Below, piece after piece: positions 1 to 32,437 of a DNA stretch of 32,437 nucleotides (position 1 is the stretch's first letter; each line of letters begins with the position of its first letter). The stretch spans positions 334,081 through 366,517 of the forward strand of contig CAWGRK010000010.1 of assembly GCA_963824995.1 (NCBI GenBank), written 5' to 3'. Origin of the DNA: an uncultured Actinomycetes bacterium (lineage in GTDB: Bacteria; Actinomycetota; Acidimicrobiia; Spongiisociales; DATADW01). Position numbers and translations under genes: made by a program. Below the pieces are notes generated by a model. That model was not told where the DNA came from. It was given only the letters and a program-made list of their open reading frames with translations, and did not search any database.

Positions 1-1004
1 CCGGACGGCCGGCGTTGACCTGGCCGGAGCCGACCGCCATGTCGATGCGATAGCGGACCTGGTCACGGCAACCTGGGGTGCCAACGTGATCGGACGGTTC
101 GGCGGCTTCGCCGGGGGCGTGGCGCTCCCCCCCGGGTACCGGAACCCGGTGCTGATGCTGACCACCGACGGAGTGGGCACAAAGCTCGACCTGGCGCGGC
201 GAACGGGTCGCTGGGACGGGGTTGGGCACGACCTGGTCGCCATGTGCGTAGACGACCTCGCCGCGGTGGCCGCCGCACCACTCGGGATGGTCGACTACAT
301 GGCGGTGGGCCGGCTCGATGCAGAGCGGGACCGCGCCGTTGTCGCGTCGGTGGCGGCCGGGTGTGCCATCGCAGCAGTGCCGCTGCTCGGCGGCGAGACC
401 GCTGAGCATCCCGGGGTGATGCCGCCCGACCAGGTCGATCTCGCCGGGGCGGCTCTCGGCGTGGTGGAGCGGGACGGTCGGATAGACGGATCCGACATCC
501 GGCCCGGTGACATTGGTCATCGGCCTCGCCAGCCCCAACCTGCGGAGCAACGGCTTTTCGCTGGTGCGGGCCATCCTCGGCGATCACAGCCTGGATGAGC
601 GCTTCCCGGACGACGAGCGCACCTGGGGAGAGGTCCTCCTCGAGCCGTCGGTCATCTACTCGCCGGCCGTCATCGAGGCGGCCGCGTCCGGCGGTATCCA
701 CGGTTTGGCCCACGTCACAGGCGGCGGCATCGCCGGCAACTTGGAGCGGGTCCTCCCAGAGGGGAACCGGGCCGTGATCAATGTGGCCGCCTGGGAAGTG
801 CCCGGTGTTTTTCGGATCCTGCAGACGATGGGGACCATCCCCGATGACGAGATGCGCTCGACCTTCAACATGGGCCTCGGCTTCCTGGCTGTGGTCGACC
901 CGACGGCCGTGGAGCGAGTTACCGCGACATTCGCTCGTTTCGACCACACCACCTGGTTGGTAGGAGAGGTACTCGAAGGAGAACGCGGTGTCGAATACAG
1001 CTAG
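1..1004 (+). CDS. purM: Phosphoribosylformylglycinamidine cyclo-ligase (AIR synthase), 5'-partial, +1 frameshift near 510
   Basis: Frame from position 2 reads RTAGVDLAGAD...GGFAG...TDGVGTK...DLVAMCVDD...GGETAEHPG. It continues in ORF 507..1004 as VIGLASPNLRSNGFSL...AHVTGGG...EMRSTFNMGLG. Confidence 0.95.
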
Positions 1005-1035
1005 ATAGCCAACAGCTCTCGCACCGGAAGCTCGG

Positions 1036-1070
1036 CCGTCTTCCGTCATCCGTCTTCCGTCTTCCATCTC
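1036..1070 (+). repeat. 7-bp tandem repeat (CCGTCTT)x5, degenerate
   Basis: ccgtctt ccgtcat ccgtctt ccgtctt ccatctc, between purM and the aminotransferase gene. Confidence 0.85.
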
Positions 1071-1091
1071 TTTCCGCGTACCATGCCGGCC

Positions 1092-2420
1092 ATGTCCGAC
1101 CTCATCTCCCGTCACGACGCCGCCGTGGCCCCGGTTCTCTCCTTCGACACCGACGTGGTTGTCGACCGCGCCGAAGGCCTCTGGGTTTACGACCACGAAG
1201 GCAACCGGTGGGCCGACTTCGCCTGTGGCACCGCGGTCACCAACCTGGGACACAACCACCCCAAGGTGGTCGCCGCCGCCATGGAGCAGATGGGACGGGT
1301 GGTCCACTCGGGATGCGTCTTCCGCTACGAGTCGATCGTGCGGGCGGCCGAGCGATTGGCCGAGATCACTCCGCCCGGCATCGAGATGTTCGGTTTTGCC
1401 AACTCGGGAGCCGAAGCGGTGGAGGCAGCGGTCAAGCTCGCCCGAAAGACATCGGGACGGCAGGCGGTGATCGCCTTCCGGGGTGGGTTCCATGGGAGGA
1501 CGATGGGGTCTGTCTCCTACACGACGTCCAACGCCAAGTACCGCGACGGCTACCACCCGGTACTCGGGTCGGTGCTCGTCTCACCATTCCCTCACCCCTA
1601 TCGCTGGGGTCTCGATGAGGAGCAAGCCACCGATCTCGCTCTCGACGAGTTGCAGCGGATGTTCCGCCACGAGATCTCACCCGGACACGTCGCCTGCTTC
1701 CTCATCGAACCTGTCCAGGGAGAAGGGGGCTACTACCCGGCGCCCGTGCGCTTTCTCCAGGAACTCCGTCGAATCGCCGACGAGCAGGGGATCCTGCTGG
1801 TGTTCGACGAGGTGCAGACCGGGTTTGGCCGTACCGGAGGATGGACGGCCGCCGAGCACTACGGCATCGCCCCGGACGTCATCGCCGTGGGCAAGGGGTT
1901 AGCCAACGGCCTGCCTCTGTCGGCCTACGGCTCGTCGCGGGAGCGGATGAACACGTGGCCGGTGGGATCTCACGGAACCACGTTCGGCGGCAACCCTGTG
2001 GCTTGCGCCGCCGCGGTGGCGGTGATGGAGGTCATGGAAGATCTGCTCCCCCACGCCGCCTCCCTGTCGGCGCGAGCCTTCGAGCGGTTCCGCAAGGCGC
2101 AAGCGACCTATACGACGATCGGTGACGTCAGGGGCCTCGGCCTCATGATCGGAGTCGAACTGGTCAAGAACCGGGAAACGCGTGAGCCCGACCGCGATGC
2201 GATGGACCAGGTTGGCCGGCACGGGCTCGCCAACGAACTGATCCTGATCCCTTGCGGGCCCGACGGGAACATCATCAGGTTCATCCCACCCCTGGTCACG
2301 ACGACGGACGAACTCGACCGTGCGATCGACGTGATCGAGGAAGCTCTCGCCGACTACGAGCTGGGGATCATCGACGACGCCGAGATCCACCTCGCCGAGG
2401 GCAGGGGCAGGACGGCCTGA
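1092..2420 (+). CDS. Class III PLP-dependent aminotransferase (4-aminobutyrate aminotransferase-like)
   Basis: Motifs NSGAEAVE, FHGRT, EPVQGEGG, DEVQTGFGRTG, GKGLANG (PLP Lys) and TFGGNP. Start 1092 chosen because TACCAT (1079-1084) lies 7 nt upstream; 1083 is the alternative. Confidence 0.9.
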   Translation: MSDLISRHDAAVAPVLSFDTDVVVDRAEGLWVYDHEGNRWADFACGTAVTNLGHNHPKVVAAAMEQMGRVVHSGCVFRYESIVRAAERLAEITPPGIEMFGFANSGAEAVEAAVKLARKTSGRQAVIAFRGGFHGRTMGSVSYTTSNAKYRDGYHPVLGSVLVSPFPHPYRWGLDEEQATDLALDELQRMFRHEISPGHVACFLIEPVQGEGGYYPAPVRFLQELRRIADEQGILLVFDEVQTGFGRTGGWTAAEHYGIAPDVIAVGKGLANGLPLSAYGSSRERMNTWPVGSHGTTFGGNPVACAAAVAVMEVMEDLLPHAASLSARAFERFRKAQATYTTIGDVRGLGLMIGVELVKNRETREPDRDAMDQVGRHGLANELILIPCGPDGNIIRFIPPLVTTTDELDRAIDVIEEALADYELGIIDDAEIHLAEGRGRTA

Positions 2421-2427
2421 TCGGGCG

Positions 2428-2456
2428 GGAACCGAGGCGGTCGGACCCCTCGTCAA
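2428..2456 (+). promoter_or_regulatory. Putative ECF-sigma promoter GGAACC-N17-CGTCAA
   Basis: GGAACC 2428-2433 and CGTC 2451-2454, with the lipoprotein ATG at 2464 and no SD sequence. Confidence 0.55.
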
Positions 2457-2463
2457 ACAGGGC

Positions 2464-3327
2464 ATGAAACGACACGCCACAAGCCTCGCCCTCATCTCAC
2501 TGCTGCTCGCCGCCTGCGGGACGACGAGCGGAGCGGCGACCACCGTTGCAGCCACTACCGACACCACCCCCGTCCCGACGACGCTTCCCGCCGCCGAGGA
2601 GGCCGTCCTTGTGGTGGAGGACGTCGGTGGATTCGTCCCCATCGAGTTCGCCCTCGGTCGGGGGCCGCGCTACGTCCTCACAAGTGACGGGCGGCTCATC
2701 TTCCAGGGACCGATGATCGAGATCTTCCCGCAGCCGCTGTGGCCCAACTACCAGGTCCGCCAGCTGACCGATGAAGAACTCGACCTGGTGATGGACTCCA
2801 TCCTCGCGACCGGGATCGACCAGATCACCGACGAAGTGGACGACAATTCGGCCAACATCATCGCCGATGCCTCAACCACGGTGATCACCTATAACGACGA
2901 GCAGGGATCTCACCGCTTCGAGGTCTACGCCCTCGACATCGGTGAGGGGCAGAGCGAGCAGGTGCAGCGGCTCGCCGGACTGGTGCGGGTGCTCGACGGG
3001 GTGGCCAGCGCCGAGGGCGAGGTCACCGAACTCGAGCCGGAGCGCGTCCAGGTGATCGCCCAGGAGGCAGAGCCGACCGGCGACGAGTTCGAGCAGGTGG
3101 TCGAGTTTCCCATCGACGACGACCCTGCCTCATGGGACGACCTCGAGGGACAGCAGGGCATCAAGTGCGCCTCGTTCGAGGGCGAGGACGCCCAAGCACT
3201 GGTCGAAGGGTTCAAGGAAGCCAACGCGGCGACGCTCTTCGAGGCCGGTGACACCACGTGGCGGGTCTACCCACGGCCTCTCCTCCCCGGCGAGGAGCCG
3301 TGCGTGGTGCCGGCATTCGCCGGCTGA
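2464..3327 (+). CDS. Uncharacterised acidic lipoprotein
   Basis: Signal peptide with lipobox LLLAAC, Thr/Pro-rich linker, acidic globular domain with two Cys. Confidence 0.85.
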   Translation: MKRHATSLALISLLLAACGTTSGAATTVAATTDTTPVPTTLPAAEEAVLVVEDVGGFVPIEFALGRGPRYVLTSDGRLIFQGPMIEIFPQPLWPNYQVRQLTDEELDLVMDSILATGIDQITDEVDDNSANIIADASTTVITYNDEQGSHRFEVYALDIGEGQSEQVQRLAGLVRVLDGVASAEGEVTELEPERVQVIAQEAEPTGDEFEQVVEFPIDDDPASWDDLEGQQGIKCASFEGEDAQALVEGFKEANAATLFEAGDTTWRVYPRPLLPGEEPCVVPAFAG

Positions 3328-3339
3328 TGGCGGGACCGT

Positions 3340-4059
3340 TCAGCGGCCCGATCGGGGCCAGACGAACAAGCCCCTGACCGTCTCTCCGGTGGACTGCAAC
3401 GGTGTCAGACGGTGGCCCGGCTGGCCGGTGTGCAGCGTGATGGTGGGTGACTCACCAGGGTGGTTTGGGTCGTAGAGACTCAGTATCAGCCGCCCATCGC
3501 CGAGATCCTCGTACCCGGTGACAACGACCTGGTGGTTTGCCCCCGGGTCGGAGGCACCCGAAGTGCGGATGAGGCAGATCGATTCGGGTCGGCCGGAATC
3601 GAGCGTGGCGCGGAGTCGGGGAAGCTCCAGCTTCTCGGTGAGGGCACCGAGGCTGTCGCGCCAGAACAACCACCAACGGTCATGATCGTGGAGCGCCTGC
3701 GCCCCTAGGCAGCGGACCACCAAATCGGTCTCGGCGAGCGAGTCGGCCTGCCGCGCGACCAGTCGCTCGAAGAGGTCGGTGCCGGGAACCGGTGGCTGGG
3801 GATCCTCCTCGGGTGTCTCGTCAGCATCGAACCGGTCGAGAGCCAGCCACGACATCCCCCCGCACAGCCCGAAACCGTCCCAGAACCTCGTCCCACCGAG
3901 GAGGCCAAGCGCCTGTTGCACGAGATGGGGAACACCGATCCCAGTGACCTCGGCGAGCCTGCGGGTGCGCCCCAGTTCGGATAGCACCGCCGACCCCATG
4001 AAGCGATTGGTGAAACGGAACCCGTGAATTGCCGGTTCGAACCCGGTGACGACCTTCAT
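3340..4059 (-). CDS. Hypothetical protein with a putative papain-like Cys-His-Asp triad
   Basis: Start MKVVTGF at 4059 preceded by GGAGGA. Motifs GLCGGMS, NHQVVVTGY and LYDPNHP. Confidence 0.7.
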   Translation of the reverse strand: MKVVTGFEPAIHGFRFTNRFMGSAVLSELGRTRRLAEVTGIGVPHLVQQALGLLGGTRFWDGFGLCGGMSWLALDRFDADETPEEDPQPPVPGTDLFERLVARQADSLAETDLVVRCLGAQALHDHDRWWLFWRDSLGALTEKLELPRLRATLDSGRPESICLIRTSGASDPGANHQVVVTGYEDLGDGRLILSLYDPNHPGESPTITLHTGQPGHRLTPLQSTGETVRGLFVWPRSGR

Positions 4060-4132
4060 GTCCTCCCGCCCGTCGGGGCCGAGGCTACGCCGCCGTTGTT
4101 CCGTGGGCTCGAAATGCTGCCCTGCAACACTC

Positions 4133-4208
4133 CGAACCCAGGGTTCGCAGAACGCGAGCAACCCAGGGTTCGAGCTGCGCCTCTACGACGCTTCGAACCC
4201 TGGGTTGC
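4133..4208. repeat. Three AACCCWGGGTT palindromes; copies 2 and 3 form a 16-bp inverted repeat (REP-like or terminator)
   Basis: cgaacccagggttcg 4133-4147; gcaacccagggttcga 4158-4173; tcgaaccctgggttgc 4193-4208. Confidence 0.8.
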
Positions 4209-4218
4209 GTGGGTTTCT

Positions 4219-6375
4219 TCAGCCGGGGTAGATCTCCCCACCGCCGAGGGCGCGGTGGAGGAAGGCTGCCATCTGGCCCCTGGTGACAGGGTCGTTGGGG
4301 CAGAACTGGGTGTCGGTGCAACCTTGGGTGACTCCCGCCTCGGCCAACTTCTCGATCTCGTCCTCGAAGGTCGAGCCGTTGTCGTCGGTGAAGCGGTCGC
4401 CCGGCGGGTTGTAGTCATAGTCCATCGCCCTCACCAGGAAGGCGGCCATCTGGCCCCTGGTCACCGAGGCGTCCGGGCAGAACAAGCCGTCGGCGCACCC
4501 GAGGGTGACTCCGGCCTGCGCCAGGATCTCGATCTCGTCCTCGAAGGTCGAGCCGTTGTCGTCCCGGAAGGTGTCGCCACTGGTGTCGCCGGTGAGGTCA
4601 AGACCTCGCACCAGGAAGGCGGCCATCTGGCCCCTGGTCACGCTGGCAGATGGACAGAAGTGGAAGTCGTCACAACCCAGCGTGATACCGGTGTTGCGAA
4701 GCCAGAGGATGTCGCCGTAGAAGGTCGAGCCGGAGATGTCGGAGAAGATCGGCTGGAGAGTTCCGTTCTTCCCGGTCTCGGCGCCGTTGACCGTCACCTT
4801 GGTGGCATCGGCCTCGCGGTAGAGCGGGGCGCTGGTGTACCAGTCGGCGAAGTACGAGGCTGACCCGTTGGCGAACAACACCAGGTAGGTGCCATCGTCG
4901 AGACCGCTCACCTTGTATGTGCCGCTGCTCGAGGTGGTGGTGCTCTTCACCAGGCTGCCGGCAGAGTTGCCGCTGGCGGCCTTGTAGACCTGCACCTTGG
5001 CGCCGGACGCAGCGCTACCGGTGATGCCGGTGACGGTGCCCGCAATCGAGCCCTTGCCACCACCGCTGCCGCCGCCGCCATCGTCATCGTTTTTCTTCTG
5101 CATCGAAGCGTTGATCTTCGACTTGATCGCACCGCGGCTCACGGTGACATCGGTAGCGCTGGCACGGACGGTCACGCCCTTGTACCACTCGGTCGTGTAC
5201 CCCGACTTGGTGAAACTGATGTCGTAGGTGCCGGCCTGGATGTTGTCCAGCTTGTACTTGCCGTTGCCACTGGTCTTGATCGACTTGACCACGTCCTGAC
5301 CCTGGTAGGCCCGCACCTTGACCCCGGATAGGGATCCGCCGCCGGATTGCTTGGTCACCTTGCCCTTGATGTCACCGATCGGGGTGACGACGGGGTTGAA
5401 CCCGCCGGCGGGACCGCCGGTACTGAGGTCGACCAACTCGGCGTTGTCGCGGCCGCTGGCGTCCTGCCACCACTCGGTCTTCCAGCGCGGCTGCCCATCT
5501 GTGCAGTCCGAGATCCGCATCTCGTAGTTCTGGGGGTCCAATCCGGTGATCACGAAGACACCGCTGCCGTTGGCCGTGTCGGAGTCGATCTTCGAGCCTC
5601 CGACGCTGTAGACCGTGACGCAGGCGCCGTTGGCGACATTGCCGGTCAGTTCCTCGGTCACAGTCCCGGTGAGGGTGAAGCCCTCGCCCAACTGGGCGTC
5701 GATCCCGGTCACTTCGCCGCCGGCGGTGACGGTGACGGTGTCGGCCGCTTGGCCGGTTAGCTTGTTGTCGTACCACTCCGGACCGAAATCGAAGGGAGCG
5801 GTGCAGTCGTGGAAGCGGAGCACGACCGCCCCCGCGGCGACGGTGGCAACGGTGTAGATGCCGTCTTGGTTGGTCTTGTCAAAACCCTTGAGCCGGAGTT
5901 GCTGGTCGTAGACGCTCACGCAAATCTGGGCCACCGGGTCGCCGTTGCTGCTGGTGACCATGCCCTCGATCCGCCCGCCTTTGGCCAGAACGAAGTTGAT
6001 ACCGCCCTGCGCCTCGCCGTCGCCGACGTTCACAATCGTGGCCGAGGCCTGATTCTGGACGTTGTCGTAGAACTCGCTCACCCAGTCGTTGCCGGGACTC
6101 GAGCCCACGTCGAGGTCGCGAGCCCGGACCTTGTAGTCACCTGGAACCACGTCCGTGATCGTGTAGACACCCGAGGCATTCGTTAGGGCGGTCTTGCCGA
6201 GCGGAGTACCGGATGTGTTGGTCAACTCGACAGTGATGTTGGCCAGATTCCCGCTCCCGGAGCCAGTCACGGTTCCGCTGACGGAGCCGTTCGCCGCCAT
6301 CGCCGGCGATGCTCCTACGAGGACGGTGCTGAACAGCAAGGTCAGCGCTAGAACAGCCCTAATGACAGATTTCAT
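4219..6375 (-). CDS. Secreted cell-surface protein: carboxypeptidase-regulatory-like (prealbumin-fold) repeats plus three C-terminal SLH domains
   Basis: Signal peptide ending ASPAMA. About five G-x-I-x-G-x-V-T...G-x-Y...EWY repeats, a Gly-rich linker, and three repeats of F-x-D...GVTxGC...FCP...VTRGQMAAFL. Confidence 0.88.
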   Translation of the reverse strand: MKSVIRAVLALTLLFSTVLVGASPAMAANGSVSGTVTGSGSGNLANITVELTNTSGTPLGKTALTNASGVYTITDVVPGDYKVRARDLDVGSSPGNDWVSEFYDNVQNQASATIVNVGDGEAQGGINFVLAKGGRIEGMVTSSNGDPVAQICVSVYDQQLRLKGFDKTNQDGIYTVATVAAGAVVLRFHDCTAPFDFGPEWYDNKLTGQAADTVTVTAGGEVTGIDAQLGEGFTLTGTVTEELTGNVANGACVTVYSVGGSKIDSDTANGSGVFVITGLDPQNYEMRISDCTDGQPRWKTEWWQDASGRDNAELVDLSTGGPAGGFNPVVTPIGDIKGKVTKQSGGGSLSGVKVRAYQGQDVVKSIKTSGNGKYKLDNIQAGTYDISFTKSGYTTEWYKGVTVRASATDVTVSRGAIKSKINASMQKKNDDDGGGGSGGGKGSIAGTVTGITGSAASGAKVQVYKAASGNSAGSLVKSTTTSSSGTYKVSGLDDGTYLVLFANGSASYFADWYTSAPLYREADATKVTVNGAETGKNGTLQPIFSDISGSTFYGDILWLRNTGITLGCDDFHFCPSASVTRGQMAAFLVRGLDLTGDTSGDTFRDDNGSTFEDEIEILAQAGVTLGCADGLFCPDASVTRGQMAAFLVRAMDYDYNPPGDRFTDDNGSTFEDEIEKLAEAGVTQGCTDTQFCPNDPVTRGQMAAFLHRALGGGEIYPG

Positions 6376-6420
6376 CGGTGAATAACCCTCCAGCCCCCCT
6401 GGCCTACAAGCGACCTTGAA

Positions 6421-6448
6421 TCATCGGCAGGCGGACGCCCTGCCTTGA
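6421..6448 (-). promoter_or_regulatory. Putative sigma-28 family (FliA/WhiG-type) promoter TCAA-N16-GCCGATGA
   Basis: Minus strand reads tcaa-ggcagggcgtccgcct-gccgatga, 45 nt upstream of the SLH gene ATG. Confidence 0.6.
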
Positions 6449-6486
6449 CCGCGTACAAACCGTAGGCGCGCACGGGAGCCTTCTGC

Positions 6487-8437
6487 TCACTCCTCGGTTG
6501 GGACGCTGGTGGCCGTGGCGGCGATCTCCTCCACGATGTCGGCGTTGGCGAGAGTGGTCACATCGCCCAATTGACGATGCTCGGAGATGTCACGGAGCAA
6601 TCGCCGCATGATCTTGCCCGACCTGGTCTTGGGCAGGTCATTGGTGAAGACGATGCTGCGCGGCTTGGCGATTGGCCCGATGGTGTGCGCTACGTGGTCA
6701 CGCAACTCCGTGAGCAGCTTCTCGTCCCCATGGACACCACCTCGCAGGGTGACGAAGGCGGCGATGGCCTGGCCGGTCACCGCGTCCTTACGGCCAACCA
6801 CCGCAGCCTCGGCCACGGCGGGGTGCGACACCAGGGCCGACTCCACCTCGGTTGTCGAGATGTTGTGCCCGGATACGAGCATGACGTCGTCCACCCGCCC
6901 CAGCAGCCAGAAGTAGCCGTCCTCGTCACGCTTGCACCCGTCGCCGGGAAAGTAACGGTCGGGAAAGCGCGACCAATAGGTCTGCACATACCGGTCGGGA
7001 TCGCCGTAGATGGTGCGCGCCATCGCCGGCCAGGGCCGTGTCAGCACGAGATACCCGCCACCGCCGAGTGGCTACCGAGTTACCGTCCTCGTCAACGACA
7101 TCCGCCTCGACCCCGGGGAAGGGAAGGGTGGCGGACCCGGGTTTGGTGGCGGTTATCCCGGGGAGCGGGGTGATCATGATCATCCCGGTCTCGGTCTGCC
7201 ACCAGGTGTCCACCACCGGGCAGCGACCTCCCCCGATCACCTGGCGGTACCACATCCACGCCTCGGGGTTGATCGGCTCGCCGACGCTCCCGAGGAGCCG
7301 CAGGCTGGAGAGGTCGTGCTTCCCTGGGTACTGGTCGCCCCACTTCATGAAGGAGCGGATGGCGGTCGGGGCCGTGTACAGGATGGTGACCCCGTAGTCC
7401 TCGATGATCTGCCAGAGACGGTCGAAGTCGGGGTGGTTGGGCGCACCCTCGTAGATCACACCTGTAGCCCCGTTGCACAGCGGGCCGTAGACGATGTAGC
7501 TGTGCCCGGTGACCCAGCCGATGTCGGCAGCGCACCAATAGACATCGTCGGGCTTGAGGTCGAACACGTAGTGGTGGGTGGCGGCAACGCCGACCAGATA
7601 GCCGCCCTGGGTGTGGACGATCCCCTTGGGCTTCGCGGTCGTTCCCGACGTGTAGAGGATGTAGAGCATGTCCTCGGCGTCGAGCTCGACCGGATCGAAG
7701 GTGTCCGGCTGATCGGCCACGAGGTCGTCCCACCAGAGGTCGCGGCCTTCCTTCATGGCGATCTCGATTCCGACCCGGCGCAGCACCACGACGTGTTCGA
7801 TCGACGGAGTCCTGGCCACTGCGACATCTGCGTTGACTTTCAGCGGGACGACGTTCCCGCCGCGCCAGGCGCCGTCCTGGGTGACGAGCACCTTGGCCTG
7901 GCCGTCATCGATGCGATCGGCTAGCGCGTCCGAAGAGAACCCCCCGAACACCACGGAGTGAACCGCACCGATCCGGGCACAAGCCAGCATCGCCACCGGC
8001 AACTCCGGGACCATCCCCATGTAGACGGCCACCCGGTCTCCTCGCTCCACCCCGAGCGATGTGAGGACATTGGCGAAGCGGCACACCTCGCGGTGCAGCT
8101 CCCGGTAGGTGACGTCTCGCTTATCACCTGGCTCCCCTACCCAGTGGTAGGCGACCTTGTCCCCGCCATCCTCCAGGTGCCGGTCGAGACAGTTGTATGA
8201 GAGGTTGATGGTCCCATCGATGAACCAGCGATAGAAGGGCGCCTCCGAGTCGTCGAGAGCCACCGTCGGCTCCTTGAACCAACTGACCCGCTCGTGGGCG
8301 TTCCGAAGCCAGAAACCGGCGAAGTCCCGCTCCGCTTCATCGTGGATACCGGGCTGAGCGTTGGCGACGGCAGCGAATTCGGGCGGCGGCGGAAAGCTCC
8401 TCTCCTCGCGCAGCAGGTTTTCGATCGCTTCGGTCAT
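6487..8437 (-). CDS. acs: Acetyl-CoA synthetase, +1 frameshift near 7072
   Basis: [43 protein letters not shown]; second frame has GRVDD and [14 protein letters not shown]. Removing one base restores ...[18 protein letters not shown]. Confidence 0.95.
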
Positions 8438-8476
8438 CGCTCTCTCCTCCAACCGACTGTCAGCGGGGCAAACTTA

Positions 8477-8535
8477 GACGGACGACGGAAGACGGAAGTC
8501 GGCTCCTCTCCTTGGAGGGAGGGCTGGGGGAGGAT
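8477..8535 (-). repeat. REP-like C-rich/G-rich element followed by 7-bp tandem repeats (TTCCGTC type)
   Basis: Minus strand atcctcccccagccctccctccaaggagaggag (8535-8503), then four heptamers that read gacggac gacggaa gacggaa gtcggct on the plus strand (8477-8504). Confidence 0.6.
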
Positions 8536-8552
8536 GATCCGCCTCGCCGGCG

Positions 8553-10058
8553 TCACCCCGAGCCGACGGGAGTGGCGGGGCGACTGATCTCCTCGGTCGA
8601 CTCCGGCGGAGTGGGTCGGCGACGGAACAGGGCAACGACCAGACCCAACACCGCCGCCACCTGTACCCAGTCTCCGACCCGCGTGTACAGCGTCGGGCCG
8701 GCGGCGCGCATCTGTACCTCGCCGGTGAGAAGCGCCGGTTCGTAGATGGGAGTTCGCTCACCGACCTCGCCTCCATCGGTGATCAAGGTGGACCGACCGG
8801 TGACGGCAGCGTGGACGACGTCGAGCCCCAACTCGGCGCCTCGCATCCGTGTCATGCCGATGAGCTGGTCGGAGGCGGGCGACACCTCGTAGCTGGCATT
8901 GTTGGTGGCAACCACCAGCAGCTGCGCCCCGTTGCGCGCCACGTCGCGCGGAAAGCGGGCGAACGACCCCTCCCAGGAGACGACCGATCCGAGCATGCCG
9001 AAGTCGGTCGAGAAGACGACTGGGTCCTCTCCCCTGATCATGTCCCTCGGAACCTGGCTCAGCTCGGGGATGAGCGGAGCGAGCAAGGAGCGCCACGGGA
9101 CGTACTCACCAAATGGCACCGGTTGCCGCTTCCGGTACTCGCCGACGATCTCACCCTCGCGATCGAAGAGGACGTTGGCGTTGATCCACTCGGTGTCGCT
9201 TATCACCCTGTCGCCACCGACGAGCACATAAGCCCCGATGCGCGCTGCCTCGTCCCCGATGGCCTCGGCCACCTCGGGCACCAGGACGGGGTCGGCGTTT
9301 ATCGAACCGGTCGATCCCTCTGCCCATACGACGAGGTCTACCGATCCTTCGGGGATGGTGCGGGTCATCTCGAGGTGGAGCAGGTAGGTGCCGTACCTCT
9401 CGTCTATGCAATGTGTCCCCGGACACGGGGTGTTGCCCTGGACGATGGCGACGCGCAGAGGCTCGCCGTCCGCCATCCCCGGCCATGCCCACCCGGCAAG
9501 ACCCAGCCCGACCATCGCTGCAATCGAGACGGCGAGCGGCCCCAACCGCCGAGCTTCCAATGTCACCACGGCGCCGGCGGCAATGGCGATCAGGACGACC
9601 GACCAGCCGGATGTACCGATCCACTGGGTTGCACCACGGGTGGCGGCATACTCACCGACCGGATAGCCGAGCATCCCCCAGGAGAGCCCACCCACCGGGA
9701 ATCGCTCTCGGATCAGTTCCATGAGGGCCCACCCCCCCACCGCCGCCACCCACCACCGCAACGGCGACCATGCCCTGGCCCGGGCGAGGAGCGCGCTGTA
9801 CACCGTGGTGAACGACGCCTGCAGTATCAGGAGCGGGATCAGGGCAACGAATCCGAGCGACCCGATCCACCAGATCAGCCCGAGGAAGAAGGCCAGACCG
9901 AAGACTGCGCCGTAAAGGGCACCCATCCACCCCGACTTGGCCCGACGGACCGCCCAGAGAAGCGGGACGGGGGCGACCACGGCGAGAGCGCCGACCCCGA
10001 ACGGTGGAAAAGCGATGATGAGGAGCAGCGCCGAGATCAGCGCAGCGAGCACGCCCAT
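8553..10058 (-). CDS. lnt: Apolipoprotein N-acyltransferase
   Basis: N-terminal TM helices, FPVGGLSWG, VAIVQGN, VVWAEG (catalytic Glu), YRKRQPVPFGEY (Lys), VVSWEG, TNNA and AAVTGRS. Start placed at MGVLAAL (10058). Confidence 0.9.
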   Translation of the reverse strand: MGVLAALISALLLIIAFPPFGVGALAVVAPVPLLWAVRRAKSGWMGALYGAVFGLAFFLGLIWWIGSLGFVALIPLLILQASFTTVYSALLARARAWSPLRWWVAAVGGWALMELIRERFPVGGLSWGMLGYPVGEYAATRGATQWIGTSGWSVVLIAIAAGAVVTLEARRLGPLAVSIAAMVGLGLAGWAWPGMADGEPLRVAIVQGNTPCPGTHCIDERYGTYLLHLEMTRTIPEGSVDLVVWAEGSTGSINADPVLVPEVAEAIGDEAARIGAYVLVGGDRVISDTEWINANVLFDREGEIVGEYRKRQPVPFGEYVPWRSLLAPLIPELSQVPRDMIRGEDPVVFSTDFGMLGSVVSWEGSFARFPRDVARNGAQLLVVATNNASYEVSPASDQLIGMTRMRGAELGLDVVHAAVTGRSTLITDGGEVGERTPIYEPALLTGEVQMRAAGPTLYTRVGDWVQVAAVLGLVVALFRRRPTPPESTEEISRPATPVGSG

Positions 10059-10085
10059 GTAGGTACGGCATGGTACCGAGCCCGA

Positions 10086-10234
10086 GGCTGTCGCCTCCAA
10101 TGCTCGCTCTGCCACCCGTGAAACCTCTCTCCCCCCAGCGGGTGGAGAGTCCGACACGGCGTCGGGAAGGTGCGAACGGTTCAATCTCAAAGAAGCGATC
10201 ACGCGGGTCGAGCACCGTTGGAGGTTCGCCAGCC
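10086..10234. ncRNA. Candidate structured ncRNA (long bulged rod, 6S-like); strand unresolved
   Basis: Nested helices GGCTG/CAGCC, CCTCCAA/TTGGAGG, TGCTCG/CGAGCA and ACCCGTGA/TCACGCGGGT, plus internal hairpins 10127-10149 and 10151-10165, in the lnt-suhB intergenic region. Confidence 0.5.
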
Positions 10235-10285
10235 CTCCTCCCCGCTGCTGGCACAGCGGTACCCTTCCCCGATGCGGGGAGACGG
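10233..10285 (+). repeat. REP-like double-hairpin element
   Basis: ccctcctcc-CCGCTG ctggca CAGCGG-taccct-TCCCC gatgc GGGGA-gacgg. Same C-rich to G-rich architecture as 8503-8535. Confidence 0.5.
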
Positions 10286-10333
10286 ACTCTCATTGGCTGC
10301 CGTCTGCCTTCCTAGTCGGTAGCGTCCAAGCCC

Positions 10334-11122
10334 ATGGCTGAATTGGACGATCTCGGCGTGGCGCGGCTGGCGGTGCGGGCGGGGGCCGATGTGGTGCGAG
10401 GCGCCCTGGGTCTTGCCGACGCGGAGTTCAAGGGTGAAGTGGACCCGGTGACGGCGACCGATCGAGCGGCCGAGGCATCGATCCTCTCGGTCTTGGAGAG
10501 CTATCGACCGCAAGACGGAGTCCTGTCCGAGGAAGCCGGCGGGAATGTCGGGACGGGGCGCCGGTGGCTGGTCGATCCGCTCGACGGGACCGTGAACTTC
10601 CTGCACCGCATCCCGCAGGTGGCTGTCTCGGTGGCTCTCTGCGAAGGCGATCGGCCATTGGTCGGGGTTGTCGCCGACGTGTTCCACGACGACACCTACT
10701 GGGCGGTTGCGGGCCAAGGTGCCTGGTCGACTTCCGGTGAGTTGCGCGTTGCCGATGCGCCGCTGGCGGAATCGCTCATCGGCACAGGGTTTCCCTACGA
10801 CCGCCGTTCGCATGCCGAGGAATACCTCATGGCCCTCAGGGTCGTGCTCGAGAAGGGCCGCGACGTGCGGCGGATGGGGTCGGCAGCGCTCGACCTGGCC
10901 GCGGTGGCCGCAGGGAGGTTCGGCGGCTTTTGGGAGTACGGGCTCGGGCCATGGGACGTGGCGGCCGGCATCCTCCTCGTACAGGAGGCGGGCGGAGTCG
11001 TGACCGACCACAACGGCCATACCGCCCGTCCCGGCGACTCCACGATCGTGGCGGCCTCACCGGCGGTTCATCCCGAATTGCTCGGACTCGTCGCCTCACA
11101 CCTCCCGGTGCGTCTGCGATGA
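10334..11122 (+). CDS. suhB: Inositol monophosphatase family protein (SuhB-like)
   Basis: Motifs SEE, WLVDPLDGTVNF, TGFPY, RRMGSAALDL and WDVAAG. Confidence 0.88.
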   Translation: MAELDDLGVARLAVRAGADVVRGALGLADAEFKGEVDPVTATDRAAEASILSVLESYRPQDGVLSEEAGGNVGTGRRWLVDPLDGTVNFLHRIPQVAVSVALCEGDRPLVGVVADVFHDDTYWAVAGQGAWSTSGELRVADAPLAESLIGTGFPYDRRSHAEEYLMALRVVLEKGRDVRRMGSAALDLAAVAAGRFGGFWEYGLGPWDVAAGILLVQEAGGVVTDHNGHTARPGDSTIVAASPAVHPELLGLVASHLPVRLR

Positions 11123-12717
11123 GACGTCTCGTTGTCGCCGATCGGGTCCGTACCTCGAAGGGGGTCGTAGGGGACGCCGTGCTGATCGAGGCCAGGAAGG
11201 TGGTCGCGGTCGGCGAGGCGGATGCGCTGCGCGATGAACGGACCGAGGAGGTGCATCACGCCGGGGTGATCATTCCCGGTCTGGTCGATGCCCACTTCCA
11301 CCCCCTCGCATATGCCCTCGAGGAATCCGGGTTGAAGTTGGGTGGGAGCGCCGACTTCGACGACATGGCGGGTCGCATCACGGCGGCGGCGGCCGAATTG
11401 CCAACCGGCACACCGGTCCTGGGACGTGGTCTGAACGACGAGACTTTGGCGGAAAGACGGTTGCCCACCCGGCACGACCTCGACAGGATCGCTCCGGGAC
11501 GGCCCGTGCTGCTCAACAGGGTGTGCGGTCACCTCGCCGTTGCCTCCACGGCGGCTCTCGAGGTTGCCGGCGTGACACCCTCGACCCCCGATCCGGCCGG
11601 CGGTTCCTTCGACCGTGATCGCTCCGGGATGCCTACCGGCGTCCTCCGCGAAACCGCGGTGGCTGTGGTGACCGAGGCGATCGGTGCCCTCGTGCCCGTC
11701 ATCACCGCCCAACAGGTGGTGACGGCGCTGCAGCGGCTGCCGGCACTCGGGCTCACCGGGATCGGCGCCATCGTCAATTCGGGAACGGCGCTCTGGTGCG
11801 GTGCCGGTGACGAGGTGGCAACGCTCGTCGAGATGGCACCCGACCTCCCTGTGCGCCTCTCCGTTCTCGTTGCCGCTGAAGATCCCGATGGATTTGAGTC
11901 CGCCGCCACCTCGTTCGATCGATCCGGTTCCCGCCTCCGGTTTCTCGGATTGAAGGCCTTCGCCGATGGCAGTCTCGGTGCCCACACCGCTGCCATGCGC
12001 CAGCCATTCGCCGATGCCCCAGGAGAAACGGGCACCCTTCGTATCGACGACCGGACGGGGGCGCTCGCTCGTCAGGCTCTCGACATGGGTGGACATGTCG
12101 CCATCCATGCGATAGGAGACCGGGCGGTGGAGCGGGTGCTCGACCTGTTCGAGGAGTTGATCGATGAAGGGGCCGACCCGATCCGACTCCGCATGGAGCA
12201 CGCATCGGTGACCCTCCCCGAGGACATCGAGCGGTTCGCCGCGCTCGGGGTGACCGCTTCGATCCAGCCGGCGTTCCTTCCCTCGGAGACGGGCTGGCTG
12301 GAGCGCCGACTCGGCCACGACCGGTTGCGCTGGGCCTACGCCTTCGGCTCGCTCGCCGCTGCCGGTGTCCCGTTGGCGGGCGGGTCGGATGCCCCGGTGG
12401 AGACCCCTGAGCCGCTGCGCGGCATGGCCGCCGCCCGTCACCGCGCCGGCATCGTGCCTCGAGAAGCCCTGGACGCCGATGCCGCCCTCGCCCTATTCAC
12501 CGACGGCGCGGCGCGGGCCGCTGGGTTGCCCGCTCCGCTGCAGCCGGGAAGCCCCGGCGATCTGGTCGTGCTAGCAGCCGACCCGGTGGATACCGAAGCA
12601 CACGCCGTAGAGGAGATCGAGGTGCTGGCCACCTATGTGGATGGAGACGAAGTGTGGCGGCACGCCGACGATGGGGTCAGGGGACGATTCGCCCCTCCAT
12701 CCCACCTGCCACGGTGA
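11119..12717 (+). CDS. Amidohydrolase family 3 (YtcJ-like) metal-dependent hydrolase
   Basis: PGLVDAHFH, KAFADGSLG, HAIGD, RMEHA and GGSDAP. The ATG at 11119 overlaps the suhB stop (ATGA). Confidence 0.88.
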   Translation: MRRLVVADRVRTSKGVVGDAVLIEARKVVAVGEADALRDERTEEVHHAGVIIPGLVDAHFHPLAYALEESGLKLGGSADFDDMAGRITAAAAELPTGTPVLGRGLNDETLAERRLPTRHDLDRIAPGRPVLLNRVCGHLAVASTAALEVAGVTPSTPDPAGGSFDRDRSGMPTGVLRETAVAVVTEAIGALVPVITAQQVVTALQRLPALGLTGIGAIVNSGTALWCGAGDEVATLVEMAPDLPVRLSVLVAAEDPDGFESAATSFDRSGSRLRFLGLKAFADGSLGAHTAAMRQPFADAPGETGTLRIDDRTGALARQALDMGGHVAIHAIGDRAVERVLDLFEELIDEGADPIRLRMEHASVTLPEDIERFAALGVTASIQPAFLPSETGWLERRLGHDRLRWAYAFGSLAAAGVPLAGGSDAPVETPEPLRGMAAARHRAGIVPREALDADAALALFTDGAARAAGLPAPLQPGSPGDLVVLAADPVDTEAHAVEEIEVLATYVDGDEVWRHADDGVRGRFAPPSHLPR

Positions 12718-13447
12718 TCACCTGACCAGAGACATGTCCCGCCAGCCGGTCGCTGGCCAGCCAGACGACGGCGGCGGCGACGTCTTCCGGAGTACCCAGC
12801 TTCTTCAGGGACATGGTGGTGGTGACCCGTTCCACCAGGGTCGGGTCCGATCTGGCGTCGTCGATCATCGGTGTCGCCGTCCACCCAGGGGCGACCGCAT
12901 TGATCCGGACGCCGTCGCCGAGACGGGTCGCCTCGTTCTTCACCGAGAGGAGAAGTCCCGTGAGGATCGCCCCTTTGGCGGCGGCGTAGTCGGAGTGACC
13001 GGCTTCGCCGAATATGCCGGCGGTGGAGCCCACCAGCACGACGCTGCCCTGGCCGGTATGCGCCGCGTGTCTGAGGAAGGCCGCAATGGTGTGGAAGGTG
13101 ACCGACAGGTTGGAGGAGATCGTCTCCTCCCACCGTTGGGATGACATCTCCCAAATGGTCTCGTTTTGGGATGGCCATACCCCGGCGTTGGCCACACAGA
13201 CGCGGAGGCCGCCAAGCGCCGCAACCGCCTCATCGATGAGTTGATCGGCCTCGGGCCGGCGACGGAGGTCGGCCCGCAGCGCCACCCCGCCGACCTCGGT
13301 GGCGAGCTCCTGCGCGCCGGATCGTGAGGTGTGGTGGTGCACGGCCACCCGAGCGCCCTCGGCGGCAAATGCCCGCACGACTGCGGTGCCGATCCCTCCG
13401 GCACCGCCGGTCACCAGCACCCCAAGACCGGAGAGACCTGTGTCCAT
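12677..13447 (-). CDS. Short-chain dehydrogenase/reductase
   Basis: TGGAGGIG, NAG, catalytic YAAAK, NAVAPG. Confidence 0.92.
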   Translation of the reverse strand: MDTGLSGLGVLVTGGAGGIGTAVVRAFAAEGARVAVHHHTSRSGAQELATEVGGVALRADLRRRPEADQLIDEAVAALGGLRVCVANAGVWPSQNETIWEMSSQRWEETISSNLSVTFHTIAAFLRHAAHTGQGSVVLVGSTAGIFGEAGHSDYAAAKGAILTGLLLSVKNEATRLGDGVRINAVAPGWTATPMIDDARSDPTLVERVTTTMSLKKLGTPEDVAAAVVWLASDRLAGHVSGQVITVAGGMEGRIVP

Positions 13448-13490
13448 GATCTATCTAGAAACCCGGTGGGGGCGTCCTATGGTCACTCCT

Positions 13491-15438
13491 ATGAGCTTCG
13501 AGTTCGCCAACACGCCCGAAGAGGTCGACAGCATCACCGAGGAGGCTATCGAGCGCGCCGACGCCATCGTCGAGGCCGTCATCGCCTCCTCCCCGCGGAC
13601 CACGGCGACAACGCTGCTCCCCCTCGATGAGATCGGCACGGTCGTCGGTGACTCATTCGGGCGGGGCGCTTTCATGGCGTTCGTCCACCCCGACCCGGAG
13701 GTGCGCCAAGCTAGCCGTCAGGCAGAGGAACGCCTGCAGAAGTGGGTCGTGGACCTCGTCTTCAGAGACGACCTCTACCAGGCGGTCAAGGAGTACTCCG
13801 AGACGGAAGAGGCGAAGGCGCTGACCGGCGAGCGGGCGCGGCTGCTCGAGTTCACCATGCGCGACCTGCGCAAGGCCGGTCACGAGCTCGACCAAGCGGC
13901 CAGAGAAGAAGCGAAACGGATCGCGGCCCGCCTCGTGGAGCTTTCAGTCGCTTTCGACAAGAACATCGCCGATTGGGAGGACCATCTCACCGTCCCCGCC
14001 GAGGGCCTCGATGGCCTTTCCGATGACTACATCGCCCGACTCCAACCCGGCGAACTCGAAGGGACATACAAGGTCACGATGGCCTACCCCGACGTCATCC
14101 CGTTCATCGAGAACGCGCGAGCGGCGCGACCTCCGCCAAGAGCTCGCCTTCAAGTTCAACACGCGTGCCGTCGAGACCAACACCCCATTGCTCGAGGAGG
14201 CGGTCGAGCTGCGTCGCCGCACCGCAGAGCTATTCGGCCTCCCATCCTGGGCCCACTACGTGATGGACGAGCGGATGGCGAAGGAGCCCGGTCAGGTTTC
14301 GGACTTCTACGACAACCTCACCCCTCCGCTGACCGAGAAGGGCCGTGCCGAGTTGGAGGTGATGGCAAAGCTCCTCGAGCAGGACACCGGTGAGTCGACG
14401 GTTCAGGCGTGGGACTGGCGCTACTACGACACGCAGATCCGGCGTCGTGACTTCGGGGTCGACCCGAGCGAGGTCGCCGCCTATTTCCCGCTCGAGCAGG
14501 TGCTCGATGGCATGCTCGAGATAACCGGTGAAGTGTTCGGTATCGATTACCGACAGCTCGACGACCATCCGGTTTGGCACCCTGATGTAACGGCGCGGGC
14601 CATCGTCGATCGCGCCACCGGTGAAGAGATCGCCACCGTCTTCATGGATTTGTTCCCCCGCGAGGGGACCTACAGCCACGCCGCCGCCTTCACCCTGGTC
14701 GGCGGGAGGCTCGAGCCCGACGGCAGCTACCGGCGTCCGGTCTCGACGATCGTCGCCAACCTGACCAAACCGACCCCCGAGCGACCTTCACTGCTCCAGC
14801 ACTCCGAGGTGGTCACGCTGTTCCACGAGTTCGGCCACATCCTCCATCAGACCCTGACCCGCGCCGAGATGGTCCGGTTCTCCGGGAGCAGTACCGAGGG
14901 GGACTTCATCGAAGCGCCATCCCAGATCATGGAGCATTGGTGCTGGAAGCCCGAGGTTCTCCAACGGTTCGCCCGCCACCACGAAACCGGCGAGCCCATC
15001 CCCGCCGACCTGGTAGAGCGCCTCGTCGCAGCACGCAACCTGGACGTGGGGCTGCTGACACTGCGTCAGATCTCTCTCGGTGTCCTCGACCTCGGGCTGC
15101 ACGGTCCTTGGGACGAGCTGGATCTCGATGCGATAGCACGCAAGGCGAACGCGGTGGCGTTGGTCCCCTTCCACGAGGGCACGTTCTTCCCCGCCAGCTT
15201 TGGGCACATGATGGCGGGTTACGACGCCGGCTACTACGGCTACCTGTGGTCGGAGGTCTACGGCGACGACATGTTCAGCCGCTTCGATGAGGAGGGTGTC
15301 ACCTCGAATCAGGTCGGGAAGGACTACCGCCGCACCGTCCTCGAGCCGGGGGGCAGCCGCGACGGAGCCGACATCCTGCGCGACTTCCTGGGGCGCGAAC
15401 CCGACAACCGAGCCTTCCTCAAGAAGCTCGGAATCTGA
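13491..15438 (+). CDS. M3A family oligopeptidase (thimet oligopeptidase-like), +1 frameshift near 14118
   Basis: DLFPREG, HEFGH zinc motif, DFIEAPSQ, YDAGYYGYLWSEV and FLGREP. N-terminal part lies in the frame of ORF 13299..14393. Confidence 0.92.
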
Positions 15439-15475
15439 TCCCCACTGGAGGCACCGACTAGCCCGTTGCCCGCCG

Positions 15476-15504
15476 GGAACCATTGGACCCGGCCATACGT
15501 ACAA
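15476..15504 (+). promoter_or_regulatory. Putative ECF-sigma promoter GGAACC-N16-CGTACAA
   Basis: GGAACC 15476-15481 and CGTA 15498-15501. Closely matches the motif at 2428. Confidence 0.55.
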
Positions 15505-15506
15505 AT

Positions 15507-15610
15507 CGTTTGACGGCGACTAATCCGCCCGGGCCACCGGCTCCGAACAAGCGGGTACGGGCACCCAGCGGAATGGGCGAGCATCGTCAGGCGTTGAATA
15601 GATGCCCGGG
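15507..15610 (+). promoter_or_regulatory. Candidate structured 5' leader
   Basis: P1 15507-15516/15584-15593, P2 GCCCG/CGGGC, P3 CCCA/TGGG, and TCCGC (15524-28) complementary to the P3 loop GCGGA (15568-72). Confidence 0.35.
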
Positions 15611-15624
15611 TCAGGAGGCCCGAT

Positions 15625-15822
15625 ATGAGTACGGACACATTGAAGGGTGAGAGGATCCAGAGCGGGAGGCGACCCTCACGCACGTACGCCAAGGGGCGGG
15701 TCTGCGGCGTGAACGGGTGTGAAACCAAGCTCTCGATGTACAACCGACGTGAGTTCTGCCACATCCACGCCCCGGTGAGGTTCCCCCGGGTCAGAGGCCG
15801 CATCCTGCCCGGGAGCGCCTGA
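15625..15822 (+). CDS. Small basic protein with a C-x4-C-x12-C-x2-H putative zinc finger
   Basis: AGGAGG SD at 15613-15618, GC3-biased codons, sequence RVCGVNGCETKLSMYNRREFCHIH. Confidence 0.8.
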   Translation: MSTDTLKGERIQSGRRPSRTYAKGRVCGVNGCETKLSMYNRREFCHIHAPVRFPRVRGRILPGSA

Positions 15823-15831
15823 CACAGATCG

Positions 15832-15897
15832 CGCCGGGATTTCCCTTCCTTCCCCGGCGTCCGACGAGGCCCCGGACCCCCTCCCCGGGGCCTCGTC
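15832..15897 (+). ncRNA. Twin hairpins with C-rich loops (6C-RNA-like; also a likely terminator)
   Basis: CGCCGGG-atttcccttccttc-CCCGGCG and GACGAGGCCCCGG-accccctcc-CCGGGGCCTCGTC. Confidence 0.5.
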
Positions 15898-15902
15898 ACG
15901 TA

Positions 15903-15953
15903 CCAACCCTGGGTTGGAGAGAACCTCGTCGGTAGTTGCCAACCCCGGGTTAG
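15903..15953. repeat. Two AACCCNGGGTT palindromes 36 bp apart
   Basis: ccaaccctgggttgg 15903-15917 and ccaaccccgggttag 15939-15953. Confidence 0.7.
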
Positions 15954-15964
15954 AGTGCAGATAG

Positions 15965-15999
15965 ACCCCACCCCCGGTGGGGTGGGTACGTGCTATGAT
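15965..15999 (+). promoter_or_regulatory. Putative CsoR operator and extended -10
   Basis: C-tract/G-tract inverted repeat ACCCCACC-ccc-GGTGGGGT (15965-15983) followed by GGGTA. TGCTATGAT at 15991-15999 lies 6 nt before the ATG. Confidence 0.7.
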
Positions 16000-16005
16000 C
16001 CCCAT

Positions 16006-16311
16006 ATGCAGCAACATCACAAGCAGACCTCGCTCAACCGTTTGAAGACGGTGCGTGGTCATCTCGACGGGGTCATCGCCATGGTCGAGAACGAGCGGTA
16101 CTGCCCTGAGATCATGAAGCAGGTATCGGCGCTTCAGGCCTCGCTCGAGCGGGTCAATCGCGTTCTCCTCCAGAACCACCTGGAGACATGCGTCAGCGAC
16201 GCCGTCGCCGAGGGGCGCACCGCCCAGATCGTGGACGAGCTCCTCGAGACCATGAAGTACACAACTGCGGTCACCGGGCCGGTGGCGATCGAAGCCGAGG
16301 TGACCCGATGA
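16006..16311 (+). CDS. csoR: Copper-sensing repressor, CsoR family
   Basis: NRLKTVRGHLDG...YCPEIMKQ...NHLETC (Cys-His-Cys ligands); first gene of the cop operon. Confidence 0.9.
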   Translation: MQQHHKQTSLNRLKTVRGHLDGVIAMVENERYCPEIMKQVSALQASLERVNRVLLQNHLETCVSDAVAEGRTAQIVDELLETMKYTTAVTGPVAIEAEVTR

Positions 16312-16517
16312 CCCACATCAGCTTCTCGGTTCCTGACATCTCCTGCGAGCACTGCAAGGAGTCGATCGAGGGAGCGGTCGGCGTGCTCGACGGGGTCGAA
16401 TCGGTCGAGGTCGGCATCGAATCCAAGGTGGTGGCGGTCGATTTCGACGGCGCCGCCCTCTCGCGGCAGGACATCGTCAGCGCGATCGAAGGCCAGGGTT
16501 ACGAGGTGACCGGTTGA
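16308..16517 (+). CDS. copZ: Copper chaperone (HMA domain)
   Basis: ISCEHC motif and C-terminal QGY. ATGA overlap with csoR. Confidence 0.9.
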   Translation: MTHISFSVPDISCEHCKESIEGAVGVLDGVESVEVGIESKVVAVDFDGAALSRQDIVSAIEGQGYEVTG

Positions 16518-18666
16518 ACGAGACCGAGCAGATCACATTCGAGGTCGAGGGGATGACATGCGCTTCGTGTGCCCTGCGGGTTGAACGCGTGCTCTCCCGC
16601 CAGCCCGAGGTGGACAACGCCGCGGTGAACTTCGCCACCGGGACGGCGGTGGTGAGCGTCTCCGACCCGGTCGAGCCGGAGAGCCTTCGCAAGGCCGTGC
16701 AGCGTATTGGCTACGACCTGCACGCCGTGAAGTGATGATGAGCCGGCCCACGACGCCGACGAGCACGCCGGTCACGGTGCCACCTGGGCCGTCTTCTGGT
16801 GGGCCGCCGCTTTATCTGCACCTCTGCTGGTGCTGGGCATGTTCGGACCGGATGCGACTTGGAGCCGGCTGCTCCAGTGGGCGCTGGCGACCCCGGTGGT
16901 CCTCGTATTCGGCTGGCAGTTCCATCGCAACGCGGTGTTGCGGCTCCGCTCCGGCGACGTTTCGATGGACACCTTGATCTCGGTGGGGACTCTCGCCGCC
17001 TATGGGTACTCGGTCTGGGCGATTGCCGCCGGTGAGGAGATCTTCTTCGAAGTGGCGGCGGTGATCGTCACTCTTGTGCTCCTGGGACGCGCCTTGGAAG
17101 CTCGAGCAAGAGGCCGCGCCTCGGCTGCGATAAGCAAACTGCTCGAACTCGGCGCCAGCGAGGCAGTCGTTCTCTCCGATGGCGTCGAGACGGTGGTTCC
17201 CATCGATCAGGTACGCGTCGGTGATCTCATGGTGGTCCGACCCGGAGGGAAGATCCCCACCGACGGCGAGGTGTTGGACGGCGAATCCGCAGTCGATGAG
17301 AGCATGCTCACCGGCGAGTCGCTGCCCGTCGAGAAGAACCCCGGCCACGCGGTCTACGGGGCGACCATCAATCAGAACGGGCGTTTGTTGATAAGGGCGA
17401 CTGCGGTGGGCGCCGGCACAGCCCTCGCCGGCATCGTCAGGGCGGTCGAGGAGGCTCAGAACTCCAAGGCGCCCGTCCAGCATCTCGCCGACCGGGTCTC
17501 CGCCGTTTTCGTCCCGGTTGTCGTGCTGATAGCGGTGATCACGTTCGTCGGATGGTTGCTGTACGGGGGCGACGTTGCCATGGCCATGCAGGCGGCAGTG
17601 GCGGTCCTCATCATCGCCTGCCCCTGCGCCCTGGGGCTGGCAACACCGACCGCGGTCATGGTGGGCAGCGGTCGGGGCGCCGAGTCGGGGATCCTCTTCC
17701 GCACCGGGGAGGCAATCGAACGGTCGGCTCGGGTGACCGACGTCGCCTTCGACAAGACCGGCACGCTCACCACCGGCGTCATGAGTCTCACCGAGGTCGT
17801 CGTGCTCGGTGATCGTGCCGAGTTCCTGCGCAGGGTCGCCTCGGTGGAGGCAGCCAGCGAGCACCCCATCGGGCGTGCAGTGGCTCTAGGTGCCGAGGAG
17901 GCGGGCGTCGAGTTGACCGCCGTGACCAGGTTCAACGCCATCGGCGGTCGAGGTGCAACCGGAGAGGTGGACGGCGTCGAGGTGGTGGTGGGCACACCCA
18001 AGCTGCTCGCCGACCGAGGACTCTGGGTGCCTGGTGCGCTATCCGACCGCATGGCCGCAGGTCGAGGGTGAGGGAGCGACGGCCTTCCTCGGTGGCTGGG
18101 ACGGTGAGGCGAGGGGGATGATCGCCGTGGCCGATACGCCCCGCCAGAGCGCCGCGGGCGCCATCGCCGCTTTGGGCGAACTCGGCCTCGCCACCGCCCT
18201 CATCACCGGCGACAACCAGAGGACGGCGGAAGCGGTGGCGGCTCGGCTCGGGGTAGCCCGGGTGGAGGCCGAGGTGACGCCGGAAGAGAAGGCGGGTGCC
18301 ATGCACCGGTTGCGGAGCGGCAACAGAGTCGTTGCCTTTGTCGGTGACGGGATCAATGACGCGCCCGCCCTGGCCGCAGCCGACGTGGGTATGGCGATCG
18401 GGACGGGCACCGACGTCGCCATCGAGACCGCCGACGTGGTGCTGATGGCGGGTGACCCCGCGGTGGCGGTGACCGCCATCCGCCTGGCGCGGCGGACCCT
18501 CGCCGTGATCAGGCAGAACCTCTTCTGGGCGTTCGCCTACAACGTCGCCGCCATCCCCCTTGCCGCGTTCGGCCTGCTCGACCCGATGATCGCCGCTGCC
18601 GCCATGGCACTGTCAAGCGTCTCGGTGGTCACCAACTCGCTTCGGTTGCGGCGTTTCGACCGCTGA
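16514..18666 (+). CDS. copA: Cu(I)-translocating P1B-type ATPase, +1 frameshifts near 16730 and 18060
   Basis: GMTCASC HMA domain, His-rich linker [37 protein letters not shown] and MALSS, spread over three frames. Confidence 0.93.
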
Positions 18667-19089
18667 TCAGATCGCGGGGGGCGGCTCGTCGAGCGGACTC
18701 GGCGGCAACTCGCTCGGGGGAGGCGGCGGAGGCGTGGACGGTGGTGGTGGCGGTGGGATCGACGAGACCGGACCCGTCGGAGCCACCATTGGGGTGCCGC
18801 CGTTGAGCTGGACCAGCGTGGCGATGTTGTCGTTGATCCGGAACAGCGCCGAGACCACCTCCAAGTAGATCCGGAACAGGATCACGTAGAGGAAGAACCC
18901 CACCACGGCGAAGATGATCCCGAACACGATCCCCAACCCGCCGCCACGGGCCGAGGTGACGAGGATCGCCAACGCCCCCAGCGCTGCGAACACGAGGAGG
19001 ATGACGAAGATTACGCGGATGATCTTCGGTGTGACGTACTCCCTGAAGGAGAAGTCGAAGAGCCCGCTGAAGAAGCTCTGAGATTCCAC
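18667..19089 (-). CDS. DUF4282-like membrane protein with Pro-rich tail
   Basis: FFSGLFDFSFREYVTPKII, two TM helices, RIYLE...FRI. GAGGAGG SD before the GTG. Confidence 0.8.
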   Translation of the reverse strand: MESQSFFSGLFDFSFREYVTPKIIRVIFVILLVFAALGALAILVTSARGGGLGIVFGIIFAVVGFFLYVILFRIYLEVVSALFRINDNIATLVQLNGGTPMVAPTGPVSSIPPPPPPSTPPPPPPSELPPSPLDEPPPAI

Positions 19090-19129
19090 GGCCGTTCCTC
19101 CTCATCTGGTCACGGGGCCGTGGTGGAAG

Positions 19130-19774
19130 TTAGCGCCCGAGCGGGCCCGGAGTCGGGATTGCGGCCTTGAGCTCATCGGCTGCTCTCGGGTGATTGCCGC
19201 CGTCGAGCAGGTCGCGTTCGAGCGTGGCGATGAGAAGACCCGTCGCTCGTGTGTGATCCCAGCCTCGCTCGACCACCAGGTGCTGGTATGCGGACGGATG
19301 GACGACGGTCCAGACCCAATCTGTGGCAAGGTCCACATCCCACCCCTCGGCGAGCCGGCCGGCGTCGTCGAGTCGGGCGACGGCGATGCGGATCCCGTTC
19401 CACCAGTCGTCCATCCGGTCCCGGTATGCCTCGGCGCCGTCGGCGGCGTTGACCGCGGCAGCCTCCAGCGCCCGAGCCAGGCCGAGAATGCTTGGGACGT
19501 ATTCGAACCACTCCTCGAGTGTCTGTCTGAAGCCCTCGAGCGGCGGGAGGTCCCTGGTGGCAGCCAGCCGTTGGGTGAAGCCCGAGGTCCGGTCGACGCG
19601 ATGCGCCATTTCGACCAGCAGCGTGGCTTTGTTGCCGAAGTGGAGGTAGACCGACTGACGGGAGACACCAGCCCGGCGCCCGACATCACCAAGGGTGACG
19701 GCGGCGATCCCCCGCTCCTGGGTGATCTCCCAGGCGGCGGCGAGAATCCGAGTCCGGGTGTCGGTCGTGGCCAC
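19130..19774 (-). CDS. TetR/AcrR family transcriptional regulator
   Basis: TRTRILAAA...AGVSRQSVYLHFGNKATL. GTG at 19774 fits a leaderless start. Confidence 0.92.
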   Translation of the reverse strand: MATTDTRTRILAAAWEITQERGIAAVTLGDVGRRAGVSRQSVYLHFGNKATLLVEMAHRVDRTSGFTQRLAATRDLPPLEGFRQTLEEWFEYVPSILGLARALEAAAVNAADGAEAYRDRMDDWWNGIRIAVARLDDAGRLAEGWDVDLATDWVWTVVHPSAYQHLVVERGWDHTRATGLLIATLERDLLDGGNHPRAADELKAAIPTPGPLGR

Positions 19775-19794
19775 CCGGAAAGCGTGGTACGGCA

Positions 19795-19836
19795 CTTGAC
19801 AGGTGTCAAGGGGTGGAATACTTTACACGCGTAAAG
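19795..19836. promoter_or_regulatory. Two 16-bp TetR-type operators overlapping divergent promoters
   Basis: CTTGACA-gg-TGTCAAG (19795-19810) and CTTTAC-acgc-GTAAAG (19821-19836). TTGACA-N17-TACTTT on the plus strand. Confidence 0.8.
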
Positions 19837-19852
19837 CGGTGAGAAGGGGGGA

Positions 19853-21412
19853 GTGAGAATGATCTGGGTGAGCGCACAACGGCCGATCGCGAGCGGAGGC
19901 AGCCTCTACGGCCTGCTCGAGGCGGTGGCCGGCAACCACGGCGATCGAATCGCCTTGGTCGATGGTGTGACCGGAGCAGCCATGACCTATCGGGAGTTGT
20001 TTGCCAATGCCGATCGGGTGGCCGCCTGGCTTGGCGACGCAGGATTGGCCCCCGGTGACAGGATCGCGTTGTGGGTGCCGAACGTCCCTGAGTTCGCTGT
20101 GTTCACGCTCGGTGGCCTCCGAGCAGGGAGCGTCATCACCAGCCTCAACCCCGCTGCCTCCGACCTGGAGGCGGCGACGCAGTTCGCCGACTCGAACCCG
20201 GCGGTAGTGCTGACCATCCCCGAGCGGGTGCCGGCCGCCCTGTCGTTCGGCATCCCGCGAGTCGTCAGTCTCGGTGAAGCCCCCGGAGCCATCCCGTTCT
20301 CTGAAGTGATTGACAGCGAGGCCCCGAGCGCCTCATTCGATGCCGGCCCAGATGATCTGGCATTCCTCCCCTACTCGAGCGGCACCACCGGGGCGCCCAA
20401 GGGCGTCATGTTGACCCATGACAACCTCGTCACCAATTGCAGACAGCTGACGGCGGCGCTCGAGATAGGTCCCGAGGACGTGACATTGGCCCTGGCGCCC
20501 TTCTTCCACATACTCGGCTTCGCGGTCGAGTTGGTACTCCCCCTTTCCGCCGGTGCCACGGTGGTGACCATGCCCCGCTTCGATCCAATCGAGTTCCTCG
20601 ATCTGCTGGAACACCATCGGGTGACATACCTGGCGGTCCCGCCACCGGTCGGGTCGTTTCTGGCGCATCACCCGGCCGTCCTCGGCCGGGACCTCAGCTC
20701 GCTCGACCTGATCGCGGTTGGCGGGGCGGCCTTCCCGGCCGACGCGCACCGTGCCCTCGCCGACCGCCTTCCGTGGTGCGCCGTCGGCCAAGGTTGGGGC
20801 TTGACCGAGACCACTGGCGGGGTGTGCGTGCCTCGTCGAGGTGAGGGAACCTCTCCCGGGACCGTCGGCTGCCTCCTCCCCGAAACCGAGCTTCGTGTGG
20901 TTGACCTGGAGAGCGGAGAAGATCTTGGACCGGGTCATGACGGCGAGCTTTGGGTTCGTGGCCCGCAGGTCATGGCCGGATATCTCTGCCAGCCCGAAGC
21001 CACCGCTGAGATGGTCGATTCTGACGGCTGGCTTCGGACCGGTGACCTCGGCCACATCGAACTCGACGGCGAGGTCGTCATCGTCGATCGTCTCAAGGAC
21101 CTGATCAAGGTCGATGGCTTCCAGGTCTCGCCCGTCGAATTGGAGGCCGTGCTCCTCACCCACCCGTCCGTGCAGGACGCCGCGGCGATAGCCCGACCAA
21201 ACGAGCGCCATGGCGAACTGCCGGTCGCCTTTGTGGTGGCCCGCGACAGCGCGGCGTTCGACGCCGAGGCGATCTCCGGGTGGGTGGCGGCTCAGGTCGC
21301 CCCGTACAAGCGGTTGGCAGCGGTGTATCAGGTGGAGAATTTGCCCCGCACTCCTTCGGGAAAACTCCTGAGGAGAACTCTGACCGAGCCCGCACTCGTG
21401 AGCGGGGCATAG
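19853..21412 (+). CDS. AMP-binding acyl-CoA ligase (4-coumarate-CoA ligase-like)
   Basis: YSSGTTGAPKGV, PFFH, QGWGLTET, WLRTGDLG, DRLKDLIK and PRTPSGKLLRR. Confidence 0.9.
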   Translation: MRMIWVSAQRPIASGGSLYGLLEAVAGNHGDRIALVDGVTGAAMTYRELFANADRVAAWLGDAGLAPGDRIALWVPNVPEFAVFTLGGLRAGSVITSLNPAASDLEAATQFADSNPAVVLTIPERVPAALSFGIPRVVSLGEAPGAIPFSEVIDSEAPSASFDAGPDDLAFLPYSSGTTGAPKGVMLTHDNLVTNCRQLTAALEIGPEDVTLALAPFFHILGFAVELVLPLSAGATVVTMPRFDPIEFLDLLEHHRVTYLAVPPPVGSFLAHHPAVLGRDLSSLDLIAVGGAAFPADAHRALADRLPWCAVGQGWGLTETTGGVCVPRRGEGTSPGTVGCLLPETELRVVDLESGEDLGPGHDGELWVRGPQVMAGYLCQPEATAEMVDSDGWLRTGDLGHIELDGEVVIVDRLKDLIKVDGFQVSPVELEAVLLTHPSVQDAAAIARPNERHGELPVAFVVARDSAAFDAEAISGWVAAQVAPYKRLAAVYQVENLPRTPSGKLLRRTLTEPALVSGA

Positions 21413-21435
21413 TCACCGAGGTGCGCCGGCCGTTC

Positions 21436-22629
21436 TCAGGCTGCTTGGGGCCCATCGACAGGGAAACCAGGTTCAGAACCCAGCCTGACGGGGGGTCGAT
21501 CGACTAGCGCCAGCGACGCCACCAGCAGGGTGACCACGGCCAGCGAACCCCAGGCCGGGAGTTGCGGGAGGAATGGGGCCGCCACAGCGAGCAGCCCGAG
21601 AACGACCAGTCGCCACCGGGACACCCGACACCCGCTGAGCAGCAAGGCAAGAGCAACCCCGCCTATGAAGAGCCCCACGCCGGTGATGAGGGCAATGACG
21701 ACGGGGGTGGTGAGCGGTTCGAGAGGATGCGCCACGCACTCCTCGATCGCCACCGCGAACCCGATGATCCCGGCAATGACCGGGAAGTGGCCGAAGGAAT
21801 AGACGTCACGGGCAGCACGCCCCAGCCTTGCCGCTGGTTGCCTGGCGAGGGAGTCTTCGAGCGCCCTCATCACCCATCCGAAGTACGTCCACCACAAGGC
21901 ACAGGCGGCAATGACCGCGATCAGAGCAACCCCGAGGAGGACAGCGGTAGGTGCCTGACCGCTGGCGGTGATGCCTGCAGCGATCAGGGATTCACCCAGT
22001 GCGATGATGACAAACAGACCGTGGCGCTCGGCGAAGTGCCCGCTGTGGAGACGCCACTCACCTTGTCCAGCCCGTGCCGCGGCGAGAACGTCGAACAGCG
22101 CGGCGATCCCGAGGGCGAGGAACCGATATCCAGGTGGCACCACGACGGCCACTGCAACCGCGATCAGTCCGATGCTCGACATCACCGTCCAGCGCCGGAC
22201 CGCCGATGACCATCCTGCGTCGTCCTCGACCAAAAGCCACTGCAACCAAATGCCGACGACGCGAACCACCAGGTAGGCCAGCGGAAAGAGCCAGCCGAAT
22301 TCGGTGGCTACCACTGGCAGAGACATCGCCATGATGAAGGCGAGTGCGGTGGCGACCAGAGTGGTCAGTCTGATGGCCGAGGTCTCGGTGTCCGCCTCGT
22401 TGAGCGACCAGGTGAACTGGGTCCACGCCCACCACACCAGCCAGAAGACGATGACGGCCCGAAGCACTCCGATACCGGTCAGATCGTGCGCCAGCATCGC
22501 CGTGATCTGGGTGACGGCGAAAACGAACACGAGATCGAAGAACAGCTCCACGTAGGTGGCGCCTTGATCCGTAGCGCCACGGAGAGAGCGAGTCGCCACG
22601 GTCGGCGATGATAAGGGTTCCGCCCACAC
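21436..22629 (-). CDS. ltrA: Low temperature requirement protein A family membrane protein
   Basis: ELFFDLVFVFAVTQ, WWAW, HFAERHGLFVIIALGES and LWWTYF. Confidence 0.88.
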   Translation of the reverse strand: MWAEPLSSPTVATRSLRGATDQGATYVELFFDLVFVFAVTQITAMLAHDLTGIGVLRAVIVFWLVWWAWTQFTWSLNEADTETSAIRLTTLVATALAFIMAMSLPVVATEFGWLFPLAYLVVRVVGIWLQWLLVEDDAGWSSAVRRWTVMSSIGLIAVAVAVVVPPGYRFLALGIAALFDVLAAARAGQGEWRLHSGHFAERHGLFVIIALGESLIAAGITASGQAPTAVLLGVALIAVIAACALWWTYFGWVMRALEDSLARQPAARLGRAARDVYSFGHFPVIAGIIGFAVAIEECVAHPLEPLTTPVVIALITGVGLFIGGVALALLLSGCRVSRWRLVVLGLLAVAAPFLPQLPAWGSLAVVTLLVASLALVDRPPVRLGSEPGFPVDGPQAA

Positions 22630-22643
22630 CTGGGATAGACGAA

Positions 22644-22682
22644 CCCCCGGCCCCGTGGCTTTCGGTCAGGGGAACCGGGGGG
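22644..22682 (-). terminator. GC-rich hairpin downstream of the DoxX-like gene
   Basis: CCCCCGG-CCCC...GGGG-aa-CCGGGGG, followed on the minus strand by ttcgtct. Confidence 0.45.
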
Positions 22683-22719
22683 AGCCTCGACCCCCGTCAG
22701 CCGGGCGCCTCGATCGATT

Positions 22720-23112
22720 TCAAACGTTGTCTTGGGCGAGTTGTCCCAGTGCGAGGGCGCCGAGCAGCAGCCCGAAGTCCCGCAGAGCGATGTCCCAGAA
22801 TCCTCCAATGAGGAGGGTGACGATGATCACCGCAAGCCAAGCCGCGACCACATATGCGAAAGTCCGCGGGCGCAGCCAAACACCGATCCCGGCAACGATC
22901 TCGATGACACCCACCACCCCCATCACCAGGTTGCCTGAAACCGCGTCGGTGACGAATGCAGGCAGGTAGTCGGCCCAGTCGACCATCAGATTGAAGAACT
23001 TGTCGAGGCCGAAGAGGATCGGCGCCACAGTGAACCCCACACGGAGTATCTCGAAAGCCCTACGGGACCCGGTTTGCCGGGCAGTCGCCTGAGCCGTCGT
23101 CGTCGTGGCCAT
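22720..23112 (-). CDS. DoxX-like small membrane protein
   Basis: LRVGFTVAPILFGLDKF...W..YL...VGVIEIVAG...DIALRDFGL. GAGGAG SD upstream. Confidence 0.8.
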   Translation of the reverse strand: MATTTTAQATARQTGSRRAFEILRVGFTVAPILFGLDKFFNLMVDWADYLPAFVTDAVSGNLVMGVVGVIEIVAGIGVWLRPRTFAYVVAAWLAVIIVTLLIGGFWDIALRDFGLLLGALALGQLAQDNV

Positions 23113-23121
23113 CGCTCCTCC

Positions 23122-23188
23122 TCTATAGATGATTTCCATTAGTTTTATACTCTCTCTGCCTGTAATGTCAACAGCAATCTGCTTTAGA
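23122..23188. promoter_or_regulatory. Two 28-bp imperfect inverted boxes (TCTAAAG-N14-CTTTAGA-like) over divergent promoters
   Basis: TCTATAG..TTTTATA 23122-23149 and TGTAATG..CTTTAGA 23161-23188. TTGACA on the minus strand at 23171-23166, TAGACT on the plus strand at 23185-23190. Confidence 0.5.
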
Positions 23189-23198
23189 CTCCCCAGCC

Positions 23199-23819
23199 AT
23201 GTCGCTGACTGATCTCGACGCGGTCGCCTCTTTGGCCGAGCCGACCCGAGCCGCTCTCTACGACTACGTGGTCCGCACAGGAATCCCGGTGGGTAGGGAC
23301 GATGCTGCGGCGGCGTGCGGGATTTCACGGCAGACCGCTGCCTATCACCTCGACCGACTGGCCGACGACGGTCTGCTCGATGTTGAGTTTCGGCGTCTCA
23401 GCGGGCTGAGCGGTCCCGGGGCGGGCAGGCCCGCCAAGCTCTACCGCAGGTCGAAGCGATCGATCTCGGTCTCGGTGCCTCCGCGCCGCTACGAGTTAGC
23501 CGCCAAGATCATGCTCGAGGCTCTTGTCACCGATCTTGCCCTCGCCGATACGGCTCGCCGGATTGGCGAGGACCTCGGTAGGAATGGGTTGTCCGCAGCC
23601 CTCCAAGGGACCGGATATGAACCGACCGAAGAAGGCGGCGAGACCCGGTTCCGCAACTGCCCGTTCCACGTGCTCAAGGAGCAGGACCGGGACACGATCT
23701 GCGGGATGAACCTGGCGCTTGTCGAGGGAATGGTCGAGGGCGCCCGGGAATGGGACGTGCATCCCGTCCTCGCACCGGAAGACGGCTACTGCTGTGTTCG
23801 GCTCCGCTCGCTCGACTGA
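23199..23819 (+). CDS. ArsR-like winged-HTH regulator with Cys-rich C-terminal domain (SufR-like architecture)
   Basis: LAEPTRAALY...AAYHLDRL...GAGRPAKLY, and C-terminal NCPF...ICGMN...CC. Confidence 0.85.
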   Translation: MSLTDLDAVASLAEPTRAALYDYVVRTGIPVGRDDAAAACGISRQTAAYHLDRLADDGLLDVEFRRLSGLSGPGAGRPAKLYRRSKRSISVSVPPRRYELAAKIMLEALVTDLALADTARRIGEDLGRNGLSAALQGTGYEPTEEGGETRFRNCPFHVLKEQDRDTICGMNLALVEGMVEGAREWDVHPVLAPEDGYCCVRLRSLD

Positions 23820-23855
23820 CAACGCTCCAGAGCGTCCCGGGCCCCTGGCTTGGTC

Positions 23856-24666
23856 CTATCGATCGCTCAGCAGGCCCTCGACGTCCGGCAACTGCTCAAA
23901 CCCCGAGAATGTCCCCGAGTCGGCGATCTCATTGGCCGCTCGCAGGAAGCCACCCCACGCTGTGCGCGCCAACGTGCCCCCCACACTTATCCGCCGCACT
24001 CCCAGGGTCGCCGCTTCTGCAACCGTGGTGAACGGAGCGTTGATCAATAGGTTGACCGGTTTCGGTGATACCGCGGCGACGATGGCGACAACGTGGTCCA
24101 AATTGTCGATCCGCTGGCGCGTAGAGGCAATCTGCACCGGCTTCCGAGTAGGCGCGGAGTCTGCGAATCGTCTCGTCGATGTCGGGGCGACCGATCACGA
24201 AGCCCTCCGATCTCCCGGTCAGAAGCACGCCGGTACCGCTTTCGTCAATCGCCTGTCGTGCGGCGCGGACACGCTCTACAGCCAAATCGAACTCATGGAG
24301 CGGATCCGCCTCGTCGCCGGTCGAGTCCTCGATCGACAGCCCGGCTATCCCAGTGGCCGCAGCAAGCTTCACGTTGGCTCCGACCTCGTCAGGATCGACC
24401 GCGTAACCACCTCGGAAATCTGCGTTCACCGGCACGGAGACGGCGTCCGCCACGACACGTAGATGATCCAGGACTTCATCGAGCGTGACCCCGTCGTCGG
24501 GGCGACCCAGCGTCCAGGCGAATCCGGCACTCGTCGTCGCCAGCGCCTTGAATCCCATCTGCTCCAAGACCCTGGCGCTCCCCACGTCCCACGGATTCGG
24601 CATCACGAAGCAACCGGACTCGTGCAGGTGTCGAAACACGGCAATCCGATCGTCAGTTGAGGTCAT
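23856..24666 (-). CDS. Isocitrate lyase/PEP mutase family protein, +1 frameshift near 24114
   Basis: FRHLH...PNPWDVGSA, ATTSAG, VNAD, SIED, AGADCLYAP; second frame has PKPVN and RRISVGG. Confidence 0.88.
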
Positions 24667-24765
24667 TACAGCGCCTTTCCGGAAGGAGACGAAGTGCGTG
24701 AAGTTACCCCGCTGACCCTCCCGTCGTTGGGCTGAAGCGTCCCCACCCTGACATTCCAAGAGCGC

Positions 24766-25110
24766 CTATATCGACAGGAAGGGCGTGAAGAGACGGACTC
24801 CGCTTTCTGCCAGATTCGCTTTGAGCTCTGCGCTCGGCTCACCAAGGAGTTCGCCGGAAACCGATCCCGTCGCAAGGACTGCATCCGTCAGGTCGCCGAG
24901 GTGGGTGGCGTGCTCGATGAGCGCCTCGGAGTCCGTGAACCGCTCGAGGACGATGCACTCGGACTCATCGTCGTTGAAGTAGCTCTCGTACTGCAGCGTT
25001 CCGGTATCCATCGCCTTCACGATCTCCATGCATTGAGCAGAGAGTCGCTTGAACTCCTCGACCTTGCCCTCGTGGAACTTGAACCGAGCGATAGCCTGAA
25101 GCTCACTCAC
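24766..25110 (-). CDS. Antibiotic biosynthesis monooxygenase (ABM)-like protein
   Basis: ARFKFHEGKVEEFK...DTGTLQYE...VLERFTDSEALIEH. AGGAGG SD upstream. Confidence 0.8.
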   Translation of the reverse strand: MSELQAIARFKFHEGKVEEFKRLSAQCMEIVKAMDTGTLQYESYFNDDESECIVLERFTDSEALIEHATHLGDLTDAVLATGSVSGELLGEPSAELKANLAESGVRLFTPFLSI

Positions 25111-25254
25111 TGCTGTGGCCTCCTGTTTTGGCCAACGGCTTCGAGTATCGCTCCTTTTCAGTTGTCAGAGTGCAGCACGACATCGCGCCAGGCTACGTCT
25201 TAGGGATCCCTGGGGATGTCGGGATCTGGAGTCGTAGGGATCCCGAGTCGTACC

Positions 25255-26679
25255 TCAGATGTCGTAGTACAAGTAGAACTCGTGCGGGTGGGGGCGGAGA
25301 CGGACGGCGTCGATCTCGCGCTCGACCTTGTAGTCGATCCAGGTCTCGATCAGGTCCTCGGTGAACACCCCACCCTCGAGCAGGTAGTCGTGGTCGGCAT
25401 CGAGCGCCGCCAGCGCCTCCTCGAGGCTGCCCGGGACCGAGGGGAGGTTGCCCAGCTCTTCGGGAGGCAGGTCGTAGATGTCCTTGTCCACCGGCTCCCG
25501 CGGCTCTACCTGGCGCTGGATGCCGTCGAGGCCGGCCATGAGCATCGCAGAGAAGGCGAGGTAGGGGTTGCAGGACGGATCGGGGCAGCGGAACTCGAGC
25601 CGCTTCGCTGCCGGCTTGTTCGAATAGAGCGGGATCCGCACCGCAGCCGACCTGTTTCGCTGGCTGTAGACCAGGTTCACCGGCGCCTCGTATCCCGGAA
25701 CCAACCGCCGATAGGAGTTGGTGGTGGGTGCAGCGAAGGCGAGGATCGAAGGGGCATGCTCCAACAAGCCCCCGATGTACCAACGGGCGATGTCTGACAG
25801 CCCGGCGTAGCCGTTCTCGTCGAAGAACAGCGGGGTATCGCCGTTCCACAGGCTCTGGTGGGTGTGCATGCCCGACCCGTTGTCCTCGAATATTGGCTTG
25901 GGCATGAAGGTGACCGTCTTGCCGTGGCGCCAGGCGACGCTCTTGGTGATGTACTTGTACAGGGTCACGTTGTCGGCCTGCCGCAGCAGCGTGTCGTAGC
26001 GGATGTCGATCTCCGCCTGTCCGGCGGTACCCACTTCGTGGTGGTGCACCTCGATGTTGATGCCAAGGCTCTCCATCACCGAAACCATCTCGGAGCGCAG
26101 GTCCTGGAAGTGGTCGGTGGGTGGTACCGGGAAGTAGCCCTCCTTGTACCGGGGCTTGTACCCGAGGTTTCCGCCTTCCTCATCGCGGCCCGAGTTCCAT
26201 GCACCCTCTTCGGAATCCACGTAGTGGAACGACGAGTGCTGGTTCTGGGCGAAACGGGCCGAATCGAAGATGTAGAACTCGGCTTCGGGCCCCCAATAGG
26301 AGGTCTCGGCGATCCCGGTGCCCTGAAGGTGAACCTCGGCCTTGCGCGCCACGAATCGGGGATCGCGGCTGTATGGCTCGCCGGTCACCGGGTCGTGGAC
26401 GAAGCAGTAGAGGATCAGCGTCTTGCGCGACCGGAAGGGGTCGTCTACCGCGGTGTCCGAATCGGGGACCAGGAGCATGTCCGATTCCTGGATCGCCTGG
26501 AACCCGCGGATCGAGGAGCCGTCGAATCCGAACCCGTCCTCGAATGCGTCCTCGGTCAGTTCGTGGGCCGGGACGGTGAAGTGCTGAACCTGTCCCGGCA
26601 GGTCACAGAATCGCAGATCGATGTACTCGTAGCTCTCGTCGGACACCGTTTTCAGGACGTCCGCGGGTGACTTGGCCAT
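25255..26679 (-). CDS. glnA: Glutamine synthetase type I-beta
   Basis: [60 protein letters not shown], and the adenylylation-site motif DIYDLP. Confidence 0.97.
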
Positions 26680-26728
26680 TCCTCACTCCTCTCAAACCTG
26701 CCTCGGGCCAGGGTTGTAGACCCGCGCC

Positions 26729-26766
26729 GTTTCGTGTCAGTTGCCCGAGTGTGAACACTGTGTTTC
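26729..26766 (-). promoter_or_regulatory. Four phased GlnR half-sites upstream of glnA
   Basis: Minus strand GAAAC-n6-TTCAC-n6-GCAAC-n6-GAAAC, matching the GlnR box gTnAc-n6-GaAAc at 11-bp phasing. Confidence 0.8.
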
Positions 26767-26844
26767 GCACGCTTTCGAATGGAAGATCGGAGTGTTTGAG
26801 GGTTTACCGTTCCACCGTCGAGCCAAAGGTCTACCGTGGACAAC

Positions 26845-28170
26845 ATGGACAAACAGGCCGAGTATGTGATGCGCACGGTCGAAGAGCGGGGCATCCGCTT
26901 TGTCCGCCTGTGGTTCACCGACGTCCAGGGATTCCTCAAGTCGGTCTCGATCAGCCCGGCGGAGCTGGAGGTGGCCTTCGACGAAGGGATGACCTTCGAC
27001 GGATCGGCCATCGACGGTTACGCCAGGGTGCAGGAAGCCGACATGCTCGCCCGTCCCGATCCTTCCACCTTTCAGATACTCCCCTGGCGCCCCGAGCAGC
27101 AGGTCGCCCGAATGTACTGCGACATCGTGTCCCCCGACGGCCAGCCTTTCGAGGGCGATCCTCGACATGTGCTCAAACGAAACCTGGAGCGGGCGGCACG
27201 TCTCGGGTACACCTTCTACGTCGCACCCGAGTTGGAGTACTTCTACTTCGAGGACTCCTCGCCCGACCCCAAGGTGCTCGACCATGGCGGCTACTTCGAC
27301 CAGACGCCGCTCGACGTCGCCCAGGAATACCGGCGCCAGACGATCAATGCCCTCGAGCAACTCGGGATACCGGTCGAGTACTCGCATCACGAAGTGGCAC
27401 CCAGCCAGCACGAGATCGACCTCCGTTACACCGATGCCCTCACCATGGCGGACAACGTGATGACCTACCGGCTCACCGTGAAGGAAATCGCCCTCGAGCA
27501 CTCCATCTACGCCACCTTCATGCCCAAACCGCTCGAGGCGCACGACGGGAGCGGTTTCCACATGCATCTCTCGCTCTTCGAGGGTGACCGCAACGCCTTC
27601 CACGAGCCGGGATCGCCCAACGGGTTGTCCAAGGTCGGCGAGGGGTTCATCGCCGGGTTGTTGCGCCATGCCCGCGAGCTAACCGCGGTGACCAACCAGT
27701 GGGTCAACTCCTACAAGCGGCTCGTGGCCGGTTTCGAGGCGCCCATATACGTCTTCTGGGCGCGCAACAACCAATCGGCTCTGGTGCGTGTGCCAACCAT
27801 CAAGAAGGGAAAGACCTCGAGCACCCGGGTGGAATACCGGGCGCCCGACGCAGCATGCAACCCCTATCTGGCGTTCTCCGTGCTCCTCGCCGCCGGGCTG
27901 GCAGGTATCGAGAACAACTACGAACTCCCCCCCGAGGTGATGGGGAACGTGTTCGAGATGACGGCCAGCGAGCGTGCCGCGATCGGAATCGAGCGGCTGC
28001 CTGCAACGCTCTCCCACGCCATCGACGACATGGAGAGGTCCGAGTTGGTGGCGGAGGCGCTGGGTGAGCACGTCTTCGGATGGTTCCTCCGCAACAAGCG
28101 AGCCGAGTGGGACCGCTTTCAGCACCATGTCTCCCGCTTCGAGCTCGAGAACTACCTACCGATCCTGTAA
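26845..28170 (+). CDS. glnA2: Glutamine synthetase family protein, actinobacterial GlnA2 type
   Basis: MDKQAEYVMRTVEERGIRFVRLWFTD N-terminus, FDGSAIDG, HHEVAPSQHEID, NQWVNSYKRL and RVEYRAPD. Confidence 0.9.
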   Translation: MDKQAEYVMRTVEERGIRFVRLWFTDVQGFLKSVSISPAELEVAFDEGMTFDGSAIDGYARVQEADMLARPDPSTFQILPWRPEQQVARMYCDIVSPDGQPFEGDPRHVLKRNLERAARLGYTFYVAPELEYFYFEDSSPDPKVLDHGGYFDQTPLDVAQEYRRQTINALEQLGIPVEYSHHEVAPSQHEIDLRYTDALTMADNVMTYRLTVKEIALEHSIYATFMPKPLEAHDGSGFHMHLSLFEGDRNAFHEPGSPNGLSKVGEGFIAGLLRHARELTAVTNQWVNSYKRLVAGFEAPIYVFWARNNQSALVRVPTIKKGKTSSTRVEYRAPDAACNPYLAFSVLLAAGLAGIENNYELPPEVMGNVFEMTASERAAIGIERLPATLSHAIDDMERSELVAEALGEHVFGWFLRNKRAEWDRFQHHVSRFELENYLPIL

Positions 28171-28201
28171 TGGGTACTGGGTTCTGAGTAATGGGTAGAT
28201 C
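28167..28201 (+). repeat. 7-bp tandem repeat (GTAATGG-like)x5 starting at the glnA2 stop
   Basis: gtaatgg gtactgg gttctga gtaatgg gtagatc. Confidence 0.65.
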
Positions 28202-28264
28202 CCGATCCTGGGAGTTGCAGCCCGTGAGGACCTCATACTCGGCAAGCCACGATGGTGGTGGACC

Positions 28265-28903
28265 GTGAACATTGCGGTCTGGCCGGCAGGGGCCTCCACG
28301 GGGTTGCTCAGGGCGATGGCCCTGGCCGGGTTCGAGCCGGTGCCGGTCGTCGACCTGGCCGAGGCCGACCGTGACCTGGTGAGCGAGTGGGAGGCACTGG
28401 TGGTCGAGTTGGACGACGACGCCCCCCTCCAGCTCCGGACCGTGCTCAGGGTCAGCCAGGAGTTTGGTGTGCCCGTGCTCATCGCCGCCGGCCGCGACCA
28501 CGCCATGCTGCTGGAGAACGCCGGCGCAGGCACCGACTTCCTGCTCAACCCTGCCGATCCGATCGAGATCGGGCTCCGGCTGCGGCGGATCATCCGCTCC
28601 GAGCCAGCCGACCACGTGGTCCATTTCAAGGATCTGGTCATCAACACCGCCACCTACCAAGCGGCTGTGGCGGGGCGGCCGGTAGACCTCACCTACATGG
28701 AATACGAACTGCTCCGCTTCTTCGTCGAGCACCAGGGACGGGTCTGGAGCCGCGAACAGCTCCTATCGAAGGTATGGGGCTACGACTACTACGGCGGGGC
28801 GAGGACGGTTGATGTTCACGTGAGACGGTTGCGCTCCAAGCTGGGCGAGGAACGCGCCAGTTGGATCACGACTGTCCGATCGGTGGGTTATCGCTTCGGC
28901 TGA
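28265..28903 (+). CDS. glnR: GlnR-like orphan OmpR-family regulator
   Basis: C-terminal DLTYMEYELL...VWGYDYYGGARTVDVHVRRLRSKLG...TVRSVGYRF is typical of GlnR. Degenerate receiver domain; adjacent to the gln genes and GlnR boxes. Confidence 0.8.
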   Translation: MNIAVWPAGASTGLLRAMALAGFEPVPVVDLAEADRDLVSEWEALVVELDDDAPLQLRTVLRVSQEFGVPVLIAAGRDHAMLLENAGAGTDFLLNPADPIEIGLRLRRIIRSEPADHVVHFKDLVINTATYQAAVAGRPVDLTYMEYELLRFFVEHQGRVWSREQLLSKVWGYDYYGGARTVDVHVRRLRSKLGEERASWITTVRSVGYRFG

Positions 28904-28925
28904 CGCCGGACCTGCGCCGACCCGG

Positions 28926-28972
28926 TTTTGGCGTCAACCGACGCGGCGCTACCCCTTCAAGTGACGCCAAAA
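28926..28972. repeat. 11-bp inverted repeat between convergent genes
   Basis: TTTTGGCGTCA-N25-TGACGCCAAAA. Confidence 0.65.
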
Positions 28973-28978
28973 GTGTGT

Positions 28979-29320
28979 TTAGCTCGAGAGGGATACCACC
29001 ATGCGACGAATCTGCGGGCCGTCGGTTTCGATCCGCATCTCGCCGGCGACCCTGTCGGGCTCCGATGCCCAGCGGAAATCGGCCACGATTTCGCTCCCCT
29101 CCTGACGGACCGACTCCACTGCGATACGGTCGTCGGGAGGCTGGTCGAAATATGCGGCGGCGATGGATTCGCGCCCGACGAAAGGCCCGAAGCGCTCACC
29201 CTCGAAGCGGAGCTCGGCGTCGGGAGCGAAGCGGACCAGCATCGGGCCGAAGTCGCCGGTCCGCACGCCATGGTTGAAATCCTCGACGTGACTCTCGATT
29301 AGCGTCATCAGGTCGCTCAT
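28979..29320 (-). CDS. SnoaL/NTF2-like small protein
   Basis: HVEDFN...GD...FAPDAEL...GPFVGRESIAAAY. Start 29320 lies 8 nt after TAGCCT. Confidence 0.72.
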   Translation of the reverse strand: MSDLMTLIESHVEDFNHGVRTGDFGPMLVRFAPDAELRFEGERFGPFVGRESIAAAYFDQPPDDRIAVESVRQEGSEIVADFRWASEPDRVAGEMRIETDGPQIRRMVVSLSS

Positions 29321-29407
29321 GGAGATAAAGGCTACCTTTGGGTCGGTATTCACGCCCTCGATCGGTGGTCGCGCTTCAGCAGGGACAACCCCGCAACCCG
29401 GTCGCAC

Positions 29408-29896
29408 CTAGTCCATGGTGACGGAGAGGCGCTCGTCGGTGGAGTCGGCGAGGATGAAGTGGGCCGTTGCAATCGCTTCGTAGAGTCGTAGCCGGCGGGG
29501 TGGAGTGACCTCTTCGCGGCTCCATTCGTCGAGACCCTCGGAAACCAACTTACGGGCGTAGATCTCCATGCCCTCATCGATCCGATCATCCGCCACCAGG
29601 CCGGCAGTGGCCTCGACATACACGGCCTGGCGGTCATCGGGCGTCGTCTGCGAGTCGTAGATCACGATGGCGACGTCGGGCCGAGCGGCGATGTTCTGCG
29701 AGTGCCTGGCGGTGGGCCGCGAGACCCACAGAAAGCGCCGACCATCGGGACTTGCGAACCACACAGGCGTCGCCCATGGCGTCCCTGACTCGTCGGCGGT
29801 ACCCAGCGTCATGAAGCGGTTGGCGGCGATTACCGATCGCAGAATGCGCCGGCGCTCCTCGCCGTCTCGATCGTTATCCACCACTACCGATGTCAT
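29408..29896 (-). CDS. Pyridoxamine 5'-phosphate oxidase-like (flavin/F420-binding split barrel) protein
   Basis: FMTLGTADESGTPWATPVWF...WVS...RHSQNI...P.VAIVIYDS. Confidence 0.85.
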   Translation of the reverse strand: MTSVVVDNDRDGEERRRILRSVIAANRFMTLGTADESGTPWATPVWFASPDGRRFLWVSRPTARHSQNIAARPDVAIVIYDSQTTPDDRQAVYVEATAGLVADDRIDEGMEIYARKLVSEGLDEWSREEVTPPRRLRLYEAIATAHFILADSTDERLSVTMD

Positions 29897-29922
29897 CGCC
29901 CTGCCCGCATGTGGCTCAACGG

Positions 29923-29952
29923 AGAGGCGGGGCGCTGAACGCGCCCCGCCTC
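29923..29952 (-). terminator. Strong hairpin downstream of the kelch gene
   Basis: GAGGCGGGGCGC-tgaac-GCGCCCCGCCTC. Confidence 0.7.
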
Positions 29953-29972
29953 ATCCGCCCCTCCATCCGCTC

Positions 29973-32437
29973 TCAGTCAGGCACCTCGACCGCCGTGATG
30001 TCGTTGGCGTCCAAGCCGAGGCTGGAGCCATCGAGCAGCAGGTCGGGCAAGAAGCTGCCGGCAGTGTCCGGTCCAAGTGAGGTCGGGTCGAAGACGACGA
30101 CATCGTCATCATCGGCGGTCAGACCGGGCACCGATAGCGCGCCCCTGGTGCTGAGTGCGATCGAGCCGGCTGCGTCCACCGCTGCCGCATCGACGTTCTC
30201 GCCGGAGCCGCTCAGGCCGACATCGCTTCCATCGAAGTGGAATGCCCAGGTGCCCGCGGTGTCATCACCGAGCGACTCGGGGGTGAAGGCCAGCATGTCC
30301 TCGGGTCGGACCCGAATACCGCTGACGGTCGCCTGCCCCTCGGTCGACACCAGGATGGTGCCGTCGGCCAGCACCTCGATGGCGTCGACGTCCTCACCTT
30401 CTCCGTTCAGGTCCACGTCGTTGCCGTCGAACCAGAGACTCCACACACCACCCTGATAGATGACGATGTCGGCGTCGTCTACTTCTCCGGTTATCCCCGG
30501 CACCGAGGTCGGGTTGCGAAAGGAGAGCATCAGGGCGTCTTCGGTGTGGGCGAAGCCGTCGATGACGGCGCGGTCGGGCAGCCCGGCATCGCTGCCGTCG
30601 AAGGCAAGCTCCACGCTCCCGTCGCTGTTCACCGCCACGATGTCCTGCCTTGTCACCGTCAGGTCACCGACGGTGCCGTTGTTCTCCAGCACGATCCAGG
30701 CTGTCACCTCTGTCTCGACCTCGCCCTCCACCGTGAAGGTGACCGGCACCAGGAACTCTGGGGCACCCGGATCGGTGGTGGTGATTATCAGCGTCGCCTC
30801 GTATGTCCCCTCTTCGAGACCGGTGGCGTCAACCGTCACCGTGACAGTGGTGCTGCTGTCACCAGCTACCTCGCCCTCGTTCGGCTCGACCGACAGCCAC
30901 GGCACGTCCTCCGGCACATCAAAGGGCGCCTCCTCGATGACGAACTGGAACGCCCCGGCCCCGGTGTTGGTCAGAGTGAGCTCGGCGCTGTCGGTCCCGC
31001 CCTCGGGCACGGTGAACTCCAAGCTCTCCGGTGTGACGTCGGCGCATGGTGCGTCGAGCCGCAGGGTGAAGTCCAGGGTGGTGGTCTCACCGGCGGTCAC
31101 CGTCACCTCACCGGTTTGGGTGACATAGCCGTCGATGGTGACCGTGACCGGGTAGGTGCCCTCCTCGAGCCACCACTCGTACACGCCATCACCATCGGTC
31201 TCCACCACGAAGTCACCGATCTGGACGGTTGCGCCCGCCAGGGGCGACCCCGGCTCGTCGCAGCGCAACAGTCCGAACACGGTGCCGGTCACCTTGCCCA
31301 AGTCCGGCGGGGTGCAGCCCTCACCGGAGGTAGATCGGTAGAAGGTTCGACCTGTAACGCTCGGGGGGGTTCCGGTCCCGGCCACCGACCAGATCTCGCC
31401 GCCCACCACCGCTTCGGTGCAGGCTCCGGCGCGGTTCGCGGTCAGCGCCTCAGGAAGCGGATCCACCTCTTCCCAGGCGCCAGATGGCCACGCGCTGACG
31501 TCGAGCCGCTCGACCAAGGCCGAAGGATCGAAGGGACCACCCGCGTCGGCATCTCCGCCGGCGGCGTAGATGGCGGTACCGGTGGCGGACAGCGCCAGGT
31601 CACTGCGGGCACTCTCGAAGGTCGGCCCTGTCTCCCAGGCGTCGGCTGCGATGTCGTAACGCTGGGTGACATCGACATTGTTCGATGCGTTCTCGCCCCA
31701 CCCGCCGACCACGAACAGCAGCTCGCCTGACTGGGCGTAGCCGGGCGTGCTCGCGGCCGCTGGCATCGGGGCCCCGGTAGTCCAGGTGTCGGATGCCGGG
31801 TCGTAGATGTTCACCTCGTCGGACGGCTCGCCGAAGAAGAAGTCGGCGTCACCTCCGGCGAGCACGACCTTGCCGTCAAAGGCGGCGGCGGCGGCGCCCC
31901 ACACCGGCCGTGGGACCGGGGCGGCGGCTGTCCACGTGTCGGTTGCGACGTCGTAGACGAAGTGCCGGTTGGTGCCGTCACCGCCCATCACGTGGATCTT
32001 CCCCTCCAGACAGGCCGCGCTTGGGCCTTCGCCTCCTTCCGGCACCGGGGCCAACTCGGTCCAGGTGTCGGTGTCGGCGTCGTAGCGCCACGAGGCGTCG
32101 GTGACTGTGAGGGTCCCGTCAACGCCGGCGAAGATGTAGAAGCTGGTGGCGCCGTTGTCCTCGCACTGGGCGTGGGCGTAGCGCACCAGCCCACCGGGCA
32201 GCGGGGAGACCTCGAACCACGGTGGGGCGTTGATGCCTGCTCGGTCGCCTGCCGGTCCTGGGTCGAGCGAGCGGACCGAGAGCTCACCAATCTCGGCGGG
32301 CGCCGAGAAGGTCCCGTCGAACCCGAGGATCTCGCGACCCGGTCCCGCTCGGTGATCTCGAACTCGGTCGCAATGGGGAAGTTCTGTGCACCCACCGGGG
32401 CGACCAACACCATTAAGAGGACGAGAGTGTTGCCGAC
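29973..32437 (-). CDS. Secreted multidomain protein: kelch propeller, carboxypeptidase-regulatory-like domain, Ig/BACON-like domain, C-terminal FDGSD-repeat domain; 5'-partial
   Basis: Kelch repeats (GG...YD....W), GKVTGTV...G.Y, PWLSVEP..G, and FDGSD/FDGND repeats. The frame stays open beyond 32186 to the window edge. A signal-peptide-like stretch (TLVLLMVLVAPVGA) lies in another frame, suggesting a frameshift near 32340. Confidence 0.8.
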   Translation of the reverse strand, partial: RQHSRPLNGVGRPGGCTELPHCDRVRDHRAGPGREILGFDGTFSAPAEIGELSVRSLDPGPAGDRAGINAPPWFEVSPLPGGLVRYAHAQCEDNGATSFYIFAGVDGTLTVTDASWRYDADTDTWTELAPVPEGGEGPSAACLEGKIHVMGGDGTNRHFVYDVATDTWTAAAPVPRPVWGAAAAAFDGKVVLAGGDADFFFGEPSDEVNIYDPASDTWTTGAPMPAAASTPGYAQSGELLFVVGGWGENASNNVDVTQRYDIAADAWETGPTFESARSDLALSATGTAIYAAGGDADAGGPFDPSALVERLDVSAWPSGAWEEVDPLPEALTANRAGACTEAVVGGEIWSVAGTGTPPSVTGRTFYRSTSGEGCTPPDLGKVTGTVFGLLRCDEPGSPLAGATVQIGDFVVETDGDGVYEWWLEEGTYPVTVTIDGYVTQTGEVTVTAGETTTLDFTLRLDAPCADVTPESLEFTVPEGGTDSAELTLTNTGAGAFQFVIEEAPFDVPEDVPWLSVEPNEGEVAGDSSTTVTVTVDATGLEEGTYEATLIITTTDPGAPEFLVPVTFTVEGEVETEVTAWIVLENNGTVGDLTVTRQDIVAVNSDGSVELAFDGSDAGLPDRAVIDGFAHTEDALMLSFRNPTSVPGITGEVDDADIVIYQGGVWSLWFDGNDVDLNGEGEDVDAIEVLADGTILVSTEGQATVSGIRVRPEDMLAFTPESLGDDTAGTWAFHFDGSDVGLSGSGENVDAAAVDAAGSIALSTRGALSVPGLTADDDDVVVFDPTSLGPDTAGSFLPDLLLDGSSLGLDANDITAVEVPD

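Follow-up and report, generated by a model that had tools for sequence, protein, structure and literature searches.

A basic Cys3His protein gene of the Acidimicrobiia with ECF-type promoter motifs upstream and a two-hairpin RNA element downstream

Layout of the locus, its promoter motifs and leader

The DNA analysed here (the window) is a stretch of 32,437 nt from an uncultured bacterium of the order Spongiisociales, class Acidimicrobiia (contig CAWGRK010000010.1, positions 334,081 to 366,517 of the forward strand). The unit of interest lies between an M3 peptidase gene at 14011-15438 (Pfam Peptidase_M3, E = 2.4e-122) and a gene for a CsoR-type repressor starting at 16006 (Trns_repr_metal, E = 3.5e-25). 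An earlier note on this DNA, made without database searches, had described a self-contained unit consisting of an ECF promoter, a structured leader, a strong Shine-Dalgarno (SD) sequence, a small Cys3His protein and two C-rich hairpins. The promoter motif, the SD sequence, the 65-residue open reading frame and both hairpins are all present in the sequence and occur above chance, but the long "structured" leader is not upheld.

A pattern scan of genome contigs gave 303 loci, of which we retained 80, almost all of them from Acidimicrobiia MAGs as judged by their record titles. The unit retains promoter motifs and 3′ hairpins of its own, and it is inverted as a whole between the same two neighbours at 11 of the 80 loci; it is therefore self-contained, as had been proposed. 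The M3 peptidase gene lies upstream on the same strand in 56 of the 80 loci and is a neighbour in 67 overall, while a CopA-like gene is found downstream on the same strand in 57, accompanied by CsoR at 35 loci and by a MerR-type regulator at 8. When both orientations are counted, the CopA-like gene (with CsoR or MerR where detected) adjoins the 65-residue protein gene in 68 of the 80. None of CsoR, CopA, MerR and M3 peptidase is encoded near the 20 family loci that we inspected in other classes, or near the two paralogue loci of the window's own genome, and a role in copper metabolism for the family as a whole is therefore unlikely.

The promoter proposed earlier, GGAACC-N16-CGTA, is present at 15476-15501 of the forward strand (GGAACC at 15476-15481 and CGTA at 15498-15501) and is kept within the genus, and ECF-like motifs are enriched upstream of the gene. 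What had been missed is a second, proximal motif on the same strand, GGAAT-N17-CGTTG at 15570-15596, which starts 55 nt before the ATG, falls within what had been taken for leader and is conserved much more widely. ECF promoters of the SigH/SigR/SigE type follow the consensus GGAA[T/C]-N16-18-[C]GTT; the distal motif differs from these in ending with CGTA in place of CGTT, and the proximal motif is one that we take to be of the SigH/SigR type. There is agreement with this consensus in the -35 and -10 blocks, in their spacing (~17-18 nt in such promoters) and in the fixed distance to the gene. The pattern GGAA-N17-19-GTT occurs within 100 nt upstream in 46 of the 80 loci, where the remaining sequence of these loci would predict 1.7, and a variant beginning with [G/T]GAA in 55 (2.5 expected), with positions of the proximal motif clustering at -55 to -70 from the ATG. 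Twelve of the 80 loci, from several families, possess a distal GGAAC(C)-N16-18-CGT[ACT] in addition to the proximal motif. Among family members from other classes, 11 of 20 are preceded by an ECF-like motif (0.3 expected). A consensus scan of 15400-16050 called no sigma-70-type promoter. These promoter motifs suggest that the unit may be induced by stress.

The pattern GGAA-N17-19-CGTT[GA] has 79 matches in the window's genome, from which we picked by hand, and not blind, 20 downstream open reading frames as a putative regulon. Eight of the 20 encode thioredoxin-TPR, ThiS-like, NifU-like, SufB, WhiB, zf-HC2 anti-sigma, luciferase-like oxidoreductase and F420H2-dependent quinone reductase proteins, so that this hand-made selection presumably resembles the thiol-stress regulons of SigH/SigR. 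One match (h19) is located 46 nt before the zf-HC2 anti-sigma reading frame, inside the 3′ end of an ECF sigma gene. An ECF sigma/anti-sigma pair is encoded at G000 C3 in the same genome, and the ~90 nt read upstream of its sigma gene contain no ECF motif. We therefore rejected autoregulation of the sigma factor through such a motif, given this result and the position of h19 within the sigma gene.

The strong SD sequence reported earlier is AGGAGG at 15613-15618, with 6 nt between it and the ATG at 15625. The leader of ~115 nt had been called structured, but 15508-15640 folds no better than shuffled sequence (z = -0.92, with 37 of 200 shuffles at least as good), so this description fails for the leader as a whole. 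Transcription from the better conserved proximal promoter would give a leader of only ~25 nt. The sole structure within the leader that recurs in relatives is a 16-nt hairpin at 15607-15622 of the forward strand, CGGGUC-AGGA-GGCCCG, which holds the AGGA of the SD sequence in its loop. A stem of at least 4 bp with its 3′ arm starting in the SD sequence was found in 48 of 78 loci, compared with 18.1 expected from shuffled upstream sequence, and its arms change in paired fashion (GGCC/GGCC, GGCCC/GGGCC, GGTCC/GGGCC, ACCTC/GAGGT). Such a hairpin would fit control of the start of translation. At other loci, inspected by eye, the SD sequence pairs with an upstream CUCC instead.

The family of small Cys3His proteins

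The gene at 15625-15822 (forward strand, stop codon included) encodes a strongly basic protein of 65 residues, with 11 Arg, 3 Lys, only 4 acidic residues and a net charge of about +10. Six-frame searches found relatives, with reading frames free of stops, in all 41 genomes of the order at 1-4 copies each, a tally that takes in two unpublished genomes (G010 and G021); the window's genome carries two paralogues. A word-indexed search returned 21 close small homologues. HMMER, run against 1.84 billion representatives, found 1751 proteins at E ≤ 0.001, including 206 at E ≤ 1e-10, with lengths of 47-133 residues among the 150 matches listed. In an even sample of the phylum, nine of whose genomes are unpublished, the gene is present in 78 of 301 genomes and is concentrated in a few families (f19, 20/21; f24, 13/13; f32, 16/17); no copy turned up in the large families f31 (0/22) and f25 (0/14) or in f13 (0/4) and f14 (0/9), which belong to the same class as the window. 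A distant family member is encoded on a 57-kb viral contig, where it is flanked by genes for a DnaB-like helicase and a primase. Searches of phage records by tblastn with the 65-residue protein and with P0102 gave no match.

The Cys/His spacing is as the earlier note gave it, C27-x4-C32-x12-C45-x2-H48, and the conservation that it had suggested checking is complete: all four residues are invariant in 139 aligned family members, as is Y39. A further six positions (R25, T34, S37, N40, R57 and G58) are at least 90% conserved in this alignment, and Arg57 and Gly58, which belong to the PRxRGR stretch, are nearly invariant. The broader pattern C-x4-C-x10-14-C-x2-H is found in 166 of the 170 family proteins collected. 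To judge from these residue patterns, it is most likely that the invariant C-x4-C-x12-C-x2-H motif holds one Zn ion and that the conserved RPSR and PRxRGR stretches contact nucleic acid.

The protein could not previously be placed in a named family, and Pfam, NCBIfam, PADLOC and PHROGs likewise yielded no named assignment. NCBIfam gave no match to the 65-residue protein, and the best Pfam score was 18.1 bits for CxC6, below the cut-off of 27.5; a comparison of 17 diverse family members with Pfam returned EsV_1_7_cys and CxC6 alone, both sub-threshold. PADLOC matched none of five members tested, and PHROGs gave only weak matches, with 6 of 10 distant members pointing to phrog_10853, a group of unknown function. 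The nearest clusters in the ESM Atlas are unnamed, and the source annotations of family members read "hypothetical protein". DUF1127, the family of CcaF1 (see below), was rejected, as no Pfam DUF1127 match was obtained with the 65-residue protein or the other members tested.

Structure prediction led to the same result. An initial AF2 model from 22 sequences was poor (pLDDT 64.5), and a second from 139 sequences reached a pLDDT of 83.6 and a pTM of 0.47 and is devoid of regular secondary structure. Foldseek, which the earlier note had recommended, found no PDB match to the AF2 model at E ≤ 0.001, and a wide VIA-align comparison found none at Z ≥ 2 among 48161 chains. RAR1, through its CHORD domain (E = 0.42), and SPL5, through its SBP domain (E = 0.49), ranked highest in a profile search against the PDB, but neither match is significant. 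The Cys3His zinc motifs of the C-x4-C kind in SBP (Zn1), CHORD and the EsV-1-7 repeat do share their ligand order and a similar spacing with the 65-residue protein, and one family member matches EsV_1_7_cys at a non-significant E = 0.01. These are, however, eukaryotic or viral domains that possess a second Zn site, which the 65-residue protein lacks, and in view of the non-significant profile similarity and the missing fold match we rejected membership of SBP or CHORD.

The two-hairpin RNA element

Two hairpins on the forward strand, both supported by folding and covariation, follow the gene: hairpin 1 at 15831-15860, with an 8-bp stem and a 14-nt C/U-rich loop (AUUUCCCUUCCUUC), and hairpin 2 at 15863-15897, with a 13-bp G+C stem and the loop ACCCCCUCC. 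The C-rich hairpins described in the earlier note are thus borne out, with a minimum free energy of -45.7 kcal/mol (z = -5.18) that none of 200 shuffles equalled. The longest run of C in ACCCCCUCC is 5, while AUUUCCCUUCCUUC contains 7 C with a longest run of 3; loops of the form CCCCCUCCCCC are frequent in relatives. We represented the element by a covariance model, R1, made from 15 sequences with the structure supplied by hand, since RNAalifold on a plain MAFFT alignment recovered hairpin 2 alone. The element as a whole (15825-15900, forward strand) scores 66 bits with this model.

In an alignment of 48 R1 matches, which is itself fitted to the model and includes two opposite-strand matches, 97.0% of cells are paired and 12 of 16 pairs have changed on both sides, a result equalled by none of 500 shuffles; in slid controls pairing drops to 36-56%. 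Changes on both sides affect 5 of the 6 pairs of helix 1 and 7 of the 10 pairs of helix 2, the latter being 100% paired and also conserved in stem sequence. The loops are long, with medians of 20 nt for the first and 10 nt for the second, and rich in C (median fractions 0.55 and 0.64, respectively). CCUCC, CCCUC or CUCCC is present in 39 of 46 first loops (85%) and in 32 of 46 second loops (70%). Among the remaining hairpin loops of these loci the figure is 96 of 2074 (4.6%), and in random windows of 10 and 20 nt it is 3% and 7%, respectively.

With a threshold of E ≤ 0.01, R1 has a match immediately behind the stop codon in 56 of 85 sources, including 53 of the 80 genome-contig loci (L005 and L017 represent the same place). 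The window's genome contains one copy. In a stricter search of 41 relatives, 13 genomes match, 12 of them directly behind the 65-residue protein gene and once per genome; the thirteenth match is weak (E = 5.5e-4) and placed elsewhere. The gap between stop codon and element has a median of 14 nt and is no longer than 23 nt in 39 of 56 cases, and in the window 8 nt separate the stop codon (ending at 15822) from hairpin 1 (beginning at 15831). Such a gap leaves no room for a promoter of the element's own, so we regard the element as a 3′ UTR and rejected the alternative of a free-standing 6C-like sRNA gene.

The association is not reciprocal. At E ≤ 0.01, R1 has no match in 27 of the 80 genome-contig loci, and the two paralogue loci of the window's genome lack a two-hairpin element, as do 20 loci from other classes inspected by eye for one with C-rich loops; one of these other-class loci (L122) has, by eye, a single hairpin with a C-rich loop. 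The co-occurrence of the hairpins with homologues, which the earlier note had proposed to test, thus holds for part of the family, with R1 at 53 of the 80 loci, and fails in the remainder of these loci, in the other classes and in the paralogues. Since many homologues are without hairpins, the RNA is an accessory of one orthologue group rather than of the whole family. Five genomes in which the gene occurs without the element have no R1 match elsewhere either, which indicates that the protein does not need the RNA.

Contigs from four metatranscriptome runs were compared with 15300-16100. One of 254 nt (X9) covers 15576-15829, its start lying upstream of the transcription start expected for the proximal promoter, and another of 178 nt (X7) spans 15679-15854, reaching across the stop codon into the hairpins with 143 letters on one side of it and 32 on the other. 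The two come from different studies, are 95-99% alike to the window at a depth of 2-3x and derive from near relatives. They hint at joint transcription of gene and hairpins in these relatives, although the contigs could reflect carry-over of DNA and their ends are not transcript ends. The consensus scan of 15400-16050 called no canonical terminator and there is no T run after hairpin 2; hairpin 2 probably also forms the 3′ end of the transcript, though without a U tail. A promoter within the coding sequence could also serve the element.

Nowhere in the window does an Rfam family attain its gathering score. The sub-threshold matches to the element are nevertheless all sRNAs with C-rich loops (CcsR1, Scr3202 at 21.6 bits, ar7, ar14 and sX13), the best being CcsR1 with 29.2 bits (E = 6.8e-6 on 106 nt) against a gathering score of 65.3. 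The same sub-threshold families appear downstream of the gene in 6 of 11 loci of relatives. As the hairpins form a conserved RNA element that is coupled to the gene, the suggestion of the earlier note that the transcript may serve both as mRNA and as sRNA is a reasonable one.

Interpretation and relation to 6C and CcsR RNAs

We favour, with a probability of about 0.55, a reading in which an ECF-driven transcript encodes a basic Zn-knuckle protein that binds nucleic acid and ends in a 3′ UTR that acts as a regulatory RNA of the 6C/CcsR kind, in parallel with the CcaF1-CcsR pair. One or more ECF-type sigma factors would start transcription at one or both of the tandem GGAA...CGT motifs, and translation would probably be limited by the small conserved hairpin that holds the SD sequence. 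The 65-residue product, which is strongly basic, would bind Zn through C-x4-C-x12-C-x2-H and nucleic acid through RPSR and PRxRGR. The 3′ UTR contains the conserved two-hairpin RNA, which has CCCUCC-type anti-Shine-Dalgarno motifs in its long single-stranded loops. By analogy with mycobacterial 6C and Rhodobacter CcsR, this RNA tail most likely outlives the mRNA or is cut from it and acts in trans, by base-pairing with other mRNAs where their ribosome-binding regions are G-rich; the protein may also act on its own RNA tail, as CcaF1 acts on CcsR. As regards the interpretation advanced in the earlier note, this reading keeps the self-contained unit, the ECF-type motifs, the unnamed family, the conserved Cys/His residues and the gene-coupled RNA, and gives up the long structured leader; the ribosome binding that had also been suggested found no support in the analysis.

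The hairpins could instead simply terminate the gene and shield the copper operon from read-through, with no role in trans and with C-rich loops that are a by-product of G+C content. The unit does end in the 13-bp G+C stem of hairpin 2, the csoR promoter/operator follows within ~100 nt, some lineages (L069-L084) have a single plain G+C hairpin in place of the pair, and the gene also exists without the element. We nevertheless consider this improbable: there are two hairpins, the stem sequence of the second is conserved, and the loops, with median lengths of 20 and 10 nt, keep CCUCC-type motifs far more often (85% and 70%) than other hairpin loops of the same loci do (4.6%); moreover the T run is absent, the consensus scan called no terminator, and several models of sRNAs with C-rich loops match the element below threshold. 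That the element is an Acidimicrobiia form of 6C, captured in or born from a 3′ UTR, with the protein as an unrelated passenger, strikes us as rather doubtful. The phylum and the architecture of two hairpins with C-rich loops are the same (as 6C is presented in PMC6486639), and the best canonical 6C candidate in the window's genome scores 24 bits against a cut-off of 47, so the order may be without a standard 6C. On the other hand, the Rfam 6C model does not detect the element at E ≤ 10 even when the search is confined to 106 nt, and 6C of Corynebacterium is described as having a SigA/SigB promoter (PMC5014011), while the element begins a median of 14 nt after a stop codon. In our control search Corynebacterium itself also remained below the 6C cut-off, so that absence of 6C elsewhere is not demonstrated.

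Two further alternatives concern the protein. It may be a DNA-binding factor (a small transcription factor, or else an accessory protein of the nucleoid or of replication) that acts independently of the RNA tail through its Zn knuckle and its PRxRGR tail, which we liken to an AT-hook. We regard this as less likely than not. In its favour, Arg57 and Gly58 of PRxRGR are nearly invariant in a protein with a charge of about +10, the distant viral member lies between DnaB-like helicase and primase genes on its 57-kb contig, most family members have no RNA tail, and the profile comparison shows a faint resemblance, short of significance, to the DNA-binding SBP domain (E = 0.49). Against it, no DNA-binding family or fold is matched significantly, and basic Zn knuckles bind RNA as readily as DNA. 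A part in copper homeostasis, in which the Cys3His protein would handle or sense metal beside CsoR/CopZ/CopA, appears very unlikely. The CopA-like neighbour is indeed frequent (68 of 80 loci, 57 with it downstream on the same strand and 11 with the unit inverted), and the link holds where the regulator switches from CsoR to the MerR type. However, the M3 peptidase is an equally constant neighbour (67 of 80), as plain synteny predicts, and orientation has changed in 11 loci; the unit possesses ECF-type motifs of its own while the cop operon is served by a separate promoter and operator that follow the hairpins, and the 20 other-class and two paralogue loci are devoid of CsoR, CopA, MerR and M3 nearby.

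No general sRNA chaperone is known from the high-G+C Gram-positive bacteria, and the phylum to which the unit belongs is not known to possess Hfq or ProQ. 6C RNA is reported to act without a chaperone (PMC6486639). In this light a small basic, putatively Zn-binding protein that is coupled to an RNA of 6C/CcsR type in much of a class is a candidate for protein-assisted riboregulation in the phylum, and the favoured reading, if true, would provide a second, independent case of a small protein combined with a cuckoo-type 3′ UTR sRNA and a stress sigma factor. As the protein family is large and has no name, and as its association with ECF-type promoters extends to several classes, establishing the function of one member would annotate thousands of "hypothetical proteins". 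A more speculative extension, to which we attach little weight, is that the unit is an independently evolved actinobacterial counterpart of CcaF1-CcsR: the microprotein would be dedicated to the binding and maturation of the anti-Shine-Dalgarno sRNA released from its 3′ UTR, the SD hairpin and this sRNA would form an autoregulatory loop, and the family of 1751 clusters, including members in phage replication modules, would make up a new class of small nucleic-acid chaperones.

The 6C RNAs are defined by two hairpins, each with a run of six or more C in its loop; the element has two hairpins, with longest loop runs of 5 (ACCCCCUCC) and 3 (AUUUCCCUUCCUUC) in the window and often with CCCCCUCCCCC in relatives. 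The 6C model (RF01066, gathering threshold 47 bits) gave no match at E ≤ 10 on 15810-15915 or on 14800-16600, and the element was rejected as a member. In mycobacteria 6C (B11) is described as binding its targets through the C-rich loops without a chaperone (PMC6486639), so that in 6C, which like the element has two hairpins and belongs to the Actinomycetota, these loops are the working parts. Its gene is free-standing, with its own SigA/SigB promoter in the account from Corynebacterium (PMC5014011), while the element forms the 3′ UTR of the coding gene that precedes it.

The closer parallel in gene arrangement is CcaF1 of Rhodobacter sphaeroides, described as an arginine-rich DUF1127 protein of 71 residues that is cotranscribed with CcsR1-4 from an RpoHI/RpoHII promoter and acts on the CcsR RNAs (PMC8034643). 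This CcaF1-CcsR ("cuckoo", RF02791) system and the unit share a gene for a small arginine-rich protein behind an alternative (stress) sigma promoter, and a 3′ UTR containing two-hairpin RNAs with C-rich anti-Shine-Dalgarno loops, as far as that report describes them (PMC8034643). The unit differs in belonging to another phylum, in encoding a Cys3His protein that has no DUF1127 match, and in having a single RNA copy and ECF-type promoter motifs where CcaF1-CcsR has four copies and a promoter of the RpoHI/HII type. The loops of CcsR/cuckoo RNAs each carry the anti-SD nonamer CCUCCUCCC; those of the elements mostly have the shorter CCUCC/CCCUC/CUCCC, the full nonamer not being typical. Membership of the CcsR/cuckoo family (RF02791, CIN1 subgroup) was rejected on the score of 29.2 bits against 65.3 and on the adjacent gene, which is not DUF1127. 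A limited search of the literature found no relevant paper on sRNAs of the Acidimicrobiia or on links between cuckoo and 6C RNAs. Because both covariance models remain below threshold, the protein is not DUF1127 and there is no room for a promoter of the element's own, the unit is by membership neither 6C nor CcsR, while in its presumed function it resembles both; the kind of system is already known, and the protein family joined to it here is one without a name.

Family members in the same genome and on a viral contig

The genome from which the window derives encodes two paralogues of the 65-aa Cys3His protein, located on contigs C9 (86792-86968, + strand) and C1 (222603-222746, - strand), and both have kept the Cys3His and PRxRG motifs. 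The C-rich hairpins are absent at both paralogue loci; one of the two possesses a plain G+C terminator hairpin, and a weak match resembling the 6C RNA (24 bits) is found about 4 kb from the C9 paralogue on the opposite strand.

A more distant representative of the family, 60 aa in length as an open reading frame, is located on a 57-kb IMG/VR viral contig (L144, 3001-3183). On one side it is flanked by a gene for a DnaB-like helicase (phrog_19, E = 4.5e-65), on the other by one for a DNA primase (phrog_47, E = 1.1e-52), and a portal gene follows this set of three. Since the family member lies between the helicase and primase genes, phages carry the Cys3His family in a replication module.

Variation in the gene and its RNA element

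In a relative of the same genus (G004), the orthologue (L009 and L054) contains a frameshift after about 24 codons, whereby the frame of the start codon ends at a stop after 32 aa (L054) and the remainder of the protein is encoded in another frame that runs beyond the normal stop (L009). The RNA element 3' of this frameshifted gene is intact, scoring 60.4 bits with the covariance model R1. Either the frameshift is an assembly error, or the gene is a pseudogene that retains its RNA tail.

A variation in the arrangement of gene and RNA is observed in a subgroup of five loci (L025, L035 and L056-L058), where the spacer between the stop codon and hairpin 1 is 37-68 nt long and contains a conserved block (CTAAGCT, CTAAACT or CTAGAGT) about 15-20 nt 5' of the hairpin. 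The spacer of L035 additionally contains a GGAAC-N16-CGTT motif. These spacer motifs could represent a separate promoter for the RNA in this lineage.

One 223-nt RNA-library contig (X8) runs from the first (5') half of hairpin 1, where it is identical to 15835-15851, straight on to 15891. This junction omits 39 nt, including most of hairpin 2, and could reflect a strain variant, a jump of the reverse transcriptase across a stable stem, or an artefact of assembly.

The region between the hairpins and csoR

The spacer separating the hairpins from csoR consists of a palindromic repeat in duplicate (15903-15955; core CCAACCC[T/C]GGGTT[G/A]G), the copies lying 36 nt apart. The genome holds 71 copies of the repeat core AACCCNGGGTT, frequently arranged as pairs with the same 36-nt separation. 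The repeat thus looks like a REP-like element family. Its presence here explains why the length of this spacer varies among genomes of the genus. Immediately 5' of csoR (15964-16005) is a G/C palindrome, ACCCCACCCCCGGTGGGGTGGGT, and after it TATGAT at a distance of 6 nt from the csoR start codon (ATG). Many relatives carry this palindrome in front of csoR as well, and together with TATGAT it has the appearance of a putative CsoR operator overlying a leaderless promoter.

A candidate sigma regulator

Contig C3 of the same genome contains an ECF sigma gene (L119, 742-1831, - strand, together with its neighbour), directly 3' of which is a gene for an 82-aa zf-HC2 anti-sigma protein containing HLRRCPPC. 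We regard this pair as a candidate regulator of the unit; it resembles the SigH/RshA or SigR/RsrA pairs.
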